In this document: positions 1 to 64,000 of the stretch, piece by piece
Position numbering within the stretch: the stretch's first letter is position 1
Layout: every line of letters starts with the position of its first letter
Source: Candidatus Limnocylindria bacterium
GTDB lineage: Bacteria > Chloroflexota > Limnocylindria > P2-11E
Assembly: GCA_036003765.1 (NCBI GenBank)
Contig: DASYSC010000012.1
Coordinates: 4,787 to 68,786 of the forward strand
Direction of reading: 5' to 3'
Length of the DNA stretch: 64,000 bases
Notes under the pieces: model-generated
The model's input: the letters and a program-made list of their open reading frames with translations, nothing else
Databases searched by the model: none
What the model was told of the DNA's origin: nothing
Translations under genes and position numbers: made by a program

Positions 1-128
1 GCGGTATTCGTTGCGGAATCGCGTCGTATTCGTCCCGGCGTGCGGCACTGAACGAGCTTCAGTACCGCGCACGAGGCGGAATCGCCGATGAAATCGGCCT
101 AGCTCCGAGGGCTCCGCTAAGGTTCTGA

Positions 129-749
129 GTGTTGGCGATCTCAGACAAAGACCGGGAGGCTGTCCTCGAAGTCCTCAGGAACGCCCAGTTCGTCTATGGC
201 CTGGGCCGATATCCGAAGAAACAGGTTCTCGACGATCCCGCCGATGTCAAGGCGCTTCGCGAGCGGCTCGAGGCGATGCGCGCGGCGGCCAAGGGCTTGA
301 GCCCGGCTGAGCGCGAGAAGCTCGACGTTCCGTGGGCGGATCTCGAAGCGATCGACTCTGGGATCGAGGCTGTCTGGAAGGCCGCGAAGCGCGCGACGCC
401 CAAGATCATCGCTGAGCTCAGTCCGCTCGTTCGCGATGAACCGGAAGCCGCCTTCCTCATCGCTCCGATAAAGGGCGGCCGCAAGGCTGAGATCGAACCG
501 CACGAGAAGGTCAAGGAGCGTCCGAAAGAGAAGGCGGCGGCGGAGAGCGGCCTTACCGGAAAGGAGATCGCCGGCCTGGAGCTCGTGATTCAACAGAGGA
601 TCGCCGCAGACGTATTTCGCGTGGCTCCGCGGCAATCACAGCCTGCCTCTCTCGGAGTGGCGGAAGCGTCGAGCGGACACGGAAAGAGCCCGCCCGAGGC
701 GCTCTACGTCGAGAGGCTATTCAAGGCGCATTCGCTCAATAGATCGTGA
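129..749 (+). CDS. hypothetical protein (Lys/Glu-rich, no recognisable domain)
   Basis: GTG-start ORF with G/C-biased third positions, ending 17 nt before phoD. No motif recognised. Overlapping antisense ORFs (141-635, 194-514) look like GC shadow frames. Confidence 0.4.
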   Translation: MLAISDKDREAVLEVLRNAQFVYGLGRYPKKQVLDDPADVKALRERLEAMRAAAKGLSPAEREKLDVPWADLEAIDSGIEAVWKAAKRATPKIIAELSPLVRDEPEAAFLIAPIKGGRKAEIEPHEKVKERPKEKAAAESGLTGKEIAGLELVIQQRIAADVFRVAPRQSQPASLGVAEASSGHGKSPPEALYVERLFKAHSLNRS

Positions 750-765
750 GCGTGGTGGCGCGACG

Positions 766-2316
766 GTGATGGACCGCCGCGCCTTTCTCGTCGCCTCCGC
801 GCGCATCGCGGCGCTCGCGGCGCTCGGGCCGCTCGGCTCGTGCGCGCAGCCGTCCGGACCGGTCAAGTTCGACCGGGACCCCTTCGCGCTCGGCGTCGCC
901 TCCGGCGATCCGGTTCCCGACGGCGTCGTGCTGTGGACGCGCCTCGCGCCAGATCCGCTGCACGGCGGTGGAGTACCGAAACAGTCCGTCGATGTGGAGT
1001 GGCTCGTGGCGCGGGACGAAGGGATGAAGGAGGTCGTGCGCACCGGCACTGCCAGCGCGATCCCGGAACTCGCGCATTCGGTACACGTCGATGTGAACGG
1101 CCTCGATCCGAATCGCGTCTACTGGTACCGGTTTCGCGCGGGCGGCGTGGAGAGCCCGATCGGCCGGACCCAGACGGCCCCGCCGGCCGGTGCGGTTCTC
1201 AACCTCCGCTTCGCCTTCGCGTCGTGCCAGAACTACGCGCACGGCTACTACACGGCCCATGCGGGCATCGCGCGCGAGGACCTCCAGGTGGTCCTCTTCC
1301 TCGGGGACTACATCTATGAAGGCACCGCGCGCGGCGACATCGTCCGCGAGTACGCCAAGCGCGGCTGGAGCTTCAGCCTCGCCGACTACCGCGACCGGTA
1401 CGCCCAGTACCGGACCGACAAGGATCTTCAGGCGTCGCACGCCGCGTTCCCGTGGATCGTTACCTGGGACGATCACGAGGTGGAGAACAACTACGCCGGC
1501 GGCATCGACAAGGAGGACCCTCGCAACAAGCAGGCGATCGCGGAGCGCGCCGCCGGGTACCAGGCGTTCTACGAGCACATGCCCGTCCGCGTCCCCCGGC
1601 CACAAGGCCCCGACATGAAGCTGTACCGCGCGCTCTCGTTTGGCGATCTGGCGACTTTCTACGTGCTCGACACGCGGCAGTACCGCTCGCCGGAGGTCGC
1701 GCTCTGCCTGGAGCAGGACGAGACCCCCTCTGGATACTGCCCGGCGAGCATCGATCCCAAGCGCACGATGCTCGGGGCAGAACAGCGCAACTGGTTGCTC
1801 GCGGGGCTCGCCGGCTCGACCGCCGCATGGAACTTCGTGGCGCAGTCCGTCCGCTTCGCGCAGCAGGACTCGAGCCCCGACCCCGGCAGGCACATCTTCG
1901 ACGGAGTCGACAACTGGATGGGCTACGTCGCCGACCGGCAGGCGATCCTCGAGCAATTCGCCCGTACGAAGAATCCGGTCGTCCTCTCCGGCGACAGCCA
2001 CGTGAACTTCGTCTATGACCTCAGGCGCGATTTCTCGGACCCCGTTTCGCCGCCTGTAGGCACCGAGCTCTTAGGAACCTCGATCAGCTCCGAGGGCGAC
2101 CCCTTTATCGAGCAGACCCAGTTCACTCCGTCGGCGAAGAACCCTCAGCTCAAGTTCTTCGACAACCACCGCGGCTATGTGCGCTGCACCCTCGAGCGCG
2201 GTCGCCTGACGGCCGATTTCCGCGCGGTGTCCACGGTCCGCGTTCCCACGGCGACGGTCACGACAACGGCTACCTTCGTGATCAATGACGGAAGGCGCGG
2301 CGCAGATCGCGCGTGA
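766..2316 (+). CDS. phoD: PhoD-family alkaline phosphatase/phosphodiesterase, probable Tat-exported lipoprotein
   Basis: N-terminal twin-arginine signal (MMDRRAFLVAS...) ending in a lipobox-like LGSC. Carries DPFALGVASGDPVPDGVVLWTRL, FLGDYIYE and TWDDHEVENN, typical PhoD metallophosphatase blocks. Confidence 0.85.
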   Translation: MMDRRAFLVASARIAALAALGPLGSCAQPSGPVKFDRDPFALGVASGDPVPDGVVLWTRLAPDPLHGGGVPKQSVDVEWLVARDEGMKEVVRTGTASAIPELAHSVHVDVNGLDPNRVYWYRFRAGGVESPIGRTQTAPPAGAVLNLRFAFASCQNYAHGYYTAHAGIAREDLQVVLFLGDYIYEGTARGDIVREYAKRGWSFSLADYRDRYAQYRTDKDLQASHAAFPWIVTWDDHEVENNYAGGIDKEDPRNKQAIAERAAGYQAFYEHMPVRVPRPQGPDMKLYRALSFGDLATFYVLDTRQYRSPEVALCLEQDETPSGYCPASIDPKRTMLGAEQRNWLLAGLAGSTAAWNFVAQSVRFAQQDSSPDPGRHIFDGVDNWMGYVADRQAILEQFARTKNPVVLSGDSHVNFVYDLRRDFSDPVSPPVGTELLGTSISSEGDPFIEQTQFTPSAKNPQLKFFDNHRGYVRCTLERGRLTADFRAVSTVRVPTATVTTTATFVINDGRRGADRA

Positions 2317-3115
2317 CTCCGCGGCACTGACCGCGACAGAGGCGCTCGAGATCGCCATCGGAGCGGCGCGCGCCGCCGCGGCGCTCCTCGTCGAGCGATT
2401 CGGCGGCCCGGCGGCCGGTCTGCGCGCGAAGTCGAGCGAGGTCGATATGGTCTCGGAGGCCGACGTGGGCGCCGAGCGCGCGGTCGTGACGTACATACGG
2501 GAGCGCCGGCCGGACGACGCGCTCGTCGCGGAGGAAGGTTCACAGACCGCGGGTCGGAGTGGGATTCAGTGGTACATCGATCCCCTCGACGGGACGACCA
2601 ACTACCTCTACGGCGTCCCGCACTGGGCGGTCGCGATCTGCTGTGCCGACGCTCACGGCGCGCTGGCCGGGGTGGTGTACGACCCGCTCCGTGACGAGCT
2701 CTTCAGCGCGCTGCGCGCGGGCGGAGCTCGCGTCGGAGATCGGCGCCTCGCGACGACCACAAAGGCCGATCTCGCGACCGCTCTTGTCGCCACCGGCTTC
2801 GGCTACGGAGCCGCTCAGCGCGAGACGCAGGGCCGCATCCTTGCGCGTGTCGCCGGCGAGGTCCGCGACGTTCGCCGCTTTGGCTCCGCCTCGCTCGACC
2901 TCGCCTACGTGGCGGCCGGAAGATGGGATGCGTACTTCGAATCCGTCGACAAGCCATGGGACTGGATGGCGGGCGCGCTGCTGGTGCGCGAGGCGGGCGG
3001 TCGCGTCTCGGAGCTGACTCCCGCGGACCCGGCACTCCCACGTATCGTTGCGAGCGGCCTCGCCTTGCACGAGCCTCTGCTCGCGCTGCTCGCGAAAGCG
3101 ACGGTCGGCCTGTGA
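2285..3115 (+). CDS. inositol monophosphatase family protein (SuhB/ImpA-like)
   Basis: Signature WYIDPLDGTTNY plus GSASLDLAYVAAGRWDAY and WDWMAGALLVREAGG. Overlaps the phoD 3' end by 32 nt. Confidence 0.85.
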   Translation: MTEGAAQIARDSAALTATEALEIAIGAARAAAALLVERFGGPAAGLRAKSSEVDMVSEADVGAERAVVTYIRERRPDDALVAEEGSQTAGRSGIQWYIDPLDGTTNYLYGVPHWAVAICCADAHGALAGVVYDPLRDELFSALRAGGARVGDRRLATTTKADLATALVATGFGYGAAQRETQGRILARVAGEVRDVRRFGSASLDLAYVAAGRWDAYFESVDKPWDWMAGALLVREAGGRVSELTPADPALPRIVASGLALHEPLLALLAKATVGL

Positions 3116-3185
3116 GCCTGCTGCAGCAGATCCTGTAAAGGACGGCGACTCCTCCCTAGAATCGGCGCTCGAAGGGGAGGCGCGC

Positions 3186-3725
3186 CTGATCGAGATCGAC
3201 CTCGCCGACGCGATCTTCGTGTTCTGCCTGCTGGTCGGCGGCGGCTTGCTACTGCTGACCGTCGTGCTCGACGACGTCATCGGCGGCATATTCGACGCGC
3301 TGCATGTCGGCGTGCACGTCGGGGGCGTGGCCCTCATGCCGCCACTCCTCGGCTTCGTGGCGATGTTCGGCATCGGCGGCCTCATCGGGACCCAGATCCT
3401 CAAGCTTGACAACGGACCGGCTTCGCTTGTGGGCGGGGTCTTCGGCGCCGTTGGGTTCGGGCTGGTCTTCGGCATGTTCAGCGCGCTCCGACGGTCGGAG
3501 GGTCCGGAGCCGTTCAGCCTCAACGATCTCGTCGGCCAGACCGGCCGCGTCAGCGTCGCCATACCCGCGAGGCGCTACGGGAGCGTCTTCATCAGCTTCG
3601 CCGGGGCATCGCACAACCTCACCGCCACATCGGACGTCGACGTGCCTCCGGGTTCTTCCGTCCGCGTCACCGGGATCGCCGGAACGAACATCATCGTCGA
3701 GCCACTCGCGCGCGCCGCGTCATAA
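3186..3725 (+). CDS. NfeD-family membrane protein (flotillin partner)
   Basis: Hydrophobic helices followed by an OB-like C-terminus (GQTGRVSVAI...GSVFISFAGASHNLTATSD...VRVTGIAGTNIIVEPL), directly upstream of a flotillin gene as in nfeD-floT pairs. Start uncertain. The track ORF starts at TTG 3048, which gives a 68-nt overlap and an improbable Cys/Arg-rich N-terminus. CTG 3186 is preceded by GGGGAGG (3174-3180). GTG 3219 is also possible. Confidence 0.7.
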   Translation: MIEIDLADAIFVFCLLVGGGLLLLTVVLDDVIGGIFDALHVGVHVGGVALMPPLLGFVAMFGIGGLIGTQILKLDNGPASLVGGVFGAVGFGLVFGMFSALRRSEGPEPFSLNDLVGQTGRVSVAIPARRYGSVFISFAGASHNLTATSDVDVPPGSSVRVTGIAGTNIIVEPLARAAS

Positions 3726-3777
3726 AGGGTGACGCTTTGCGTCACCCTGTACGTGCAGGTGCGCAGAGCGCACCTGC
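3726..3777 (+). promoter_or_regulatory. two consecutive perfect 10-bp stem-loops in the nfeD-floT spacer
   Basis: AGGGTGACGC-ttt-GCGTCACCCT (3726-3748) and GCAGGTGCGC-aga-GCGCACCTGC (3755-3777). No U-tract follows. A strong SD GGGGAGGAAGG follows, just before the ATG at 3795. Confidence 0.6.
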
Positions 3778-3794
3778 TGTAGGGGAGGAAGGCC

Positions 3795-5570
3795 ATGTTC
3801 GGTCTCACGGGTGTCGGTCCGCTGCTCGTATTCGGAACGGTGATCATCGTCGCGCTCCTCGTGTTCTACGCCGCGAGCCGGTATCGGGTCGCGAACGCGA
3901 ACGAGGCTCTCATCGTCGCCGGTTCGCGCGGCGCGAAGGTGCGGGACGAGAAGGGCCAGCTGATGGTCACGGCCGGCGACAAAGGTGTGAAGGTGGTCGT
4001 CGGCGGCGGCACCTTCGTGATGCCGCTCATCCACCGTGTGGGAAGGCTGAAGCTCACCGTCCGGCAGATCGACGTCGTTCTCGGCGACGCCGTGACCAGC
4101 CAGGGAATCAAGGTGAAGGTCCAGGGCGTTGCGACGTTCAAAATCGGTCGCGACGTCGAGTCGCTACGCAACGCCGCGGAACGATTCCTCGACGCCAAGG
4201 ACGAGCACGTCGATTCGATCGTGAAGAACGTTCTCGAAGGGAGCCTGAGGTCCATCGTCGGCCGGCTGACGATCGAAGAGCTGATCATGGACCGGCAGAA
4301 GCTCCAGCAGGAGGTGCAGGACGCGGCGAAGGGCGACCTCTCGTCGAGTGGCCTGCAGATCGACGCGTTCACCATCCAGTCGATCAGCGACGAGTCCGGC
4401 TATGTGGATCTTCTCGGGCAGCAGAAGCTCGCCGTCGTCGAGAAGGACGCTCGTATGGCCAAGGCCGCCGCGGATCAGCTGGCGTCGGTCCGGGAAGCCG
4501 AGGCCGAACAGATCAAGATCCAGGCGCAGCGGGACGTTGCGCTCAAGCGCGCCGAAGCGCAGGTGCAGACGGCCGCGGCCGAGGCCCGCGCCGCGCAGGC
4601 GGGACCGCTCGCGCAGGCCGACGCCCAACAGGAGGTCACCCGCAAGCAAACGGAGCTCGCGACCCTCGCGGCACTGCGCAAGGAGCAGGAGCTCCTCTCG
4701 ACGACGGTGAAGCCCGCGGCCGCCGAGGCGCAGGCGGCGATCCAGCGAGCCGAAGGTGAGAAACGCGCGCGGATCGCCGCGGCTGAGGCGGGCGCTGAAG
4801 CCGAGCGGCTCCAGGGTTCAGCGGAAGCGGCCGTCGTGCTCACGAAGGGCGAGGCCGAGGCGAAGGCGCTCGCGATGCGAGCCGACGCCTACAAGCAGTT
4901 CAACGACGCGGCCATCATCCAGACGGTCCTCGCGGCGCTACCGGACATCGTCCGAGCGGCGGCCGAGCCGATGCAGCACATCGACTCGCTCACCGTGATG
5001 AGCGCCGACGGCGCATCGGAGATGGTGAAGAACACCTCGCGCGTCGTCGCCGAGTCCGCAACCGCCATCAAGGGCTTGACCGGCCTCGACGTCCCGAACC
5101 TGATCAGTGGCGCGATGCGATCTGGCGCGCTCGCCGGGATGAGATCCGGCGACGGCGATCGCGGCGGGAACGCGAAGCAGCCCGCCGCGTCGCCTCAGGC
5201 AGCGGCAGCGGCGCCGAGCGCTGCGGCGCCGGCGACAGCCACCAACGGCCAGTCGACGCCTGCCCCGACGAGCGTTGAGAACGCCCTCGAAGCTGCAGCG
5301 GCGACCACGACCGCGGCGACAGCAACGGCACGGACCGGGTTGCAGACGGCCGAGGATGAGGCCGCGCGGCTCCTCGCCGCGAAGCTCGGTGAAATCCCGA
5401 ACGTGGCGGACTACATGCACCTACGTCTTTCAGAGGTGGAAAACAGCGGGCCGCGCGCCATGCGCATCCTTTGGCGGATCGCCGAGGCGCAGGTAGGCAA
5501 GCGCTACGGTGCGATGACCGTCGGCGAGCTGATGAAGCGATTTGGAGTGACGCAGCCGGCTCAGCATTAG
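3795..5570 (+). CDS. floT: flotillin-like SPFH/band-7 protein with long Ala/Glu coiled-coil and an extra C-terminal domain
   Basis: N-terminal TM helix, SPFH core ([17 protein letters not shown]..., [17 protein letters not shown]), flotillin-type Ala/Glu repeats ([34 protein letters not shown]), strong SD. An Ala/Pro/Thr linker is followed by about 70 further residues. Confidence 0.85.
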
Positions 5571-5596
5571 CCCGAAAACTCAATAGACTGAATGCG

Positions 5597-6178
<582 letters not shown>

Positions 6179-6181
6179 CGC

Positions 6182-7363
6182 ATAGCCACCACCGACACGG
6201 AGCGGCGCCAGATCGCGGAATCCACTGGCTACGCGCTCCCTACGATCGAGGCCGAAGAGGGCGAGGTCGAGGAGCTCATCCTCAACATGGGGCCGCAGCA
6301 TCCGTCGACACACGGCGTGCTCCGGCTCGTTCTCAAGCTCTCCGGCGAGAAGATCGTGGAGTGCGTTCCCGTGATGGGCTACCTGCACCGCGGGCTCGAG
6401 AAGATCTTCGAGTGGCGGACGTTCCATCAGGGAATCCGATACGCGGACCAGGCGGACTACGTGTCGAACATGCTGAACGAGCACGCCTACGCGGGCGCGA
6501 TGGAGGCCATCGGCGACATCGACGTTCCGCGTCGCGCCGAGTTCATCCGCGTGATCGTCGACGAGATGAGCCGCTGCGCCTCACACCTCGTCTGGCTCGG
6601 GACCTACGGTCTCGACGTCGGTGCGACCACACCCATCCTGTGGTGCTTCCGCGATCGCGAGGAGATCCTGGACATGCTCGAGGAGCTTTGCGGCTCGCGC
6701 ATGAACTTCAACTACTACCGGCCGGGCGGCGTGCTCTACGACTTTCCCCCGGGCTGGATTGGAAAGCTCTCCCGGTTCCTCGAGCGCTACGAGAAGCACA
6801 TCGAGGAGGACTACGTCACGATCCTCGACCAGAACGAGATCTTCCTCGAGCGGACCGTCGGCGTGGGCACGATCTCCCCGGAGCTCGCGAAGGCGTACGG
6901 GCTCACCGGTCCGATGCTTCGCGGCTCAGGCGTGGACTGGGACCTGCGTCGCGACCGCCCGTACTCGATCTACCCGGAGCTCGCTTCGCTGAAGCCCGTC
7001 GTGCTCGCCGAAGGCGACGCGTACGCGCGCTACCGCGTGCGGCTCGGTGAGATGCGGCTCGCGATCGCGCTCATCCGCGAATGCCTCGACAAGCTGCCCG
7101 GCGGTCCGGTCCGCGCGCGGCTCGGCCACGTGTGGAAGTGCCCCAAGGGCGAGGCGTACTACACGGTCGAGGGCGCGAAGGGCGAGGTCGGGATCTACAT
7201 GATCAGCGACGGCCGGAGCCCGAACCCGTTCCGCGCGAAGATGCGCGGCCCCTCCTTCAGCAACCTGCAGATCCTGCCGTGGCTTCTCAAGGATCGGCTC
7301 GTCGCCGATGCCGTCGCGATCCTCGGCTCGATCGACATCGTGCTTGGAGATGTCGATCGGTGA
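6182..7363 (+). CDS. nuoD: NADH-quinone oxidoreductase subunit D-like (49-kDa/Nqo4 type, no NiFe ligands)
   Basis: LNMGPQHPSTHGVLRL, GYLHRGLEK and a C-terminal SIDIVLGDVDR are complex-I-type motifs, and both hydrogenase CxxC pairs are absent. The first canonical start is ATG 6287, but the conserved N-terminal stretch (TIEAEEGEVEELILN) lies upstream in frame with no ATG/GTG/TTG/CTG. ATA 6182 has AAGGTGGA 7 nt upstream. The 5' end is therefore uncertain (6182-6287). Confidence 0.85.
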   Translation: MATTDTERRQIAESTGYALPTIEAEEGEVEELILNMGPQHPSTHGVLRLVLKLSGEKIVECVPVMGYLHRGLEKIFEWRTFHQGIRYADQADYVSNMLNEHAYAGAMEAIGDIDVPRRAEFIRVIVDEMSRCASHLVWLGTYGLDVGATTPILWCFRDREEILDMLEELCGSRMNFNYYRPGGVLYDFPPGWIGKLSRFLERYEKHIEEDYVTILDQNEIFLERTVGVGTISPELAKAYGLTGPMLRGSGVDWDLRRDRPYSIYPELASLKPVVLAEGDAYARYRVRLGEMRLAIALIRECLDKLPGGPVRARLGHVWKCPKGEAYYTVEGAKGEVGIYMISDGRSPNPFRAKMRGPSFSNLQILPWLLKDRLVADAVAILGSIDIVLGDVDR

Positions 7364-7374
7364 CTGTTCCACGA

Positions 7375-7472
7375 CGCCGGCCACTCGACCGAAACCCTCT
7401 CTACGCGACGGGGACCCCCCGGCCTCCGGCCGGCTCCCCATCTCGCGGGGGCCCTCGGTCGAGTGGCCGGCG
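7375..7472 (+). repeat. intercistronic palindromic/structured element, copy 1 (nuoD to next gene)
   Basis: An 18-bp perfect outer stem (CGCCGGCCACTCGACCGA / TCGGTCGAGTGGCCGGCG) encloses a 62-nt core, aaccctctctacgcgacggggaccccccggcctccggccggctccccatctcgcgggggccc. The core is nearly identical to 52318-52380. Confidence 0.65.
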
Positions 7473-7493
7473 GCGCTGCAGTGAGGTCTCCCA

Positions 7494-8213
7494 ATGAGAG
7501 GAATCATTTCCGGCATGCTGCGGACACTCGAGCACTTCGTGCGACCGCGTCCGGTCACTCGGAAGTATCCGTATGAGAAGCGCGATCTTCCGGAGCGGTC
7601 CCGTGGGCTCATTGCTCTTCTGCTCGAGCCGGAGACGAGCATCTTCAAGTGCGAGTCGTGTCTCATGTGTGAGAAGGCGTGCCCGCCGCGAGCGATCTCT
7701 ATCTCCTACACATTTAAGAACGGCTTCCGCAAGCGCCCACCGCTCGCGCCGCGCGCGTCTTACTACCGGATCCGCATGGTGCAGACCGCGCCGTACGGTG
7801 ATCGCCGACCGCAGTCCACCGCCGTGACGACCATCCCGGCGGAGGATGAAGATCGCTTGGATCTGGGCCCGGTCCGTCGTGTGCTGCGGGAGACCCCGAA
7901 GGGCGCCGACCGGTTGACGCGCGTTCTCTACGCGACGAATGCCGCATACGGCTACCTGCCCTGGCGCGCCGCGGAGCTCATCGCGGCCGAGTTCGGGAAG
8001 ACCATGACCGACCTGTACACGGCGGCGTCTCTCCTCGCGAACTTTCGCGGGGCCCCCGACGGCAAAGGGACGGCGATCCCGCGCGGAGGCCGCAGGTACA
8101 CCGGCAACCTCGGCGTCGCGGGCGTCTGGCCCGAGGCGTCACCGCCTCCCGCGCACGACGACCTGCACGAGGACGAGATCCATCACGTCCTCGAGCCGAC
8201 CTTTGCCCGCTAG
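7494..8213 (+). CDS. chimeric NuoI-like (single 4Fe-4S motif) / NuoE-N-terminal-like protein
   Basis: N-terminus VTRKYPYEKRDLPERSRG...CESCLMCEKACPPRAISI matches the NuoI start and its first CxxCxxCxxxCP. No second Cys motif is present. C-terminus LTRVLYATNAAYGYLPWRAAELIAAEFGKTMTDLYTAASLLANFR resembles the helical N-domain of NuoE/HoxE without the 2Fe-2S thioredoxin-like domain. Confidence 0.6.
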   Translation: MRGIISGMLRTLEHFVRPRPVTRKYPYEKRDLPERSRGLIALLLEPETSIFKCESCLMCEKACPPRAISISYTFKNGFRKRPPLAPRASYYRIRMVQTAPYGDRRPQSTAVTTIPAEDEDRLDLGPVRRVLRETPKGADRLTRVLYATNAAYGYLPWRAAELIAAEFGKTMTDLYTAASLLANFRGAPDGKGTAIPRGGRRYTGNLGVAGVWPEASPPPAHDDLHEDEIHHVLEPTFAR

Positions 8214-9408
8214 CACCGCGCCGCGGCTCCTCGATGGGGAAGCACGCGGTGCGCTCGAGCGCGCGCGGTCGACGGCTATCGACGAGCTCATCCAGATCGT
8301 CGAACGGAGCGGGCTCCGCGGCCGCGGGGGCGCGGGCTACCCCTTCGCCGAGAAGCTTCGCGCCGTCCGGCGGAACGTCGACGGCGGCGAGGTGTACCTC
8401 GTGGCGAACGGTTACGACGCCGACCCGGCAAGCCCGCTCGCCCGAACCCTTCTCACGCGCAACGCCGCCAACGTGCTGCGCGGTATCGCGATCGCGGTGC
8501 ATGCGGTCGGCGCGACGCAGGCGTACCTCTACCTGCACCCCGAGGCGATCGATGCCCGTGCCGCAGCGGAGCGGGCGATCCTGGAGCTCGGCGGGGACCT
8601 CGGAGTCCCGATCGAGATCGCGCTCGGCCCAGGCGGCTTCATGGGTGGCGAGGAGTCGGCCCTGCTCGCGGTGCTCGAGTCCCGCCGCGCGATGGCGCGC
8701 CAGCGCCCGCCGTATCCGGCCGCGCAAGGGCTCCGGCTTCGGCCGACGCTCGTGTCGAGCGTAGAAACGCTGGCCTGGCTACCGCTCGTCATTGAGGAGC
8801 AGGCCCGAGCGAACACCAAGCTCGTCTCGGTGACTGGAGCGGTGAACCGGCCCGGCGTGTACGAGATCGTGCTCGGCACGCAGCTCGGCGAGATCCTGAG
8901 CGAGGCCGGCGGGGCGACCGGAAAGATCAAAGGCATCCACGTGGGTGGGCCGACGGGTGGCATCCTCGCATCGTCGAGGCTCGACACGCGGTTCGCCTTC
9001 GACGACCTTCGGGTCGCAGGCACGCACATGGGATCGGCGCAGGTCCGCGCGATCGCCGCGGGCACATGCATCGTCAACGAGGCGGCGACGCTCTTCGCGT
9101 ATCTGGCGCGGGAGAACTGCGCGATCTGCGTTCCGTGCCGCGTGGGCACAAAGCGCGTGCAGGGCATCCTCGAGAGTACGTACTCGGGCCTCGGTCGCGA
9201 GAGCGACCTCGCGTGGCTCGACGAGCTCGGCACGCACATGGAGCGGTTCTCGCTCTGTGGGTTCGGGATCACCGCACCCTCGATCCTCCGCACGACGATG
9301 CGTGAGTTCCCCGAAGACTACCGAGTGCACATTCAGGAGCGTCGGTGTCCCGAGGGCACGTGCAAGCCCGTGCGATCCCGCAGGTACGAGACGATGGTGC
9401 AGCCATGA
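8203..9408 (+). CDS. divergent NuoF-like flavoprotein (FMN site plus N3-type 4Fe-4S)
   Basis: GLRGRGGAGYPF (NuoF has GLRGRGGAGFP), GGFMGGEESALL...RPPYPAAQGL (NuoF has GAYICGEETAL...KPPFPA), CAICVPCRVGT...SLCGFG (CxxCxxC...C). The NADESEPG block is replaced by NGYDADPAS. Overlaps the previous gene by 11 nt. Confidence 0.75.
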   Translation: MPASTAPRLLDGEARGALERARSTAIDELIQIVERSGLRGRGGAGYPFAEKLRAVRRNVDGGEVYLVANGYDADPASPLARTLLTRNAANVLRGIAIAVHAVGATQAYLYLHPEAIDARAAAERAILELGGDLGVPIEIALGPGGFMGGEESALLAVLESRRAMARQRPPYPAAQGLRLRPTLVSSVETLAWLPLVIEEQARANTKLVSVTGAVNRPGVYEIVLGTQLGEILSEAGGATGKIKGIHVGGPTGGILASSRLDTRFAFDDLRVAGTHMGSAQVRAIAAGTCIVNEAATLFAYLARENCAICVPCRVGTKRVQGILESTYSGLGRESDLAWLDELGTHMERFSLCGFGITAPSILRTTMREFPEDYRVHIQERRCPEGTCKPVRSRRYETMVQP

Positions 9409-9613
9409 CGCGAGCGATGCGCAGCGCAGCGGGTGGCACGGGGGAGCGGGGGTTGCGCGCGATGCGCGGGTGCCCCGGGGACCCGTCCGGGACGACGCGT
9501 GCGGTATGTCGAGAGAACGGAGGACGGGGAGGGTGCGCGAGCGCGCGACCCCCCGACCCCGTGACAGGACCCGCTGCGCGGCGCGCCGATGGCGTCGATA
9601 GAGTGGCTGCGAC

Positions 9614-12022
9614 ATGAGTTTGCTCGAGAGATACACGCAGCCTGCGGAGTCGCAGATCCCCACGGTCTCGCACAGCGGCGAGATCCCAAGCGGTCAGCCG
9701 ACGTGCACGATCTGGATCGACGGGAAGGAAGTCACGGCGATCCCCGGCGAAGCGATCTTGCGAGCCGCGCAGCGCGCTGGGTTCGAGGTGCCGACGCTCT
9801 GCGACGACGAGAAGCTCGCTCCGGCCGCCGCGTGTCGCATGTGCCTGGTGGAGATCGAGGGCTACCACCGCCCGATGCCGTCCTGCCATTTGCCGGTAGA
9901 GCCCGACATGAGGATCACCCAGGCCTCGGAGTCGCTGTTCAAGCTGCGCCGCCAGAACCTCGAGTACATCCTCAGCGACCACAACGCCTACTGCATGCCG
10001 CCGTGCCAGATCAGCTGTCCGACGCACATCGACATACCCGGCTACCTGGAGCTCATGTCGAAGGGCCAACACGTGGAAGCGGCGCGCCTGGTCAAGGAGG
10101 TCCTGCCGTTCCCATACATGCTGGGACTCGTGTGCCCAAAACCGTGCCAGGAGGTCTGCCGCCGCGGGCTGGTCGAGGAAGAGATCGCCATCTGCCAGTG
10201 CCACGGCTTCACCGGCGAGCTCGTCATGGAAATGGACAAAGCGCCCACGCCATTTCCGCAGCTCGCGGCGACAGGAAAGCGCGTGGCTGTCGTCGGCGCG
10301 GGGCCGGCCGGAATGACCGCGGCGTACTACACAGCGCTCAAGGGTCATGCCGTCACGGTGTTCGACATGATGCAAAAGCAGGGCGGCATCGCGCGGTATG
10401 GCATCCCCGAATACCGCCTCCCGAAGGTGAAGCTCGACAAAGAGCTGAACTCTGTGTGGCAGCTGCGGGACACGGACTTCAGGGGCGGGATGATGCTCGG
10501 CCGCGATTTCAGCCTCGACGATCTCTTCACCCAGGGTTACGACGCGGTCTTCCTCGGGATCGGCGCGTGGCGCTCGAACGAGCTCCGGATCCCTGGCGAG
10601 GATCTCCCTGGGGTGATCGAGGCGATCAACTACCTCCGCATGAACGCGGAAGGCGACCCTGTACCGGTTGGGAAGGGCCAGAAGGTCGTCGTCATCGGCG
10701 GCGGGTTCACCACGTTCGACTGCTCGCGGACCTCGCGCCGCCTGGGTGCGGACGTCACGGTCGTGTATCGGCGGTCGCGCAAGGAGATGGGCGCACATTA
10801 CAGCGAGGTCGACGATGCTGAGCACGAGGGCATCAAGCTGGAGTTCTTCGCCTCGCCGGTGAAGATCGTCGAGAAGAATGGTCGCGTCGGCGGGATCGAA
10901 TTCCAGCGCATGGCGCTCGGCGAGCCCGACGCATCGGGACGGCGTCGCCCGGTCCCGATCGAGGGCTCGAACTTCGTGATTGAGTGCGACACCGTCATTC
11001 CCGCGATCGGCCAGGTGCCCAATCTCGACTTCTTCGAGCGCGAGTCGGGCGTGAAGAAGACGAGGCGCGAAACGATCGTCACCAACGGCGCGCTTATGAG
11101 CGACCGGCCCGGGGTGTTCGCCGGCGGCGACTGCCAGATGGGCGCGGTCACCGTGATCCAGTGCGTCGCGCAGGGCAAGCTCGCGGCGAAGGCCATCGAT
11201 CGCTACCTGGCGGGCGACGACATGGCGCGCGTCGCCGCGGAGATAGCGGAAGAGGAAGCGGTCCCCGAGCTCATCGACATCGTTCCGTACAAGCCCGAGG
11301 AGCCGCAGGTGCGTATGCCGATGCTCCCGTTCAAGGAGCGCGAGCTCAGCTTCCAGCTCATCGAGAACGGCTACGACAAGGCCGCCGCTGAGAAGGAGGC
11401 CGCGCGGTGCCTGCAGTGCGTATGCCCCGATGTCGGGCGCTGCCACCTGCAGCGGCTTTCACTCGAGCACGGTCTCACTGACAACCGCTTCCACCGCGCG
11501 GAGCCAGTCGACTACCACGACTACGAGTACGACTTCAGTCACGACTTCATCCTTCGCGACCTGAACAAGTGCATCAACTGCACGCAGTGCGTCCGGATCT
11601 GCCGCGACGTGATCGGTGCGAACTGCTACGGCCTCATGGGCGGCGGGTACGACTCGATCGTCACGACGCCGTGGAACGTGTCTCTCAAGTACACCGACTG
11701 CGTGTCCTGCGGCGCGTGCGCCGAGACATGTCCGACCGGGGCGCTGATGATGCGCGAGCGGGACCTGCAGACCTACGAGCTCGACATCGTCCGCTGCATC
11801 TACTGCGGCGACTGCGTGGAGGTCTGTCCACATGGCGCGCTCGGCGAAACGCCGAACTTCGAGCTTTCGACGTACGGCCGCTTCGGGAGGACGGTGCTCG
11901 CGAAAGAAGAGCTCGCCGCCGCGCGTACGTGGAAGCCGTCGGAGGAGATTCCGCTCGATGGTCACAACGCGCCGCGCCCGCCGGAGATCCGGCCGCCCGG
12001 ACCGCCGCGCTGGGGCGCCTGA
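9614..12022 (+). CDS. multidomain Fe-S flavoprotein: 2Fe-2S ferredoxin + GltD-like NAD(P)H/FAD oxidoreductase + NuoG/HoxU-like 4Fe-4S + 2x4Fe-4S ferredoxin
   Basis: N-terminus CTIWIDGKEV...PTLCDD...AAACRMCLVEIEG (NuoG/HoxU 2Fe-2S). CMPPCQISCPTHIDIPGY...LVCPKPCQEVCRRG and KRVAVVGAGPAGMTAAYY...GIPEYRLPK (GltD/SudA type). CLQCVCPDVGRCHLQ and KCINCTQCVRICRDV (NuoG N5/N4-like). CVSCGACAETCPTGAL and CIYCGDCVEVCPHGAL (ferredoxin pair). Confidence 0.8.
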   Translation: MSLLERYTQPAESQIPTVSHSGEIPSGQPTCTIWIDGKEVTAIPGEAILRAAQRAGFEVPTLCDDEKLAPAAACRMCLVEIEGYHRPMPSCHLPVEPDMRITQASESLFKLRRQNLEYILSDHNAYCMPPCQISCPTHIDIPGYLELMSKGQHVEAARLVKEVLPFPYMLGLVCPKPCQEVCRRGLVEEEIAICQCHGFTGELVMEMDKAPTPFPQLAATGKRVAVVGAGPAGMTAAYYTALKGHAVTVFDMMQKQGGIARYGIPEYRLPKVKLDKELNSVWQLRDTDFRGGMMLGRDFSLDDLFTQGYDAVFLGIGAWRSNELRIPGEDLPGVIEAINYLRMNAEGDPVPVGKGQKVVVIGGGFTTFDCSRTSRRLGADVTVVYRRSRKEMGAHYSEVDDAEHEGIKLEFFASPVKIVEKNGRVGGIEFQRMALGEPDASGRRRPVPIEGSNFVIECDTVIPAIGQVPNLDFFERESGVKKTRRETIVTNGALMSDRPGVFAGGDCQMGAVTVIQCVAQGKLAAKAIDRYLAGDDMARVAAEIAEEEAVPELIDIVPYKPEEPQVRMPMLPFKERELSFQLIENGYDKAAAEKEAARCLQCVCPDVGRCHLQRLSLEHGLTDNRFHRAEPVDYHDYEYDFSHDFILRDLNKCINCTQCVRICRDVIGANCYGLMGGGYDSIVTTPWNVSLKYTDCVSCGACAETCPTGALMMRERDLQTYELDIVRCIYCGDCVEVCPHGALGETPNFELSTYGRFGRTVLAKEELAAARTWKPSEEIPLDGHNAPRPPEIRPPGPPRWGA

Positions 12023-12732
12023 TCGCACACGATCGGCGCCTCGCGTGGGACGCGTGCCTCAACGTGCGCGATCTCGGCGGCCTTCGCTGCGCGGGTGGCG
12101 TGATCAGGAGCGGGGTCCTCGTGCGCGCATCGACCTTGGGATTGCTCACGACGGCAGGGTCGGTCGCGATCCGCGCCCACGGCGTCAGGACGGTCATCGA
12201 TCTGCGTGGGCCGGATGAGGTGACGGCACTGCCAAACCCGTTCGGGCTGGGCCTCGCGTACCGCAACGTCCGCGTCGATGGGGAACACACGCTGAAGCTG
12301 CACGAACATGCGATCGCCGGAACGATGGCGCATCAGCTCGCCGACCTCGCGCGGCCGGGGAGCGGGCTGCGAGCGGCACTCGCCGCGATCGCGAGCGCGG
12401 ATCCGGCCGTCGTCGTCCATTGCCAGGCCGGGCGGGACCGCACCGGGATCGTCGTGGCGCTGCTGCTCGCCGCGCTCGGTGTCGCCGACGACGACATCGT
12501 CGCCGACTACTGCGCGAGCGACGCCGAGCTCGCCGACGAGTACGCGCGCTTCAGAGCGGAGCACCCGGAAGTCGCCGCCGATATGGCGGAGCGCCAGGCC
12601 CGGCGTGCGTGGGTGATTGGCCAGCTCCTGGCGGCCGTGCGTACGGAGCACGGCGATGCCGAGCGCTACCTCAACCTTATCGGCGTGCGATCCGACGAGA
12701 TCAAGCGGCTGCGAGAGATGCTCGTCGCATGA
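12019..12732 (+). CDS. protein-tyrosine-phosphatase-like enzyme (CX5R, Y_phosphatase3 type)
   Basis: NVRDLGG near the N-terminus and the active-site loop VVHCQAGRDRTGIVVALLL. Start uncertain: CTG 12019 overlaps the upstream TGA, and GTG 12064 is the first canonical option. The track ORF from 11569 is a shadow frame over the upstream gene. Confidence 0.7.
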   Translation: MIAHDRRLAWDACLNVRDLGGLRCAGGVIRSGVLVRASTLGLLTTAGSVAIRAHGVRTVIDLRGPDEVTALPNPFGLGLAYRNVRVDGEHTLKLHEHAIAGTMAHQLADLARPGSGLRAALAAIASADPAVVVHCQAGRDRTGIVVALLLAALGVADDDIVADYCASDAELADEYARFRAEHPEVAADMAERQARRAWVIGQLLAAVRTEHGDAERYLNLIGVRSDEIKRLREMLVA

Positions 12733-13052
12733 CCCGTCGCGACCGCGTCGAGTCGCGGATCCGGCGCTCCGGACCGATCACCTTCGCGGACTTCCATGGA
12801 AGCCGCGCTCTTCGACCCCAAGGTAGGTTACTACACGACCCGCGCGTCACTCGGGTACAACGGCACGACGTCACATCCGCGGATCTCGACATCGTGCGAT
12901 GCATTTGGTTCGGCGACTGCGTGGAGGTCTGCCCCCACGGCGCGCTGGGCGAAACGCCGAACTTCGAGCTTTCGACGTACGGCCGCTTTTGGGCGGACCG
13001 TGCTGGCGAAGGAGGAGTCGCCGCGCCCGGTCCGCCACGCTGGGGGGCGTGA
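12729..13052 (+). pseudogene. chimeric duplication remnant: midA 5' fragment fused to the 3' end of the 802-aa Fe-S flavoprotein gene
   Basis: 12729-12888 parallels midA 14347-14509 (GPITFADF/MEAALFDPKVGYYTTRASLGYNG/VTSADL, read across two frames). 12885-13052 parallels 11780-12022 (DIVRCIWFGDCVEVCPHGALGETPNFELSTYGRF...PGPPRWGA*), with an internal deletion, a frameshift and a lost ferredoxin Cys (CIYC to CIWF). Confidence 0.7.
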
Positions 13053-13070
13053 GCGTCGGACCGCAGAGCG

Positions 13071-14150
13071 CTAGAGGGATGGCGGGCTCGGTAGCGGCGG
13101 GAGCGGCGGGAGTAGCCCTGGCGGGGATGGCGGCGGGTTGGGTGTTGGTGTGGGCGTCGGCGGAGGTGTGGGGGTCGGCGTCGGAGGCGGCGTCGGCGTG
13201 GGGTCCGGTCCGGGCCCCCCGCCAAAGAGGCACGCGCTGGACGCAGGCTGTTCGAACGCGCGGATATGTGAGTCGTATCCGTCCCTGAGCCAGAAGACCG
13301 ACACGCCGTAACTCAGGTTGTCGCATTCGAGATCCTGACTTGAGGACGAGCCGTTGATGGTGTAGGGGTACGCGCCGACCTTGCCGCCGGTCTTGGTGAA
13401 CTCAAAGATGTATTTGCATCCCGCGATGCTGACGAACAGGTGCGCGCCTCCCACCGCGACGCCGCTGCTCTGGCTGTACGGACACTGCGGAGACATGTCG
13501 TTCGGCGGAACGTTGATGTCGATGTAGGGCGTGCCGTCGACGATCGCGGCGGTGCCCTGCGCGTCCGCGTATGTGTGGTAGTGGTAGATCCGGGCCCCGG
13601 CATCGGAGCTGTACCAAATCGTGTCGTCCGCGCGGTCGTACGCGACCTTGACTTCGTTTGGGTAATCGCCGACCGGCTGGTAGCCGGGGCGGTCGTTGTT
13701 CGGATCGATCGTGAATATCAGCGTCGCCGCGCCGGATTTCCTGAGCAGGTACATCGATAATCCGTCCCCGCCGATCGCCCAGAACGCGTCGCGGCCGCGG
13801 TCGTACGCCAGGGTCATGATGCCCGATTGGGCTCCCGTGATGGTGATGTCGACCTGGCCGGTCGCGTTGCCCGACGAGCCCGCGGGTGGCGCGTTGATCC
13901 GATGGAGCTTCGAGTTGCCGTATCCGACGTGGTAGAGGTACGTCCCGTCGAACGCGACGCTCGGCGCGATGTTCTCTGGATACGCCTCATTCACGACCAC
14001 GTCGGCGACGAGGGCACCCGCGGCGCCCGCGGCACGTTGGGCTGTGACCAGAGCGAGCGGGAAGGCGAGCAGAGCCGCGATCAAGAGCGTCCCCGCGTTG
14101 CGCGCGAAGGGATGGCGCATAGACGAAATCGGCACGCGCTGGGGTGCCAT
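13071..14150 (-). CDS. secreted repeat protein of unknown function with C-terminal Pro/Thr tail (paralog of 20176-21072)
   Basis: Signal-like N-terminus (MRHPFARNAGTLLIAALLAFPLALVTAQRAAGA, with an alternative ATG at 14120). Collinear similarity to the 20176-21072 product (SPSV.FDG.YLY, YD.GRDAFWA..GDGLS.YLL.KSG, YDRADDT.W, RIYHY.TY.DAQG, ECDN.SYGVSV.W). Ends in PTPTPPPTPTPTPPP... Confidence 0.65.
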   Translation of the reverse strand: MAPQRVPISSMRHPFARNAGTLLIAALLAFPLALVTAQRAAGAAGALVADVVVNEAYPENIAPSVAFDGTYLYHVGYGNSKLHRINAPPAGSSGNATGQVDITITGAQSGIMTLAYDRGRDAFWAIGGDGLSMYLLRKSGAATLIFTIDPNNDRPGYQPVGDYPNEVKVAYDRADDTIWYSSDAGARIYHYHTYADAQGTAAIVDGTPYIDINVPPNDMSPQCPYSQSSGVAVGGAHLFVSIAGCKYIFEFTKTGGKVGAYPYTINGSSSSQDLECDNLSYGVSVFWLRDGYDSHIRAFEQPASSACLFGGGPGPDPTPTPPPTPTPTPPPTPTPTPNPPPSPPGLLPPLPPLPSPPSL

Positions 14151-14346
14151 GGGCTTGATTCGAACCCAGCCGGATTAAGGCCGGTTGGGGCGTCCGCATG
14201 AGGTCGGGGGGCGCATGCGCCTGTCCAGTCGAACGGCCCGCCGCTTTCAATACGGCGGCAATCCTCTGTCAGGCGCCTGGGCTGTCGCACCGGGCGGTCT
14301 TGTCTTCCCTCTCTCGCTGGCTCGGCGTGCGTATACGCTCGGGTCC

Positions 14347-15459
14347 GTGGCGAACATCGGCGAACGCATCGTCGCGCGGGTCCGCGCGCGTGGCCCGATC
14401 ACGTTCGCCGAGTACATGGAAGCTGTGCTCTACGACCCCGACGACGGTTACTACACGACGCGCGCGTCGGTCGGATTCGACGGCGACTACATCACCTCGG
14501 CGGATCTCGGACCGGCTTTCGGTCGGGCGCTCGCGAGGGCGGTCGTGGATCTTTGGACCCTGATCGGAAAGCCCCATGCGTGGGACCTGGTCGAGGCTGG
14601 GGCGGGGAGGGGAATCCTCATGCGCGATCTCCTCGTCGCACTCGAGCGCGAGCGGCCCGAAGCCGCTCGCGGAGCACGGTCCGCGATCGTCGAGGTGTCG
14701 CCACGCATGCGCGCGCAGCAATCCCTCGCACTCGAAGGACGCGACCTGCGATGGGCATCGGTCGCGCACAGCCTCGCGCCGATCCAGGGAGTGCTCTTCG
14801 CGAACGAGGTCCTCGATGCCTTTCCCGTTCACGTGCTGACGCGTACCGCCGACGGCGTGCGCGAGGTCTTCGTCGGAGAAGCGAACGGGATGCTCGTGGA
14901 GGTCTTGCGCCCACCGAGCGCGGATCTGCGCTGGCGGGTTCCGGAGTCGGTCCCGGTCGGCGGCCGGTGGGAGACCAGTCCCGCCGCGGAGGGCTGGGTC
15001 GCGAGCCTCGCCGGGGCGCTGGTCTCGGGCTACATCATCCTCGTCGATTACGGCGGCGAGGAGAGCGATCTCCTAGCGCGCGAGGGCGCGGGCACGGTGC
15101 GCGGATTCGCGCGTCATCGTCTCGTGGCGGATCCGCTGGCCGAGCCAGGTCGGCACGACCTCACGGCGAGCGTCGACTTCAGCGCGATCCAACGCGCCGC
15201 GGAAGGGGCGGGCCTACGCTTCGCGGGTTCGGCGACGCAGCGGGATGTGTTGCTCACGCTCGGGATCCGTGACGTCACTGCGCGGCCGTCGACACCGATC
15301 GAGCAGCTGCGCGCCGCGAGCCGCCGTTCGGCCATCGACGCTCTGCTCGATCCCAACGGGCTCGGCGCATTCAAGGTCGTGTGCTTCGCGAAGGAGGCGC
15401 CGACCGAGGGCCTACGGATGTTCGGCGCGGGGAGCGCTACGGGTTCGAGGCGAGGGTGA
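14347..15459 (+). CDS. MidA/NDUFAF7-family SAM-dependent methyltransferase (DUF185)
   Basis: GPITFAEYMEAVLYDPDDGYYTTRASVGFDGDYITSADLGPAFGRALA...LVEAGAGRGILMRDLL is the typical MidA N-terminal block plus the SAM-binding GxGxG. GTG 14347 was chosen by homology with the duplicated fragment. The track ORF starts at 14185. Confidence 0.8.
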   Translation: MANIGERIVARVRARGPITFAEYMEAVLYDPDDGYYTTRASVGFDGDYITSADLGPAFGRALARAVVDLWTLIGKPHAWDLVEAGAGRGILMRDLLVALERERPEAARGARSAIVEVSPRMRAQQSLALEGRDLRWASVAHSLAPIQGVLFANEVLDAFPVHVLTRTADGVREVFVGEANGMLVEVLRPPSADLRWRVPESVPVGGRWETSPAAEGWVASLAGALVSGYIILVDYGGEESDLLAREGAGTVRGFARHRLVADPLAEPGRHDLTASVDFSAIQRAAEGAGLRFAGSATQRDVLLTLGIRDVTARPSTPIEQLRAASRRSAIDALLDPNGLGAFKVVCFAKEAPTEGLRMFGAGSATGSRRG

Positions 15460-15512
15460 TGCTTTCGCGAAAACCCGAACAAGACGCGCGCGCTATTCTT
15501 GGAGTCCACCGC

Positions 15513-15586
15513 GGGCTCTTAGCTCAGCTGGTTAGAGCGCAGCGTTGACATCGCTGAGGTCGCGTGTTCGAGCCACGCAGAGCCCA
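15513..15586 (+). tRNA. tRNA-Val (anticodon GAC)
   Basis: Manual cloverleaf: acceptor GGGCTCT/AGAGCCC, D-arm GCTC-AGCTGGTTA-GAGC, anticodon arm CAGCG-TTGACAT-CGCTG, variable loop AGGTC, T-arm GCGTG-TTCGAGC-CACGC, discriminator A. CC follows in the genome. Confidence 0.9.
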
Positions 15587-15665
15587 CCGATCAGCTCTCG
15601 CGATCGCACGCCGCGTCGATAGGCGCCCTCGCGCGCGTCGTGCGATCCGTCAGACCTGAGTCTTG

Positions 15666-16481
15666 TTAGCCGGAGACCGCGCGAGCCGCCTGCGCCGTTA
15701 CCGCGATGCCGCTCATCACGTCTGCTTTCGGCTCGTTCGGTGCCGAGGGCGCTCGCGCGACCATCTCGCCCGGCGCCTCCGCGGGCTGCGGGACCATCCG
15801 GTAGATGTAGCCGATGGCCGGAACCGATGAGATCGTTCCTGGCGTTTCGCCGGTGGTCTCGAGCTTTCGCCTCAGGTGGCTGATGTGCGACCGGAGCGCG
15901 TTCGCGTCACCGCCTTCGCTTCCCCAGACGTACGTGTAGAGGCGACTCGCGGAGACGACGTGCCCGGCATTGGTGACGAGCAGGTACAGGATGCGGAACT
16001 CTGTCGGAGTGAGCCGGACATAGGCGCCTTTCCAGGAGACCTCGTACGCCTCAGGGTCGAGCGTCAGCCCCTCGAGCTCAACGCGGGGCTCGGTCGCGTC
16101 GCGCGGAGTCGTTTCCGCCCGCCGGAGGATCGCGCGGATACGTGCGATGAGCTCCCGGAACTCGAACGGCTTCGCGAGGAAGTCATCGGATCCGAGGTTG
16201 AACGCTCGCAAGATGTCCTGTGCGTCTCGCCGTCCGGTCAGCACGAGCACGGGCGTCTCGTCATCGGCGCGGATGCGGCGCAGCACTTCGAACCCATCGA
16301 GGCTCGGCAGCCCGAGATCGAGGACCACCAGATCGGGACGGTCGGCGCGCCAGCGCCGTATCGCCGCAGCGCCGTCCGACGCTTCCATGACGACGAACCG
16401 CTCGCGGCGGAGAACGTAGGCGGTCAGGTCGAGCATGTCGAGGTCGTCCTCGACCAAGAGGATCTTGATCACTTGTTTCAT
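15666..16481 (-). CDS. OmpR-family response regulator with Ala/Pro-rich C-terminal tail
   Basis: Receiver domain (ILLVEDD...DLVVLDLGLPSLDG...LTGR...KPF) plus a winged helix (LTPTEFRILYLL...LRSHISHLRRKL). Confidence 0.85.
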   Translation of the reverse strand: MKQVIKILLVEDDLDMLDLTAYVLRRERFVVMEASDGAAAIRRWRADRPDLVVLDLGLPSLDGFEVLRRIRADDETPVLVLTGRRDAQDILRAFNLGSDDFLAKPFEFRELIARIRAILRRAETTPRDATEPRVELEGLTLDPEAYEVSWKGAYVRLTPTEFRILYLLVTNAGHVVSASRLYTYVWGSEGGDANALRSHISHLRRKLETTGETPGTISSVPAIGYIYRMVPQPAEAPGEMVARAPSAPNEPKADVMSGIAVTAQAARAVSG

Positions 16482-16603
16482 ACCCCCCAGCAGTTGCCCG
16501 GTCCCCGGGCCACGGGGTGTAGAAACCGCAAACGGGATGCCTTGGAGCGTTAAGTGTTAGGGAACAAAGGGGTTACAGGGGCCGGTGCCGCTACACATTC
16601 GCG

Positions 16604-17494
16604 TTACAGCGTGGGCTCCCTCGCTCGTTCAGGCGCTTTCGACCGAAGCTTGAGGCCGACTCCGGGGACCGTATGGATGAATCGTGGCCTCTCTCCGTCA
16701 TCGCCCAGCTTGCGGCGAAGCCGGTGGACCGTGACGCGCACGACGTCGCGCGCCGGCGGGTCGTCGTAGCCCCACACGTGCCGGGCGAGGGCATTCGTAG
16801 AGACCACGCTGTCGCCGTGCCGCATGAGGTACTCGAGGAGTCGGAATTCGGTCCCAGTGAGGCGTACCTCGGCGCCGTTGATCTGCAGCCCTCGCTCCTT
16901 GAGATCGAGCCGCAGCGGACCGGACTCCAGGACGCTGGGCTCGACCACCTTGCGGTCAATCTGCGCGCGCCGCGCGAGCGCGCGGATCCGTGCCACCAGC
17001 TCGCGGTGGAGGAAGGGCTTTACCACGTAGTCGTCCGCGCCCATGTCGAGGGCGCGCACCTTGTCGTCCTCGCCGCCGCGTCCGGTGAGGACAAGGATCG
17101 GGATTCGGACGCTGCGCCGGCGGAGCTGGGCGAGGAGCTCGAACCCGTCCCAGGGCTCGAGGTTGAGATCGACTACCGCCACGTACGGGTCTTCCTTCTC
17201 GAAGAGCTCGAGCGCTCCGACGGGCTCGGTCGCCGGGAGTGGGATCAGCCCGGACTGTTCTACGAGAAAGGCAAGAAGGTCGACGAGTTCCCGATCGTCG
17301 TCGACGAGCAGGATCCCGACACGCTGACCATCGCTGTTCTCGGAAGCACCCACCCCGCGCCGCACCAAGGATACAGGCCTGCGGACGATCGACAAGGTAA
17401 ACGTCTCGTCGAGGCGTGCCGCCCCTTCGTCGGGGCGAGCTTCCAGCCATGCGCTGACTTTGATCCACTGTGTCTGGCGTCGGCGGCGTCTCAC
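16604..17494 (-). CDS. OmpR-family response regulator (possible N-terminal extension or later start)
   Basis: GILLVDDDRELVDLL...VAVVDLNLEPWDGFELL...LTGRGGEDDKVRALDMGADDYVVKPF, then LTGTEFRLLEYLM...VRVTVHRLRRKL. About 60 residues precede the receiver domain if GTG 17494 is used. Confidence 0.8.
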   Translation of the reverse strand: MRRRRRQTQWIKVSAWLEARPDEGAARLDETFTLSIVRRPVSLVRRGVGASENSDGQRVGILLVDDDRELVDLLAFLVEQSGLIPLPATEPVGALELFEKEDPYVAVVDLNLEPWDGFELLAQLRRRSVRIPILVLTGRGGEDDKVRALDMGADDYVVKPFLHRELVARIRALARRAQIDRKVVEPSVLESGPLRLDLKERGLQINGAEVRLTGTEFRLLEYLMRHGDSVVSTNALARHVWGYDDPPARDVVRVTVHRLRRKLGDDGERPRFIHTVPGVGLKLRSKAPERAREPTL

Positions 17495-17537
17495 AAAGCT
17501 CCGTTCGACGTTGAGCGCGGCCTTAACTAGGCGGCGC

Positions 17538-19988
17538 TCATAGCCCGGGCAGAGGCAGTGTGACGGTTATCGGCCGGCTGGTCGTGCCCAGGCTTGAATT
17601 GGCGATGTCATGCACGCTGATCGTCTGCGCGGGCGGAGTCGCCAGGGTGACCGAGAAGGTGCGTACGCCGGCGTCGGTGCTGGTGAACTTGTAATCCGCC
17701 GGCAACGACGCGAGCGGGTCGCTGCTGCTGAAGGTCACCGTGCCCAGGTATCCGGTCGCCACGTTGCCGAAGCTGTCCTTCAGCGTGAGCTTGACGTTGA
17801 AGGGCGCAAGCGCGGTGACTGTTGACGGAACGTCGAGGGTCATCGTCGCCGCGCTCGCCGCACGGACCGTCACGCTCACCATCCCGGTGATCGTCGAGGT
17901 CACCGTGTCGGTCGCGGTGATGGTCTGAGCGCCGGCCTTGGTCAGGGTCGCCGAGAACGTCCCCTGGCCGTTGGTCAGCTTCGTGTCTGCGGGTAGCTTG
18001 ACGCCCGCCGACACGTCTGTGCTCGTGAAGTGCACCGTCCCGTTGTAGGCGGTGGCTGTCCGTCCGGCGGCATCCTGCGCGGTCACGGTGAACGAGAAGG
18101 CCGCACCGGCGGTGGGCGACGCCGTGGTCGCGAGCGCGAAGCGGCTGGCGGGTCCGATGACGGTCACGCTCACGATCCCGGTGATCGTCGAGGTCACGGT
18201 GTCGGTCGCGGTGATGGTCTGCGAGCCGGCCGTGATCAGGGTCGCCGAGAACGTCCCCTGGCCGTTGGCGAGCGTCGCGTCGGCGGGAAGCTGGACGCCC
18301 GCGGCGGCGTCGGTGCTGGTGAAGTGGACGGTACCGCTGTAGCCCGAGGCGATGTTCCCCGCGTCATCCTGCGCCGTGACGGTGAACGAGAACGGAACGC
18401 CGGAGTTGGGTGAGGCGGTCGTCGCGAGCGCGAAGCGGGTAGCCGTCTGGCCAAGCGGCAGCGTCGTGAAGGTGCCGTCGGGGCTCGTCGCTGTCTGGCC
18501 GTTGGTGTCGGTGCTGCTCACTTGGTAGTGGTAGAGCGTGTTCGGCGTGAGCCCATTCAGGGTCAGCGAGTGGCTCGTGACGTTCGCAGCGTCGATCGCG
18601 CTGTTGTCGTACGCGGTCGTCGTCCCGTAGTCCACCCGGCTGTTCGCGGCGTTGCTGGTCTGCCAGGTGACCACGGCCGATGTCGTTGTGATGCTCCCCA
18701 CCTGCACCGCCGAGATCTGGAGCGCCGGCGGCGGCGCGTACACGGTCGCCATCGCCGTGTTGACCCACTGCTGCCGCATAGCGGCGTAGCCCGCGTCGGT
18801 CGGGTGGATGCAGTCAGGCCCGATGAGGCCCTGGTTCGCCTGGAAGAACGCCCACAGGTCGGGGCCGCGGACGATCTGCGGGAAGGCGCTATACAGCGCA
18901 TCGATCTGCTGATTGAGGTGCGGGACGTTCAGCTGGATCTGCGAGGTGCAGCCCCAGGGGATGTGCGGGATGAGCGGGGTCTTACCCAGGGCGAGGACCG
19001 CCTGCACCATCGTCACGTAGTTGTTGTAGAAGGTCGCGTAGGGCGTATCGAAGCCCGCGTCGTTGGTTCCGTAGGCCATGACGACGTACTGACCGGAGAA
19101 CATCGCAAGCCAGGTGTTGATGGTGTTCTTCCCGTCGACGCTGAGCGTTCCCCCGATCGATCCCGCCTCTTGTGCCGGGAAGCGGCTCGGGAGCTTGGCG
19201 TTGATCTGCTGCCCGAAGCTCCCGCCCCCACCGGCGTGGTGCATCGACCCTTCGGTGATCGAGTCGCCGTAGAAGATCCAGTCGTCCTGGTAGCCGGCGC
19301 TCGCGTTGTGGATATCCATGTTGAGCACGACGAAGGTCGCGTTCTGTACCCCGTTCACGGCCGTGACGTTGATCCGGACCCAGTTGTATCCGGTCAGGTT
19401 GACCGCATGCTGCCGCGAGTGGTAGTTGTTCCCGGTCACCGTCGCGAGCGTGACCCATCCCGAGCTCGGCAGGGTTCCGCCTGGAGCGGCATTCGCCTCG
19501 AGGGTGTAATTCCTGGGGATGTCGTACGGGCTCCAGCCGCAGTTCGTCGTGCAGCCCGGCGGGTACGGATTCACGCTCGATCTGAACGTGTAGTCGTACA
19601 CGAGTGTCGCCGGGTCGTTGTACCAGACGACGAGGACCTGTCCGCGCTGGGCGACCGGCACGCCCGAGAGGTCGTACGCGAGGTACGTCGGGGCGCTGGC
19701 CGACGGTGTGGTGCAGGACTTCCAGCCATCGTCGTAGATGTTGTCGTTCGCCTTGCTGGCGGGGGTGGCTCCGCCGCAGTCGTCGTTCGTGTAGGCGGGC
19801 ACGTTGCGGCTGATGACGGGCATCGCGTTTGGCACCGCTGAGGGCGACGCGGCGGCTCCAGGCTGCTGGACCTTCGCGGCGAGCGCAGGCTGCGAGAGCC
19901 CGAGCGTAAGGTTCAACGAAACGCAGAGGCCCAGGACCGTGCTCGCGAAGATCCTCCATGCGCGTGGAGCGGACCGGCCACTAGCCAT
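17538..19988 (-). CDS. secreted multidomain protein: N-terminal beta-sandwich-like region, SGNH/GDSL hydrolase, FN3-like domain, three Ig-like repeats
   Basis: Signal peptide from ATG 19988 (MASGRSAPRAWRIFASTVLGLCVSLNLTLGLSQPALA). SGNH blocks FYGDSITEG, AYGTNDAG and DCIHPTDAGY. FN3-like SAVVTWQTSNAANSRVDYGTTTAY...LTPNTLYHYQV. Three repeats of about 98 aa. The track ORF extends to 20246. Confidence 0.75.
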   Translation of the reverse strand: MASGRSAPRAWRIFASTVLGLCVSLNLTLGLSQPALAAKVQQPGAAASPSAVPNAMPVISRNVPAYTNDDCGGATPASKANDNIYDDGWKSCTTPSASAPTYLAYDLSGVPVAQRGQVLVVWYNDPATLVYDYTFRSSVNPYPPGCTTNCGWSPYDIPRNYTLEANAAPGGTLPSSGWVTLATVTGNNYHSRQHAVNLTGYNWVRINVTAVNGVQNATFVVLNMDIHNASAGYQDDWIFYGDSITEGSMHHAGGGGSFGQQINAKLPSRFPAQEAGSIGGTLSVDGKNTINTWLAMFSGQYVVMAYGTNDAGFDTPYATFYNNYVTMVQAVLALGKTPLIPHIPWGCTSQIQLNVPHLNQQIDALYSAFPQIVRGPDLWAFFQANQGLIGPDCIHPTDAGYAAMRQQWVNTAMATVYAPPPALQISAVQVGSITTTSAVVTWQTSNAANSRVDYGTTTAYDNSAIDAANVTSHSLTLNGLTPNTLYHYQVSSTDTNGQTATSPDGTFTTLPLGQTATRFALATTASPNSGVPFSFTVTAQDDAGNIASGYSGTVHFTSTDAAAGVQLPADATLANGQGTFSATLITAGSQTITATDTVTSTITGIVSVTVIGPASRFALATTASPTAGAAFSFTVTAQDAAGRTATAYNGTVHFTSTDVSAGVKLPADTKLTNGQGTFSATLTKAGAQTITATDTVTSTITGMVSVTVRAASAATMTLDVPSTVTALAPFNVKLTLKDSFGNVATGYLGTVTFSSSDPLASLPADYKFTSTDAGVRTFSVTLATPPAQTISVHDIANSSLGTTSRPITVTLPLPGL
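17869..18456 (-). repeat. two near-identical 294-bp tandem units encoding Ig-like domains (third, diverged copy about 17560-17868)
   Basis: Units start at 17869 and 18163 (gtcacgctcac(c/g)atcccggtgatcgtcgaggtcac...). Long identical runs are visible by eye. Protein repeat: RFALATTASP..G..FSFTVTAQD.AG....Y.GTVHFTSTD...GV.LPAD..L.NGQGTFSATL..AG.QTITATDTVTSTITG.VSVTV. Confidence 0.75.
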
Positions 19989-20175
19989 CGGGGCGGACGA
20001 TTGGGCAAGGGGATTGAGAGGACCTGCAGGGTCCGCTTGATTTTGTCGACCGTTCCCTAGCACGGACCGCGTCCGGGCGGCTCGACCGTCAAGCCCTCCG
20101 AATGAGCCGCTCAATGCCCTGACCCTCGATCGGCCGACCGGAGGCTCGCGTGACGCCGGGTGCGGACGGAGATGC

Positions 20176-21072
20176 TCATCCGCCGCCGTACACGCAGAGG
20201 TTCGGCGACGGCTGTTCGTAGGCGCGAATCTCGCCAAAGAAGGCATTCTTCACCCAGATGACCGACACGCCGTAGCTCACGTTGTCGCACTCGAAGTCGC
20301 CGATCGCAGAGGCTGAGATCTTGAACGAGGCGACCTTCACACCCGCGCGCGTGTACTGGAAGTAGCGCGCGCAGCCACCCGCACCGATGAGGAGATACGG
20401 GCCGCCGACGGCGATGGCGCTGCCGATCGAGTACCCGCACTCGGCCGTCATGTCGTTCGGCGGGACGCTGACGTCGATGAAGGGGGTCGACGCGAGGACG
20501 GCATGTCCCTGAGCGTCGGGGTACGTCTGATAGTGGTAGATGCGCGGCCACGCGTCCGGGCCGATCCAGAGCGTGTCGTCCGCGCGATCGTAGTTGAGCT
20601 TCGACTCGGTGCAAAAGTTCCCGGGCTGGCACTGGTAACCCGGACGGCCGTTCAGCGGATCGATCATGAAGATGAGGACCGCCACGCCCGACTTGGCCAG
20701 CAGGTACACCGAGAGCCCGTCACCCGCCGTGGCCCAGAAGGCATCGCGTCCGGCGTCGTACGAGATCCCGATCACCCCTGAGGGAATGCCCACGATCGGG
20801 ATGTCGATGTGGCCGGTCGCATCGTGCGCGCCACCCGGCGGTGGCACGTCGATGCGGTGCAGCAGGTGCCCCGCGAACTCGGCGTAGTAGAGATAGCGCC
20901 CATCGAACCCGACGCTGGGCGAGATGCCCAGGGGCCAGACCGTCGCCCCCTCAGGCGTGAGCACGTCCGCGACGAGGTCGCCGGGGGCCGCCCGGGCCGG
21001 CGTCGCGGGTTGCAGCACAACGAACGCGACGACCAGGACCAGCGTCAGAGCGCGCGGCAGGTGTCTTTCCAT
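20176..21072 (-). CDS. secreted repeat protein of unknown function (paralog of 13071-14150)
   Basis: Signal peptide MERHLPRALTLVLVVAFVVLQPATPARA from ATG 21072, 2 nt after the wecB stop. Collinear with the 13071-14150 product and lacks its Pro/Thr tail. The track ORF extends to 21342 over wecB. Confidence 0.65.
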   Translation of the reverse strand: MERHLPRALTLVLVVAFVVLQPATPARAAPGDLVADVLTPEGATVWPLGISPSVGFDGRYLYYAEFAGHLLHRIDVPPPGGAHDATGHIDIPIVGIPSGVIGISYDAGRDAFWATAGDGLSVYLLAKSGVAVLIFMIDPLNGRPGYQCQPGNFCTESKLNYDRADDTLWIGPDAWPRIYHYQTYPDAQGHAVLASTPFIDVSVPPNDMTAECGYSIGSAIAVGGPYLLIGAGGCARYFQYTRAGVKVASFKISASAIGDFECDNVSYGVSVIWVKNAFFGEIRAYEQPSPNLCVYGGG

Positions 21073-21074
21073 CT

Positions 21075-22286
21075 CTACGCACCTCCATTCGGTACGCTTG
21101 GCCGCACGCTGGCGACCGGAGCCCATACGAAATCTGGGGTCGCCACGACTGCTTGCGACGGGCGATCGCTGCCCGAGCCTTGAATGCCCGCGCTCAGCGC
21201 CTCGACGATCCGCGCGGACGCGCGTCCGTCGCCGAAGGGACTCGCGACATGGGCCATCCGGCGATATGCCTCGCTGTCCTTGAGCAGCCGGCGAGCTTCG
21301 CTCACGATGCGCGAGGCGTTCGTGCCGACCACGCGCGCGCATCCCGCCTCGACGGCCTCCGGCCGCTCGGTCACCTCGCGCAGCACCAGCACCGGCCGGC
21401 CGAGGCTCGGAGCCTCTTCCTGGATCCCGCCCGAGTCGGTGAGGATCAGCGTGGAGCGATGCATGAGCTGAACGAGCGACGCGTAGTCGAGCGGCGGGAT
21501 GAGGCTGATGTGGTCGTGGCCGCCGAGGTGCTCGCGGACAGGATCACGGACGCTCGGGTTCAGATGCACCGGATAGACGACCTGGATGTCGTCGACCTCT
21601 TCTACGAGCCGAAGTACGGCTTGGCAGATCGCGGCGATCCCTCGGCCGAAGCTCTCCCGTCGGTGGGCGGTGACGAGCACGATGCGGCGGTGGAGCGCAA
21701 GCCCGGCCAGCGGACCGCGGGCGATGTCGTAGTCGAGTGTGAGGACATGGTGCAGCGCATCGATGCCGGTGTTCCCGGTCACCCGGACCGTCGCCGGCGA
21801 GCATCCTTCCCGGAGCAGGTTCTGACGCGCGCGCTCCGTTGGAGCGAAGCGCAGATCGGCGAGGACGTCGATGAGGCGGCGATTCGCTTCCTCCGGAAAT
21901 GGCCGGCGCATGTCGTTGGTACGCAGGCCGGCTTCCACGTGGGCGACCGCGATGCCCCGGTAGAACGCGGCGAGAGCCGCCGCCAGCGCGGTCGTCGTAT
22001 CACCCTGGACTACGACCCACGACGGTCGGCTCGCATCGATCACCTCGGTGACGCCATCGACCACGCCCGCCGTAAGCCCGGAGAGTGTCTGGGCCGGCGT
22101 CATGAGATCGAGGTCGTAGTCCGGATCGACGTCGAACAGCTCGAGGATCGGTTGCAGCATCTCGCGGTGCTGGCCGGTCACGCAGACGCGCACGTCGATG
22201 CCCGCGCGGGCCCGGAGTGCGCGGATCAGTGGGGCGAGCTTGACTGCCTCGGGACGGGTGCCGAGCACCACGAGGACGCGCAGCAT
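21075..22286 (-). CDS. wecB: UDP-N-acetylglucosamine 2-epimerase (non-hydrolysing)
   Basis: VLGTRPEAVKLAPL, CVTGQHREML, VVQGDTTTALAAALAAFY..I.VAHVEAGLRT and DSGGIQEEAPSLGRPVLVLR are classic WecB/MnaA blocks. Confidence 0.9.
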   Translation of the reverse strand: MLRVLVVLGTRPEAVKLAPLIRALRARAGIDVRVCVTGQHREMLQPILELFDVDPDYDLDLMTPAQTLSGLTAGVVDGVTEVIDASRPSWVVVQGDTTTALAAALAAFYRGIAVAHVEAGLRTNDMRRPFPEEANRRLIDVLADLRFAPTERARQNLLREGCSPATVRVTGNTGIDALHHVLTLDYDIARGPLAGLALHRRIVLVTAHRRESFGRGIAAICQAVLRLVEEVDDIQVVYPVHLNPSVRDPVREHLGGHDHISLIPPLDYASLVQLMHRSTLILTDSGGIQEEAPSLGRPVLVLREVTERPEAVEAGCARVVGTNASRIVSEARRLLKDSEAYRRMAHVASPFGDGRASARIVEALSAGIQGSGSDRPSQAVVATPDFVWAPVASVRPSVPNGGA

Positions 22287-23074
22287 CAGCTCTCCGGCAC
22301 GACGATGTCCCAGCGGCTGTACACCGCAAGACGCGTCCCCGCGATGTGGAAGATCGGCCGGTCGAGGCTCGGGGCGATCTCGTTCAGATACGCGTATATG
22401 CCGGGGTAGTACGTGTAGTCATCCCAGACGATGGTCCCAAGCTCGGAGAGCATCCCGAAGGCTGCCTCGGTGTCCGAACGCACGTAGCTGTAGCTGTGGC
22501 TCGCGTCGATGAAAACGAGGTCGATGTCGCCGCTGTACGGCGCGAAGTCGAACGTCGCCGAGTCTCCAAAGAGCTGCGTGATGCGCTCGCCCTCTGGGGT
22601 GCCGCGAAAGCGGACTCCCCGGTCCCATTTTTCGAAATACTCGGAGCCGTCGGTGAGCTCGAGCTCGGCCCGCCCGATGGCCTCGGCTCCAGGAAGATCG
22701 AGCGTATAGACGTGGGCCTTCGGAAGGTTGTGCGCGAGCAGCCACGCGGAGTCGCCGCGGTACGTGCCGAACTCGAAGATCGAGTCGCACTCGAGCAGCG
22801 ACGCGAGCGCTGTGAGGACCAACGGGCATAGCCGCAAGACCGGACCTTCAACGCTGATGCGGTCGATCCCGCGGATGTGCGAGGGCTCGACGCTCCTAAC
22901 GTTCGGCGCGCCGGATCGCTTGACGTCGATCCAGAGGTCCTTGAGCAGCCGGCGTCCCCGCGCGGGATTCGCGAGAGAGGCGCGGATCGCGCCCACGATG
23001 ACGTTGAACACGATGTCACGGTTGGCGACCCGCCGGATAGGCCGCGCGGCAGGCCGTGCCTGCGCCGCGCTCAT
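22286..23074 (-). CDS. class I SAM-dependent methyltransferase (O-methyltransferase-like)
   Basis: CDSIFEFGTYRGDSAWLLAHNLP...VYTLDLPG and DLVFIDASHSYSYVRSDTE...GTIVWDDY. ATG 23074 was chosen so the gene does not overlap the upstream sugar transferase. The track ORF extends to 23236. Confidence 0.7.
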   Translation of the reverse strand: MSAAQARPAARPIRRVANRDIVFNVIVGAIRASLANPARGRRLLKDLWIDVKRSGAPNVRSVEPSHIRGIDRISVEGPVLRLCPLVLTALASLLECDSIFEFGTYRGDSAWLLAHNLPKAHVYTLDLPGAEAIGRAELELTDGSEYFEKWDRGVRFRGTPEGERITQLFGDSATFDFAPYSGDIDLVFIDASHSYSYVRSDTEAAFGMLSELGTIVWDDYTYYPGIYAYLNEIAPSLDRPIFHIAGTRLAVYSRWDIVVPES

Positions 23075-23088
23075 GGCCACGGTCACTC

Positions 23089-23865
23089 CTATCGCGCTCC
23101 CTCGCGGCTCAGGACGACCGGGATCGTGCGCAGCAGGATGCGCAAGTCGAGGAGGAGCGAGGCGCTGTTCACGTACGCGAGATCCAGGCGATACATGTCC
23201 ATGACGCTGAGCTTGCTGCGACCGCTCACCTGCCACAGCCCGGTGATGCCGGGCGGGACGAGGAGGCGCCGGTGCATCCAGTCCGTGTAGTCGTCAAGCG
23301 CGTACGGCACGTCGGGACGGGGCCCGACCAGGCTCATCTCGCCGCGTAACACGTTCCAGATCTGCGGGAGCTCGTCCAGGCTCGTGCTGCGGAGGAAAGC
23401 CCCCACGCGCGTGATGCGCCGGTCGTCGGGGACCTTGTAGATGGCGCAGGTGATCCCCTCGTGCAGCAGGCCCCGTACGAACGCTCGGTGCGCGTCAGGA
23501 GTGGCGTCGGCGCGCATGGAGCGGAACTTGTAGCCGGTGAAACGCCGACCGTGCCGCCCGACGCGCTCGCCCCGGTAGAGGATCGGCCCCGGGCTGTCCA
23601 GACGGATCGCGATCGCGATCACGACGAAGAGCGGAAGGAGAGCCGCCAGAACGACGACCGCGACGAAGACGTCGAGCGCGCGCTTCGCTGACGCGTAGAC
23701 GAGCTCGCGCCGCAGGGCTTCACGTAAGGCCTGCGCCAACGCGTCGACGACGGAGATGCCCGCCCACTCGATCGCCTGTGCGCTCGCCATGATCCGTTCT
23801 GCCGGCTGAGCGGGCTCCGCCGCGGTCGACATGGGCGCGGATACCACCATCGGCTCGGCGGTCAC
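23089..23865 (-). CDS. polyprenyl-phosphate sugar-phosphate transferase (bacterial sugar transferase family, priming enzyme)
   Basis: [20 protein letters not shown]...[28 protein letters not shown]...[38 protein letters not shown]...[13 protein letters not shown]. Confidence 0.85.
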
Positions 23866-24023
23866 GGCTTGGATGGAAGGGCTCGTTCATTGAGGTCTGT
23901 TGCGGGTTCAAGATGACGTCTTCGAGCGGCCTGTCGCCCGGCGGGCACTGAGCGCCGCTCCCCATCAATGCGCCGTCAATCGGCGCTCAATCCGTGGCGG
24001 CCTAAATCCTTGCCATCCAGACC

Positions 24024-25580
24024 ATGCAGCGGCTCTTCGCGCTCACCGCGGTCGTGTGCCTGCTGCTCGCCGGTCGGCCTTCGACGTCCCCAGCCGCAGC
24101 CACGGACGTCGTGGTTTCGGTCCGTGCGAGCGCCGCGCAGGGCGCGGTCGCGATGCGGCTCGGCACGCAGTTCGCCTGGCCCGGGGCCCTCGACCGAGCT
24201 CCGGCGGCACGGACCCGCTTCAGCGCGCTCGCCCCTCGCCTGGTGCGCATCAACGCCACGACCGATGGCCTCCCCGGGCTTCCGCTGGTGATGCCCGCGG
24301 GAGTCACGCAGGGTGACTGGGACTTCGGCAATCTTGACGCGATCATCGACGACATCCGTAACGCGGGTGGGCAGATCGTGCTCGACATCGCGTACGCACC
24401 GCAGTGGATGTGGGACTGCTCTGTGGGCGCGATACGCGATCCCACGTTCGGCGAATTCGCCGCGTACATCGCGCGGGTCTTGTCCTATTACAACGTGGGC
24501 TCGTTCGTCGCCGAGGACGGCCGCACGATCATCAATCCTGCAGGCACGGCGAACCGCATCGGCTACTGGGAGCTCTGGAATGAGCCCGACCAACGCACCC
24601 TCGGCTGCCCGCCCGCGGGGAATCCCAACATCGGACCGGATCAGTACGTGACGATGTGGAACGCCAGCGTCGCTGCGATGCTCGCGATCGATCCATCCAT
24701 CAAGCTGGTGGGCCCGTCGACCTCGAGCGCGGTGACAACGACCGTCCCGGACTACCTGCCCACGCTTCTGTCGGGTGCCGCGCACAAACCTGACGCGGTG
24801 AGCTTTCACGCGTACGGCGGCTGGCACAACTCGCAAACGGATCGATTCCTCTTCGACGGCGACGTGGGATGTTGCGGGCTCCCCGGTATCGAAAGCGGGC
24901 TCGCTCGGGTGCAGGCTGCGGCGCCCGGGATCCCGGTCTGGATCACCGAGCTCAACGTGAATGCGGCGTGGGCCCAAGATGACCCTGCGCGGCGGCCGTG
25001 GACGGCGTTCGGCGCAGCGTGGGGCGCGAGCGCGTTCGTGCGGCTGGCGCGACACGGGGTGGAGGCGGTCTACGAGTTCCAGTTCGCTCATCCCAGCCTG
25101 CGTCAGTTCTCGCTCGTCGAGATTGATACGGGCCGGCCGCTCCTCTCGTACTGGCGCGACTACTACCTGGCGCGCTACTTCCCTCCGGGCAGCACGCTCG
25201 TGTCGACGAGCTCGAGCAGCGGAGTGGTCGAAGTGCTCGCGGCGCGGCCACCCGGTTCCAGTGACGTGCGCGTGCTCGTGGTCAACCGGCAGGTGGACAG
25301 CGACACCGCGCTAGGCGGGCCCGGAGTACCCGCGAGCGTGCGCGTGACCGTGGAGGACCTTCCGGGCGTCGAGGCGGTCAGCCTGCGACAGATCGATGCC
25401 CTCACGCCGCTCGAGACCGGACCCGAGCTGCAGAGCCTGCAGGCAGCCAACTCGGTCAGCATCGGCTTCGGTGGTTACGGCCTGGCGCTTCTCGAGTTTG
25501 TGTCCGATCTCAACGCGAACCTGCGGGCGCCGGCTAAGACATCGCCGACCGGGACACCCCCATTGCCTGCCGGTCGATGA
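24024..25580 (+). CDS. secreted clan GH-A (TIM-barrel) glycoside hydrolase, family not resolved
   Basis: Signal peptide MQRLFALTAVVCLLLAGRPSTSPAAA. Acid/base-type YWELWNEPD and nucleophile-type VWITELN. Diverges from the priming-transferase gene. Confidence 0.65.
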   Translation: MQRLFALTAVVCLLLAGRPSTSPAAATDVVVSVRASAAQGAVAMRLGTQFAWPGALDRAPAARTRFSALAPRLVRINATTDGLPGLPLVMPAGVTQGDWDFGNLDAIIDDIRNAGGQIVLDIAYAPQWMWDCSVGAIRDPTFGEFAAYIARVLSYYNVGSFVAEDGRTIINPAGTANRIGYWELWNEPDQRTLGCPPAGNPNIGPDQYVTMWNASVAAMLAIDPSIKLVGPSTSSAVTTTVPDYLPTLLSGAAHKPDAVSFHAYGGWHNSQTDRFLFDGDVGCCGLPGIESGLARVQAAAPGIPVWITELNVNAAWAQDDPARRPWTAFGAAWGASAFVRLARHGVEAVYEFQFAHPSLRQFSLVEIDTGRPLLSYWRDYYLARYFPPGSTLVSTSSSSGVVEVLAARPPGSSDVRVLVVNRQVDSDTALGGPGVPASVRVTVEDLPGVEAVSLRQIDALTPLETGPELQSLQAANSVSIGFGGYGLALLEFVSDLNANLRAPAKTSPTGTPPLPAGR

Positions 25581-26541
25581 GATCGCGCCAGAGCCGCGCT
25601 CTGAGCCCGCTGGCCTCGGCGACGCCCGCCCAGTACTTCACGCTGAAGAGCGCGCTGCACAGGAGCCGTCGTGGAACTGGAGCCGGCGCGACCATCGCGC
25701 TCCGGAGCCATCCGACGACGAGTCGTGTTCGGGCCTCATGACCCACACACCACCGCGTCAGCGTCCGACTCAGCGGGTGCCGGCGCCGCCAGTCATCCGG
25801 CAGCGAGCGCTCCGCGAATCCGAGGTTGCTCTCCAGGATTAGATCGTGCCGCCCGCGCTCGAACGCGGCCGCGAGCCATCCCTCGAACGTGCGGTCCGGG
25901 ACGTGGTGAACGACCGCGTCTGGCAGGAACTTAAAGCTCACCCCGCGCGACGCGAGCCGGGACGCGAGCTCGATGTCCTCTTCGCGGACGAAACGCTCGT
26001 CGAAGCCTCCCGCCGCGATAACCTCGTCCCGCGGCACCGATGCGTTCGCGGTATAGAAGACGCGCCAGTCGGTCTCGATCAGGCCGCGCTGCATCCGGGC
26101 GTACTGCCGCTCGAGCAGTGCGGCTTCCCACTCGAGCCAGGGCGGGAGGGGATGTTCGCGCGGTGCGGCCATCCGCCCGATGGCCGCGGCGCGCGCGTTC
26201 GCGCGATGGAAGGCCAGGTGACGCTCGAAGAGCCCCTCCTGCGGCCGGACATCGTCGTCCAGGAAGAGCAGCAGGTCGCCGCGCGCGGCGGCGATCGCGG
26301 CGTTTCGTGCGGCGGCGGGGCCGCGCCGCGGCTGGGCGATCACACGCAGGGGATAGGGCGCGCGCCTTGCCGAGAGCATCTCGACCGTCCCGTCGTTCGA
26401 ACCATCGACCGCGACGATGACCTCAAGGTTCCCCGCCTCCCGGTGGTGCCGCTCGAGCTCAATCAGGAGACGCTCAAGACGCGCGCGCCGGTTGTGCGAG
26501 GGCACGATGACGCTCACGCTCGGGTTGCGGTCTGACGTCAC
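25534..26541 (-). CDS. family 2 glycosyltransferase
   Basis: VSVIVPSHNRRARLERLL...VIVAVDGSNDGT...LLLFLDDD (GT-A fold with DxD). The convergent 47-nt overlap with the GH gene is plausible at this GC content. Confidence 0.8.
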   Translation of the reverse strand: MTSDRNPSVSVIVPSHNRRARLERLLIELERHHREAGNLEVIVAVDGSNDGTVEMLSARRAPYPLRVIAQPRRGPAAARNAAIAAARGDLLLFLDDDVRPQEGLFERHLAFHRANARAAAIGRMAAPREHPLPPWLEWEAALLERQYARMQRGLIETDWRVFYTANASVPRDEVIAAGGFDERFVREEDIELASRLASRGVSFKFLPDAVVHHVPDRTFEGWLAAAFERGRHDLILESNLGFAERSLPDDWRRRHPLSRTLTRWCVGHEARTRLVVGWLRSAMVAPAPVPRRLLCSALFSVKYWAGVAEASGLRARLWRDLIDRQAMGVSRSAMS

Positions 26542-26773
26542 AGACGGCTATCAGGCCCTGCGCCCATTGAGGGCGGCTGTAGCGCCTGATGAGCCGATCC
26601 TTATCGACCCTCGATCTCTCGGGCGGGCAGCGGACGACCTGCCGTTCGGCCGCAGGATTCGGGACCCCGCGAGGGCGCCGCCAAGAATCGCCACGGGATC
26701 GGCGCGGGCGCGCCTGCCCGCATCAATGGGGCGCCTACATCCATTCAATGAGCCGCCCCTACGGTCGGGGTCG

Positions 26774-27814
26774 ATGTGGCGCTACCTCACGACCGCCGCG
26801 CGCTATCGCTGGTTGCTCGTCAGCATCCTCGGCCTGGTCTGGGGAGCCGGTCTCGCCGCGGCATACGTCGAGTACACCACCACGTTCGAGTCGGAGGCCA
26901 CGATCTGGGTGCTCCGCGCGTCGCCCGAGCTGACCGTGACGAGCCCCGACGACCCGAGCGCACCGATCCTCCAGACGGCCGCCTCGCAGCAGGCCGACCT
27001 GCTCGATCAGCTCCTGCAGACCCAGAGCTTCGTTCGCGACGTCGTGCAGCAGACATCGCTCCGACCAGCGCTCCAGGCCGCGCCCGACGACGCGCGATTC
27101 CTGGCCCGCGTCGCGAAGGCCTTCCACGTGCAGACCCATGGGACCAATCTGCTGACCGTCGCCTACGTGTCCGGCGATCCCAGGCTCGCAGCCGAGATGG
27201 TGAACGCGGCGCTCGCCGTTCGCGCGGACCGTGTGGCGCAGGCGAGCGTCACATATAGCGCGGCCGCGAACACCCTGTACCAGCTGCAGTTCAAAGTCGC
27301 GCAGAGGCAGGCGCTCGACGCGCAGAGCGCCCTAGACGAGTTCGACCAGGGCCACCCGGGTCCGCTGAGCGACGTCGAGCAGGCGCAGCGCGGTCAGCTC
27401 CGGCTCTCCCTCGATTTCGCTCAGGTGCGCCTCGGCAACATCAAGGGGCGCATCGATCAGTCGACGCTCGCGCCGGCGGTCCTCGCGGTGAGCGGGATGG
27501 AGTTCCAGGTCGTCGACCAGCCGCGCGTCGAGAGCTCGCCGCGCGGCGGAACGAAGACGGCCGCGACGACCGCTGCGGTCGCGTTCGTTGCCGGCGCCGC
27601 GCTTGCCGCGCTCCTCGTGTTGCTCGGCACGATCCTGCCGACGCACGCGACCGGTCCGGCCGATGTCGCTCGCCTCGCGCCGGTCAAGCTGCTCGCGGCG
27701 GTGCCGCGGGTCCCGCGCGTCGAAGGCCCGGCGGGCGCCCCGGCCGACCTCCGCGCCTCCCTCGCCCTGATCGCCTTCCGCGGCGGACGCGGCCGCGGTG
27801 ACGTAACCGAGTGA
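26774..27814 (+). CDS. polysaccharide co-polymerase (Wzz/GumC-like chain-length determinant)
   Basis: N-terminal TM (WLLVSILGLVWGAGLAAAYV), a long coiled periplasmic-type region, C-terminal TM (AVAFVAGAALAALLVLLGTIL). ATG 26774. The track ORF from 26417 adds an Arg-rich non-protein-like leader. Confidence 0.65.
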   Translation: MWRYLTTAARYRWLLVSILGLVWGAGLAAAYVEYTTTFESEATIWVLRASPELTVTSPDDPSAPILQTAASQQADLLDQLLQTQSFVRDVVQQTSLRPALQAAPDDARFLARVAKAFHVQTHGTNLLTVAYVSGDPRLAAEMVNAALAVRADRVAQASVTYSAAANTLYQLQFKVAQRQALDAQSALDEFDQGHPGPLSDVEQAQRGQLRLSLDFAQVRLGNIKGRIDQSTLAPAVLAVSGMEFQVVDQPRVESSPRGGTKTAATTAAVAFVAGAALAALLVLLGTILPTHATGPADVARLAPVKLLAAVPRVPRVEGPAGAPADLRASLALIAFRGGRGRGDVTE

Positions 27815-28434
27815 ACGTCAGCGCTCCGCTCACGCGCCCGTTCGACGGCCTCGCCAGCCGGATCGACGCGCTCGGCGTGCGGAGCGTGGGCTTCACGAGC
27901 GCCCTGCTCGGCGAAGGCGTGAGCACGATCGCCCTCGGGACCGCGCTCTCGCTCGCCGAGCTACGCGATGACCCCGTTCTTCTCGTCGACGCGAACTGGC
28001 TACAGCCATCGCTCACAAACGACGCGGGGCTCGAGAGCGCACCCGGGGTTGCCGATCATCTTGCGCACCCGGCGAAGCGTGATGCGGCGCGGCGAACCCT
28101 CGGGTCGGGACTCGCTTTCCTCCCCGTGGGCGACCGCACCCTCGCGCGCCCGACCCTGCGCGCAGTCGGCTCGTTCCTCGCGAACGAGGTCGGCGCGCTC
28201 GAAACGGTCATCGTCGACCTCCCGCCGATCCTCGCCGGCGAGCCTTTCGTGCTGCCGTGGGCCGCGACCCTCGACCAGATCTGCGTCGTGGTCCGCGAGG
28301 AGGCAACGCCCCTGCCGCTGGTCCGCCAGGCGCTCGGCCGGCTCGGAGCGGCGTCCGCGCCGTACATCATCCTGAATCGAGCGAAGGCCTCGTCCGTCGA
28401 CGTTCCGGCCAAGCTCATCGCCGCACGTACGTGA
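27811..28434 (+). CDS. BY-kinase/CpsD-like P-loop protein with degenerate Walker A
   Basis: VGFTSALLGEGVSTIALGTALSLA aligns to the CpsD/Wze Walker A (GEGKST) but has Val in place of Lys. Walker-B-like VIVDLPP is present. No C-terminal Tyr cluster. GTGA overlap with the wzz-like gene. Confidence 0.6.
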   Translation: MNVSAPLTRPFDGLASRIDALGVRSVGFTSALLGEGVSTIALGTALSLAELRDDPVLLVDANWLQPSLTNDAGLESAPGVADHLAHPAKRDAARRTLGSGLAFLPVGDRTLARPTLRAVGSFLANEVGALETVIVDLPPILAGEPFVLPWAATLDQICVVVREEATPLPLVRQALGRLGAASAPYIILNRAKASSVDVPAKLIAART

Positions 28435-28583
28435 TCTACACGGCGGTCGCGGTGCTCTTCTTCCTCATCTGCGGCGGACTTGGCGCGGCCGGAGGGATTT
28501 CGGTCGCGCGCCCCCGCCTCACGGTGCTGCTCGCGGTCGCGATGGTGGCCGCGCAGCTTGCGCTGCTCCTGTTCTCGCGATGA
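28431..28583 (+). CDS. candidate 50-aa two-helix membrane peptide
   Basis: GTG 28431 overlaps the upstream TGA (GTGA) and its TGA overlaps the downstream ATG 28580 (ATGA). Product MIYTAVAVLFFLICGGLGAAGGISVARPRLTVLLAVAMVAAQLALLLFSR is two hydrophobic segments around a basic turn. Confidence 0.45.
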   Translation: MIYTAVAVLFFLICGGLGAAGGISVARPRLTVLLAVAMVAAQLALLLFSR

Positions 28584-30118
28584 GCACCTCGTTCGGGGTC
28601 GTCGAAACCCGCTGGCCCTCGAGCGATCTCTACGCGACGCGCGCGCGCCGCGGAGTGATTGCGATCGGCATGTTCGCCCTCGCGCTCGCGGCGGCGTACG
28701 CGACAGCGATCGTCGCGACGGAGAGCGAGCCGTTGCTGGTCGCGCCGCTCGTCGCGAGCGTCATCGCGATTCTGGTCATCGCGCATCCGGTCGTCGGCGT
28801 CTACCTGCTGTTCGCCGCCGCGCTGCTGTTCGAGCAGTTTCCGATCACCGGGCTGGACCCGATCACGGCACAGAGCCACATCTTCCAGAACGTGTCCGCC
28901 TACACGCCGCTGCCGATCCGCCTGAGCCTCGCGGACCTGCTCATGGCCCTGACGGGCGCCGGCCTGATCGTGCGCCGGCTCTCCCGGCCGGCGGACGGCC
29001 TGCGCCTGGGCCCTTTGGGGTGGGGCATCGCGGCGTACGCGTCGGCGTTCGCGCTCAGCGGTGTCATCGGCGCGGCGCGCGGCGCGATGGATGTCGAGAT
29101 CGCCCTGAACGAGATGCGTGCCCCGCTCGAGCTCTGCGCCGTCTATTTCCTCGCGACGAATCTCGTTCGGGACCGCGGTCAGCTCACCGTCCTGGTCTGG
29201 ACGTTCGTGGCCATCGTCGGAGTGAAGGCGCTGCAGGGCATCCTGAACTACCAGGACGCTCCGGGATGGAGCGCGTACGACGCCAGCGCCGTCACCGGTC
29301 ACGAGGACGTCGTGTTCTTCGACACGGCCATCGCGCTCGCGGTTGTCATGGCCGTGATCGGCATCCGCTCGAAGCTCTTCATCGTCCTCCTCGCGCTTCA
29401 ACCGCTGATCCTCACGGCGCTCTTCCTGGACCAGCGGCGTACCGCCTTCATCGCGCTCGGCGCGGTGCTGTTGGTACTCACGCTCCTCGTGCTCTTCGCC
29501 AGTCCCCGGCGCGGCATGGTGCTCGCCGGCGTCGCCGCCCTGGCGTTTGGCTCATATGTCGTGCTGTTTTGGGATGCGAGCGGTCCGATCGCCGAGCCGA
29601 TCCGCGCCGTTCGCGGCGTGGTCGATGCCAGCTCAGTCAGCACACGCGATCAGAGCTCCAACGCGTGGCGCAAGATCGAGAACCACAACATCGCGTTCAC
29701 GATGCGGCAGGTGCCGCTCACCGGGGTCGGCCTGGGACAGCGGTACATGTTCCACGAGCAGCCGCCGCCGCTCTACGACTTCATCTACTGGCAGTACATC
29801 ACCCACAACGCCCTGCTCTGGCTCTGGTTGAAGGCCGGACCCTTCGCGGCATTCGCGCTGTGGTTCGTCGTCGCGCGGGCTCTCCTGCTCGGCTCGGCCA
29901 TTTTCGCCCGAGGCGGTGATCGAAGGATCCGCTGGATCGCGGCGCTGCCGGTAGCGCTCGTCGTGAGTCAGGTGCTCTTCTCTTCGGTCGACCTCGGGCT
30001 GACTTACAGCCGGAGCATGATCGTGCTCGGCACCGCCCTGGGTTTCATGGCGTGCCTCGTCGAGATCGCCGCATCGCGCGCGTCCCGGCCCATCGTCCTG
30101 GTGGGTGGGGCGAGATGA
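28580..30118 (+). CDS. O-antigen polymerase/ligase-like (Wzy family) membrane protein
   Basis: Polytopic hydrophobic protein of 512 aa with a large loop late in the sequence, sitting between the PCP/kinase-like genes and the flippase. The family call rests on topology and context only. Confidence 0.65.
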   Translation: MSTSFGVVETRWPSSDLYATRARRGVIAIGMFALALAAAYATAIVATESEPLLVAPLVASVIAILVIAHPVVGVYLLFAAALLFEQFPITGLDPITAQSHIFQNVSAYTPLPIRLSLADLLMALTGAGLIVRRLSRPADGLRLGPLGWGIAAYASAFALSGVIGAARGAMDVEIALNEMRAPLELCAVYFLATNLVRDRGQLTVLVWTFVAIVGVKALQGILNYQDAPGWSAYDASAVTGHEDVVFFDTAIALAVVMAVIGIRSKLFIVLLALQPLILTALFLDQRRTAFIALGAVLLVLTLLVLFASPRRGMVLAGVAALAFGSYVVLFWDASGPIAEPIRAVRGVVDASSVSTRDQSSNAWRKIENHNIAFTMRQVPLTGVGLGQRYMFHEQPPPLYDFIYWQYITHNALLWLWLKAGPFAAFALWFVVARALLLGSAIFARGGDRRIRWIAALPVALVVSQVLFSSVDLGLTYSRSMIVLGTALGFMACLVEIAASRASRPIVLVGGAR

Positions 30119-31572
30119 CCATCCTCCGCGGCGTCGCGCGAAACATCGGGGTGCTCGCGGCCTCGCGGGTCGTGATGTGGGTCGCCGCATTCGCGTTCAC
30201 CATCGCTCAGGCGCGCTACCTGGGCCCGGGCCGGTTCGGCGAGCTGTCCGTCGCGCTCACGTACGCCGCGCTCCTCTCCATCGTCGTGGATTTCGGATTG
30301 GGAACGCAGCTCAGCCGAATGGTGGCGCAGCGGTCGCGCGGGCACGAGGATGCGCTCGCCGCGACGATCGCGGTGCGCGCCGGCCTCTGGCTCGCGGCCG
30401 TGCCCTGGCTCTGGCTGCTCACCGTGGCGTTCGCGTACGGTCCCGAGCTGCAGGAGACCATCCTCATCCTGGCCGTGTCGGTCCTCCTGATCGGCGCGAG
30501 CAACACCATCGCGTCGTTCCTCCAGGGTCGCGAGGAGTTCGTGCTTCCATCGATCGCGGCGGCTGCGCAGGGGCTCACCGCGGCCGGGGTCGGAATGGTC
30601 GTTCTCGTCTCCCGGCCGGATATCACCGCCATCGCGGACGCCTTCGTGCTCGCCGCGGCTGTCAATCTCGCGGTGCTCCTGCTCGATCGCCGTGCCCGGC
30701 AATGGCTGCGCTCGAGGACCGATGCGCGCGCCGCGCTCGGCCTGCTTCGCAGCGCGGTGCCTCTTGGCATCTACGCGATCGCCACGACCTTCTACTTCGG
30801 CGTGGACATGGTCATGCTCGAACGTCTCTTGCCACCGGAGAACGTCGGCTGGTACGCGGCCGCGTACAGGCCCTTCGGCACGGCCACCATCCTCCCGGCC
30901 ATCGTTGCGGGGACCGTTCTCTACCCCGTTCTTTCGCGCCTGTCGCTCGGCTCGCGCGACGAGCTTCGCGCCGTGATCGCGAAGGCGCTCACCGTCCTCA
31001 CGCTCGCCGGCGTCGCCATCGCGCTCGTGTTCGCACTCTTCGCCGAGCGCATCGTCGGGCTGCTGTATCCGGCGCACTCGTATGCCGAGGCCGCGGTCGC
31101 GCTCCGGCTGCTGGCGCCTGGTCTCGTTTTCATCTACCTCAACTGGGTCTTCGCGACCGCGCTCCTCGGCCTTGGCCAGGAACGGCGCCTTGTCGTGATG
31201 GCGCTCGCCACCGCCGTTCTCAACCCGCTCATGAATCTCGCGGCGATCCCGCTCTTCCAGCAGACGGGCGCGGCGTTCGTGACTTCGCTGACCGAGCTCG
31301 TTGTGCTCGTGTGGCTCGTGCGCATGATGCCGCGGGACCTGGTGCGGCTCGAGAGCCTCCGGGTTGGCGTGAAGGCCCTCGCCGCCGCGGGTATCGCGGC
31401 GCTCCTGCTTGTTCCGCTCCGCGAGCAGCCGCTCATGGTCTCCGCTCCAGCCGCGATCACGCTCTACGCGGCCGGCGCCCTCGCGCTGCGTACCATCACC
31501 ACGCGCGAGCTCGTCGCGCTCGGCGCCGTCGTGCTGCCGCTCCGTCCCGCCGCGCGCGGGGAGGCCCGGTAA
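30115..31572 (+). CDS. wzx: polysaccharide flippase (Wzx/MOP superfamily)
   Basis: ATG 30115 (ATGA overlap). N-terminus MTILRGVARNIGVLAASRVVMWVAAFAFTIAQARYLGPGRFGELSVAL is typical of Wzx-type transporters, with about 12-14 hydrophobic segments. Confidence 0.75.
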   Translation: MTILRGVARNIGVLAASRVVMWVAAFAFTIAQARYLGPGRFGELSVALTYAALLSIVVDFGLGTQLSRMVAQRSRGHEDALAATIAVRAGLWLAAVPWLWLLTVAFAYGPELQETILILAVSVLLIGASNTIASFLQGREEFVLPSIAAAAQGLTAAGVGMVVLVSRPDITAIADAFVLAAAVNLAVLLLDRRARQWLRSRTDARAALGLLRSAVPLGIYAIATTFYFGVDMVMLERLLPPENVGWYAAAYRPFGTATILPAIVAGTVLYPVLSRLSLGSRDELRAVIAKALTVLTLAGVAIALVFALFAERIVGLLYPAHSYAEAAVALRLLAPGLVFIYLNWVFATALLGLGQERRLVVMALATAVLNPLMNLAAIPLFQQTGAAFVTSLTELVVLVWLVRMMPRDLVRLESLRVGVKALAAAGIAALLLVPLREQPLMVSAPAAITLYAAGALALRTITTRELVALGAVVLPLRPAARGEAR

Positions 31573-32790
31573 GTGGCGAGGATCTGTGTGATCCGCCAAG
31601 GCGTCTATCCCTACGACGCGCGCGTGACGCGCGAGGTCCGTTCACTTCTGGCGGCGGGTCACGAGGTCGATCTTGTCTGCCTCCAGTGGGGCGACCTGCC
31701 GCGCAGCGAACGTGATGGCCGGTTGACGGTCCACCGCCTCGCCGTGGAGCGCCGCCACGGCGGCAAGCTCCGCTACCTCCTCGAGTACGCCGCATTCTTC
31801 GTCGCAGCGGCGCTGCTCGTCACGAGGCTTCACCTGCGGCACCGCTTCGACCTCGTGCAGGTGAACTCCTTACCGGATTGCCTGGTGTTCGCCGCCGCCG
31901 TTCCGCGGCTGCTTGGCGCACGCGTGCTCCTCGATCTCCACGAGTGCATGCCGGAGTTCTTCGCGCTGAAGTACAGGCTCTCGCCACGGCACCCGCTCGT
32001 GCGCCTTTTGGGGTCGTGCGAACAGCTGAGCATTCGCTTCGCCGATGCCGCGATCACCTGCACCGAGCCGATGCGGCAGCGATTCGTCGAGCGCGGTGCG
32101 CCCGCGGGCAAGGTCGGCGTCGTACTGAACTCGTTCGACGACGAGCGGTTCGACCCGCGGCGCTACGCGGCCATCACCCGGAACGACGGCCGTTTCATGC
32201 TCGTCTTCCACGGCACGATCGACCACATGTATGGCCTCGACCTCGTGATCCGCGCCGTCGCGGCGCTCCGCGATCGCATCCCGAACCTCACGCTGCGCAT
32301 CTATGGGGACGGGCCGCGCCGCGCGTCTCTTGAGGCCCTGGCCACCGAGCTCGATGTCGCGGACCGCGTGTGGTTTAGCCGCGGATGGCTCCCGCTCGAC
32401 GAGCTGTTGCCGCGCATCGCGGAGGCCGACGCGGGGGTCGTGGCGATCAGGCGCGATGCGTGTTTCGACCTGACCCACAGCAACAAGATGTTCGATCTCA
32501 TCGCGCTGCGTAAGCCGGTGGTGATCTCGCGGACGCGAGCGGTCGAGGCGTACTTCGACGAGGGGTGCTTCGAGCTGTTCGAGTCTGGAAACGAGCATGA
32601 CCTCGCGCGCGCGATCTACGACCTGCACAGGGATCCCGAGCGGCGTCGTCGACTGGTCGAGAGAGCCGCCCAGGTCGGCGAGCCCTACCGCTGGTCGCAC
32701 CAGGCGAAGCGCTATGTCGGGGTCGTGGATCGGCTCATCGAAAGCGCCGGCCGGGAGCCGCTCGCGACCGGACAGGTGGAGCACGCATGA
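31573..32790 (+). CDS. family 4 glycosyltransferase
   Basis: GT-B N-terminus (ICVIRQGVYPYDARVTREV..L..AGHEVDLVC) and a C-terminal GT4 block (RIYGDGP...L...A.ELDVADRVWF.G...DELL..I..ADAGVV). The GTG start abuts the wzx stop. Confidence 0.8.
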   Translation: MARICVIRQGVYPYDARVTREVRSLLAAGHEVDLVCLQWGDLPRSERDGRLTVHRLAVERRHGGKLRYLLEYAAFFVAAALLVTRLHLRHRFDLVQVNSLPDCLVFAAAVPRLLGARVLLDLHECMPEFFALKYRLSPRHPLVRLLGSCEQLSIRFADAAITCTEPMRQRFVERGAPAGKVGVVLNSFDDERFDPRRYAAITRNDGRFMLVFHGTIDHMYGLDLVIRAVAALRDRIPNLTLRIYGDGPRRASLEALATELDVADRVWFSRGWLPLDELLPRIAEADAGVVAIRRDACFDLTHSNKMFDLIALRKPVVISRTRAVEAYFDEGCFELFESGNEHDLARAIYDLHRDPERRRRLVERAAQVGEPYRWSHQAKRYVGVVDRLIESAGREPLATGQVEHA

Positions 32791-34100
32791 GCCTCGCGAT
32801 GAGCCTTCGCGGGCGCGGTCCGTCCGGTTCCGCCGCACGCACGGCCCGGGTGCTGTCCCGCTTCGGCGCGACCGCCGGAGCGATGACCGCGCGTCTCGAG
32901 CGGTACCGAGCGGTCGCGACGGAGTTCGGCGTCCGGCCGACATGGCCGACGACCGCGTGCGTCCTCGCACGCCATCCCGAGCTGCTCAAGCGGTACGCGG
33001 ATGGCGGCGCCGAGCTCGCGGTTCACGGCCTCGTGCACGGGGACCACGCCATGCTTGGCCGAGACCAGCAGCGCGAGACCATCGCGCGCGCCGTCGGGAT
33101 CTTCGAGCGCGCCGGCCTCGATCCGAGCGGCTTCCGTGGGCCGTATCTGCGGTACAACGACGCGACCCTCGAGGTGCTCGCCGAGCTCGGCTTCCGGTAC
33201 CACAGCAGCCAAGCCGTCGCGTTCCCGAGGACCCACGGCGGTGCCGCTGCCGCATCCGGCCAGAGGAGCTACGACCTCGCCCTCGACCTCTACGCCGCGC
33301 ACGACGCCACGCGGCTGGCGGTCCGGCCGCGAGTGCGCGGCGCGCTCGTCGACATCCCGGTCGCGATCCCGGACGACGAGATCATCCTCGAGCGCCTCCA
33401 CCTCGATCCCCCTGCGCGCGTTGCCGAATGGTTGCGCGTCTTCGAGCGCTGCTACCGGCGGGGGGACCTGTTCACCCTGCAGCTGCACCCCGAGCGCATC
33501 GTCGAGCTCGAGGACGCCCTTCGCGTGACGTTGGCCGAGGCGCGCCGGCTCCGACCACGCGTGTTCGTCGCCCGACTCGATGAGCTCGCCGCGTGGTGGT
33601 GGCGCCGCGACCGGTTCTCGTTATGCGTCCGCCGCACGCCCGACGGCGGTTTCCGCGTCCAGCTCGACGCGGATCGCGACGCGACGCTGCTGGTCCGGGG
33701 TCTCGAAGTCCCGAGCATGCCGTGGCGCGGACGCGACGCCGTCGCGGTGCGTCCGTCCTTCGAGGTTGCGGCGGGACGGATGCCCGTCGTGGGGATCTCG
33801 CGACGTACCCCGGCGGACGTGGCGGGATTCCTCGCCGAGGAAGGTCTGCCGTTCGAGGTCTCGGACGAGCCTGGCGCGTACGGAGCGTATCTCGACATCG
33901 GCGCCGCCCACTGGAACGAGGCGACGGTCCTCGACGCGATCGATGAGGCCCCCGGACCCCTCGTCCGGCTGTGGCGATGGCCGAACGGCGCGGGAAGCGC
34001 GCTCGCGATCACGGGCGACATCGACGCGCTCACGCTCAAGGACTTCCTGCTGCGGTCCTGGGAGACGAGCCGAATCTCGACCGGGAGGTGGGCGCGCTGA
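32787..34100 (+). CDS. polysaccharide deacetylase family protein (two-part)
   Basis: GAELAVHGLVHGDH...GFRGPYLRYND in the N-terminal half, and a second carbohydrate-esterase-like segment near ALAITGDIDALTLKDF. ATGA overlaps on both sides. Confidence 0.65.
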   Translation: MSLAMSLRGRGPSGSAARTARVLSRFGATAGAMTARLERYRAVATEFGVRPTWPTTACVLARHPELLKRYADGGAELAVHGLVHGDHAMLGRDQQRETIARAVGIFERAGLDPSGFRGPYLRYNDATLEVLAELGFRYHSSQAVAFPRTHGGAAAASGQRSYDLALDLYAAHDATRLAVRPRVRGALVDIPVAIPDDEIILERLHLDPPARVAEWLRVFERCYRRGDLFTLQLHPERIVELEDALRVTLAEARRLRPRVFVARLDELAAWWWRRDRFSLCVRRTPDGGFRVQLDADRDATLLVRGLEVPSMPWRGRDAVAVRPSFEVAAGRMPVVGISRRTPADVAGFLAEEGLPFEVSDEPGAYGAYLDIGAAHWNEATVLDAIDEAPGPLVRLWRWPNGAGSALAITGDIDALTLKDFLLRSWETSRISTGRWAR

Positions 34101-35317
34101 TGGACGTCGTCGTTGTGGGGGCAGGTCCGTATGGCCTCGCGGCAGCTGCGCATCTCGCTGACTCGGGCGCGAACGTCCGAGTCTTCGGTACGCCAATGTC
34201 CTTCTGGGTGCGGCACATGCCAGGCGGCATGCTGCTCCGCAGCCCGTGGGGCGCGTCGCACATCGCGGACCCGCGCTCCGCGCTCACGCTCGACGCGTTC
34301 GAGCGTGGCCGGTCCGCACGGCTCTCGCGCCCGGTGCCACTGGGCGACTTCGTCGCATATGGACGCTGGTTCCAGCGGCAGGCCGTGCCTCGGGTCGACG
34401 AGCGGCAGGTCGCGCGCATCGACGGGCACGGACCGAACCTGCGTGTGACGCTCGACGACGGCGAAGCGCTGCGCGCCCATCGAATCGTGGTCGCGACGGG
34501 GATCGGATCCTTCGCGCACCGCCCGCCGGAGTTCGACGATCTCCCCGCGGGACTCGCGAGGCATTCCAGCGAGCTCGTCGACCTCACCGAGCTCACCGGC
34601 CGGAGGGTCGTGGTCGTCGGTGGTGGTCAGAGCGCGGTCGAGTCCGCGGTCCTGCTCCACGAGGCGGGCGCCGAGGTCGAGCTGGTCATGCGCGCGCCAC
34701 GCGTTCGCTGGGTCGGCCGCGCGACTCGAAAGGGTCTCCTCGGGCGGCTCTTCTTCCACCGCACCGATGTCGGACCGGCTGTCGTAAGCCACCTCGTCGC
34801 GCGTCCGACGCTACTCCGCAGGCTGCCACGATTCGTGCACCGCGAGGCGATGCGACGGTCGCTCGCTCCCGGGGCGTCGCTCTGGCTTCGCGAGCGCGCG
34901 CGCGACATGACGATCAGCACCGGCCGGCGGATCACGTCCGCGGCCCGCGCGAACGCCCACGTGCGACTGGGCCTCGACGACGGGACCCACCGCGACGTCG
35001 ACCAGGTGGTGCTCGCGACCGGCTATCGAGTCGACGTTCGCCGCCACGAGTTCCTCGCGCCGGCCGTGGTCGGGGCGCTCCGCTGCGTCGACGGCTATCC
35101 GGTGCTTACCGGCGGGCTCGAGTCGTCGGTACCGGGACTCCATTTCCTCGGCGCCCCCGCGGCGCATTCATTCGGGCCGCTCCTCCGCTTCGTCTCCGGG
35201 ACGGAGTTCGCGGCTCGCGCACTCGTCCGTTCGATCACCCGCGAGCGCGCAAGTTCGGTCGAGCGCGGGCGGGACGAGCCGGCGTTCGAGTACCGCTCCG
35301 CGGAGCGGCGCGCGTGA
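34100..35317 (+). CDS. FAD/NAD(P)-dependent oxidoreductase (flavin-monooxygenase/N-hydroxylase-like)
   Basis: Two Rossmann dinucleotide motifs: MDVVVVGAGPYGLAAAAHL and RVVVVGGGQSAVESAVLLHEAGAEVELV. C-terminal ATGY-type block (VVLATGYRVD). Confidence 0.7.
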   Translation: MDVVVVGAGPYGLAAAAHLADSGANVRVFGTPMSFWVRHMPGGMLLRSPWGASHIADPRSALTLDAFERGRSARLSRPVPLGDFVAYGRWFQRQAVPRVDERQVARIDGHGPNLRVTLDDGEALRAHRIVVATGIGSFAHRPPEFDDLPAGLARHSSELVDLTELTGRRVVVVGGGQSAVESAVLLHEAGAEVELVMRAPRVRWVGRATRKGLLGRLFFHRTDVGPAVVSHLVARPTLLRRLPRFVHREAMRRSLAPGASLWLRERARDMTISTGRRITSAARANAHVRLGLDDGTHRDVDQVVLATGYRVDVRRHEFLAPAVVGALRCVDGYPVLTGGLESSVPGLHFLGAPAAHSFGPLLRFVSGTEFAARALVRSITRERASSVERGRDEPAFEYRSAERRA

Positions 35318-36585
35318 TGGCCAAGGACCGAGGGCACAGCGCGCCTCGCGGAGCGCTCGTCCTGGGCAGCGACTACAAGGCCCTGGGCATCGCGCGGAGC
35401 CTCGGGCGACATGGGATCCCGGTGTGGATCCTGCGCGACGACCATCTCCTCGCGAGCTGCTCTCGCTACTGCACACGTAGCCTCGCCTGGACGGCGACCA
35501 CGGATGACGAACGGGTGACGGACTTGCTCGGCCTCGGCGCGCGCTACGCGCTCGATGGCTGGGCGCTTTTCCCGACCGATGACGAAACGGCGGCGCTCCT
35601 CTCTCGCAATCGACGAGCGCTTTCGACGCGTTTCGTGATCACCACGCCGAAGTGGGAGGTGCTGCGGTGGGCATATGACAAGCGCCTGACGTACCGGCTC
35701 GCCGCCGGCCTCGGCGTCGACCACCCGCGCACGCATTACCCCCAGAGCGGAGGCGAGCTCGCCGGCCTGGAGATCGCGTACCCCGCGATCCTCAAGCCAG
35801 CGCTGCGCGCCGAGGAGAACCGGTTCACGATGGCGAAAGCCTGGCGCGCCGACGACCGTGTGTCCCTCCTCGCGAAGTACGACGAAGCCACGCGGCTCGT
35901 CGACCCCTCGCTGATCATGGTCCAGGAGCTCATTCCCGGAGGCGGCGGCTGCCAGCTGTCTTACGCGGCGCTCTGTCGCGACGGACGTCCGATCGCATCG
36001 GTCGTCGCGCGCCGCACGCGACAGTGGCCTATGGACTTCGGCCGGGCAAGCACGTACGTGGAGACGATCGACGACCCGGAGGTCGAAGCGAGCGCGACGC
36101 GCATCCTGGCCGTGCTCGGCTACAGCGGCATCGTCGAAGTGGAATTCAAGCGCGATCCGCGCGACGGCCGGCTCAAGCTGCTCGACATCAATCCGCGCGT
36201 GTGGGGCTGGCATAGCGTCGGGCGGCGCGCGGGCGTCGATTTCCCGTACCTGCTGTGGCGGATGCTGAGCGACGAGCCGCTGCCTCGGCTCCGCGGCCGG
36301 ACGGGGGTCCGCTGGGTGCGCGCGCTCACGGACGTGCCGACGGTACTGGGCGAGATCCGCGCTCGGCGCCTTTCGCTCGGCGCCTACCTGCGGTCGCTCC
36401 GAGGACCGATCGAGTTCGCGATCTTCGCTCCCGACGACCCGCTGCCTGCGCTCGTCGAGCTCCCCGCGTCGTGTGCGCTGGCCTGGCGTCGGCGGATGCG
36501 GCGTGCTGGCGGAGCGGCCGCGCCCGCCAGCGTCGGTGAAACAGCCACGACGCCGCTCGCGTCGGGGCGCGGTGCATCACAGTGA
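35317..36585 (+). CDS. ATP-grasp enzyme (COG3919-like carboxylate-amine ligase)
   Basis: ALVLGSDYKALGIARSLGRHGIPVWIL at the N-terminus, with YPAILKP..., MVQELIPGGG and GIVEVEFKRDPRDGRLKLLDINPR (ATP-grasp core). The track ORF 34246-36585 is a shadow frame upstream of ATG 35317. Confidence 0.7.
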   Translation: MAKDRGHSAPRGALVLGSDYKALGIARSLGRHGIPVWILRDDHLLASCSRYCTRSLAWTATTDDERVTDLLGLGARYALDGWALFPTDDETAALLSRNRRALSTRFVITTPKWEVLRWAYDKRLTYRLAAGLGVDHPRTHYPQSGGELAGLEIAYPAILKPALRAEENRFTMAKAWRADDRVSLLAKYDEATRLVDPSLIMVQELIPGGGGCQLSYAALCRDGRPIASVVARRTRQWPMDFGRASTYVETIDDPEVEASATRILAVLGYSGIVEVEFKRDPRDGRLKLLDINPRVWGWHSVGRRAGVDFPYLLWRMLSDEPLPRLRGRTGVRWVRALTDVPTVLGEIRARRLSLGAYLRSLRGPIEFAIFAPDDPLPALVELPASCALAWRRRMRRAGGAAAPASVGETATTPLASGRGASQ

Positions 36586-37592
36586 AGCTGCTCGGGCTCG
36601 CCGATGCACGCTGGGTCGAGTTCGTGGAGAGTCGTCCGGAGGCGATGCTCTTCCACCATCCGGCGTGGGCCGGACTCCTCTCCGATTGCTACGGATTCCG
36701 GGCGATGGCGGTCGCCCTCGACGATCGCGGTGGCACGATCACCGCCGGCATGCCGGTGATCGAGGTGGGGCGCCCCTTCGGCCGGCCTCGGTGGGTATCG
36801 CTCCCGTTCACCGATCATTGCCCGCCCCTCGGCGAGCGAACGGCGGATCTGGTACGCGGACTCGCGGAGCTCGAGCGGTTCCGTGCGCTCGCCGGGATCG
36901 AAGTGCGCGCGCCGCTGCCTGGGGAGGCCATCGTCCGACAGAACGCCGCGCACGTGCGGCACGAGCTCGCGCTCACGCCTGGCGCCGACCGGATCTGGAA
37001 CGGGCTCTTCAAGAACCACCGGCGGAACGTCCGCATCGCCGAGCGCGCCGGCGTACGGATCGTCCGCGGTCCGGCATCCGACATCGAGGTCTTCTACCAG
37101 CTCCATCTCCGGACCCGGCGGCGGCTCGGCGTGCCGATCCAGCCGCGCCGCTTCTTCCGCCTCCTGCGGGAGCGCATCCTCGAGCCGGGCCTGGGCTTCG
37201 TGCTCACCGCCTACAGCGGCGAGACGCCGGTCGCGTCTGCCGTCTTCGGGTCGCACAACGGCGCCGTCATCTACAAGTACAGCGCGCGAGACGAGCGCTT
37301 CGCGAAGCTCGACGCGAACTATCTGCTGCTCTGGTCAGCCATTCGCAACGCGTCCGAGAGCGGCTCCCGCACCTTCGATCTGGGTCGCTCCGACCTCGAT
37401 CAGCCGCTGCTACGAGGCTTCAAGGACGGATGGGGCGCCCGCGAAGAGCTGCTCGGCTATTCGTGGGTCGCCCGCGCTCCACAAAGCGCCCGCTCCGGTC
37501 GCCTCGGCGAGGCGCTGCGCCTGGTCATCCGCAACTCGTCGCCGTGGCTGTGCCGCGCTGTAGGAGAGCTCTTCTACAAGTACGCGGGATGA
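36582..37592 (+). CDS. FemAB-like / GNAT (Acetyltransf_6) aminoacyl- or acyl-transferase
   Basis: HHPAWAGLLSDCYGF...LPFTDHCPPL...NHRRNVRIAERAGV...FYQLHLRTRRRLGVPIQPRRFF...A.AVFGSHNGAVIYKY.A.DERF..L.ANYLLLW.AI matches the FemAB-related proteins found in exopolysaccharide loci. GTGA overlap with the ATP-grasp gene. Confidence 0.7.
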   Translation: MKLLGLADARWVEFVESRPEAMLFHHPAWAGLLSDCYGFRAMAVALDDRGGTITAGMPVIEVGRPFGRPRWVSLPFTDHCPPLGERTADLVRGLAELERFRALAGIEVRAPLPGEAIVRQNAAHVRHELALTPGADRIWNGLFKNHRRNVRIAERAGVRIVRGPASDIEVFYQLHLRTRRRLGVPIQPRRFFRLLRERILEPGLGFVLTAYSGETPVASAVFGSHNGAVIYKYSARDERFAKLDANYLLLWSAIRNASESGSRTFDLGRSDLDQPLLRGFKDGWGAREELLGYSWVARAPQSARSGRLGEALRLVIRNSSPWLCRAVGELFYKYAG

Positions 37593-39148
37593 CCGGTGTC
37601 ATAGAGGAATACCCGCACCGCGCCGAGTGAAGAAGGCACCGCGACCACGCCCACCAGACGGTAGCTCGCGTCGAGCCACGTCCTGGCCGCCCCCGCCCGA
37701 GCCTTGACGTCGGGCGCGTCCCCCTCGAGGAGCGAGTCGACCAGGAAGATCCGTGGGTGCGCCGCGCTGTACGCCGCGACCGCGGCCATATCGAGCGGGA
37801 TCGCCCCGCCGTCGGTCCAGGACCACGGCGCGGGCGTCGTTGCCGCGAGCTCGCTCGGCAGAGAGCCCAGGCGCGCGTAATACGCCATCGCCAGCGATGA
37901 CGACCACGACGTGACGACGAGGCCATCACCCGGCCGGTAGCGCTCGGCGATCCAGGCCGCTGCGGTCCGGAAGTCCTGGTCCGGCTGCGACGAGTACACC
38001 GGCGTGGCGAACGCCGCGCCGACAATGAGCGCGACCGCCAGCCCACACCGGAGCAGTGGGCGGCGCAGCGCCGCCACTCCGACTCCCGCCAGCAGGCACA
38101 GCGCGGGCACGACGACGACCAGATAGCCCCAGGCGAAGAGATGCAGGTTCAGGGTGCGCTGCGTCGCGGCATAGCTCAGCACGACCGGCACGATCAACCA
38201 GGTCACGAGCACGCCCGTGGCAGGCAACCGAAGTCCGCCGACCTGTTGGTGGCGCCTCGCGGTGAGCAGGACCGCGGTCGCCACCGCGCCGCCGAAGATG
38301 ATGGCGAACACGATGTCGTGGCCGGCGACGTTCCAGATGAGGCGGGCGACCTCGACCGGGCTGGCGGGCCCGATCTGCGGGTTCGTCGGACCGTGACGCA
38401 TCGTGTAGGCGAGCAGCGGCAGCGCAGCGAGAGCTATCGCCCCGAAGCTCGCCAGCGTCGCGCGCAGCGCGCGCCGCGCCCCGTCGCGCCAATCGCTCCG
38501 CAGCACGAGCAGACCCGCGACCGCCGCGCCCTGCGCGGCGACGACGAGCGCGCTGAAGAGGTGCGCGTAGAGGGCGAGTGTCATCGCCAGCACGAACGCC
38601 GACCACCAGCGCCACGCGTGGCGATCGGACCGTATCGCGGCGAGCAGCGCATACCAGCCGACGCACACCAGCAGGACCTCGAGGCTGTACGAACGCGCTT
38701 CGCGGGCCACGAGCAGCTGCAGCTCGTTGAGCATGAGGAGCGTCGCTCCGATGACCCCGACCGTCCGCCCCCACCACCGCAGACCGAACGCGTAGACGGT
38801 GGCGACCGCGAGCACTCCGAAGACCACGGAGGGGATCCGCACGATGGCCTCGTCGGGTGCGAGGCCGACGAAGCCGGTGAGCCCGAGCCAGGCGCGCAGG
38901 AGCACGTGGTAGAGCGCCATGTTCGTTTCGTGGGTCGAGATGTAGTGCCAGAAGAGCGGCGACGGAGTCGCGACGAGCTCCAGGGAGAAGACCTCATCAC
39001 CCCACAGGCTCGTGCCCGGGAGCTTGAGCAGGTTCAGCCCGAGCGCGGCGAGCGCGAGGCCGAGGGCGACCAGCTGGTCGAGGGGCGCGCCAGTCCGGAG
39101 CCCGCGCAGGGTCGCGAGGTGTGGCCGCTGGGTCGCTGCCGCCCACAT
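37574..39148 (-). CDS. ArnT/PMT-like (GT39/GT83-type) polytopic glycosyltransferase
   Basis: 524 aa with more than 10 hydrophobic segments. The first loop carries SLWGDEVFSLE (DE-type motif of lipid-linked-sugar GT-C enzymes). C-terminal soluble region. Confidence 0.65.
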   Translation of the reverse strand: MWAAATQRPHLATLRGLRTGAPLDQLVALGLALAALGLNLLKLPGTSLWGDEVFSLELVATPSPLFWHYISTHETNMALYHVLLRAWLGLTGFVGLAPDEAIVRIPSVVFGVLAVATVYAFGLRWWGRTVGVIGATLLMLNELQLLVAREARSYSLEVLLVCVGWYALLAAIRSDRHAWRWWSAFVLAMTLALYAHLFSALVVAAQGAAVAGLLVLRSDWRDGARRALRATLASFGAIALAALPLLAYTMRHGPTNPQIGPASPVEVARLIWNVAGHDIVFAIIFGGAVATAVLLTARRHQQVGGLRLPATGVLVTWLIVPVVLSYAATQRTLNLHLFAWGYLVVVVPALCLLAGVGVAALRRPLLRCGLAVALIVGAAFATPVYSSQPDQDFRTAAAWIAERYRPGDGLVVTSWSSSLAMAYYARLGSLPSELAATTPAPWSWTDGGAIPLDMAAVAAYSAAHPRIFLVDSLLEGDAPDVKARAGAARTWLDASYRLVGVVAVPSSLGAVRVFLYDTGHPAYL

Positions 39149-39284
39149 CGTCTCGCGAGGCTGCGCCCGGCGCCTTGAAGCGGTGTGGATGGGCCTGTTG
39201 AGGCGCCCCCCAGAGCGAGCGGCCGACCAGCCGCCCTCAAGGAGACGCGGTACCGGCCCTCAACGCCGGTGCGCCTCGATAGGC

Positions 39285-40586
39285 ATGGGCGTGCGGATCT
39301 TCTTCATCGCTCCTGACTTCGTCTGGCCGTCCGTGCGCGGCGGCCACGTGCGGGTGCTCTCGCAGCTGCGCGTCTTGACGTCCCTTCCCGAGGTCGAGTA
39401 CGTGCGGGTCTTCTGGCTGCGCGAGGAACCGGTCACGCCGGAGCAGCGTGACGGGCTTAGCCGTGCGATGCCGAAGCTCGACGTGCGCGAGCCTGTCTTC
39501 CACCCGATCCACCTGGCACGGCACCCCCGCTACGTGCCGCGCGTTGCCTGGCTCCGGATCGCGCACGGCGTCCCCTACGTCGCCGGAAAGTGGGAATCAC
39601 CTACCGTCCGCCGAGCGCTCGAAGCGGAGCTGCGCGAAGGGCGCTTCGACGCCGTCTGGCTCGGCGCGCTCGGGACCGCGCGCTACCTCCCGCTGGTCCG
39701 GCTCCTCGTTCCGCGCGCACGCGTCGTCCTCGACGAGCACAACGTCGAGAGCGACATCTGGGAACAGTTCGCACGGCGCCAGCGTGGCGTGCGGCGCGCG
39801 GTCGCCGAGACCGAGTGGCGCGCCACACGACGCTTCGAGCGCGAGGTCCTCCGCGAGGTCGACGCTGTCGGCGCGATCTCGGCAGAGGACGCGCGGGCAT
39901 ATCGCGATCTCGCCGGCGTCGAGGCGCATTACGTCCCGCAGGTCGTGCCTTTCGTAGCACGAGCGCCCGCGGCATCCACCGGACGGCAGATCTGCTTCGT
40001 CGGAACGCTCAACTGGCATCCCAACGAGCTCGGCCTGAACTGGTTCTGCGAAGCCGTGTGGCCGCTGGTCCGCGCGCGTCTCCCGGACGCGACGTTCGAG
40101 ATCGCCGGCTCAGGTCTACCGATCGACGGCGCCGGAAGTCCGCTGGCGCCCGCGGCGTGGCGCGCTCCGGGCGTGACGACGCTCGGATTCCTCCCCGACC
40201 TCAGGCCGCTGTACGAGCGGGCCGCGGTGATGGTCGCGCCCATTCTCGGCGGATCGGGCGTCCGCATGAAGCTCCTCGAGGCCTTCCAGAGCGGCGTCCC
40301 GGTGGTGACGACGCCGGAAGGTGCGCGTGGGCTCGCGATCGCGCCTGGTCGAGAGGCCTTTGTCGAAGGCGATCCCGACGCCTTTGCCGCGCGCGTGGTC
40401 GAGGTCGCAACGTCCGCGACCTTGCAGCAACGGATGCGCGAAGCCGGCTACGCCTACCTCGTCCGGCATCACGGGCTCGCGCCGGCTCAGCGCGTCGTGC
40501 GAGTGCTGCTGGGCCTAGCCGCGTCGTATCGGCCGGCGATGCCGCCGGTCGTGGCTCAGGGGAGTCCGGCGAGGTGGCTCTTGTAG
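39285..40586 (+). CDS. family 4 glycosyltransferase
   Basis: ATG 39285 (MGVRIFFIAPDFVWPSVRGGHVRVLSQL). C-terminal GT4 block (FEIAGSG...AAVMVAPILGGSGVRMKLLEAFQSGVPVVTTPEGARGL). The track ORF from 39012 is an upstream extension. Confidence 0.8.
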   Translation: MGVRIFFIAPDFVWPSVRGGHVRVLSQLRVLTSLPEVEYVRVFWLREEPVTPEQRDGLSRAMPKLDVREPVFHPIHLARHPRYVPRVAWLRIAHGVPYVAGKWESPTVRRALEAELREGRFDAVWLGALGTARYLPLVRLLVPRARVVLDEHNVESDIWEQFARRQRGVRRAVAETEWRATRRFEREVLREVDAVGAISAEDARAYRDLAGVEAHYVPQVVPFVARAPAASTGRQICFVGTLNWHPNELGLNWFCEAVWPLVRARLPDATFEIAGSGLPIDGAGSPLAPAAWRAPGVTTLGFLPDLRPLYERAAVMVAPILGGSGVRMKLLEAFQSGVPVVTTPEGARGLAIAPGREAFVEGDPDAFAARVVEVATSATLQQRMREAGYAYLVRHHGLAPAQRVVRVLLGLAASYRPAMPPVVAQGSPARWLL

Positions 40587-43500
40587 AACTGCCCGCTGGT
40601 GCTGGGCGTGCCCGAGTAATCGAGGATGAGCGAGTGATTGGTGCACCCGGCTCCCCAGGTGTTCCACGTCCACGGCACGTAGCTCGCGCCGTGGCTGTCG
40701 AGCCAGTTGAAGAGGGCGCCCCACCAGCTCGTGTTGCAGCTATTCGAGTTGGTCTCCGTCACGATCAGCGGGACGGACGCGGCGACCGGTCCGCCCTGGT
40801 TGTTGTAGCAGGTGACGTCCATGCAGCCGTTGAAGTCGTAGATGTGCCACGCGGCGACGATGCCGTTCTGCGGGTCGCTCGGCTTGAAGCTGAGCCACTG
40901 GCTGATGTCATTGCTCCAGTCCAGTCCGCCGAGGGCGATCACGTTCGTCGCACCGGTGGAGCGCACCGCGTTCACAAGGGTCTGCATACCCGCCACCTGA
41001 TATCCCGTGCCGCACGATCCGCCGTCGCGCCAGCAGCCCCAGCTGATCCCGAAGGGCTCATTGAAGAGCTCGAAGATCACGGCGTTGTTGCCTTTGAATG
41101 TGTTCGCGACCTGGGTCCAGAACGCGGGCGAGTGATCCATGTCGGCCATGGGCGGCTGTGAGTCGGCAACCTTGGTGCCGGCCGCGGCCCAGTGCAGATC
41201 GAGGATCGCGTACAGGCCCTTCTGGTTCAGCAGCGCGACGTAGTTCTTGATGGCCTGCTGGTAGTTCGCGCCGGCGTACGCGCCGTTGATCCCGTTGATT
41301 CCAAGCCAGCAGTCCTCGTTCATCGGGATGCGCACCGCGTTGACGCGCCAGCTCTTGATCGCGTCGACCGCCGCGGCATCGACGACCCCGTCGAAGATGC
41401 CCCAACCCTGCTGGCATGCGTATTCCGTCCCGGAGTGGTTCACGCCGTGGATGATCACGGTCTGGTTGGACGCGTTCAGCAGCTTGTTCCCCTGCACGTG
41501 CAACGGCGAGACGCCGCTCGGCGGCGCCGGCGTGGCCGTAGGCACCGGTGTCGGGGCCGGCGTCGGCGCGGGCGTTGCGGTCGGGACGGGCGTCGGTGCG
41601 GGAGAGGCGGTCGGCCCGGCGGCTCCCGCCGGGCGGAGCATGAGGCTGTAGGCGCTCCAGCTCGGCGCCGCCGAGGTATCGCTGACACTCGGCGCGACGG
41701 TGCCCGCCGGAGAGACGACCCGCGTGGAGGTGCGAATGAAGGAATTACCACCCATGACGCTGCGCGCCGTGTAGCCGGTCGGCGTGCCGATCGTGTCCGC
41801 GTCGTTGTTCTCCGTGCTGACGACGAGGCTCCAGGCCTTGTCGGTCACGCTCCGGACCGCCGGCCAGCTGACGTTCGCGACGCCGCCCAGCACCACCGCT
41901 GGCGCCGCATCGAACGGGCTGGTCGTGCTGATGCCGGAGAAGGCGTCGATGACTCCGGACCAGGTGCTGTCGGCGGAGCCACTCCACGTGTAGCTCGCTG
42001 GCTCGTTCGACGCGATCCTGTACCAGATGCCCTGATTGAATGAGGGCCCCGGCAATAGCGCCACCGTCCAACCGGCCGGTGCCGTGAGCGCGCCGGGCCA
42101 GTCGGTAACCGTCGCCACGAGCAGGTCGCCGTTCTGCACACCCGCGGGCTTGCTCAGGTTAAGGCTCAGACCGCTCGCGGCCGAGTTGCTGCTACCCGCC
42201 CGGTAGGCGATCCCAGCCGGCGCGGGCGCGGGGGTCGGCGTCGGATTGACGGTCGGCACCGGCGTCGGCGCGGGCGTCGGAATCGGTGTTGGTGCGGGTG
42301 TCGGGGCGGGCGTGGGGACCGGAGCCGTGACCGCGAATGTCGCGGCCGGGTCGTTCTTCGCGTAGAGCGTCGCCCAGCCCGGCGAGTAGACGGCGACCAC
42401 GACCTTGTACGTCCCCGTCACGGCGATCAGCGGCGGCGCCCAGGTCGTCGTGTAAGCCAGCGTCTGCCCCACGGCGAATGTCTGGTTCTGGTAATAGACC
42501 TGGTACGAGCTCGTCGACGCACCGGGGGCGTAGACCTCCACGTCGACGATCCCAGTGAACGCCGTGGCGCTCGTGACCGACGAGCTGATCGTCACGGTTC
42601 CACCGGCAGGAACGCTCGCCGGAACGACCGCTGACGTCGACGTAAAGCTCGGGGCGGGCGTTGGAACCGGCGTGGCGGTCGGGGTGGGTGTCGCGACCGG
42701 CGTGGGCTGAGACGTCACACTCGGCGCGGGCGTGGCGGTCGGCGCGCTCGTCGGAGGAACGGGCGTCGGGGTCGGCGCGCTGCTCGGGGGCGGCGCGGGC
42801 GTCGGCGCCGGCGTGACGATCGGCGCCGCGCTCGTGACGGCGAACGTCGCCGACGACGCGGTCGCGGCGTAGAGGAACTGCCAGCCGTTCGAGTACGCGG
42901 CGACCCCGACCGCGTAGGTGCCCGTCGGGCTGCCGACCGGCACGGGCCAGGTCACGGCGTAGGAGCGTTGCTCCCCGGCCGCGAAGCTCTCGCTGTGGAA
43001 CCACTTCTGGAAGACGAGCGCTCGTCCGCCGGGCGAGTACACGAGGACCCCGAGGACGTCCCCGCTCGTCGCGGTCGCGCTCATGAACGTAGCGGTGATC
43101 TGGACCGATCCCCCCTGGGCGATCGTCGCGACATTGGTGAAGGCGCCGAGCGCGAACGTGGGCGAAGCCTTCACGACCGGCGCGTCGCTCGGCAGGCCTC
43201 CCGTGGCGCCGACGCTGATCAACGCGACGACTCCGTCGTCGTCGAGCCACGTTACCCCGTCCGCGACCAGGCGAAGGCGGAGCGGATAGACCCCGGACGC
43301 GAACGGTGCCTTCACGCGGAACGTGAATGTCGCGATGCCGCCCGGGCCGACGCTCGGCTCCGCCTGGATTGCGACGCGATCGACCGATGGCCACCCCGCC
43401 GCCAGGCCCAAGAGCGTCTTGTCGTCGCCCACGACGCCGAGGTTCACCTGCTGTCCGGGTACTCCGCGCGCCCACGTTCGCGCGCCGGTATTGCGGAACC

Positions 43501-44098
43501 GCACAGTGAGCGGCGCGCTCGTCTCGCCGGGGCCCAGGCTCGGATGCAGCGCCTGGTCGACGAGCTGGCTATGGAAACCGAGATCGCTCGTGAGCTGGAA
43601 GCTGACGCGGTCGTCCTCGAGCCATGCGAGCCCGTCGACGACCAGACGCAGCGGAACGCGATAGACGCCGGGGCTGCTCGGTGCGCGCACGCTGAAGGTG
43701 AAGGTCCCGATCATCCCCGGGAGCACGATCTGCTCCGTGGTGGTGGCGACGCGAGCTGGCGAGAGCCAGTTGACGGCCATTCCCGCGTCGGCGAACTGCG
43801 TCGAGTCACCGACGACCGCGAGGCTGACTTGCGACGCGCCGCCGCGCTGCCACGCGGCGAGGCCGGTATTCCGGTAGCGCACCGAGTACGTCGTGACCGT
43901 GCCCGGCGCGAGGTTCGGCGATGCGCCCTGATCCACGAACGAGCTGTGGAACGCGAACCCGATGGCCGTGTTCGGCGCGCTCGACGAGACGAAGACGAGT
44001 CCGACCGTCGCGAGCACGCCGATGCACATCACGAGAAGGATCCGCGTGAACGCGATGCGCAGGCCCCGCGGCGTGATGACGTCGCTCGCGTACATCAC
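40556..44098 (-). CDS. membrane-anchored/secreted multidomain GH5 glycoside hydrolase (cellulase family) with duplicated beta-sandwich modules and Pro/Thr linkers
   Basis: N-terminal TM anchor. Two modules of about 110 aa (HS..VDQ...P.L.PG.T....V.(Y/F)RNTG...W.RG...QV.L.VVGD...RVPLRLV.DG..WL.DD), two further repeated modules, PT linkers, an unknown beta-rich domain. C-terminal GH5 domain (IHGVNHSGTEY, AVIFELFNEP, LIVTETNS). Confidence 0.8.
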   Translation of the reverse strand: MMYASDVITPRGLRIAFTRILLVMCIGVLATVGLVFVSSSAPNTAIGFAFHSSFVDQGASPNLAPGTVTTYSVRYRNTGLAAWQRGGASQVSLAVVGDSTQFADAGMAVNWLSPARVATTTEQIVLPGMIGTFTFSVRAPSSPGVYRVPLRLVVDGLAWLEDDRVSFQLTSDLGFHSQLVDQALHPSLGPGETSAPLTVRFRNTGARTWARGVPGQQVNLGVVGDDKTLLGLAAGWPSVDRVAIQAEPSVGPGGIATFTFRVKAPFASGVYPLRLRLVADGVTWLDDDGVVALISVGATGGLPSDAPVVKASPTFALGAFTNVATIAQGGSVQITATFMSATATSGDVLGVLVYSPGGRALVFQKWFHSESFAAGEQRSYAVTWPVPVGSPTGTYAVGVAAYSNGWQFLYAATASSATFAVTSAAPIVTPAPTPAPPPSSAPTPTPVPPTSAPTATPAPSVTSQPTPVATPTPTATPVPTPAPSFTSTSAVVPASVPAGGTVTISSSVTSATAFTGIVDVEVYAPGASTSSYQVYYQNQTFAVGQTLAYTTTWAPPLIAVTGTYKVVVAVYSPGWATLYAKNDPAATFAVTAPVPTPAPTPAPTPIPTPAPTPVPTVNPTPTPAPAPAGIAYRAGSSNSAASGLSLNLSKPAGVQNGDLLVATVTDWPGALTAPAGWTVALLPGPSFNQGIWYRIASNEPASYTWSGSADSTWSGVIDAFSGISTTSPFDAAPAVVLGGVANVSWPAVRSVTDKAWSLVVSTENNDADTIGTPTGYTARSVMGGNSFIRTSTRVVSPAGTVAPSVSDTSAAPSWSAYSLMLRPAGAAGPTASPAPTPVPTATPAPTPAPTPVPTATPAPPSGVSPLHVQGNKLLNASNQTVIIHGVNHSGTEYACQQGWGIFDGVVDAAAVDAIKSWRVNAVRIPMNEDCWLGINGINGAYAGANYQQAIKNYVALLNQKGLYAILDLHWAAAGTKVADSQPPMADMDHSPAFWTQVANTFKGNNAVIFELFNEPFGISWGCWRDGGSCGTGYQVAGMQTLVNAVRSTGATNVIALGGLDWSNDISQWLSFKPSDPQNGIVAAWHIYDFNGCMDVTCYNNQGGPVAASVPLIVTETNSNSCNTSWWGALFNWLDSHGASYVPWTWNTWGAGCTNHSLILDYSGTPSTSGQFYKSHLAGLP

Positions 44099-44765
44099 GC
44101 TGAGGAATAGGCCTTAGCCGGGTTGTGTAGAAGGGGGAAGCTGGTTTAGTCAGCCGTACTGGCTAGTCCACCGATCGGGCCATGACCTTGCGCGCGTTAC
44201 GGCCGCGCCTGGTCGGCTGTGCTCGTGTCGCGCGAGAACGGTTCAGTCGATACCGAATGCATCCCGCAAGCGCGAGATGCGTCCGCGTCATCCGGAGGAC
44301 CTCCGCTCCTTCTCTATATGAGGGCTCTTGCCGGACCACAGGTCCACCCGCACGAGATCCGCTTGCGTCCTCGAGGTTCGTCGCAGCCGACGCGACCTCG
44401 CATCGTTGGTGACCACCACCCGGCGCTTAGCACCGCGGGAAGCGCGCTCGCGTGCGTCAACTTTCGCGACGCGGTCGGGAAATCGGCTTGCCCGACGAGA
44501 TCGCTTTTCTGGATCCTCTGGACCCGCGTCCGCGGCCGTGGCTCCCGGTGCGGCGGCCGCGACCCACTCTGCGATCGCCGTGCCGCCGCCCACCGTTACC
44601 TGGCCGTTCTGGGGCGAAGCGCGGCGCTGCGCGATGGCACTAGGGCGGTCCAGGCGAGGGAACGCTACCGCCAGGCCTCGGACCGTCCAGGGCTCCGACC
44701 GATCGAGCGGATTACAGACCGGATTGCGACGACAACGTCCTACTCAGTGTCGCGTTGAGAGCGTA

Positions 44766-45302
44766 GTGTTCCGATCCACGTTCAAGCGAGGAAGCACCCC
44801 CAGTGGCGAAGCCCGTCAGCCGTTGTTCGCGCCGCCTCCGCGGCACGAGCAGGCAGAGGCGCCCCAGCCACCGCGGGTCGAGGAACCGGAGGCAAGAAGG
44901 GATATGCAGCAACAGCGGGAGGCGTACATGACTGGCAGCGAGCTCAACGCGTCGCTGGGGCGCGGGTCTGAGTTCGAGGGAAAACTCGCCTTTGAGGGGA
45001 AGGTCCGGATCGACGGCAACTTCACCGGTGAGATCTCGACGAACGACACCCTGCACATCGGCGAGGGCGCCAAGGTCTCGGCCGAGATCAGCTGCGGCAC
45101 CGTGATCGTCGAAGGCGAGGTCGTCGGGAACATCAAGGCGACGGGTGCGGTCGAGCTTCACCGGCCGGCGAAGGTCCGTGGCGACATCACCACTCCCTCT
45201 CTCATGGTGGAGAAAGGCGTCATCTTCGAAGGTCGCTCGAAAATGGAAAACCTCGAAGCATCGAACGTCGTGAACCTGCGGGCTGCGTCCGAAGAAGACT
45301 AA
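44766..45302 (+). CDS. bactofilin (DUF583) cytoskeletal protein
   Basis: Core FEGKLAFEGKVRIDGNFTGEISTNDTLHIGEGAKVSAEISCGTVIVEGEVVGNIKATGAVELHRPAKVRGDITTPSLMVEKGVIFEG. Start uncertain: GTG 44766 gives MFRSTFKRGS plus a Pro/Glu-rich tail. ATG 44904 and ATG 44928 are alternatives. Confidence 0.8.
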   Translation: MFRSTFKRGSTPSGEARQPLFAPPPRHEQAEAPQPPRVEEPEARRDMQQQREAYMTGSELNASLGRGSEFEGKLAFEGKVRIDGNFTGEISTNDTLHIGEGAKVSAEISCGTVIVEGEVVGNIKATGAVELHRPAKVRGDITTPSLMVEKGVIFEGRSKMENLEASNVVNLRAASEED

Positions 45303-45328
45303 GCGCACCCCGCCTCAGGAGCTAAGAC

Positions 45329-46045
45329 GTGCAGGGCGTTCTCGCGCTAGAGCGTGTCACCATCCGCGAGGCGGACTTCAGTCGTGCCGCGTTCGAGCGC
45401 TTCGCGCCGAACGGTTGCACGTTCGAGCGGTGCGACTTCCGCGGCGAATCGTTCGATGAGCGTTTGCAGACGCTGTTCGCGAGCCGGCGGCAGAGCGTGT
45501 TCCGTGAATGCCGCTTCGACGGCGCCGATCTGCGCGGCGTCCGTCCTGGGCAAGCGCGCTTCGAACGCTGCAGCTTCGCCGGCGCGAACATCGACGGCTG
45601 GATCTCGGCGTGCGCCGAGTTCGTGGAGTGCCGCTTCACGGGTACGTTCCGCAACATCTCGTTCCATGGCAAGCCCTGGGGCCACGCCGCCGAGCGCATC
45701 GACCCGATCCGGGCGACGAATGCGTTCACGGGCAACGACTTCACCGAGGCATCGCTCTTGAGCGTGCTGTTCGTGAATGGCATCGACGTTCAGGGACAGC
45801 ACTGGCCCGACGGCGACAGCTACGTGGTGATCGACCGCATCCATCAGCGGCTCACCCGGGCACGGGCGCGAGTCCTCGAATGGAAGGATTACGAGTCGCG
45901 GAACGAGGCTCTCGCCATGCTGCAACAGATCGCGTTCGTGTTCATCCACCAGAGCGGAATCGCGACGCCACGCGCGGACGACCGCTGGCCGGCCACCTTG
46001 GAGACGCAGCGCAAGGTCTGGCAGACGCTCGAAGCCGCGATGTAG
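45329..46045 (+). CDS. pentapeptide-repeat-like protein
   Basis: Recurrent five-residue periodicity around F/L/C (ADFSRAAFERFAPNGCTFERCDFRGESF...CRFDGADLRGVRPGQARFERCSFAGANIDG...AEFVECRFTGTFRNISF). GTG start 27 nt after the bactofilin stop. Confidence 0.65.
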   Translation: MQGVLALERVTIREADFSRAAFERFAPNGCTFERCDFRGESFDERLQTLFASRRQSVFRECRFDGADLRGVRPGQARFERCSFAGANIDGWISACAEFVECRFTGTFRNISFHGKPWGHAAERIDPIRATNAFTGNDFTEASLLSVLFVNGIDVQGQHWPDGDSYVVIDRIHQRLTRARARVLEWKDYESRNEALAMLQQIAFVFIHQSGIATPRADDRWPATLETQRKVWQTLEAAM

Positions 46046-46304
46046 TCCTCCGGGCTGGCGCCCGTGCGGTCTGCTGCGCCTCCGGCCGAAGAGCACGCTC
46101 TTCGGCCACCTCAGTAGTCCTCGGACCTGACGGTCCTGTGGTCTGCTGAGCCTCGGGCCGAAGAGCACGCTCTTCGGCCACCTCAGTAGTCCTCGGACCT
46201 GACGGTCCTGTGGTCTGCTGAGCCTCGGGCCGAAGAGCACGCTCTTCGGCCACCTCAGTAGTCCTCCGGGCTGGCGCCCGTGCGGTCTGCTGCAGCAGTA
46301 GTCC
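46042..46304 (+). repeat. 72-bp tandem repeat, 3 full units plus a partial one, each with a perfect hairpin
   Basis: Unit anchors gtagtcc at 46042, 46114, 46186, 46258 (and 46298). Hairpin GGCCGAAGAG-cacg-CTCTTCGGCC at 46084-46107, 46156-46179 and 46228-46251. Begins on the stop codon of the pentapeptide gene. Confidence 0.85.
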
Positions 46305-46321
46305 CTCCGCGTTAGAATGGT

Positions 46322-46549
46322 CTCCTCGCGAAGACGCGGACAGCGCTCCGTCGAAGGACTGTTAAGAGAGCCGGGGTAGGTGAGAGCCGGCCGGTCATAG
46401 CACGGAGAGACCACCGCCGAGCGATCGGGGAGGGCCCCGTACAGCCCTAATGAAGCGCGCCGGCGATCCGCTGGCGAAGCTGGGTGGAACCGCGAGATCG
46501 CCTCTCGTCCCAGACGGACCGAGGCGATTTTTCAGTTGCGGGGTGCGCG
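46322..46549 (+). promoter_or_regulatory. T-box leader (Thr specifier) of thrS, with intrinsic terminator at 46497-46532
   Basis: Stem I distal motifs AGAGAG...GGTAGGTGAGAG (46365-46384). ACC followed by A at about 46409-46412. T-box sequence TGGGTGGAACCGCG (46481-46494). Terminator ATCGCCTC...GAGGCGAT followed by TTTT. Possible -10 TAGAAT at 46313-46318. Confidence 0.75.
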
Positions 46550-48382
46550 ATGGCCAAAACGGAACGGAAGCCCGACCACGGCGACGAGGCGCTCTATGCG
46601 CTCCGGCACTCGGCCGCACACGTCATGGCCGGCGCGGTAATGGAGCTCTTTCCGGAGGCCAAATTCGGCTTCGGACCACCGGTGGCGGACGGCTTCTACT
46701 ACGACTTCGACCTCCCGCGCCCGCTCACCGACGAGGATCTGCCGCGCATCGAGGAGCACATGCGGGCGATGGCCAAGCGCGACGTCCCGTTCGAGCACAG
46801 CGAGATACCGGTGCCTGAGGCACTCGAATTCTTCCGCGGCCGGCACCAGGACTACAAGGTCGATCAGATCGAGAAGCTGGACGAAGAGGTCGAGGACGGC
46901 TCGGTCTCTCTCTACAAGCACGCCGACTTCGTCGACCTCTGCCGGGGGCCGCACGTCGAGCGCACCGGAAAGATCGGCGCCTTCCGGCTCCTCTCCGTGG
47001 CCGGCGCGTACTGGCGCGGGAACGAGCGCAACCCGCAGCTCCAGCGGATCTACGGGACGGTCTGGCCGACGGAGAAGGAGCTGGACGACTACCTCGAGAA
47101 GCTCAAGGAGATCGAGCGCCGCGACCATCGCGCGCTTGGCCGAGACCTGGAGCTCTTCCGTATCGACGAGGAGCTCGGCTCGGGCCTGGTGCTCTGGCTT
47201 CCGAACCTTTCCATCGTGCGTGAGGAGCTCGAGAACTGGTGGCGTCAGGTGCATCGCGCTCGCGGCTACACGCTCGTGTACACCCCGCACATCGCGCACG
47301 AGAAGATCTACCAGCGCTCGGGTCACCTCGATAAGTACGGCGAGAACATGTACGGCCCCCTGGCGCTGGACGAGGGCACGCAGAACTTCTGGATCAAGCC
47401 GATGAACTGCCCCGGGCACATCAAGGTCTTTCAGTCGAAGATCCATTCGTACCGCGAGCTGCCGCTGCGGATCGGCGAGCTCGGCACGGTGTACCGCTAC
47501 GAGCGCGGGGGAGCGCTGCACGGGATGCTGCGGGTGCGCGGGTTCACCCAGGACGACTCCCACATCTTCTGCTCGTGGGAGCAGGCGCAGGGCGAGATCG
47601 GGAAGGTCTTCGACCTCGCGATGGAATTCCTGCGCACCTTCGGGTACCGCGATCCGCGCATCTATCTCTCGACGCGACCGGAGCGCCGGCTCGGCACGGA
47701 CGAGCAATGGGACAAGGCGGAGAAGGCGCTGGCCGACGCGCTCGGCGTTCGCGAGGTCCCCTACGAGATCGACGAGGGTGGCGGCGTCTTCTATGCGCCG
47801 AAGATCGACATCAAGGTCATGGACGCCATCGGACGCGAGTGGCAGGGGCCGACGATCCAGATCGACCTCAACCTACCCGAGCGCTTCGACGTCACGTTCG
47901 TCAACGAAAAGGGCGAGCGCGAGCGCGCGGTGATGATCCACCGCGTGCTCTTCGGGAGCCTGGAGCGCTTCGTCGGCGGTTTGATCGAGCACTTCGCCGG
48001 CAACTTCCCGCTCTGGCTGAACTGGGAGCAGGCCGCGATCATCCCGGTGCGCGAGTCGGCGCGCCCGTATGCCGAGGAGCTCGCGAACAAGCTGCGCGAG
48101 TCGGGGTTCCGGGTGCATCTCGACGAGCAACCCGGCGACCTGCGCACGCGGATCAAGGAAGCGCAGCAGCGCAAGGCGTCGTACATGCTGGTCGTCGGCG
48201 ACAAGGAGGCCGCGGCGGGGACGGTGTCGGTCCGCCGTCGCGGTGCCGGCCAAGGTCAAGAGGAACGGGGAGTGAAGCTCGACGACCTCCTCGCGCGACT
48301 CGCAAGAGAGCGCGACACGAAGGCGCTGCCACCGGACTTCGGGCCGCGCGGCCCCTCTGTGGCCGACTCGCTCGGCGGATGA
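46550..48382 (+). CDS. thrS: threonine--tRNA ligase (no N-terminal TGS domain)
   Basis: Editing-domain HSAAHVM...DGFYYDFD, the class II core (RDHRALG, FWIKPMNCPGH, RVRGFTQDDSHIF, YAPKID) and the anticodon-binding domain. ATG 46550 follows the T-box terminator. Confidence 0.95.
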   Translation: MAKTERKPDHGDEALYALRHSAAHVMAGAVMELFPEAKFGFGPPVADGFYYDFDLPRPLTDEDLPRIEEHMRAMAKRDVPFEHSEIPVPEALEFFRGRHQDYKVDQIEKLDEEVEDGSVSLYKHADFVDLCRGPHVERTGKIGAFRLLSVAGAYWRGNERNPQLQRIYGTVWPTEKELDDYLEKLKEIERRDHRALGRDLELFRIDEELGSGLVLWLPNLSIVREELENWWRQVHRARGYTLVYTPHIAHEKIYQRSGHLDKYGENMYGPLALDEGTQNFWIKPMNCPGHIKVFQSKIHSYRELPLRIGELGTVYRYERGGALHGMLRVRGFTQDDSHIFCSWEQAQGEIGKVFDLAMEFLRTFGYRDPRIYLSTRPERRLGTDEQWDKAEKALADALGVREVPYEIDEGGGVFYAPKIDIKVMDAIGREWQGPTIQIDLNLPERFDVTFVNEKGERERAVMIHRVLFGSLERFVGGLIEHFAGNFPLWLNWEQAAIIPVRESARPYAEELANKLRESGFRVHLDEQPGDLRTRIKEAQQRKASYMLVVGDKEAAAGTVSVRRRGAGQGQEERGVKLDDLLARLARERDTKALPPDFGPRGPSVADSLGG

Positions 48383-49512
48383 GTGCGGTCTCCGTCGCGC
48401 CGCTCCTGCGCGGTGAGCGCGTCGCGCTGCGGCCGATGAGCTATGACGACATGGCGCTCCTCATGAGGTGGGGGAGCGACCCGGAATTCCGTCGCTACCA
48501 GTGGGCGCGGGAGCCGGGCGTCTTCGGCGAAGCGGATGCGCGCAAGTGGATCGAGCGGATGTCCAGACCCGGCGATTCGGCCTGCTGGGTCATCGAGCAC
48601 GACGGCCGCCCGATCGGCTTCGCGAACTACCGCGACCACCACCCGAAAGGGCGGAGCGCGGAGGTCGGCATTGGGATCGGCGAGCCAGACCTCTGGGGAA
48701 AGCACCTCGGACGCGACGCGCTGACCGCGCTGATCCGCTACCTCTTCGACGAGCTTGACCTGCACCGTGTGGGACTCTCCGTGGTGAGCTTCAACGACCG
48801 GGCGATCTCCATGTACAAGGCCGTCGGGTTCGAGGTCGAGGGCATCGAGCGCGACGGCGTCGGAACGGAGGAGGGCTTCGTCGACGACGTGAAAATGGCG
48901 CTCGTGAAGGGCCGGCCCCGGCCCGACTTCGACCCCCGCCCGGTCACGCTCGAAGGCCGGCACGTCCGACTGGTGCCTCTCCGGACGGAGCACGCTCAGG
49001 CGCTATTCGAGGCAGGGGATGAAGACGACATCTGGCTCGGCGTGCAGCTTCGGCCGCGCGGCACGGACGGCTACGTGAAATACATCCGGTGGGCGCTCGA
49101 CCAGCAGATCCTGGGCACGCAGCTGCCATTCGCGGTGATCCGAAAATCGGATGGCGTGCTCGTCGGTACGACCCGCTACGCGCACATCGATCCGCCGAGT
49201 CGCACGCTCGAGATCGGTTACACGTTCTACGGCAAGGGCGCCCGCCGCACCGCTATCAACACGGAGAGCAAGCTGTTACTACTGCGACACGCATTCGAGG
49301 CGCGCGGCGCCAATCGCGTGTGGCTGCAAACAGACAAACGGAACGAACGCTCACAAACCGCGATCGCCCGGCTCGGCGCTACGAAGGAAGGCGAGCTTCG
49401 GAACGAGCGCGTGATGCCCGACGGCCGCCTGCGCACGAGCGTGATCTTCGGCATCACCAAAGACGAGTGGCCGACAGTTCGCGAACGTCTCCTCGGCTAT
49501 CTGGCCCGGTGA
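48379..49512 (+). CDS. tandem double GNAT N-acetyltransferase (RimJ/RimL-like)
   Basis: ATGA overlap with the thrS stop. Two successive GNAT units (LRPMSYDD...GIGIGEPDLWGKHLGRDAL...LHRVGLSVVSFNDRAISMYKAVGF and LVPLRTEH...EIGYTFYGKGARRTAINTESKLLLLRHAFE...NRVWLQTDKRNERSQTAIARLG). Confidence 0.75.
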   Translation: MSAVSVAPLLRGERVALRPMSYDDMALLMRWGSDPEFRRYQWAREPGVFGEADARKWIERMSRPGDSACWVIEHDGRPIGFANYRDHHPKGRSAEVGIGIGEPDLWGKHLGRDALTALIRYLFDELDLHRVGLSVVSFNDRAISMYKAVGFEVEGIERDGVGTEEGFVDDVKMALVKGRPRPDFDPRPVTLEGRHVRLVPLRTEHAQALFEAGDEDDIWLGVQLRPRGTDGYVKYIRWALDQQILGTQLPFAVIRKSDGVLVGTTRYAHIDPPSRTLEIGYTFYGKGARRTAINTESKLLLLRHAFEARGANRVWLQTDKRNERSQTAIARLGATKEGELRNERVMPDGRLRTSVIFGITKDEWPTVRERLLGYLAR

Positions 49513-49595
49513 TATGCTCGTCCGACTTGAAGTTCTTTCACGGGGAGCGGCCGCGCTGATAGCGGCATTCTCACGCCACTAACCGAGGTCTCCCT

Positions 49596-50315
49596 ATAGC
49601 CGCGCCCGAACTGCGGATCAACGAAGCGATCCGTGTTCCTACCGTCCGTCTTCTCGGCCCCAACGGCGAGCAGCTGGGCGTCATCCCTACGGCACGCGCG
49701 CTCGCGAAGGCGCAGGAAGAGGGCTACGACCTCATCGAGATCGCGCCGAACGTGCAGCCGCCGGTCGCGCGCATGGGCGACTTCGGGAAGTACCGCTACG
49801 ACCTGCAGCAGAAGGCGAAGGACGCCAAGAAAAAGCAGAAGGCTGTGACGTGGAAGGAGATCCGCGTCTCACCGAAGATCGACGACCACGACATCGAGAC
49901 CAAGATCCGCTCCGCCGCGAAGTTCCTCGACGAGGGTGACAAGCTCAAGGTCACGGTGCGCTTCCGCGGGCGCGAGCTCGCGCATCCCGACCGCGGCCGG
50001 ACGTTGCTCCTTTCCATCGGCGAGCGCCTGAAGGAGCACGGGACCATCGAGCGCCAGCCGCTCCTCGAGGGCCGCTCGATGAGCATGGTCATGAATGCGC
50101 TCCGCCGGGACGCCGTGCCGGCTACGCCCGCGCGCCCCGCCGCTGGTCCGCCGCCTCCGGCCACGCCTCCGACCGCGACCAAGCCTGCGGCCCCCGCCCG
50201 ACCCGCCCCGGCGGCAGCGTCCGCACCACGCCCCGGGCCGACGCCCGCACCGGCGACCGCTCGCCCGCCCGCGGCCCGTCCGGCGCCGCCGCCCCGCGCC
50301 CAGCGTCCGGCTTAA
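49596..50315 (+). CDS. infC: translation initiation factor IF-3 with Pro/Ala-rich C-terminal extension; apparent ATA start
   Basis: (I)AAPELRINEAIRVPTVRLLGPNGEQLGV...DLIEIAPN..PPVARMGDFGKYRY...KEIRVSPKIDDHDIETK...KLKVTVRFRGRELAH. The conserved N-terminus lies upstream of the first ATG (49752). In-frame ATA 49596 has GAGGT 7 nt upstream. An in-frame TAG at 49560 bounds the ORF. Confidence 0.85.
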   Translation: MAAPELRINEAIRVPTVRLLGPNGEQLGVIPTARALAKAQEEGYDLIEIAPNVQPPVARMGDFGKYRYDLQQKAKDAKKKQKAVTWKEIRVSPKIDDHDIETKIRSAAKFLDEGDKLKVTVRFRGRELAHPDRGRTLLLSIGERLKEHGTIERQPLLEGRSMSMVMNALRRDAVPATPARPAAGPPPPATPPTATKPAAPARPAPAAASAPRPGPTPAPATARPPAARPAPPPRAQRPA

Positions 50316-50392
50316 CGACTGAGGGTTCGAGGGGGCGAAGCCCCTCGGCCGCTACAATCGACGTTCACACGACGGAGCGGAGGTCGTTCAGC

Positions 50393-50590
50393 GTGCCCAA
50401 GATCAAGAGCCACAGCGGCGCCAAGAAGCGCTTCGAGTTCACCGGGCGCGGCAAGCTCCGGCGCGCGAAGGCGTACAAGGGTCACCTCAACCAGCACAAG
50501 TCGCCGGGCCGCAAGCGCCGTCACCAGGGCAAGGCACTGGTCGCCAAGGGCGACCTTCAGCTCGTCCGCAAGCTGCTGCCGAACCTGTAG
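50393..50590 (+). CDS. rpmI: 50S ribosomal protein L35
   Basis: MPKIKSHSGAKKRFEFTGRGKLRRAKAYKGH. GTG start with GGAGG upstream. Confidence 0.95.
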   Translation: MPKIKSHSGAKKRFEFTGRGKLRRAKAYKGHLNQHKSPGRKRRHQGKALVAKGDLQLVRKLLPNL

Positions 50591-50608
50591 GGAAGGGAGC
50601 ACGAAGGT

Positions 50609-50977
50609 ATGTCACGGGTGAAGCGCGGTGTCGCGGCACGCAAGAAGCACAAGAAGCTGCTCTCGCAGGCGGAGGGCCGTCGCGCCTCGAAGCACAAGCT
50701 GGTACGTCCGGCCCGCGAGGCCGCGATGCACGCGCTCCGCTACGCGTACCGCGACCGTCGTGCCCGGAAAGGTCAGTTCCGCGCGCTCTGGATCGCACGG
50801 ATCAACGCAGCCGCGCGTGAGGCGGGCGTCTCGTATAGCCGGCTCATGAACGCGCTCCGGCTCTCGGGGATCGATCTCGACCGGAAGATCCTCGCGGACA
50901 TGGCCGTCCGCGATCCCAAGGTCTTCCGTCACTATGTGGACCTGATCAAGGAGAAGTCACGCAAGTCTTCGAGCTAG
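50609..50977 (+). CDS. rplT: 50S ribosomal protein L20
   Basis: [18 protein letters not shown]...[23 protein letters not shown]....I.LDRK.LAD.A. Confidence 0.95.
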
Positions 50978-50989
50978 CGCGATAAGGCG

Positions 50990-51231
50990 AAGAGGGAGAG
51001 CAGTACCGCGACACGCGGCGCGCAAGAGAGACCGGCAGGGTGAGAGCCGGTCGCGCCGACGACGCGGGAATTCGCTCCGGAGCCGACCGGCAGAAAAGCC
51101 GGTCCGCCTGAGGCCCGATAGAGCCTCGACCGAGCGTCCTCCTCCAGCGAGGGGGGAACACGGGTGGTACCGCGGAGGCCCGCCTTCGTCCCGAGACGAA
51201 CGGCGGGTTTCGTGTTCCTAAAGGAGGAGCG
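50990..51231 (+). promoter_or_regulatory. T-box leader (Phe specifier) of pheST, terminator-like hairpin at 51179-51210
   Basis: AGAGAG-ACCGG-CAGGGTGAGAG-CCGGT Stem I distal motifs. GAATTCG contains UUC. T-box sequence GGGTGGTACCGCG at 51162-51174. Hairpin CCCGCCTTCGTC...GACGAACGGCGGG followed by TTTCGTGTT. SD AAGGAGG precedes ATG 51232. Confidence 0.75.
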
Positions 51232-52287
51232 ATGGCCGGCGAGGAACTGAAGGAGCTGGCGGACCGCGCGATCGCTGAGATCGCCGCGGCCGCGGACGAG
51301 CCCGCGCTCGAAGCGGCGCGCGTGAAGTTTCTCGGCCGCAAAGAGGGCGCCCTCAGCGAGGCCACGAAACGTATCGCGAAGCTTCCGGCCAGCGAGAAAC
51401 CCGCCTACGGCGCCGCGGTGAACGAGGCGAAACAGCGGATCGAGCGTGCGCTCGAGGATCGGAGCGGCGCGCTACGCGAGGCGGCGCTGGCGCGCGACCT
51501 GGGGGGCGAGCGCGAGGACATGACGCTCCCGCCGCGGCGCGTGCGCGTCGGCCGCCTCCACCCGATCTCGCAGACGATGCGCGAGGTGTCACGCATCTTC
51601 GCCACGCTCGGCTTCGAGACCGTCGAGGGACCCGAGATCGAGTGGGATTACTACAACTTCGAGGCGCTCAACATCCCGCCCGGGCATCCGGCGCGCGAAA
51701 AGTGGCAGACGCTGTGGATATCGAATCCGCTTGGGGACGACGCATCGCGTCCGATCCTCGGCCGGACGCACACCTCGCCGATGCAGATCCGCGTGATGGA
51801 GCAACGCCGGCCACCAATCCGCGTGGTCATCCCGGGACGCTGCTACCGGTACGAGGCGACCGACGCGATCCGCGAGAGCATCTTCTTCCAGTACGAGGGG
51901 CTGGCCATCGACGAAAGGCTCACGATGGCCGATCTGAAAGGCGTGCTCTATTCGTTCGCGCGGCAGGTGTTCGGAGGTGACCGGAAGATCCGCTTCCGGA
52001 CCGATTACTTCCCGTTCACCGAACCGTCCGCGGAGATCGCCTTCAGCTGCTTCACCTGCGAAGGACGCGACCCCGAGTGCCGCGTGTGCGGAGGCGACGG
52101 TTGGATCGAGGCCGCCGGTTGCGGGATGGTCCACCCCGACGTGCTGCGCCGCGTCGGCTACGACCCCACGCGCTACCAGGGCTTCGCCTTCGGCGGAGGG
52201 ATCGAACGCCTCGCGATGCTCCGCACCGGCGCACCGGACATCCGGCTCTTCTATCAGAACGATTTGCGCTACTTGGAGCAGTTCTGA
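51232..52287 (+). CDS. pheS: phenylalanine--tRNA ligase alpha subunit
   Basis: HPISQTMREV..IF..LGF, GRTHTSPMQIR, PGRCYRYE, FRTDYFPFTEPSAE, GCGMVHP.VL, FAFGGGIERLAML. Confidence 0.95.
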   Translation: MAGEELKELADRAIAEIAAAADEPALEAARVKFLGRKEGALSEATKRIAKLPASEKPAYGAAVNEAKQRIERALEDRSGALREAALARDLGGEREDMTLPPRRVRVGRLHPISQTMREVSRIFATLGFETVEGPEIEWDYYNFEALNIPPGHPAREKWQTLWISNPLGDDASRPILGRTHTSPMQIRVMEQRRPPIRVVIPGRCYRYEATDAIRESIFFQYEGLAIDERLTMADLKGVLYSFARQVFGGDRKIRFRTDYFPFTEPSAEIAFSCFTCEGRDPECRVCGGDGWIEAAGCGMVHPDVLRRVGYDPTRYQGFAFGGGIERLAMLRTGAPDIRLFYQNDLRYLEQF

Positions 52288-52305
52288 TGCTTCTGCAGGC
52301 CGTGC

Positions 52306-52392
52306 GGGCAGGTCCGAAACCCTCTCTACGCGGCGGCGGACCCCCCGGCCTACGGCCGGTGCCCCACCGCGCGGGGGCCCTCGGACCTGCCC
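52306..52392 (+). repeat. intercistronic palindromic/structured element, copy 2 (pheS-pheT spacer)
   Basis: A 12-bp perfect outer stem GGGCAGGTCCGA / TCGGACCTGCCC encloses the 63-nt core aaccctctctacgcggcggcggaccccccggcctacggccggtgccccaccgcgcgggggccc (compare 7393-7454). A further 8-bp hairpin GCGCCTCG...CGAGGCGC follows at 52399-52421, just before GTG 52424. Confidence 0.65.
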
Positions 52393-52423
52393 TCACGGCG
52401 CCTCGCTCGCAACGAGGCGCGAG

Positions 52424-54844
52424 GTGCTGATCAAAGTCCCGCTGTCGTGGCTGCGCGAGTACGTCGATATCACCGTGCCCATCGACGAGCTCGCTCTCAG
52501 GCTGCACATGTCGAGCACCGAGGTGAAGGGCGTCGAGCGGCCGTGGTGGGACGACAACGTGCGCGTGGGACGCATCGAGAAGCTCGCGAAGCACCCGAAT
52601 GCGGACAAGCTCCAGCTCGCGACCATCGACTACGGCGAGGCTCGCCCCAAGACCGTCGTCACCGGCGCGACCAATCTCGCCGTCGGCGACATCGTTCCCT
52701 TCGCCGACGAGGGAGCGCAGATCATCGACGGCCATACCGGCGAGCGGACCACACTGCGCGGGAGGCCCATGCGCGGCATCCAAAGCGAGGGCATGGCCCT
52801 CTCCGCGAAGGAGCTCGGTCTCGGCGACGACCACGACGGCATCCAGATCCTCGATCGAACGCTTGCCGTAGGAGCCCGGCTCCGTGATGTCTTGGGCGAG
52901 ACGGTCCTCGCGCTCGATCTGCAGCCGAACCGGCCGGATTGCCTCGGCATCGTCGGGATCGCCCGCGAGGTCGCGGCGCTCCTGGCGACCGAGCTTCGCG
53001 AGCCTCCGCTGGATCGCCTTCCGGACAAAGCGACCGGCGAGCTCGACGTGCGCATCGAGGACGATGACGCGTGCCCGCGGTTCGCAGCGGCTCTCCTGAC
53101 CGGCGTGCGTATCGGTCCGTCGCCGCAGTGGATGCAGAACCGCTTGACCGCGGCCGGGATGCGACCGATCGACAACGTCGTCGACATCACGAACTACGTG
53201 ATGCTCGAGCTCGGCCAGCCGCTGCACGCCTATGACCATCGCAAGTTGCGCGGCGGCGCCCTGGTCGCGCGCAGGGCGAGGCGCGGGGAGACGCTCCGCA
53301 CGCTCGACGGTGTCGACCGCGTGCTGTATGAGGACACGCTGGTCATCGCCGACGCGGAGCGCGCGCTCGGGGTCGCCGGGATCCTGGGCGGCGAGGACTC
53401 CGAGATCCGCGAGGACACCACGACGGTCGCTCTCGAATGCGCTTCCTTCGAGTCGCGCGGCATCGGCCGGACCGCAGCAAAGCTAGGGCTGCACGGCTCG
53501 TCGGGCAGCGCCGCGGCACGGCGTTTCGCGTGGGAGCTCTCGCCCGATCTCGTCCCGGTCGCGCTCGCCCGCGCCGTCCGCCTCCTTCGCGAGCACGCTG
53601 GCGCGGAGGTGGCCGGTGTCGTGGACCGCTATCCGAAGCGGCGCGGCACGGTGAACGTGCGAATGCGCTTCTCAGACATCCCGCGGGTACTCGGCATCGA
53701 GATCGGCCCGGAGGAAACGCTCGATGTCCTCCGCCGGCTGCAATTCGTCGCCGCGGCGGACGGCGACACGCTCATCGCGACACCGCCCGCGGTGCGGACG
53801 GACATCGGGATCGCCGAGGACATCGTCGAGGAGGTCGGGCGCATCGCAGGCTACGACCGCCTCCCGGTGCGCATCCCCGATGGGGCCCTCCCGCTCCACG
53901 AGCGCCATCCGCTCCAGGAGTTCCGCGAGAAAGCCCGCGACGGGCTGGCGGGATTCGGGCTGCAGGAGGTGGTGTCGTACTCGCTCATCGATCCCTCCTG
54001 GCTGCGCATGCTGACCCCCGATGGCTCGTGCATCGCACCCGAGCCGCTGCGGGTCATCAATCCCACGACCATCACGCAATCCGCGGCCCGGCCGACACTT
54101 CGGGCCAGCCTGCTGGACACGGCCAGGCGAAATCTGCGGAACCGCGCCGGCGTCGCGATCTTCGAGATCGCTCCTATCTATGTGCCGCAGCGCGGCGATC
54201 TTCCGGACGAGCGTTGGACGATTGGGATCCTTATCGCGGGAAACGCCGAGCCGGTGCGCGACGGCGAGACGTGGCTCACTCCAGAGCGACGCTGGGACGT
54301 GCGCGATCTGCAGGGGTACGTGCTGGCTCTCGCCGATCTGCTCGACGTGCATACGTCAGGCGACAGCGTCGACGCGCCCGGCCTCCACCCTGGGCGCTCC
54401 ATCGCGTTGGCCCGCGACGGCTTCACGTACCTCGTCGCCGGCCAGCTCGATCCGCGGGTCGCCGCGAAGTGGGAGCTTCCCGCGGCGACGTTCGTCGCAG
54501 AGATCGACGTCGCGTCGTGGCTCGGGGCCGCGCAATCGGCGCGGGTCTCCGCTCCGCCGCGCTTTCCGGCCGCGCTGCGCGACCTCGCGATCGTCGTCGA
54601 TGAGGCGACGCCGTACCGCGACGTCGAACGCGAGATCCGCGCGTCGGCGGCCAGGGATCTCGAGTCCGTCGCGCTCGTCGATCTCTACCGCGGACCGCAG
54701 ATCGGGGCGGGGAAGAAGTCGTTCGCGGTGAGGCTCGTCCTTCGCTCGGCGACGGCCACGCTCGCCGAGGAGGATGTGGACCGTCTGGTCAAACGGGTCG
54801 CCGGCCGGCTACAGCACGCCCTGGGAGCGACGATCCGGAGCTAA
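52424..54844 (+). CDS. pheT: phenylalanine--tRNA ligase beta subunit
   Basis: GTG 52424 gives (M)LIKVPLSWLREYV. tRNA-binding domain HPNADKLQLATIDYG, B3/4 and B5 blocks, C-terminal anticodon-binding-like FAVRLVLRS. The track ORF from 51977 is an upstream shadow extension. Confidence 0.9.
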   Translation: MLIKVPLSWLREYVDITVPIDELALRLHMSSTEVKGVERPWWDDNVRVGRIEKLAKHPNADKLQLATIDYGEARPKTVVTGATNLAVGDIVPFADEGAQIIDGHTGERTTLRGRPMRGIQSEGMALSAKELGLGDDHDGIQILDRTLAVGARLRDVLGETVLALDLQPNRPDCLGIVGIAREVAALLATELREPPLDRLPDKATGELDVRIEDDDACPRFAAALLTGVRIGPSPQWMQNRLTAAGMRPIDNVVDITNYVMLELGQPLHAYDHRKLRGGALVARRARRGETLRTLDGVDRVLYEDTLVIADAERALGVAGILGGEDSEIREDTTTVALECASFESRGIGRTAAKLGLHGSSGSAAARRFAWELSPDLVPVALARAVRLLREHAGAEVAGVVDRYPKRRGTVNVRMRFSDIPRVLGIEIGPEETLDVLRRLQFVAAADGDTLIATPPAVRTDIGIAEDIVEEVGRIAGYDRLPVRIPDGALPLHERHPLQEFREKARDGLAGFGLQEVVSYSLIDPSWLRMLTPDGSCIAPEPLRVINPTTITQSAARPTLRASLLDTARRNLRNRAGVAIFEIAPIYVPQRGDLPDERWTIGILIAGNAEPVRDGETWLTPERRWDVRDLQGYVLALADLLDVHTSGDSVDAPGLHPGRSIALARDGFTYLVAGQLDPRVAAKWELPAATFVAEIDVASWLGAAQSARVSAPPRFPAALRDLAIVVDEATPYRDVEREIRASAARDLESVALVDLYRGPQIGAGKKSFAVRLVLRSATATLAEEDVDRLVKRVAGRLQHALGATIRS

Positions 54845-55035
54845 CGCGCGTCCTCCGCCGGAGAGAGTGAGGGGTAGCAGTGGCGAGCCCCTGCAATGGA
54901 ATGGGGTCGGAGGGGCAAGCCCCTGCGATTGATTGGTCAGACCACGACTGAACCTGAGGGCAGGGCGGGAGGTACCCAGATAGACTCCGCCACCATGCGC
55001 TAGGGAGGTGTGTGACTTAAGTGGAGAGTCCTTAC

Positions 55036-56787
55036 ATGCGTAGAGGGTTCGCCCTCGCTGTCACCGCGGCCATGGCATTAGCAGCCTGCACCCAGCCAGG
55101 AGCGTCGCCGAGTGCGGCACCGAGCGCGAGCGCGGCGCCTGTCGCGCAACGCGGTGCCGGCGGCGAGCTCAAGATCCTGTACTGGCAGGCACCGACGATC
55201 CTCAACGCGCACCAGGCGACCGGCACAAAAGACAACGACGCCTCACGACTCGTCCTCGAGCCGATGGCGTCGTGGGACAAGAACGGCCAGGCCCTCGCGA
55301 ACGGCCTCGCGGCCGAGATCCCGACCGTCGCGAACGGCGGAGTGGCCAAGGACTTCACCAGCGTGACCTGGAAGCTCCGCTCCGGCGTGAAGTGGTCTGA
55401 CGGCACGCCCTTCACCGCGGATGACGTGGTGGGCACGTACACGTACATGTGCGACGAGAAGTCCGCGACTTCGTCGTTCGACTCGTGCGAAGGCGTGAAG
55501 AGCGTCGTGGCGAAGGACCCAACGACCGCGGTCGTGACCTACGCGCAGTCGCAGCCCTTCTACTTCCAGTGGGGTGTCGGCTTCAACACGCCGATCCTCC
55601 AGAAGGCGCAGTACGCGAACTGCCTCGGCGTCAAGGCGAAGGACTGCCCGGCGGACCTCAAGCCCATCGGCACCGGTCCGTACAAGATCAACACGTTCAA
55701 GCCCGGCGACGTCGTGCAGTACGACCTGAACGAGAACTTCCGCGACCCGAACAAGCCGTTCTTCAAGACCGTCACCTTCAAAGGCGGCGGCGACGCGGCC
55801 TCGGCCGCGCGCGCGGTCTTCCAGACGGGCGACGTCGACTACGCCTGGAACCTCCAGGTCGAGGCGAGCGTGCTCAAGCCGATGGCCGCAAGCAGCACCA
55901 CCGGGCGGCTCTTGACGGCGTACGGCTCGAGCGTCGAGCGGCTCCTCGTCAACTTCTCGAACCCCGACGCCTCACTCGGCGACAAGCGCGGCGAGCCCGA
56001 CACCAAGCACCCGTTCTTCACAGACATACACGTGCGCCGCGCGCTCGCGATGGCGACCGACCGCGCGTCGGTCGCGGCGCAGCTCTACGGTGACGGTCTC
56101 ACCGGCAAGGCATCCTGCAACATCCTTACGGCGCCTCCGGCCATGGACTCACCGAACACGGCGAGCCTGGATGTCTGCAAGTTCAGCATCGACGCGGCGA
56201 ACAAGGAGCTCGACGATGCCGGTTGGGTGAAGGGCTCCGATGGAATCCGTGCCAAAGGCGGCGTCAAGCTCAAGATCCTGTACCAGACGACCGTGAACAG
56301 CGTGCGGCAGAGCACGCAGGCGATCATGAAGTCCAACTGGGAGAAGGTCGGCTTCTCGGTCGAGCTGAAGTCGGTGCCTGCGAGCACCTTCTTCACCAAC
56401 ACCTCACCGGACGGCGCGAACCACTTCTGGGCGGACGTCGAGATGTACACCAACAGCGGTGACCCAGACCCGACGGGCTACTTCCGTTCGAGCTGGGCCT
56501 GCAAGAACGCCACCGGCAAGGCGAACAACTGGAACCTCGGCAACTACAACCGCTACTGCAACCCCGACCTCGACAAGGTCTTGGACCAGCTCCTAGTCGA
56601 GGTCGACCCGGCCAAGCGCGCCCAGCTGGCGATCCAGGCGAACGACATCCTCATCAAGGACGTCGTGATCATCCCGCTCATCAACCGTGTCGCACCGACA
56701 CCCGACGGCGTGTCCAAGGCCCTCAAGGGGATCGACACTTCCCCATGGGACTCGGTGATGTACAACATCGCCGATTGGTCCAAGTAG
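55036..56787 (+). CDS. ABC transporter substrate-binding lipoprotein, peptide/nickel (family 5) type
   Basis: MRRGFALAVTAAMALAAC lipobox. Family-5 SBP blocks (WKLR.GVKWSDGTPFTADDV, GTGPYK...PGD). GGAGAG lies 8 nt before ATG 55036. The track start is GTG 55021. Confidence 0.85.
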   Translation: MRRGFALAVTAAMALAACTQPGASPSAAPSASAAPVAQRGAGGELKILYWQAPTILNAHQATGTKDNDASRLVLEPMASWDKNGQALANGLAAEIPTVANGGVAKDFTSVTWKLRSGVKWSDGTPFTADDVVGTYTYMCDEKSATSSFDSCEGVKSVVAKDPTTAVVTYAQSQPFYFQWGVGFNTPILQKAQYANCLGVKAKDCPADLKPIGTGPYKINTFKPGDVVQYDLNENFRDPNKPFFKTVTFKGGGDAASAARAVFQTGDVDYAWNLQVEASVLKPMAASSTTGRLLTAYGSSVERLLVNFSNPDASLGDKRGEPDTKHPFFTDIHVRRALAMATDRASVAAQLYGDGLTGKASCNILTAPPAMDSPNTASLDVCKFSIDAANKELDDAGWVKGSDGIRAKGGVKLKILYQTTVNSVRQSTQAIMKSNWEKVGFSVELKSVPASTFFTNTSPDGANHFWADVEMYTNSGDPDPTGYFRSSWACKNATGKANNWNLGNYNRYCNPDLDKVLDQLLVEVDPAKRAQLAIQANDILIKDVVIIPLINRVAPTPDGVSKALKGIDTSPWDSVMYNIADWSK

Positions 56788-56803
56788 TAACGAGTGGTGC
56801 TAC

Positions 56804-56836
56804 GGTAGTGCGGTGGACGACCTCCACCGCACTACC
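56804..56836 (+). promoter_or_regulatory. perfect 14-bp stem-loop between the SBP and permease genes
   Basis: GGTAGTGCGGTGGA-cgacc-TCCACCGCACTACC, with no U-tract. Its position matches the intercistronic mRNA-stabilising hairpins known from binding-protein operons. Confidence 0.6.
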
Positions 56837-56868
56837 CGCACCGAGTAGGTGAAGGTGAGGGACTAGGG

Positions 56869-57828
56869 CTGGGTCGCTACATCGCGCGTCGTCTACTCAT
56901 CGCGGTCCCGACGCTGATCGTCATCAGCTTCGTGATCTACGCGATCCTCGCGCTCGCTCCGATCGATCCGCTCTCCCAGTTCGGCGCCGACCCGCGGGTC
57001 CCGGCGGAGGTCCGCGAGCGCATTCGCGAGAGCCTGGGCCTCAATCAGCCCTGGCCGATCCGCTACGTCAAATGGATGACTTCGATGTTCCGCGGCGACT
57101 TCGGCGTCTCGTTCATGAGCCACTCCCAGGTACGCGATCTCATCGCGCAGCGCCTCCCGAACACGCTCGCCGTCGTTGGCGTCGCGTACGTCCTCGGCGT
57201 CCTGATGGGTATCCCCGTCGGGATGATCTCGGCGATCAAGCGCTACTCGATCTTCGACCACGCCGCGACGACGGTCGCGTTCATGGGATTCTCGGTGCCG
57301 ACCTTCTTCACCGGCCTTCTCCTCATCATCATCTTCGGCATCAAGCTCCGCTGGTTCCCGTTCATCTACAGCTCCACGACTCAGGTGCACGACCTGGACA
57401 GCCTGGTTTTCCAGATCAGGCAGTCGATCATGCCGATCACGGTCCTTGCGTTCTTCAACGTCGCGACCATCGCGCGGTACGTGCGCTCGGAGATGCTCGA
57501 GCACCTTCCGCTTGACTACGTGCGAACGGCGCGCGGCAAGGGACTCATGGAGCGGTTCGTCGTGCTTCGCCACGTCCTTCGGAACAGCCTCATCCCGGTG
57601 GTGACCCTCGTCGCGCTGGGCGTCCCGACGGTGTTCGGCGGGGCGATCGTGACCGAGCAGATCTTTCGCGTGCCCGGCATCGGTGAGCTTCTCGTGACGT
57701 CCATCTCGAACGGGGACATCCCCGTCGTTGCGACGGTGGTGTTCATCTTCGCGGTCCTCGTCGTGACCTTCAATCTTCTGGCGGATCTCCTCTATGCCGT
57801 GCTCGATCCGCGTATCCGGTACACATAA
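56869..57828 (+). CDS. ABC transporter permease (DppB/OppB-like); probable CTG start
   Basis: LGRYIARRLLIAVPTLIVISFVIYAILALAPIDP is the canonical DppB N-terminus and first TM. The first ATG/GTG/TTG (56932) would cut that helix. The ORF opens after TAG 56806, and CTG 56869 is the only near-cognate start with an SD (GGTGAGGGA, 56854-56862). Confidence 0.8.
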   Translation: MGRYIARRLLIAVPTLIVISFVIYAILALAPIDPLSQFGADPRVPAEVRERIRESLGLNQPWPIRYVKWMTSMFRGDFGVSFMSHSQVRDLIAQRLPNTLAVVGVAYVLGVLMGIPVGMISAIKRYSIFDHAATTVAFMGFSVPTFFTGLLLIIIFGIKLRWFPFIYSSTTQVHDLDSLVFQIRQSIMPITVLAFFNVATIARYVRSEMLEHLPLDYVRTARGKGLMERFVVLRHVLRNSLIPVVTLVALGVPTVFGGAIVTEQIFRVPGIGELLVTSISNGDIPVVATVVFIFAVLVVTFNLLADLLYAVLDPRIRYT

Positions 57829-58757
57829 TGGCGACGACCCAGGCCCGCCTCACCACCGCCGCGGTCAAGGCCGACATGCTGCGGCCTCCGCGGTCCCTGT
57901 GGACCGACGCCTGGTACCAGTTCAGGCGTCACAAGCTCGCCATGGGCGGATTAGCGGTGCTCTCGTTCCTGATCCTCGCGACCCTGGTCGGGCCGTATCT
58001 CTGGCACACCCGGATCGACGCCCTCGACTACTCGATCTCGCTGCAGGGTCCGTCCAGCGACCACCCGTTCGGGACGGACGACCTCGGGCGGGACCTCTTC
58101 GCGCGCGCTCTCTGGGGAGGCCGAGTCTCGATCGCGGTCGGCCTCTCCGCGGTCTTCATCGCGATAACGCTCGGAACGCTCGTCGGTGCGCTCGCCGGCT
58201 ACTTCAACAAGCTGGACAACCCGCTGATGCGGCTCACCGATCTCTTCCTGTCGCTGCCGATCCTGCCGTTGCTGCTCATCGTCATCTATCTCTTCCGCGA
58301 CGTTCTGCGGGCGGCCTTCGGCCCTGAGGTGGGGATCTTCATCATGATCGTCACGGTCATCGGTGTGCTGGAATGGATGCCCGTCGCCCGGCTCGTTCGC
58401 GCCCAGTTCCTGTCGCTCAAGAACAAGGAGTTCGTCGAGGCCGCGCGCGCGATCGGTGACCCCGACTCGGCGATCATCTGGCGGCACATCCTGCCCAACA
58501 CGCTCTCGCCGGTCCTCGTCGCGGCGACCATCGGGGTCGGCGGCGCGATCCTCACGGAGTCGACGCTGTCGTTCCTCGGTCTGGGATTCCCGCCCGACGT
58601 CCCGACCTGGGGCCGGCTGCTCTACGACGCCCAGAACTTCATCGAGATCGCGTCGTACTGGGTCTTCTTCCCGGGGTTCCTGATCTTCATTACGGTCCTG
58701 TCGATCAACTACATCGGCGACGGCCTCCGCGACGCCCTCGACCCCCGCAAGACATAG
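57828..58757 (+). CDS. ABC transporter permease (DppC/OppC-like)
   Basis: N-terminal FRRHKLAMGGLAVLSFLIL, HPFGTDDLGRDLFAR, EAA-type loop EFVEAARAIGDPDSAIIWRHILPN. The start overlaps the upstream stop. Confidence 0.85.
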   Translation: MATTQARLTTAAVKADMLRPPRSLWTDAWYQFRRHKLAMGGLAVLSFLILATLVGPYLWHTRIDALDYSISLQGPSSDHPFGTDDLGRDLFARALWGGRVSIAVGLSAVFIAITLGTLVGALAGYFNKLDNPLMRLTDLFLSLPILPLLLIVIYLFRDVLRAAFGPEVGIFIMIVTVIGVLEWMPVARLVRAQFLSLKNKEFVEAARAIGDPDSAIIWRHILPNTLSPVLVAATIGVGGAILTESTLSFLGLGFPPDVPTWGRLLYDAQNFIEIASYWVFFPGFLIFITVLSINYIGDGLRDALDPRKT

Positions 58758-58765
58758 CAACAAAA

Positions 58766-59326
58766 CTGGGCGCGAGGCTTCCCCGATCCTTCTACGCGCG
58801 GCCGACGGCGCACGTCGCGCGCGATCTCCTCGGAAAGGTGCTCGTCTACGATGGGCCCGCGGGAAGGCGCGCCGTGCGGCTCGTCGAAGTCGAGGCCTAC
58901 CTCGGAGCGAGCGATCCCGCGTCGCACGCATATCGGGGGCCGACCGCGCGCACCGCGCCGATGTTCGGCCCGCCCGGAAGGAGCTACGTGTACTTCGTCT
59001 ATGGCATGTACTACTGCCTGAACGTGGTCGCCTCGCGTTCGGGCGTTGCGGGCGCTGTGCTCCTGCGCGGTGCGGAGCCGGTCCAGGGTGTCGGCGACGA
59101 TCCTCGCGCCCTCGCCGGTCCGGGAAAGCTGGCGCGCGCGCTCGGTCTCACGACCGCGCAGACGAACCTTGACCTCGTCCGGTCCGCGCTTTCCATCCGC
59201 GACGCGCCGCCGGTCCCGGCGGCGCGCGTTGTGCGCTCGGCACGCATCGGGCTGAACCAGCACGCCACGACGCACGAACCGTGGCGCTTCTACGTCCGCG
59301 GCTCTTTCGGGGTCTCCCGGCCATGA
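58766..59326 (+). CDS. mpg: DNA-3-methyladenine glycosylase (Mpg/AAG family)
   Basis: LPRSFYARPTAHVARDLLGKVLV...VEVEAYLG..DPASHAYRG.T.RTAPMFGPPG..YVYF.YGMYYCLNVV. The conserved N-terminus precedes the first canonical start (GTG 58838). Candidates are CTG 58766, or ATA 58754 overlapping the upstream TAG. Confidence 0.8.
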   Translation: MGARLPRSFYARPTAHVARDLLGKVLVYDGPAGRRAVRLVEVEAYLGASDPASHAYRGPTARTAPMFGPPGRSYVYFVYGMYYCLNVVASRSGVAGAVLLRGAEPVQGVGDDPRALAGPGKLARALGLTTAQTNLDLVRSALSIRDAPPVPAARVVRSARIGLNQHATTHEPWRFYVRGSFGVSRP

Positions 59327-61638
59327 ACGAGGGCGCGCTCGCGCGTCTCGAGCTTCCCGCGATCCGCGCCCTCCTCGCCGAGCGCACGGCGTTCGCGCCG
59401 GGGAGCGAGCTCGCCCAGGCACTCGCGCCGACGAGCGATCTGCGCGAGGCCGAGCGTCTCCAGGACGAGACGGCGGCCGCCCGCGATCTTCTCCGGACAA
59501 GCCCATCCAGCGGCCTCCGCAGCGCGCGCGACATCCGGGATGCGCTGCGGCGCGCGCGCCTTGGTGGAACGCTTGATCCCGAGCAGCTCGTCGCGGTCGC
59601 CGACACCGTGCGCGCGGCGGAGCATCTGTTCGCCGACGTCCGGCCGTACCCACCGCTCGCCGCGCGCGCGCGCTTCGCCCGGCCACCGTCTGACGTCGCC
59701 GGCGCGATCGAGAACGCCATCGGCGCGACCGGCGAGGTCCTTGACCGCGCCAGCGTGCGGCTCGGTTCGCTCCGCGCCGACCTGCGCGCCGCGCAGGCGC
59801 GGCTCCAGCAGCGACTCGACGGACTGGTCCGTTCTCCCGACCTCGCGCGGCTGCTTCAGGACCCGATCGTCACTCAGCGCGCCGGGCGCTATGTCGTGCC
59901 GGTCAAGGCCGAGCACCGCGGCGCGGTGAAGGGGATCGTGCACGACCAGTCCGCGAGCGGGGCGACGGTCTTCATCGAGCCGCTCGAGATCATGGAGGCG
60001 AACAACGTCCTCCGGGAGGCCGAGCTTGCCGAACGCGCCGAGGTGCAGCGCGTCTTGGACGAGCTCTCGCGCCGGGTCGAGCGCGCAGCCGAGGATCTGG
60101 ACGCGGTGATCGTCGCGCTCGCCGCACTCGATCTGGCCCTGGCGAAAGGGCTGTACGCGGACGCGCTCGAGGCGAGCCGTCCGGTGTTGAACGCCGAGGG
60201 GATCCTCGATCTCGTGGACGCGCGCCACCCGCTGCTGATCGAGCAGGGGAGTGTTGTCGGGATCGACGTACGTTTGGGCGGCGAGTTCCGCGTGCTCGTG
60301 ATCACCGGCCCGAACACCGGCGGGAAGACGGTGACGCTCAAGACCATCGGGCTGCTCACGGCCATGGCCGCGTGCGGTCTCGCGATCCCGGCGGCGTCGA
60401 ACAGCCGCGTGCCGGTGTTGCGACGCATCTTCGCGGACATCGGGGACGAGCAATCCATCGCGCAGTCGCTCTCGACGTTCTCGTCGCATCTTCGCAATGT
60501 CGTCGCCACCCTTGCGGAGGCGGAGCGAAGCGACCTCGCGCTGCTGGACGAGATCGGAGCCGGCACCGATCCGGACGAGGGCGCCGCGCTCGCGATGGCC
60601 GTGCTCGAGACGCTGCTCGAACGTGGTGTGCTCGTCGCGGCGACGACGCACTACCCCGAGCTGAAAGCGTTCGCCCTCAACACGCCGGGCGTGCGCAACG
60701 CGAGCATGGAGTTCGACTCCGATACCCTCCGCCCGACGTTCCGTCTTCACGTGGGGCTCCCCGGCGCCTCGAACGCCTTCGCCATCGCGGAGCGTCTGGG
60801 CCTCGAGCGGAGCGTTCTCGCACGCGCGGACACGCATCTGGGCGAACTCCACCGCTCGCTCGAGCGAACCTTGCGCGAAGCCGAGCGCCAGCGCACCGAG
60901 CTCGCCGCGGCGCTCGAGGAGGCGCGCGTCGCCGCCGCCGACGCGTCGCACGCCACGTCCGACGCGGAGCGCGAGGCCGAGCGGCTGCGCGACGAGGCAC
61001 AGCGCGCGCTCCGGCGCGCCCGCGCCGAGGCCGACGAGCTCCTTCTGCAAGCACGCCGTGCGCTGCGCCAGGCCGAAGAGGCGCAGGATCGCGCCGCCAA
61101 ACGCAACCTCGTAGAGGAGGCGCGTGCTGCACTCGCCGAGGCGGAGTCCGCCCGCGCGGCGTCCTCGGCGCCGAGTCCGGCGCCGCCGGCGTCAGTCCCG
61201 ATCGCGATCGGCGCGCCGGTCCTGGTCGAGGGCGTCGCGGAGCCCGGAACGCTCCTCGCGATCGACGACCGGGGTCTCGCGGACGTCGCTGCCGGTCCCT
61301 TACGCCTACGCGTCCCGGCCGCACAGCTGCGGCCAGCGCCCCAGGCGGACGCGCCGCTGCGGTCCGAGCGAGCGGTGGTCCGCGGTTCGGCACCGAGCGT
61401 GCCGCTGCAGCTCGATCTTCGCGGCGCGCGAGCTGACGAGGCGCTCGCCGTTCTCGACCGCTACCTGAATGACGCGGCGGTCGCGGGCATCGAGCGCTTG
61501 CGGATCGTCCACGGAAAGGGCACGGGAGCGCTGCGCACCGCGATCCGAGCGGCGCTTGCGGAGCATCCGCTGGTGCGCGCGCACGAGCCCGCGGCGCAAT
61601 CCGAGGGCGGAGACGGGGCCACGATCGTTCGGCTCTAA
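59323..61638 (+). CDS. mutS2: endonuclease MutS2 (MutS domain plus C-terminal Smr)
   Basis: Walker A ITGPNTGGKTVTLKT, DEIGAGTDP, long coiled-coil, Smr domain LDLRGARADEAL..L..YL..A......RIVHGKGTGALR. ATGA overlap with mpg. Confidence 0.9.
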   Translation: MNEGALARLELPAIRALLAERTAFAPGSELAQALAPTSDLREAERLQDETAAARDLLRTSPSSGLRSARDIRDALRRARLGGTLDPEQLVAVADTVRAAEHLFADVRPYPPLAARARFARPPSDVAGAIENAIGATGEVLDRASVRLGSLRADLRAAQARLQQRLDGLVRSPDLARLLQDPIVTQRAGRYVVPVKAEHRGAVKGIVHDQSASGATVFIEPLEIMEANNVLREAELAERAEVQRVLDELSRRVERAAEDLDAVIVALAALDLALAKGLYADALEASRPVLNAEGILDLVDARHPLLIEQGSVVGIDVRLGGEFRVLVITGPNTGGKTVTLKTIGLLTAMAACGLAIPAASNSRVPVLRRIFADIGDEQSIAQSLSTFSSHLRNVVATLAEAERSDLALLDEIGAGTDPDEGAALAMAVLETLLERGVLVAATTHYPELKAFALNTPGVRNASMEFDSDTLRPTFRLHVGLPGASNAFAIAERLGLERSVLARADTHLGELHRSLERTLREAERQRTELAAALEEARVAAADASHATSDAEREAERLRDEAQRALRRARAEADELLLQARRALRQAEEAQDRAAKRNLVEEARAALAEAESARAASSAPSPAPPASVPIAIGAPVLVEGVAEPGTLLAIDDRGLADVAAGPLRLRVPAAQLRPAPQADAPLRSERAVVRGSAPSVPLQLDLRGARADEALAVLDRYLNDAAVAGIERLRIVHGKGTGALRTAIRAALAEHPLVRAHEPAAQSEGGDGATIVRL

Positions 61639-61653
61639 GACCGGACAGGGGCG

Positions 61654-62112
61654 CTAGAACAGCCTGCGCATCTCCACTCCGACTCGTGCGAGCTCGCGAA
61701 GGACCGCGTCAGCGCCGCGCTCGATGAGGCCGAGGTCGGCGAGCTCGGCGGCGAGGCTCGGGTGCGCATCGATCTGGTCAGGAATCTCCCAGCGGATCGG
61801 GCTGTCGGCCTCGGGCCGTGGCTTCCCGTCGACCTCTCCCGCGCGGAACATGTGGACGAGGAAATGGAAGGTCCCGGCGGGCACGCTCCGCACTTCGTAC
61901 AGGGCTACGGGCCGTAGATCGGCGGCGCGGTAGCCGGTTTCCTCGAGGAGCTCGCGCCGTGCGGCGTCCTCGACGCGCTCGTTGCGCTCGACGTTTCCTC
62001 CCGGCAAGAGCCACGCACCGGCGAACGGCCCCCTCTTCTGCTTGACCACGAGGATCCGGCCGATGTCGTCGAGGCAGGCGACGATCGCACTGACGGCCGG
62101 GCCGTCGGTCAC
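61654..62112 (-). CDS. Nudix hydrolase
   Basis: Nudix box GGNVERNERVEDAARRELLEETG. Confidence 0.85.
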   Translation of the reverse strand: MTDGPAVSAIVACLDDIGRILVVKQKRGPFAGAWLLPGGNVERNERVEDAARRELLEETGYRAADLRPVALYEVRSVPAGTFHFLVHMFRAGEVDGKPRPEADSPIRWEIPDQIDAHPSLAAELADLGLIERGADAVLRELARVGVEMRRLF

Positions 62113-62116
62113 GCGG

Positions 62117-64000
62117 CTAGGGCTCGCGGGTTCGGAGGGGCGTTGGGGTCGGCGAACCGAAAAAGCCCGGAGGCGGCGTGAACCGGATGGTGGGCCGCGG
62201 TGTCGGCGACGGGGTGGGGCAGGGATCCGGGCTCACCAGGTTCCAGGTGTAGCGGCCATAGGTGTGCCGACCGGTGATCGCGTCACGGATCCACTGGTCC
62301 GTGTAGCGCTGGAACGCGGCCGGCGCGCGGGTGTCCTGGATCTTCATCGCGACCTTGCGCGTGCCGTCCGGCGCCTGGCATCCGGCGACGAACCAGTCGT
62401 CGGTCCTCGTCGGCTCCGTCCCCTTGATGAACCATTCGGTCGTCGAAAACGGCGTGAGGCTCGAGGGCAGAAGTCCTGAGCCATACCCGCCGAACGCACC
62501 CGGCGCGGACACGACCGTCCCGTTCACGACATTGGACGGACGTTGCCAGTCGGACGCTGGCGTGTCCGCGAGCGCTTCCTTCATGTAGTCGCGCCACAGC
62601 TGTCCAGGCCCCATGGCGCTGTTGAAGTCGCGCGAGCTCATCGGGTCGCCGTTCGAGTTTCCCATCCACACCCCTGTGACCAGCGAGGGCACGTAACCGA
62701 CCGAGTACACGTCCTTCAGGTTGTCGGTCGTGCCCGTCTTCAGGGCCGCGACCCGCCCGATGTTCGTCCATTGGCCGAAGATGAAGTTGCGCGACGGCTG
62801 GGTCGTGTCCTTGAGGATGTCGGTCATGATCCAGGCGATCCCCTGGTCGAGCACGCGCTTGGACTCGTAGTCCTTGTGCTCCCAGACGACCTTCCCGCGC
62901 GCATCCTCGACCTTGAGGATGTACGTCGGCGCGTTCCGAACGCCCATATTCGCAAGCACGCCGTAGGCGCTGGCCATGTCGACGAGGTGCACCTCTCGGG
63001 CTCCCAGCGTCAGCGAGAGTCCGACCTTCGCCGGATCGATCTCCGTCGTGATGCCCAGCTCATGCGCCGTTTGGATGGTGTCCTCAATCCCCGAGTACTC
63101 CGCCAGGAACCGGACAGCCGGCACGTTCCGGGATTCGCGGATCGCCTGGCGCATCGTCACCGGGCCGTGGTACTGGAGGTCGGCGTTCTCCGGGCAGTAG
63201 CCGCACGCCGTCGCGCTCATCCGCGTCGGGTCCGCCTTCCCGGTGAAGTCGGTACGCGCGTCGACCACCACCGTCGCCGCGGTCGCGCCCTTCTTGAGCG
63301 CGGTCACGTAGTTGAACATCTTGAATGACGAGCCGGGCTGGCGAAGCCCGATGCCCGCTACGTCGAACTGCCCCTGCACCCGCGGGTCGTCGCGGTTGTT
63401 GTAGTCGACCGATCCGACGTAGGCGAGGACCTCGCCGTTGCGCGGATCGATCGACACGAGCGCCGCGTTCCAGACGTTGCGGCTGTGGAGCTCCTCGACC
63501 CATTCGCGCACCTGGCGCTCGCCGATCTCCTGCTTGGTCAGATCGAGCGTGGTCGTGACGCGGTAACCACCGCGAGTGACGGCCGCTTCGTCGCCACCGA
63601 GGATCTGCGTCAGCTGGTTCCGGACCTGAAAAACGAAGTGCGGCGCTTTGATTGTCGCGACCGGAGGGCCAGCGACCTTGATCGGCACCGCGTTCGCGGC
63701 GTCGGCCTGCTGCTCCGCGATCGCGCCGGTCTCCGTCATCTGGTCGAGCACGTATGCGCGGCGCTCCTTGGCGCGGTCCACGTTCTGGGCCTGGGTCGGG
63801 TCGAGGACCGAGGGCGCCTGCGGAAGGCCCGCGAGAAGTGCGGCCTCCGCGAGCGTGAGTGTGGTGAGGTCGGTCTTCCCGAAGTACGTTTGCGCAGCGG
63901 CCTTCACCCCATACGCCTGGTTGCCGTAATAGATCTGGTTAAAGTAAAGCTCGAGGATCTGGTGCTTCGAGTAGGTGTTGGTGACCTCGATCGCGAGGAT
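62117..64000 (-). CDS. class A penicillin-binding protein (transglycosylase/transpeptidase), 5' end beyond window
   Basis: The reading frame stays open to position 64000 (ILAIEVTNTYSKHQILELYFNQIYYGNQAYGVKAAAQTYFGK is GT51). Transpeptidase motifs SSFK, SRN and KTGTT. Pro/Thr-rich C-terminal tail. Confidence 0.85.
   Translation of the reverse strand: MLAIEVTNTYSKHQILELYFNQIYYGNQAYGVKAAAQTYFGKTDLTTLTLAEAALLAGLPQAPSVLDPTQAQNVDRAKERRAYVLDQMTETGAIAEQQADAANAVPIKVAGPPVATIKAPHFVFQVRNQLTQILGGDEAAVTRGGYRVTTTLDLTKQEIGERQVREWVEELHSRNVWNAALVSIDPRNGEVLAYVGSVDYNNRDDPRVQGQFDVAGIGLRQPGSSFKMFNYVTALKKGATAATVVVDARTDFTGKADPTRMSATACGYCPENADLQYHGPVTMRQAIRESRNVPAVRFLAEYSGIEDTIQTAHELGITTEIDPAKVGLSLTLGAREVHLVDMASAYGVLANMGVRNAPTYILKVEDARGKVVWEHKDYESKRVLDQGIAWIMTDILKDTTQPSRNFIFGQWTNIGRVAALKTGTTDNLKDVYSVGYVPSLVTGVWMGNSNGDPMSSRDFNSAMGPGQLWRDYMKEALADTPASDWQRPSNVVNGTVVSAPGAFGGYGSGLLPSSLTPFSTTEWFIKGTEPTRTDDWFVAGCQAPDGTRKVAMKIQDTRAPAAFQRYTDQWIRDAITGRHTYGRYTWNLVSPDPCPTPSPTPRPTIRFTPPPGFFGSPTPTPLRTREP

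Follow-up and report, generated by a model that had tools for sequence, protein, structure and literature searches.

Two long hairpins were examined in the window, by which we mean the whole 64-kb stretch of Limnocylindria DNA that was analyzed. The first (copy 1) lies between a NuoD-like gene and a conserved ORF of 239 aa without a Pfam match, and the second (copy 2) lies between pheS and pheT. The features at the two places are as follows:

6287-7363, forward strand: NuoD-like gene (Complex1_49kDa), upstream of copy 1
7375-7392, forward strand: 5′ arm of the outer stem (P1) of copy 1, CGCCGGCCACTCGACCGA, of which only the final CCGA occurs family-wide and the remainder is site-specific
7393-7454, forward strand: core of copy 1, 62 nt, type A, covariance-model score 92.5 bits
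7393-7418, forward strand: 5′ half of the copy 1 core, with AACCCTCTCTA at 7393-7403, CGCGA at 7404-7408, GGGGA at 7410-7414, and CCCC at 7415-7418
7419-7433, forward strand: inner hairpin of copy 1, CCGGCC-TCC-GGCCGG
7435-7454, forward strand: 3′ half of the copy 1 core, with TCCCC at 7435-7439, TCGCG at 7443-7447, and GGGGCCC at 7448-7454
7455-7472, forward strand: 3′ arm of the copy 1 outer stem, TCGGTCGAGTGGCCGGCG, the perfect complement of 7375-7392 (18 bp)
7494-8213, forward strand: conserved 239-aa ORF without a Pfam match, downstream of copy 1
51232-52287, forward strand: pheS, upstream of copy 2
52285-52291, forward strand: pheS stop codon TGA with ATGCT left over from the ancestral, overlapping start of pheT, marking the left edge of an inserted ~135-nt spacer
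52299-52317, forward strand: 5′ arm of the copy 2 outer stem, GCCGTGCGGGCAGGTCCGA, 19 nt with one mismatch, perfectly paired at 52306-52317
52318-52380, forward strand: core of copy 2, 63 nt, type A, covariance-model score 85.7 bits
52381-52399, forward strand: 3′ arm of the copy 2 outer stem, TCGGACCTGCCCTCACGGC
52424-54844, forward strand: pheT, with a GTG start, downstream of copy 2

The initial annotation described a core of ~62 nt shared by two places in the window and enclosed at each by a long self-complementary stem, and this arrangement is present at 7375-7472 and 52299-52399. A few substitutions and a single 1-nt indel separate the two cores, and both carry the reported inner hairpin CCGGCC-T(C/A)C-GGCCGG. 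The outer stems, given originally as 18 and 12 bp, comprise 18 perfect base pairs in copy 1 and 19 bp with one mismatch in copy 2, where the inner 12 bp (52306-52317 with 52381-52392) are perfect. Two exact occurrences of the 17-mer GAAACCCTCTCTACGCG are present in the window, compared to 0.23 expected by chance. Copy 1 begins 11 nt after the stop codon of the nuoD-like gene (7361-7363) and ends 21 nt before the ATG at 7494, while copy 2 begins 11-18 nt after the pheS stop codon (52285-52287), leaving 24-31 nt to the pheT GTG at 52424. Upon re-measurement, the distances thus shift slightly (11-18 nt after the stop and 21-31 nt before the start) and the placement remains essentially as first described.

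The “nuo” cluster at 5471-12022 is not a canonical nuoA-N operon. Its genes encode, in order, a NuoB-like protein, a NuoD-like protein, the 239-aa ORF (also present in L167-L169, where L-numbers denote loci in related assemblies), a NuoF-like protein, and an 802-aa protein with Fer2_4, Fer4_20, and Pyr_redox_2 domains, and the cluster rather resembles a soluble NuoBDF-type or hydrogenase-like module. Other repeats are also present in the window. The spacer between the NuoF-like gene and the gene for the 802-aa protein (9400-9610) contains a GC-rich long inverted repeat of ~190 nt with arms at 9407-9434 and 9569-9596. Relatives of this repeat occupy the orthologous spacer in L052, L122, L101, and L106 and are found elsewhere at L021:3792-3940, L061:5190-5340, and L026:7278-7309, while the outgroup L167 has a spacer of only ~90 nt at this junction. 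It looks like a second family of dispersed palindromic repeats. At 46042-46292, three tandem 72-nt units directly follow a stop codon, and each contains the perfect palindrome GGCCGAAGAGCACGCTCTTCGGCC.

Both copies fold into structures with energies far lower than those of shuffled sequences (z = -7.3 for copy 1 and z = -3.4 for copy 2). The opposite strands form structures that are no less stable, with -83.1 versus -75.0 kcal/mol for copy 1 and -67.6 versus -63.1 kcal/mol for copy 2. Terminator and promoter scans returned no such signal at either copy, and the sequences 3′ of the copies (GCGCTGCAGTGAGG and GCCTCGCTCGCAAC) lack the T/U run that follows the hairpin of an intrinsic terminator. 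At gathering threshold, the sole Rfam match in the whole window is a tRNA. This tRNA gene is located at 15513-15586 and has a counterpart of 93% identity in L169. With the cutoff relaxed to E ≤ 10, the only matches to the region 7340-7510 are miRNA models of the generic-hairpin kind, which score 12-18 bits where the gathering scores are 57-98.

We looked for further copies with pattern scans and a covariance model (R1). An exact scan with GAAACCCTCTCTACGCGNCGG, using one genome per species, yielded 33 matches in 16 assemblies, all of them soil Chloroflexota or Ca. Limnocylindria MAGs. A slightly relaxed pattern added at least 120 further matches in soil-metagenome contigs, bringing the family to at least 150 copies, all from Chloroflexota/Limnocylindria assemblies or soil metagenomes. 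No match was found among the plasmids, phages, and viral contigs scanned, and an origin from such replicons was rejected. We ran model R1, which was built from 27 copies, against the window and all early loci, a kind of search that the initial annotation had proposed. Further members do exist, as recovered by the pattern scans; the model itself detects only the two known copies in the 64-kb window and no additional diverged ones at any of the places covered. In 84 kb of sequence from four relatives without the pheS copy it detects no member, and the family is absent altogether from sister lineages in the regions examined. One typical copy occurs in L019 (DASPWX010000093.1), a contig binned as Candidatus Bathyarchaeia; its flanks are orthologous to a Limnocylindria location (site 2), and it is probably mis-binned. 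The elements have a GC content of ~78%.

We analyzed ~144 copies for anatomy and insertion site. Clustering by flank homology placed 144 copies in 38 clusters, five pairs of which represent a single locus with the element inverted, leaving ~33 orthologous sites. We estimate the total number of sites to be a few tens above this figure, and the two copies in 64 kb would correspond to tens of copies per genome. The family is undescribed so far: no catalogued REP or MITE family matching the core was found, an outcome that the initial annotation had left open, and our literature search returned nothing on repeats in Limnocylindria.

Each unit is 80-130 nt long and consists of a conserved, asymmetric core within an outer stem. 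Across the ~144 copies, the invariant 5′ side reads CCGA-AACCCTCT...CGCG, with an nnn spacing before the CGCG, and the 3′ side reads CGCG-GGGG(G/T)CCC-TCGG. The triplet that follows CTCT is variable (CTA, TTA, GTT, CAA, CTT, CAT, or TTT). The inner hairpin is exchangeable and occurs as types A, A2 (longer), B, and C; by inspection, the sequences do not fit a derivation of type B by simple inversion of the type A hairpin. L096, which has no inner hairpin at all, represents a minimal copy, while L014, L051, and L012 hold copies that are nested or partial.

A smaller hairpin module of 27-31 nt, GTCGCTnCGCGCCCAGGGGCCCCTnCCCCTG, is found in either orientation in the 3′ half of ~27 copies. It is present in L038 (8830-8860) and missing from L036 (11130-11140), L037, and L039; given that PheS and the flanks are identical in all of these, the difference must reflect a recent indel. 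In L002 the module is inverted, and in L169 (11090-11125) it is found by itself downstream of nuoD. It behaves as a separate small mobile or indel-prone element, and each time ~30 nt apparently replaces ~3 nt.

Every copy has an outer stem of its own, 5-24 bp in length (median 16) and nearly always perfect, and 118 distinct stem sequences are represented. Only the CCGA/TCGG portion is fixed, with conservation decaying over ~7 bp. In the 27-sequence alignment, both partners have changed in nine of the 12 stem pairs, and 97.2% of stem cells pair compared to 80.4% in shuffles. The compensatory A...T to G...C change noted between the two window copies is likewise real, and the pair covaries throughout the family (GC 16, AU 9, CG 1). 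The mismatches, however, do not have the composition expected of an RNA helix. The variable part of P1 in the 118 distinct stems contains 1291 Watson-Crick pairs, 18 G·T, 21 A·C, and 26 other mismatches. Since a selected RNA helix should tolerate G·U well above A·C, the near equality of the G·T and A·C counts indicates that the complementarity is of DNA type. Two invariant U·G pairs are present on the sense strand only.

Stems and cores follow different patterns of inheritance. The eight stem bases beside CCGA are 0.70 identical within a site versus 0.42 between sites, whereas core identity is essentially the same for same-site pairs (0.763) and different-site pairs (0.756). One exact 63-nt core occurs at nine old sites in nine different stems, a single orthologous site may carry different core types with or without the module, and a few P1 sequences are common to more than one site. 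At the nuoD site (site 5 in the flank clustering), the orthologous arms differ from each other by compensated changes. The identity values and the core found in nine stems together indicate that the stem is inherited with its locus, accumulating compensated changes, while the core is exchanged or homogenized among loci. We also considered the whole hairpin, including P1, as the mobile unit and rejected this as a general rule, as P1 tracks the site and an identical core appears in nine P1s. Metagenome assemblers may collapse core variants and so exaggerate some of the core homogeneity, yet the result recurs in many independent assemblies, and the differences between types A and B and the core inversions cannot arise from assembly collapse.

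Inversion of the core was verified base by base at the pheS-pheT site (L084), in FtsK (L092 versus L102), and between L003 and L063. At pheS-pheT, L084 carries a reverse-complemented core between arms (GCGAGCGGGCAGCTCCGA) that are homologous to those of the window copy. The majority of sites are old, being shared by species with ~85% nucleotide identity in the flanking genes. Conservation of the core far exceeds that of the neighboring spacer, a pattern that host-level purifying selection would also fit.

Comparison of orthologous junctions identified both filled and empty sites. The pheS-pheT junction is filled in the window, L012, L034/35, L036-39, L059, L084, and L138. It is empty in L040-L043 (PheS 72-80% identical), where the pheS stop codon abuts or overlaps the pheT ATG (TGATGCT.. 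or TAGATGCT..) with neither a spacer nor a hairpin. Filled alleles have TGATG directly after pheS; the letters that come next (C, CT, or A) differ with the lineage, and pheT restarts at [A/G/T]TGCTGAT[C/A]A; in the window, pheT now begins at GTGCTGATCA (52424). Read from these alleles, the junction tentatively suggests an insertion of ~135-175 nt with a putative target-site duplication of 3-5 bp, ATG(C[T]), on either side. The nuoD site has a 25-nt spacer without a hairpin in the outgroup L167, and L169, whose NuoD is 94% identical to that of the window and whose genes share ~85% nucleotide identity with it, lacks the main element at this site and retains only the small module. Compared with other loci, the L101 copy at the nuoD site (1057-1160) lacks the 5′ stem arm along with ~190 nt from the 3′ end of nuoD, reflecting either a deletion beside the element or an assembly artefact at the repeat.

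The third comparison concerns the error-prone polymerase gene dnaE2. The empty allele is found in L164 (..VVEGAAAEAAHPL..) and the filled allele in L134 and L079 (..SAESAA[PKPSLRDGGPP...ALG]AASSASHPL..); filled and empty versions show no clear direct repeat. L165 has a decayed derivative of the element at this position, and L166 has a copy that is read in another frame. The DnaE2 loop that follows ..LPVDVN..AVVE (proteins P0121-P0240) is hypervariable across Limnocylindria, with several inserts that include decayed copies and other GC-rich sequences; it is apparently a hot spot of palindromic insertion. In one relative, a gene for a reverse transcriptase (RVT_1, 429 aa; L165:3235-4524) lies ~1 kb downstream of dnaE2/marR. 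No de novo insertion of the main element was seen between near-identical genomes.

These comparisons bear on the proposal that a small mobile palindromic element lies behind the two hairpins, and they favor it: the family is dispersed, lineage-restricted, and modular, and has both filled and empty orthologous sites. The accompanying suggestion that the element inserts into pre-existing hairpins does not hold for the first insertion, as the empty pheS-pheT, nuoD, and DnaE2 sites contain no hairpin. It does apply secondarily, in that the 27-31-nt module enters the element's own hairpin, identical cores sit in different stems, and nested or partial copies occur.

Genes around the copies were called with a purpose-made codon log-likelihood caller. 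The majority of sites are located between co-directional genes, where the copies begin 6-25 nt after a stop codon and end shortly before the next start. Five sites fall between divergent genes and three between convergent genes. Counted per copy, 67 elements are sense and 22 antisense to the genes (~3:1); counted by site, ~13 are mostly sense and ~6 mostly antisense, and the bias is not significant. The genes that flank the copies share no common functional theme. At four sites the element lies in-frame within a gene, and the Pfam domains on either side of it are intact:

HHH_6 region of the error-prone DNA polymerase III alpha subunit (DnaE2)
linker of FtsK, with the element in both orientations
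lipoyl-E3-binding (E3BD) linker of the 2-oxoacid dehydrogenase E2 acyltransferase
linker of a UbiE-like methyltransferase-membrane protein fusion, with the element in both orientations

The “in-ORF” calls at site 1 probably arise from over-extension of the start codon and were left out of the intragenic count.

Taken together, these observations make it probable that both hairpins are members of a lineage-restricted family of dispersed, GC-rich palindromic (foldback) DNA repeats in a Ca. Limnocylindria subclade, selfish and non-coding and of the REP/MITE/RPE kind, rather than operon-specific signals. On this explanation, a rare insertion that brought the whole spacer would have seeded each site, possibly with a short target duplication at pheS/pheT. 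The arms would then be held complementary at the DNA level, by intrastrand templated correction or by recombination within the palindrome, and the same between-arm process would invert the core. Gene conversion or re-insertion between copies, using the conserved boundaries, could homogenize cores across sites. The hairpin in the mRNA would be very stable in either direction, and any effect on the nuo-like and pheST transcripts would be a by-product. Several observations count against a selfish repeat, namely that no transposase, parent element, or insertion sequence for the family was seen in the analyzed loci, that copies are skewed toward the sense orientation (67 versus 22, or ~13 versus 6 sites), that the sites are old and conserved, and that a target-site duplication is weakly indicated. 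A more elaborate version, which we regard as speculative and rather unlikely, posits a two-layer mobile system in which P1 serves as a site-specific palindromic “socket” and the conserved core as a “cassette.” A dedicated enzyme that recognizes hairpins or single-stranded DNA would read the asymmetric loops AACCCTCT / GGGGGCCC beside CCGA/TCGG, would move, invert, and swap the cassette, and would build or extend complementary arms from flanking DNA at insertion, unlike the passive gene conversion of a dead repeat.

The initial annotation offered, as one of two alternatives, a structured RNA with a role in processing, stability, or attenuation. Read as a strand-specific RNA with a covarying P1, such as a self-cleaving ribozyme, a protein-binding motif, or an attenuator, the element would have the classic appearance of a ribozyme or riboswitch, with conserved unpaired core nucleotides inside a fully covarying stem, a covarying R:Y pair, and the U·G pairs confined to the sense strand. 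It nevertheless has no Rfam match beyond generic hairpins even at E ≤ 10 and no terminator or promoter signal, and P1 contains no excess of G·T over A·C. Different lineages carry the core in opposite orientations at one and the same site, equally conserved either way, ~25% of the copies are antisense to genes, and others lie in-frame within ORFs. The inversions, the antisense and intragenic copies, the missing wobble signature, the lack of a gene theme, and the loss in close relatives are hard to reconcile with a strand-specific RNA, and we judge this part of the original claim to be very improbable. An RNA hairpin that acts independently of orientation, shielding upstream mRNA from 3′ exonucleases or uncoupling cistrons for the benefit of the host, would accommodate the equal folding of the strands, the mild sense bias, the position of the intergenic copies shortly downstream of stop codons, mostly between co-directional genes, and the conservation of sites across long divergence. 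A generic stem-loop, however, has no need of an invariant asymmetric core, and the family also has copies between divergent genes and inside coding regions; the stems of the element show no wobble-pair signature, and the close relatives L169, L040-43, and L167 manage without the element at the same junctions. Such a function seems unlikely to us as an explanation of the family, but it is compatible with a selfish origin and the two may coexist.

The strict DNA-type complementarity of the stems, the free orientation, and a core conserved regardless of transcription would suit a host site that acts at the level of DNA, in which a cruciform or hairpin bound by, for example, a nucleoid, topoisomerase, or replication protein is kept for a chromosomal function irrespective of its orientation. 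Confinement of the family to a subclade and its absence from sister lineages in the regions examined speak against this, as does loss without replacement in L169, and insertion into essential coding sequences looks parasitic. We therefore consider a maintained chromosomal site to be a distinctly improbable explanation.

The dispersed selfish repeat that we favor has parallels among several known systems. The Rickettsia palindromic elements (RPEs) are lineage-specific palindromic repeats that are frequently found in-frame in unrelated genes (PMC10969869). Both families consist of hairpin repeats of ~100-150 bp that are restricted to one lineage, occur in intergenic positions and in-frame in often essential genes, and add a tolerated peptide; in both, many sites are old and orthologous and no transposase has been identified. 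The Limnocylindria family thus appears closest to the RPEs in behavior, the match being one of behavior only and not of sequence. Sequence similarity is not expected, given that RPEs come from the AT-rich genomes of Rickettsia and the element described here has a GC content of ~78%. The host also differs, being a free-living, high-GC soil Chloroflexota of an unrelated phylum, and only the center of the Limnocylindria element is conserved while its outer arms are site-specific. To our knowledge, core flipping, core exchange, and a nested sub-module form no part of the RPE description.

REPs are 20-40 nt long and have a conserved GTAG or CGTC tetranucleotide at one end (PMC3733652). Like REP and BIME elements, the family described here consists of short GC-rich palindromes that often follow stop codons in operons, are present in mRNA, are found in either orientation, and make up families within a genome; it differs from them in its 80-130-nt unit, its tens rather than hundreds of copies, and its intragenic members. 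The conserved GTAG/CGTC tag is lacking, and the sole complement of GTAG (the CTAC in CTCTACGCG) falls in the variable triplet, so assignment to REP/BIME was rejected. In E. coli, REP/BIME sequences have been proposed to protect upstream mRNA from 3′ exonucleases or to uncouple cistrons. A cognate RAYT (Y1 HUH) gene, typically flanked by REPs, is expected in REP-bearing genomes. A tblastn search for RAYT or IS200-type TnpA returned nothing at E < 0.1 in ~1.2 Mb of loci, a weak test that used IS608 TnpA and E. coli RAYT sequences as queries. REPINs consist of two inverted conserved REPs as arms around a variable spacer or loop. This architecture is reversed in the present family, where the arms are variable and the center is conserved, and we rejected this class as well.

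What defines a MITE is a pair of conserved terminal inverted repeats together with a target-site duplication, both derived from a parent insertion sequence. BOX elements resemble the present family in being modular. Bacterial MITEs are non-autonomous, hairpin-forming, and dispersed, and they can be co-transcribed and fuse in-frame with ORFs (PMC10969869). The Limnocylindria repeats resemble Correia, ERIC, RUP, and BOX elements in being non-autonomous, hairpin-forming, and dispersed, and in being open to co-transcription and in-frame fusion. They were rejected as canonical MITEs, since their terminal inverted repeats are conserved over only 4-7 bp (…CCGA/TCGG…), the outer arms are 0.42 identical between sites, the target-site duplication is no more than putative, and no parent insertion sequence was seen in the analyzed loci. 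The GC clusters and double-hairpin elements of fungal mitochondria are also small and GC-rich, spread within a genome, nest, and occur both in spacers and in-frame in genes; they differ in belonging to AT-rich organellar genomes and in having unrelated sequences, and we know of no description of a conserved core in a variable stem among them. Compared with the descriptions of RPE, REP/REPIN, and MITE elements, this family stands out in that a conserved asymmetric center sits in a perfect stem peculiar to each site, that cores flip and are exchanged, and that a nested module is present.

These findings remove a false lead, in that the hairpins do not constitute a common RNA regulator of the nuo-like and pheST operons, and they carry a warning that “perfect covariation” of a stem can come from the upkeep of a palindrome at the DNA level and not from selection on RNA structure. 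Counting G·T against A·C mismatches and comparing orientation at orthologous sites are simple means of telling the two apart. For genome reconstruction, the repeat is a likely source of contig breaks, and possibly of mis-binning, in Limnocylindria MAGs. The family also provides a clean natural experiment on how bacterial chromosomes keep palindromes perfect, invert them, and convert them. More broadly, it represents an RPE-like phenomenon outside the obligate intracellular bacteria, in abundant, uncultured, free-living soil Chloroflexota, where palindromic selfish DNA is tolerated in-frame in the essential proteins DnaE2, FtsK, and E2.

What the first reader, a model, noticed from the sequence alone, without database searches (positions are those of the whole stretch)
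11780..14509. Tandem-duplication scar creating a chimeric ORF and indicating an ancestral nuo-like-phosphatase-midA operon
12729-12888 is a degraded copy of the midA 5' end (14347-14509), with two compensating frameshifts. 12885-13052 is a degraded copy of the 3' end of the 802-aa gene (11780-12022), with an extra T, an internal deletion of about 75 nt and CIYC changed to CIWF. The two fragments join at a CTCG(A/G) microhomology around 12885-12888. The order is [A-3'end, phosphatase, midA-5'] followed by [A-3'end', spacer, midA]. This is the signature of a tandem duplication in which only the outer copies stay functional. The phosphatase stop overlaps the start of the midA fragment (ATGA), so phosphatase and midA were once translationally coupled directly behind the nuo-like cluster. 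The second spacer now holds a secreted-protein gene on the opposite strand. Its Pro/Thr linker ends 18 nt from the scar.
Basis: seen in the sequence. Interest (0 to 1): 0.6.

Follow-up and report, generated by a model that had tools for sequence, protein, structure and literature searches.

The report
Recombination scar joining two operon versions
A 330-base stretch of dead gene fragments in a soil Chloroflexota genome is real and marks the spot where two already-diverged versions of the same locus were spliced together at a 4-base match, an informative but not extraordinary relic of recombination.

Summary
12739-12888 matches the midA 5' end (78%, E 8e-26). 12882-13055 matches the 3' end of the 802-aa gene 'A' (87%, E 9e-44). 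They abut at CTCG (12885-12888). An independent Logan contig crosses the junction with 0 mismatches.

The predicted ancestral operon A-phosphatase(PTP)-midA, with ATGA stop/start overlap, is the standard layout in a sister genus (15 complete loci) and in soil contigs.

A plain in-genome tandem duplication followed by decay does not fit. Over 52 alignable codons, A and A' differ at 17 synonymous and only 3 non-synonymous sites (dS 0.66, dN 0.026, p=4e-5). That dS equals the distance between species of this genus. The midA fragment carries the operon-coupled N-terminus, unlike the resident midA. Both parental layouts exist intact: A-PTP-midA, and A-SEC(reverse)-midA in same-genus genome G001, whose A-stop/spacer/SEC-stop matches the window's A'-spacer-SEC.

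Best reading (about 0.6): an illegitimate, microhomology-mediated join between two divergent alleles of a hypervariable A..midA islet, probably during inter-species recombination, and younger than the split from sister species G009. The scar is unique to this genome among 22 species of the genus. Interest is moderate-low.

The parts
9614..12022 (+). Gene A: 802-aa 2Fe-2S / GltD-like FAD-NAD(P)H / 4Fe-4S protein, last gene of the nuo-like cluster. Its tip from about 11850 is of the PTP-linked type.
   Evidence: Pfam Fer2_4, Fer4_20, Pyr_redox_2, Fer4. Orthologues are 91-94% aa identical across the genus. The stop context GCCTGATCGCAC is shared only with G009 and G057, which carry the same PTP clade.
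11777..12025 (+). Functional counterpart of the A' fragment (A codons about 722-802 plus stop).
   Evidence: BLASTN 87% and 84% to 12882-13055.
12010..12732 (+). PTP: Y_phosphatase3-family protein tyrosine phosphatase with HCQAGRDRT. The start is uncertain: GTG 11929 (94-nt overlap with A) or CTG 12010/12019.
   Evidence: Pfam PF13350, E 3e-47. Start-codon listing. 90% aa identity to G009, 80% to G057, 50-56% to genus g3.
12729..12888 (+). midA' : pseudogene fragment, the first 53 or so codons of an operon-coupled (type 1) midA. The ATG overlaps the PTP stop (ATGA). +1 frameshift near 12794; -1 between 12864 and 12865.
   Evidence: The corrected translation MTRRDRVESRIRRSGPITFADFMEAALFDP.. matches type-1 N-termini (G007, G002, G004, G057, G023). 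dS 0.51 to the resident midA.
12885..12888 (+). Junction microhomology CTCG (6 of 7 over GA.CTCG) between midA codon about 53 and A codon about 722.
   Evidence: Three-way display.
12885..13052 (+). A' : pseudogene fragment of the A 3' end. It has CIYC>CIWF, an extra T at 12990 and a deletion of about 76 nt after 13017. Its stop context GCGTGAGCG is of the A-SEC type.
   Evidence: 17 synonymous / 3 non-synonymous vs A. Homology of stop and spacer with G001.
12729..13052 (+). Chimeric 107-aa ORF (midA N-terminus, out-of-frame stretch, half of a 4Fe-4S motif, A C-terminus), translationally coupled to PTP. Most likely a non-functional by-product.
   Evidence: ORF. Only sub-threshold Fer4 hits. 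Called as a gene on the Logan contig. No identical product elsewhere.
12948..12988 (+). 41-nt tract identical to 11843-11883. It carries synonymous states (GAA, CTT) seen only in A and A'. Probably a post-event gene-conversion patch.
   Evidence: (run-length p about 0.04).
13053..13070 (.). 18-nt spacer between the A' stop and the SEC stop, homologous to the 13-nt A/SEC spacer of G001.
   Evidence: Alignment.
13071..14150 (-). SEC: 359-aa secreted protein with a signal peptide and a Pro/Thr-rich C-terminus. No Pfam match. It belongs to a multi-copy family in this genus.
   Evidence: Homologues at 59-69% aa in G009, G006, G013, G014, G001, G004.
14347..15459 (+). midA2: intact Methyltransf_28 (MidA/NDUFAF7-like) gene of the stand-alone (type 2) kind. 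A conserved TAnnnT box lies 6-8 nt before the GTG.
   Evidence: Pfam PF02636, E 3e-53. Alignment of 5' regions. Gene tree.

Best explanation
The scar is the junction left by one illegitimate recombination between two pre-existing, species-level-diverged versions of the interval between gene A and midA.

Version P1 is the old operon A-PTP-midA, with midA translationally coupled to PTP. Version P2 is A, a short spacer, SEC on the opposite strand, then a midA with its own 5' region.

DNA of one version entered a cell carrying the other. One side recombined by homology. The other end was joined at a CTCG microhomology, linking midA codon about 53 of P1 to A codon about 722 of P2. This gives A-PTP-midA'|A'-SEC-midA in one step. 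The two inner fragments lost function at once and have since picked up four indels and a few replacements. A 41-nt patch of A' was later homogenised with A.

Which version was resident is not settled. I lean towards P2 resident and P1 incoming, with the highly conserved A 3' region as the homologous anchor (a homology-facilitated illegitimate recombination geometry).

Shown: the repeats, the junction, both parental layouts, the synonymous-dominated divergence, and the uniqueness and relative youth of the scar. Inferred: horizontal origin, mechanism and direction.
For: 1. The junction and repeats are real and independently assembled.
2. P1 exists intact in 15 complete g3 loci plus G057 and more than 10 soil contigs. 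All have the same PTP-stop/midA-start overlap, and the window's junction is colinear with it.
3. P2 exists intact in same-genus G001. Its A stop GCGTGAGCG, 13-nt spacer and SEC stop are homologous to the window's A'-18 nt-SEC.
4. A vs A' shows 17 synonymous and 3 non-synonymous differences: dS 0.66, dN 0.026. The binomial p is 4e-5 against 'A constrained, A' neutral'. dS equals that between WIN A and orthologues of other species (0.43-1.0).
5. midA' has the type-1 N-terminus. Its dS is 0.51 to the resident midA and is lowest to G007 (0.435). Its dN to the same-genus orthologues (0.16-0.24) is only moderately above the resident midA's dN to them (0.085-0.19).
6. The islet is demonstrably exchanged between species. 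G006 is sister to G012 in a 3-kb housekeeping segment, but its midA is sister to G009's. The window and G009 share a 92-97% patch over about 11850-12650, against 70-86% elsewhere.
7. The A..midA interval has at least six different contents in the genus.
8. The scar is absent from the other 21 species of the genus and from the metagenome contigs searched.
Against: - The dN/dS test rests on 52 codons. Part of the A/A' synonymous distance (the last 17 codons) could come from a later replacement of the tip of A by a G009-like allele.
- A and A' share two to three synonymous states found nowhere else. That would be expected from common descent within one genome, and I have to invoke a gene-conversion patch to explain it (run-length p only about 0.04).
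- Sister species G009 has A-PTP-18 nt-SEC-midA without a scar. So either a second independent event or a history I have not resolved is needed.
- No donor with a midA matching midA' closely was found.
- Competence or any other transfer route is unknown for this uncultured lineage.
- No read-level data could be examined.
Confidence: 0.6

Rival explanations
1. In-genome tandem duplication of the segment from A codon 722 to midA codon 53 in an A-PTP-midA ancestor. This would be followed by replacement of the right-hand PTP and midA 5' end by a SEC-midA2 allele through homologous recombination, and replacement of the tip of the left-hand A by a G009-like allele.
For: The junction topology is exactly that of a tandem duplication. 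A and A' share unique synonymous states and a 41-nt identical tract. Allele replacement at this islet does occur.
Against: It needs at least three events where one suffices. Even in the first 35 codons, outside any G009-like patch, differences are 8 synonymous to 3 non-synonymous. All 11 mismatches fall outside the two perfect tracts of 41 and 20 nt, within the remaining 40 or so nt of the 105-nt block. That pattern is not that of recent neutral decay. midA' and midA2 differ at between-species level and in allele type.
Confidence: 0.2
2. Collapse of a larger duplication. The lineage once carried two complete, functional copies of the operon end (..A-PTP-midA1 and ..A-SEC-midA2) for a long time. 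A recent deletion between CTCG repeats then removed the rest of midA1 and most of the second A.
For: It explains the synonymous-dominated divergence and the young pseudogene state equally well.
Against: No genome of 22 species in the genus, and none of the 41 relatives, has two copies of the A 3' end or the midA 5' end. The apparent second copies in G014 and G016 are contig-break overlaps. G000 itself has no other copy.
Confidence: 0.1
3. Assembly chimera that joins contigs of two co-occurring species.
For: The genome is a MAG of 231 contigs. The two halves do look like two species' alleles. Reads could not be inspected.
Against: Only 4 nt are shared at the junction, so no k-mer assembler would join there. 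An independent k=31 Logan contig crosses the junction with 0 mismatches. Both fragments carry frameshifts and a deletion that functional genes of other species would not have.
Confidence: 0.03
4. The 107-aa chimeric ORF (12729-13052) is a functional new gene kept by selection.
For: It stays open through four indels. It is coupled to PTP by ATGA. The A-derived part has few amino-acid changes.
Against: Open frames are common in this high-GC DNA. One Cys of the cluster motif is lost. The synonymous-only pattern continues in the original A frame after the frameshift, so selection acted before the fragment was made. There are no homologues and no identical product elsewhere.
Confidence: 0.03

Closest known systems
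[quoted passage not shown] 2002; Meier and Wackernagel 2003, as summarised in PMC6382021)
   Same: Divergent incoming DNA. A conserved stretch (the A 3' region, 90-97% identical across the genus) is available as a one-sided anchor. The other end is joined at a short GC-rich microhomology; 3-10 bp is reported and 4 bp is seen here.
   Different: This is seen only as a natural footprint. Transformation, RecA dependence and the anchor side are inferred. The join lies inside the homologous region, so a partial duplication rather than a deletion resulted.
Tandem duplication (merodiploid) join points formed by unequal crossing-over, including those triggered by transformation in Streptococcus pneumoniae (PMC3784515)
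   Same: A novel b|a junction flanked by direct repeats. The outer copies stay intact and the inner copies are truncated.
   Different: The duplicated unit is only 1.1-1.6 kb. The junction is a 4-nt microhomology, not a long repeat. The two units differ in gene content and were already diverged at between-species level.
Allelic replacement of variable islets flanked by conserved genes (for example capsule or O-antigen loci; from general knowledge, not tested here)
   Same: Conserved flanks (A, midA), alternative gene contents between them, and a phylogeny of the islet that disagrees with the genome tree.
   Different: The islet is tiny (0-5.8 kb). It sits at the end of a nuo-like operon. Here one exchange went wrong and left both flanks' fragments behind.

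Membership tests
Simple in-genome tandem duplication scar | Novel junction joining a downstream point (b) to an upstream point (a), with direct repeats on either side | tested here: met
Simple in-genome tandem duplication scar | The two units derive from the same sequence, so differences reflect decay of the non-functional copy (dN/dS near 1 in the fragment) | tested here: not met
   17 synonymous vs 3 non-synonymous differences, dS 0.66, p=4e-5. midA' is a different allele type.
Simple in-genome tandem duplication scar | The same gene content in both units | tested here: not met
   PTP in unit 1, and an unrelated SEC on the opposite strand in unit 2.
HFIR-type foreign DNA integration | Illegitimate junction at a 3-10 bp, usually GC-rich, microhomology | tested here: met
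   CTCG; 6 of 7 over GA.CTCG. The size range comes from PMC6382021.
HFIR-type foreign DNA integration | Joined segments come from diverged genomes | tested here: met
   Between-species dS with a low dN. Both parental layouts are found intact in other genomes.
HFIR-type foreign DNA integration | A homologous anchor on one side only | tested here: inconclusive
   The A 3' region is 90-97% identical across the genus, and the midA body is 70-86%. No crossover point could be located.
HFIR-type foreign DNA integration | Uptake by natural transformation and RecA dependence | not testable with these tools
   Uncultured MAG.
Y_phosphatase3 (PF13350) tyrosine phosphatase | Profile match above the gathering score, and a CX5R active-site loop | tested here: met
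   161.9 bits against a cut-off of 22.2. HCQAGRDRT is present in the translation.
MidA / NDUFAF7-type methyltransferase (PF02636) | Profile match above the gathering score for the intact gene. The fragment aligns to the N-terminus of family members. | tested here: met
   181.2 bits against a cut-off of 23.3. N-terminal alignment.

The most novel reading that the evidence does not exclude
The scar is a natural, datable footprint of one-sided homologous plus microhomology-mediated (HFIR-type) recombination between species of uncultured soil Limnocylindria. It lies at a tiny hypervariable islet behind a nuo-like operon, where a phosphatase-coupled midA allele and a secreted-protein/stand-alone midA allele are swapped between species. 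It would document both the mechanism and the moment at which a complex-I-assembly-type methyltransferase was uncoupled from its operon.
Probability: 0.5. Interest if true: 0.45.

Novelty: new member of a known kind. Interest (0 to 1): 0.35.

Why it matters
Junction scars that keep both parental ends are rare. They let one read the mechanism of a past rearrangement directly.

This scar shows that the interval between the nuo-like cluster and midA is a recombination hot spot with alternative gene contents that move between species. It also shows that midA was originally co-translated with a phosphatase at the end of that cluster. This strengthens the genomic link between the MidA/NDUFAF7-type methyltransferase and the nuo-like module.

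It is also a methodological caution. A duplication-shaped scar need not come from a duplication of the genome's own DNA, and the synonymous/non-synonymous pattern tells the two apart. It does not reveal a new kind of system.

Tried and rejected
I used exact-product look-ups to recover independent Logan contigs instead. The 107-aa ORF and the full A protein were not on record.
- Apparent second midA 5' ends in G014 and G016 looked like the same duplication. They turned out to be contig-end overlaps: an exact 141-nt overlap in G016 and a 96% strain bubble in G014.
- I first thought the window and G009 differ in origin to the right of the scar. Whole-contig comparison shows 70-86% identity everywhere, so only the 92-97% patch over the A tip and PTP is unusual.
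- A scenario in which the scar arose in the common ancestor with G009, and G009 later deleted it between GCATGA and GCGTGA, was rejected. The fragments show far too little non-synonymous decay for that age.
- A sliding-window search for a crossover inside midA found no breakpoint.
- Placing A' or midA' phylogenetically among orthologues gave no resolution, because all are about equally distant.
- The promoter/terminator scan found no promoter-like site, and its two terminator-like hits do not exceed the shuffle expectation. SEC has no Pfam match even at E=1.
Full report
**What is there.** The window comes from a 3.0-Mb, 231-contig MAG (G000, contig C12). Related records identify it as a soil Chloroflexota of the class Candidatus Limnocylindria.

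The genes around the finding are as follows:
- a NuoF-like gene at 8203-9408;
- gene A at 9614-12022, an 802-aa protein with Fer2_4, Fer4_20, Pyr_redox_2 and Fer4 domains;
- a Y_phosphatase3 phosphatase (PTP) ending at 12732;
- a 359-aa secreted protein with a Pro/Thr tail and no Pfam match (SEC) at 13071-14150 on the minus strand;
- a Methyltransf_28 (MidA) gene at 14347-15459.

**The observation.** Self-BLASTN gives three matches. 11777-11919 vs 12882-13024 is 86.8% (E 9e-44). 12739-12888 vs 14360-14509 is 77.6% (E 8e-26). 11994-12025 vs 13024-13055 is 84%. The repeat finder agrees.

- two compensating frameshifts in the midA fragment, near 12794 and between 12864 and 12865;
- CIYC changed to CIWF;
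- an extra T at 12990;
- a deletion of about 76 nt in the A fragment.

The junction is ...GGATCTCG|ACATCG..., with CTCG shared by both sources.

Exact-product look-ups did recover two Logan contigs of run SRR11742962. One equals window 11854-12977 and crosses the junction. The other equals 12959-14787. Both have 0 mismatches. Both stop inside the 41-nt exact A/A' repeat, as a k=31 graph would.

A second run, SRR11742812, holds a contig that encodes the identical 414-aa midA product. By its gene coordinates it should cover about 13400-15538. I did not compare its nucleotides with the window. With only 4 nt shared at the junction, and frameshifted fragments on both sides, an assembly chimera is very unlikely.

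**Comparative context.** I extracted the A..midA interval from relatives. In the same genus its content varies widely:
- 11-66 nt in G002, G004, G007, G016 and G017;
- 0.36-0.66 kb holding unrelated small secreted or membrane ORFs in G005, G020, G021 and G011;
- PTP plus SEC in G009;
- 5.6-5.8 kb including one or two SEC genes in G013 and G014.

In sister genus g3 it is PTP alone: 15 loci show A-PTP-midA completely and two more are cut by contig ends. The same layout occurs in G057 of another genus and in more than ten soil metagenome contigs.

In these operons the PTP stop overlaps the midA start, as ATGA or GTGA. The window's sequence GCATGACCCGTCGCGACCGC is nearly identical to G023's GCATGACCCTTCGCGACCGC.

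The scar itself occurs in none of the other 21 species of the genus, nor in the metagenome contigs searched. Apparent second midA 5' ends in G014 and G016 are contig-break overlaps.

**Why a simple tandem duplication does not fit.**

First, over the 52 codons of A' that can be aligned in the original A frame, A and A' differ at 17 synonymous and 3 non-synonymous positions. This gives dS 0.66 and dN 0.026. If A' had been decaying neutrally since a duplication while A stayed constrained, about 60% of the differences should be non-synonymous. The observed split has p=4e-5. The synonymous-only pattern continues in the old A frame even after the extra T, so it was laid down before the fragment existed. 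The dS value equals that between the window's A and orthologues in other species of the genus (0.43-1.0).

Second, the frameshift-corrected midA' reads MTRRDRVESRIRRSGPITFADF... It has the N-terminus of the operon-coupled type seen in G007, G002, G004, G057 and G023. The resident midA belongs to a second type, which is preceded by a conserved TAnnnT box 6-8 nt before a GTG start. midA' is at dS 0.51 from the resident midA and no closer to it than to other species. Its dN to the same-genus orthologues (0.16-0.24) is only moderately above the resident midA's dN to them (0.085-0.19).

Third, the two 'spacers' are unrelated genes.

Fourth, the second layout exists intact. In same-genus G001 (record VBFI01000179), A ends in GCGTGAGCG, followed by a 13-nt spacer and the SEC stop on the other strand. 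This is homologous base for base to the window's A' end, 18-nt spacer and SEC stop. By contrast, the window's functional A ends in GCCTGATCGCAC, as do G009 and G057, the other carriers of this PTP clade.

**Model.** The locus is a hybrid of two haplotypes. P1 is A-PTP-midA (type 1). P2 is A-spacer-SEC(reverse)-midA (type 2). They were joined by an illegitimate event at CTCG between P1 midA codon about 53 and P2 A codon about 722.

Because both fragments show little non-synonymous decay (about 0.03-0.07 per site) plus four indels, the event is young compared with the split from the sister species G009. That pairing has 100% support in a 3-kb housekeeping segment, and dS in the A tip is about 0.6.

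Exchange of this islet between species is independently visible in two ways. G006 groups with G012 in the housekeeping segment, but its midA groups with G009's at 99% support. The window and G009 share a 92-97% identical patch from about 11850 to 12650, against 70-86% elsewhere. Identity falls to 62% in the last 80 nt of PTP.

The geometry matches homology-facilitated illegitimate recombination, in which a homologous anchor on one side lets the other end join at 3-10 bp of microhomology (PMC6382021). It also resembles unequal, transformation-triggered duplication (PMC3784515).

I lean towards P2 being resident and P1 incoming, for two reasons. The A 3' region is the best-conserved anchor available, at 90-97% across the genus. 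And the tip of the functional A is of the PTP-linked type, while A' has the P2-type end. The direction is not established, however.

**Loose ends.**
- A and A' share a 41-nt identical tract that carries two synonymous states (GAA, CTT) seen in no other genome. I read this as a later gene-conversion patch. The run length is only mildly unusual, at p about 0.04.
- G009 has A-PTP-18 nt-SEC-midA with no trace of the fragments. Given the youth of the window's scar, this must be a separate event or an unresolved history.
- No breakpoint could be found within midA.
- No close donor was found for either fragment.

**Rivals.**
- In-genome duplication followed by two allele replacements is possible but needs more events. 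It does not explain the synonymous bias in the first 35 codons (0.2).
- Long coexistence of two full operon copies followed by a deletion explains the data, but no two-copy genome exists among those searched (0.1).
- Assembly artefact (0.03).
- A functional chimeric gene (0.03).

**Verdict.** The 'tandem duplication then decay' part is replaced by 'illegitimate join of two diverged alleles of a hypervariable islet'. This is a clean example of a known kind of event in an uncultured lineage, and its interest is moderate-low.

Noticed in passing
window 12023-14346, and L035-L050: The interval between gene A and midA is hypervariable within the genus. It is 11-66 nt in some species, holds unrelated small secreted or membrane ORFs (135-226 aa) in others, PTP+SEC in G009, and 5.6-5.8 kb with one or two SEC genes in G013 and G014.
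   Followed up: partly
window 14325-14349, and the same place in G001, G005, G006, G009, G012, G013, G014, G020: Stand-alone (type 2) midA genes have a conserved TA(C/G)(G/C)CT box 6-8 nt upstream of the GTG start. This suggests a leaderless transcript from the gene's own promoter. The simple sigma-70 scan found nothing there.
   Followed up: no
window 11929-12064: PTP has no ATG/GTG/TTG between the stop of A (12022) and its conserved N-terminus. Either it starts at GTG 11929, overlapping A by 94 nt, or it uses CTG 12010/12019. The same holds for G009 and G057, whose A stop context is identical.
   Followed up: partly
window about 11850-12650 vs G009:C76: A 0.8-kb patch (tip of A plus most of PTP) is 92-97% identical to sister species G009, while the rest of the 50-kb syntenic region is 70-86%. 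This indicates a recent homologous exchange between the two species.
   Followed up: partly
G006:C154 (L008) and G006:C9 (L186): The midA of G006 (next to a SEC gene) is sister to G009's (99% support). Yet a 3-kb housekeeping segment places G006 with G012. The SEC-midA module therefore appears to have moved between species.
   Followed up: partly
L023, L024 (family f2), L021, L022, L049, L050 and genus g3 loci: midA lies directly or within about 1 kb downstream of gene A of the nuo-like cluster across several genera, and in a second family of the order. This supports a functional tie between the MidA/NDUFAF7-type methyltransferase and this cluster.
   Followed up: partly
G057:C21 (L066) and Ga0184608_10021264 (L095): A genome of another genus (g15) and a soil contig carry A-PTP-midA with a PTP 77-80% identical to the window's. 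The g3 PTPs are only 50-56% identical, and most g15 genomes lack it at this place. This hints that the PTP allele crosses genus boundaries.
   Followed up: no
window 20176-21072, and L035 8066-10159: SEC belongs to a multi-copy family of secreted, Pro/Thr-tailed proteins without Pfam assignment. There are tandem copies in G014, and copies downstream of midA in G004 and G001.
   Followed up: no

Follow-up and report, generated by a model that had tools for sequence, protein, structure and literature searches.

Linkage of a MidA/NDUFAF7-family methyltransferase gene to complex I genes in Limnocylindria and other bacteria

The stretch of DNA analysed here (64,000 nucleotides, hereafter the window) comes from a Candidatus Limnocylindria bacterium and carries an intact gene for a methyltransferase of the MidA/NDUFAF7 family, midA, in the neighbourhood of nuoB and nuoD. 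The linkage of midA to nuo genes, or to the cyanobacterial nuoD homologue ndhH, is conserved and has been repeatedly re-arranged in three phyla. The best explanation of these observations, to which we give a probability of about 0.68, is that MidA uses S-adenosylmethionine (SAM) to dimethylate Arg-71 of NuoD beside the iron-sulfur cluster N2, aiding the assembly of complex I. The analysis supports the enzyme-substrate relationship between MidA and NuoD that a first-pass annotation of the window had proposed. The features of the window that bear on it are collected in Table 1.

Table 1. Coordinates of midA, the complex I genes and the duplication remnants in the window
Feature	Position	Strand	Evidence and remarks
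nuoB (PSST/Nqo6 homologue)	5597..6178	+	PF01058, E 1.7e-30; start uncertain, frame open from 5471
nuoD (NDUFS2/Nqo4 homologue)	6179..7363	+	PF00346, NF004739; first ATG at 6287, homology starts upstream of 6287
NuoD Arg-71 codon (CGC), in GYLHRGLEK	6389..6391	+	positional equivalent of bovine/human NDUFS2 Arg-85; proposed methylation site
half-NuoI fused to NuoE-like helical region	7494..8213	+	239 aa; one CxxCxxCxxxCP motif
nuoF-like flavoprotein subunit	8203..9408	+	PF01512, PF10589
geneX	9614..12022	+	802 aa; PF13510, PF14691, PF07992, PF12838, PF22117
Y_phosphatase3-family gene	12040..12732	+	PF13350, E 1.2e-46; frame open from 11569
midA 5'-end pseudogene fragment	12729..12893	+	degraded copy; ATG overlaps phosphatase stop (ATGA 12729-12732)
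geneX 3'-end pseudogene fragment	12880..13053	+	degraded copy of about 11777-12022, with internal deletion
opposite-strand gene, no family match	13071..14150	-	GC3 0.83; now separates midA from operon
midA	14347..15459	+	intact, 370 aa; MidA/NDUFAF7-family SAM-dependent methyltransferase; GTG start

The midA gene and its surroundings in the window

The midA product is a bacterial protein of the MidA/NDUFAF7 family by sequence and by fold, as the first-pass annotation had recognised. Its ORF spans 14185-15459 (+), and the GTG at 14347 is the probable start codon. The protein matches the Pfam family PF02636 (Methyltransf_28) with an E value of 3.2e-53 and 181.2 bits over profile positions 2-247 of 249, the curated cut-off of the family being 23.3 bits. 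By sequence it also matches the solved DUF185/COG1565/MidA structures 1zkd (3.5e-37, 30% identity), 4f3n (6e-32) and 5ztz (4.5e-16). Its AlphaFold (AF2) model has a pLDDT of 85.6 and a pTM of 0.85. Compared with known structures by Foldseek, the model matches 4f3n (TM 0.81) and 1zkd (TM 0.78-0.81) over its full length, and Dictyostelium MidA with a TM of 0.78 (5ztz) and 0.73 (5zu0) at E values of about 1e-24, while unrelated methyltransferases and the next-best folds reach a TM of about 0.4 only. In an alignment of 12 sequences that are 34-71% identical to the window protein, the glycines G85, G87 and G89 of motif I (VEAGAGRG) are invariant, and so are E116, four residues of ANEVLDAFP (N153, E154, D157 and P160), D234 and Y235 of DYG, H257 and D271. 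We take these to be the glycine-rich SAM-binding motif I and the acidic and aromatic active-site residues of the class I methyltransferase pattern.

The genome to which the window belongs (G000) is a 3.0-Mb MAG of a soil member of the Chloroflexota, in 231 contigs and 83% complete. According to GC3-based gene calling and Pfam searches, nuoB is preceded on the same + strand by genes for PhoD, an inositol monophosphatase, NfeD and a flotillin. NuoB scores 245.7 bits against NCBIfam NF005012 (cut-off 116) and carries the Cys ligands of cluster N2, with GCPP read in its translation. NuoD matches PF00346 with an E value of 8e-85 and NF004739 with 428.5 bits (cut-off 360), and its best PDB match is the cyanobacterial NdhH (4e-103). 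Its translation contains GPQHPSTHG and, where hydrogenases have their [NiFe] Cys motifs, a C-terminal DIVLGDVDR. The half-NuoI protein encoded next has no Pfam match; weak tblastn matches connect it to the 5' region of nuoI in Nitrospira operons, and its homologue comes after nuoH in distant relatives. The last structural gene of this peripheral-arm operon is geneX, whose product contains, in order, a 2Fe-2S domain, a GltD-like FAD/NAD(P)H module and a NuoI-like 2x[4Fe-4S] domain. Beyond the phosphatase gene, the product of the opposite-strand gene has no match in Pfam or NCBIfam; the same position is occupied in four loci of sister species (L006, L008, L018 and L103). Downstream of midA lie two response regulators on the opposite strand.

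NuoD is present in a single copy in the window genome, and the further genes covered by the search, nuoC and nuoH-J-K-L-M-N, are found on contig C50. A single complex I is thus encoded at two places in the genome, as nuoB-D-I'/E'-F-geneX and as nuoC-H-J-K-L-M-N. An interpretation of the window cluster as a soluble hydrogenase-like module is ruled out by the presence of nuoC and the membrane-arm genes elsewhere in the genome. The earlier view of NuoD as a paralogue in a soluble nuo-like cluster had to be abandoned, since it is the sole NuoD of the genome and complex I is complete over the two loci.

In the window genome midA is now outside the operon, 7 kb downstream of nuoD and behind the phosphatase gene, a scar and the opposite-strand gene. 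The scar consists of about 320 nt of pseudogene debris (12729-13053) between the latter two genes. Its first part (12732-12893) aligns with the 5' end of midA (14350-14512; the first 165 nt of the gene) and contains two frameshifting one-base indels, and at GATCTCG it is joined to a copy of the 3' end of geneX. The scar is the junction expected from a tandem duplication of a segment that starts at the 3' end of geneX, takes in the phosphatase gene and stops at the 5' end of midA. It preserves the way in which the phosphatase gene and midA were originally joined, and the second copy of the phosphatase gene has since given way to the opposite-strand gene. A collapsed-repeat assembly artefact is ruled out, as the copies contain indels and match their sources at 75-90% identity. 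The scar was seen in the window genome only. It is absent from L103, which has the same order of geneX, phosphatase gene, opposite-strand gene and midA. The idea that sister species share it was rejected: a midA 5' fragment in genome G014 is an ordinary start of the gene near the end of a contig, C150, which runs past the junction position into a normal midA. In genome G016 a midA 5' fragment sits where the contig ends, inside the fragment. The first-pass annotation had read the scar as a sign that midA was once the terminal gene of the operon, and relatives bear this out: two loci of the same family (L024 and L025) have exactly geneX-phosphatase-midA, the predicted ancestral order.

Since the operon link has been lost and a pseudogene fragment lies at the old site, one may ask whether the rearrangement has left midA in the window genome silent or in decay, complex I working with an unmodified Arg as it does in E. 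coli and in family f4 of the same class, whose members lack midA and in which the modification is dispensable. We regard this as very unlikely. A search for a sigma-70-like promoter upstream of midA found none, and a scan for promoters and terminators around the gene gave nothing above background; a sigma-70 consensus scan, however, is weak evidence in a Chloroflexota genome of 68% GC. Moreover, midA is an intact ORF of 370 aa in which all family-invariant residues are kept. Its product is 79-85% identical to the orthologues of sister species, among them the ones that share the rearranged gene order (L006, L008, L018 and L103), which points to purifying selection since the rearrangement and argues that midA in the window genome is still under selection.

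The arginine of NuoD and its position

NDUFAF7 methylates Arg-85 of NDUFS2 in mitochondrial complex I (PMC3829151), and in the bovine methylated peptide, KCDPHIGLLHRGTEK, the modified residue is Arg-85 (PMC3750175). The first-pass annotation had named the surrounding motif and read its equivalent, with the CGC codon, in the window NuoD. Both the reading and the motif proved correct, and an alignment of NuoD with NDUFS2 places the Arg exactly at the position of Arg-85. Counting NuoD residues from 6179, HMMER aligned residues 30-317 to residues 44-329 of mature mammalian chains with 430 residues, which puts NuoD residue 71 on mammalian residue 85. With the Thermus Nqo4 chain, GYLHRGLEK aligns with GYLHTGFEK, query residue 71 falling on chain residue 64 (HMMER alignment); Thr-64 of Thermus Nqo4 is the stated orthologue of NDUFS2 Arg-85 (Rhein et al., PMC3829151). 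In addition, Y94 of NuoD aligns with Tyr-87 of Nqo4, and the quinone-site His is within GPQHPSTHG. In Yarrowia, the exchange R121M/K of the corresponding Arg destroys cluster N2 (PMC8042128).

Every midA-linked NuoD of the loci examined has HRGxEK. One relative, G035, has a second NuoD that is unlinked to midA and has HTG, with Thr as in Thermus. This is the sole contrast in favour of a correlation between having the Arg and having midA, which otherwise fails within the class: 11 relatives of family f4, with genomes 94-99% complete, have no midA and the same operon, and keep the Arg (GYLHRGIEK). Because these midA-less relatives keep it, this type of complex I must be able to do without the dimethylation. 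The Arg is necessary for the proposed reaction yet does not predict it, and the HRGxE motif is near-universal. The earlier statement that NuoD keeps a target-type arginine is accordingly true to the letter but discriminates little, as HRGxEK is shared by the f4 relatives and by E. coli, in which the Arg is unmodified.

Linkage of midA to nuo genes in relatives and in other phyla

Among 61 relatives, 42 have midA. With the exception of f4, the families of the class show a linkage of midA to this complex I, at an end of the operon that differs from family to family. In about 21 loci of same-family relatives, midA comes right after geneX and on its strand; the gap is 5-80 nt in 13 of them and about 600 nt in six, and in two the phosphatase gene stands in between. 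The full operon, in the order inositol monophosphatase, nuoB, nuoD, the homologue of the 7494 gene, nuoF, geneX and midA, is found in G005, G028, G035, L107 and L108. In some genera the phosphatase gene is placed between geneX and midA, as it also is in L103. Distant families of the class have another arrangement, seen in 10 genomes, in which midA is the first gene of a single long nuo operon: midA, a 202-aa ORF without assigned role, nuoA, B, C, D, H, the homologue of the 7494 gene, nuoF, geneX, nuoJ, (K), L, M and N. An operon link of midA to a NuoB/NuoD pair, as claimed for the window, is found today in the relatives and no longer in the window genome itself. The neighbourhood survey that had been suggested as a check revealed a strong association of midA with nuoD, in the same-family loci, in the genomes of distant families, and in the Nitrospiria and Cyanobacteria described below.

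The midA sequences themselves are divergent. Those of families f1, f2 and f3, of Acidobacteriota and of Nitrospira are about 34-42% identical to one another in pairwise comparisons. Between f1 and f2, NuoD and geneX are 70-79% identical, whereas midA of f1, f2 and f3 is only 34-39% identical. These identities suggest either a much faster evolution of midA or more than one event of replacement or recruitment in the class.

A pattern scan with the MidA alignment over 185,579 species representatives gave 80 loci from many phyla, in 37 of which nuo genes lie within 10 kb of midA. In Nitrospiria, midA sits shortly ahead of nuoA, with nuoD 2-8 kb downstream of midA on the same strand, in 25 of the 40 evenly sampled midA-bearing genomes, and at one locus of the Nitrospirota (L114) 15 nt separate the midA stop codon from the nuoA gene of a canonical operon. 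In Cyanobacteriia, midA is within 1.5 kb of ndhH in 11 of the 55 sampled midA-bearing genomes, in both gene orders, and the gap between the two is 36 nt in Aphanocapsa (L140). Because the ndh genes of cyanobacteria are dispersed, this linkage singles out the NuoD homologue as the partner. Single linked cases were found in Verrucomicrobiota, with midA divergent from nuoB, in Acidobacteriota and in Acidimicrobiia, where nuoD-H-J-L-M-N is followed by midA about 1.3 kb downstream (L171). No link between midA and nuo was found at two loci of alpha-proteobacteria (L155 and L167), at two of Firmicutes and at most of the other loci among the 80.

By chance, roughly 1% of genomes of 3-5 Mb should have a random gene no more than 10 kb away from an operon of 15 kb, a figure with which the linkage counts are to be compared in the knowledge that the samples are not phylogenetically independent. 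The occurrence of at least five different arrangements in several phyla indicates repeated selection for the proximity of midA and nuo, and its recurrence in relatives and in other phyla excludes a chance pairing. It also bears on the view, put forward with reserve for MidA of Wolbachia, that bacterial MidA is a general or nucleic-acid methyltransferase, whose proximity to nuo in the window genome would have no functional meaning. The preliminary finding that DNA methylation without a pattern occurs in E. coli when Wolbachia MidA is expressed (PMC12455994) would fit such a view, as would the position of midA in the window genome as a separate unit behind an opposite-strand gene. We nevertheless hold it to be highly improbable, given a linkage to nuo or ndhH in three phyla that is far above the chance level; the authors of the Wolbachia study themselves call the DNA methylation result preliminary (PMC12455994). 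Linkage is, on the other hand, not needed for function, nor does it prove which of the subunits carries the modification, because the group with the proven modification, the alpha-proteobacteria, has midA away from nuo (L155 and L167).

The linkage might also mean that MidA is tied to complex I and acts elsewhere in it, either on another residue or subunit (NuoB, the geneX product or NuoI') or as a methylation-independent chaperone of NuoB and NuoD. In Limnocylindria and Nitrospira it is indeed the whole nuo operon, not nuoD alone, to which midA is linked, and the preservation of the Arg in midA-less relatives would be compatible with another target or with a chaperone. In cyanobacteria, however, ndhH alone is the partner of midA in the 11 sampled genomes and in both orders, and the sole experimentally established substrate of the MidA family is a NuoD homologue, modified at exactly this Arg. 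The conserved catalytic and SAM-binding motifs of MidA argue against a purely structural role, and we consider an action elsewhere in complex I unlikely.

Proposed role of MidA and comparison with known systems

In our preferred reading, the methylation of NuoD, MidA would transfer two methyl groups from SAM onto the guanidino group of Arg-71, which should lie in the HRGxEK loop a few angstroms from the Fe-S cluster N2 held by NuoB. Its target would be NuoD that is free or has just been made, ahead of or during the docking with NuoB. The dimethylation would stabilise or tune the N2/quinone site, with an effect on the stability or potential of N2, and would promote the assembly of the single complex I of the organism. 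In the ancestral state midA would have ended the first operon and shared its transcript, in this genus behind the phosphatase gene. The tandem duplication from the 3' end of geneX to the 5' end of midA, followed by the replacement of the duplicated phosphatase copy by the opposite-strand gene, would then have left midA as a separate transcription unit, presumably acting in trans. We infer the substrate, the symmetric form of the dimethylation, its timing and the continued expression of midA.

The recurrence of the pairing in Nitrospira and cyanobacteria makes it probable that MidA carries out this methylation of NuoD in many bacteria. A broader reading, on which we are evenly divided, is that MidA-dependent Arg dimethylation, far from being confined to proteobacteria and mitochondria, is an old and widespread maturation step of NDH-1-type complexes, in Chloroflexota (with the unusual complex I described here), in Nitrospirota and in the photosynthetic NDH-1 of cyanobacteria. 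Under it, midA would have been recruited repeatedly to a place beside nuoD or ndhH, as first gene, as last gene or in a stand-alone pair, and possibly from more than one midA lineage within Limnocylindria.

Symmetric dimethylation of the same Arg is known from Nqo4 of Paracoccus denitrificans and is absent from NuoCD of E. coli (Carroll et al. 2013, PMC3750175). In our profile search PF02636 was absent from E. coli and present in Caulobacter and in the cyanobacterium Synechococcus elongatus. Reviews state that the alpha-proteobacterial homologues of NDUFAF7 probably carry out the same methylation, and a 2025 study describes the function of prokaryotic MidA as 'only inferred in silico' (PMC12455994). 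The first-pass annotation had expected an operon link to be direct genomic evidence for a prokaryotic MidA-NuoD pair. Such linkage was found, but the relationship was already implied by the dimethyl-Arg of Paracoccus Nqo4. What the present finding contributes is a further well-documented case of a known kind of enzyme-substrate relationship, with some counts across phyla; it is no new kind of system.

The linkage is useful in several ways. The effect of the dimethyl-Arg on N2 has been hard to pin down because in mitochondria it is not easily separable from assembly defects. Bacteria that have the gene of the enzyme beside that of its presumed substrate, among them genetically tractable cyanobacteria, offer simple models. 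Limnocylindria provide a natural comparison, since their families share the Arg and the architecture of complex I but differ in whether they have midA. Through the linkage, a functional annotation also becomes available for a very widespread gene that is labelled 'SAM-dependent methyltransferase' and has no NCBIfam model. In addition, the linkage calls the proteobacterial origin of this protein arginine methylation into question.

Among published systems, the only nuo-NDUFAF7 operon that we found is that of Candidatus Actinomarina (Acidimicrobiia), mentioned in a passing remark in a heliorhodopsin preprint (10.1101/2021.02.01.429150); none was found for Chloroflexota, Nitrospira or ndhH. As in the relatives of our organism, its nuo operon, of 11 subunits, is followed by NDUFAF7. 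Unlike them, it is without the NADH module, whereas midA of Limnocylindria follows an electron-input arm with a NuoF-like subunit and a flavoprotein module.

The closest functional parallels are human NDUFAF7 and Dictyostelium MidA, with which the window protein shares PF02636 and the full-length fold (TM 0.73-0.78 to 5ztz and 5zu0), and whose substrate NDUFS2 carries the Arg in the HRGxEK loop by cluster N2 at the very same position. The window protein differs in being about 22% identical to the Dictyostelium enzyme, in having no targeting sequence and in that its activity is a predicted one. The complex I of the window is also an unusual bacterial one, in which NuoI is split and a GltD-like module takes the place of NuoG, and this sets it apart from that of mitochondria. 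Paracoccus Nqo4 and the alpha-proteobacterial MidA (1zkd; Shahul Hameed et al. 2018) resemble the present case in a bacterial complex I and a MidA homologue in the organism, and in Paracoccus the NuoD Arg does carry the modification. They differ in gene arrangement, midA being apart from nuo in alpha-proteobacteria (L155 and L167) and the genes being linked in Limnocylindria, in Nitrospiria and in Cyanobacteria, and in phylum, which for the window is Chloroflexota. NuoCD of E. coli, with an unmodified Arg in a genome without MidA, is a model for the f4 relatives, unlike the window genome, which has an intact midA.

Composition of complex I

The window organism (genome G000) has a single complex I, whose genes are split over two loci, one in the window and the other on contig C50. 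Across the class Limnocylindria the gene set is identical, but it forms a single operon with nuoH immediately after nuoD. In the complex I of the window organism, nuoE, nuoG and nuoI were not seen as genes of their own. Its unusual electron-input arm includes a NuoF-like subunit, a fusion protein made of a half-NuoI and a NuoE-like helix, and the product of geneX, a Fe-S flavoprotein gene that closes the peripheral-arm operon. A near-perfect 21-nt inverted repeat, with arms 95% complementary and 62 nt apart, sits in the gap separating nuoD from the next gene.

Features of the complex I and midA loci
Feature	Location	Strand	Remarks
Complex I, first locus	window 5597-12022
Complex I, second locus	G000 C50 (L040 1681-8925)	-
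NuoF-like subunit	within window 5597-12022		electron-input arm
Inverted repeat	window 7372-7475
Half-NuoI/NuoE-like helix fusion	window 7494-8213		electron-input arm
geneX product			802 aa; 2Fe-2S domain, GltD-type flavoprotein module, NuoI-like 2x[4Fe-4S] domain, in that order; electron-input arm
Y_phosphatase3-family gene	window 12040-12732; L024 and L025 803-1495; L103 3386-4075		protein tyrosine phosphatase-like
Gene that displaced midA	window 13071-14150	-	no family match (Pfam, NCBIfam)
midA	window 14347-15459	+	MidA/NDUFAF7-family methyltransferase
Further opposite-strand gene	window 20176-21342	-

Genes between geneX and midA

In some genera the Y_phosphatase3 gene separates geneX from midA. 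It used to be translationally coupled to midA, and the ATGA overlap is still present in the scar, a degraded duplicate of the midA 5' end and the geneX 3' end. Because tblastn found a related copy of the opposite-strand gene near a GDSL gene in three relatives (L015, L018 and L103), this gene may be one member of a small family of paralogues.

Divergence and absence of midA within the class

In the sister family f2, midA of genome G037 (locus L048) lies about 1 kb behind geneX and is only 39% identical to the window midA, whereas other genes of the same loci are close (NuoD 72%, geneX 79%). Possibly, midA has been replaced by another lineage. Family f4 (L086-L096; among relatives G040-G060) is represented by 11 near-complete genomes that share the complex I operon and a NuoD with GYLHRGIEK; midA is absent anywhere in these 11. 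Set against midA-bearing relatives, f4 provides a natural with/without comparison.

Second copies of nuoD and ndhH

Four sampled cyanobacteria (G061:C20, G082:C1, G105:C1 and G124:C1) carry two ndhH genes; of these, the copy with the lower score and the greater divergence sits directly 3' of midA. This suggests that midA and the ndhH paralogue form a pair distinct from the main ndhH. In Microcoleus (L158 9054-9762), two small ORFs separate ndhH and midA, one weakly matching an addiction-module antidote family with a score below the Pfam cut-off; they look like an insertion into a one-time ndhH-midA pair.

An extra nuo operon with canonical gene order occurs in some relatives of the window's own family: G035 (L053, G035:C21:80000-99000), G034 and G027. 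In G035 midA is not adjacent to this operon, and the NuoD it encodes, the one whose motif was read, has GFLHTGIEK, with Thr replacing Arg as in Thermus.
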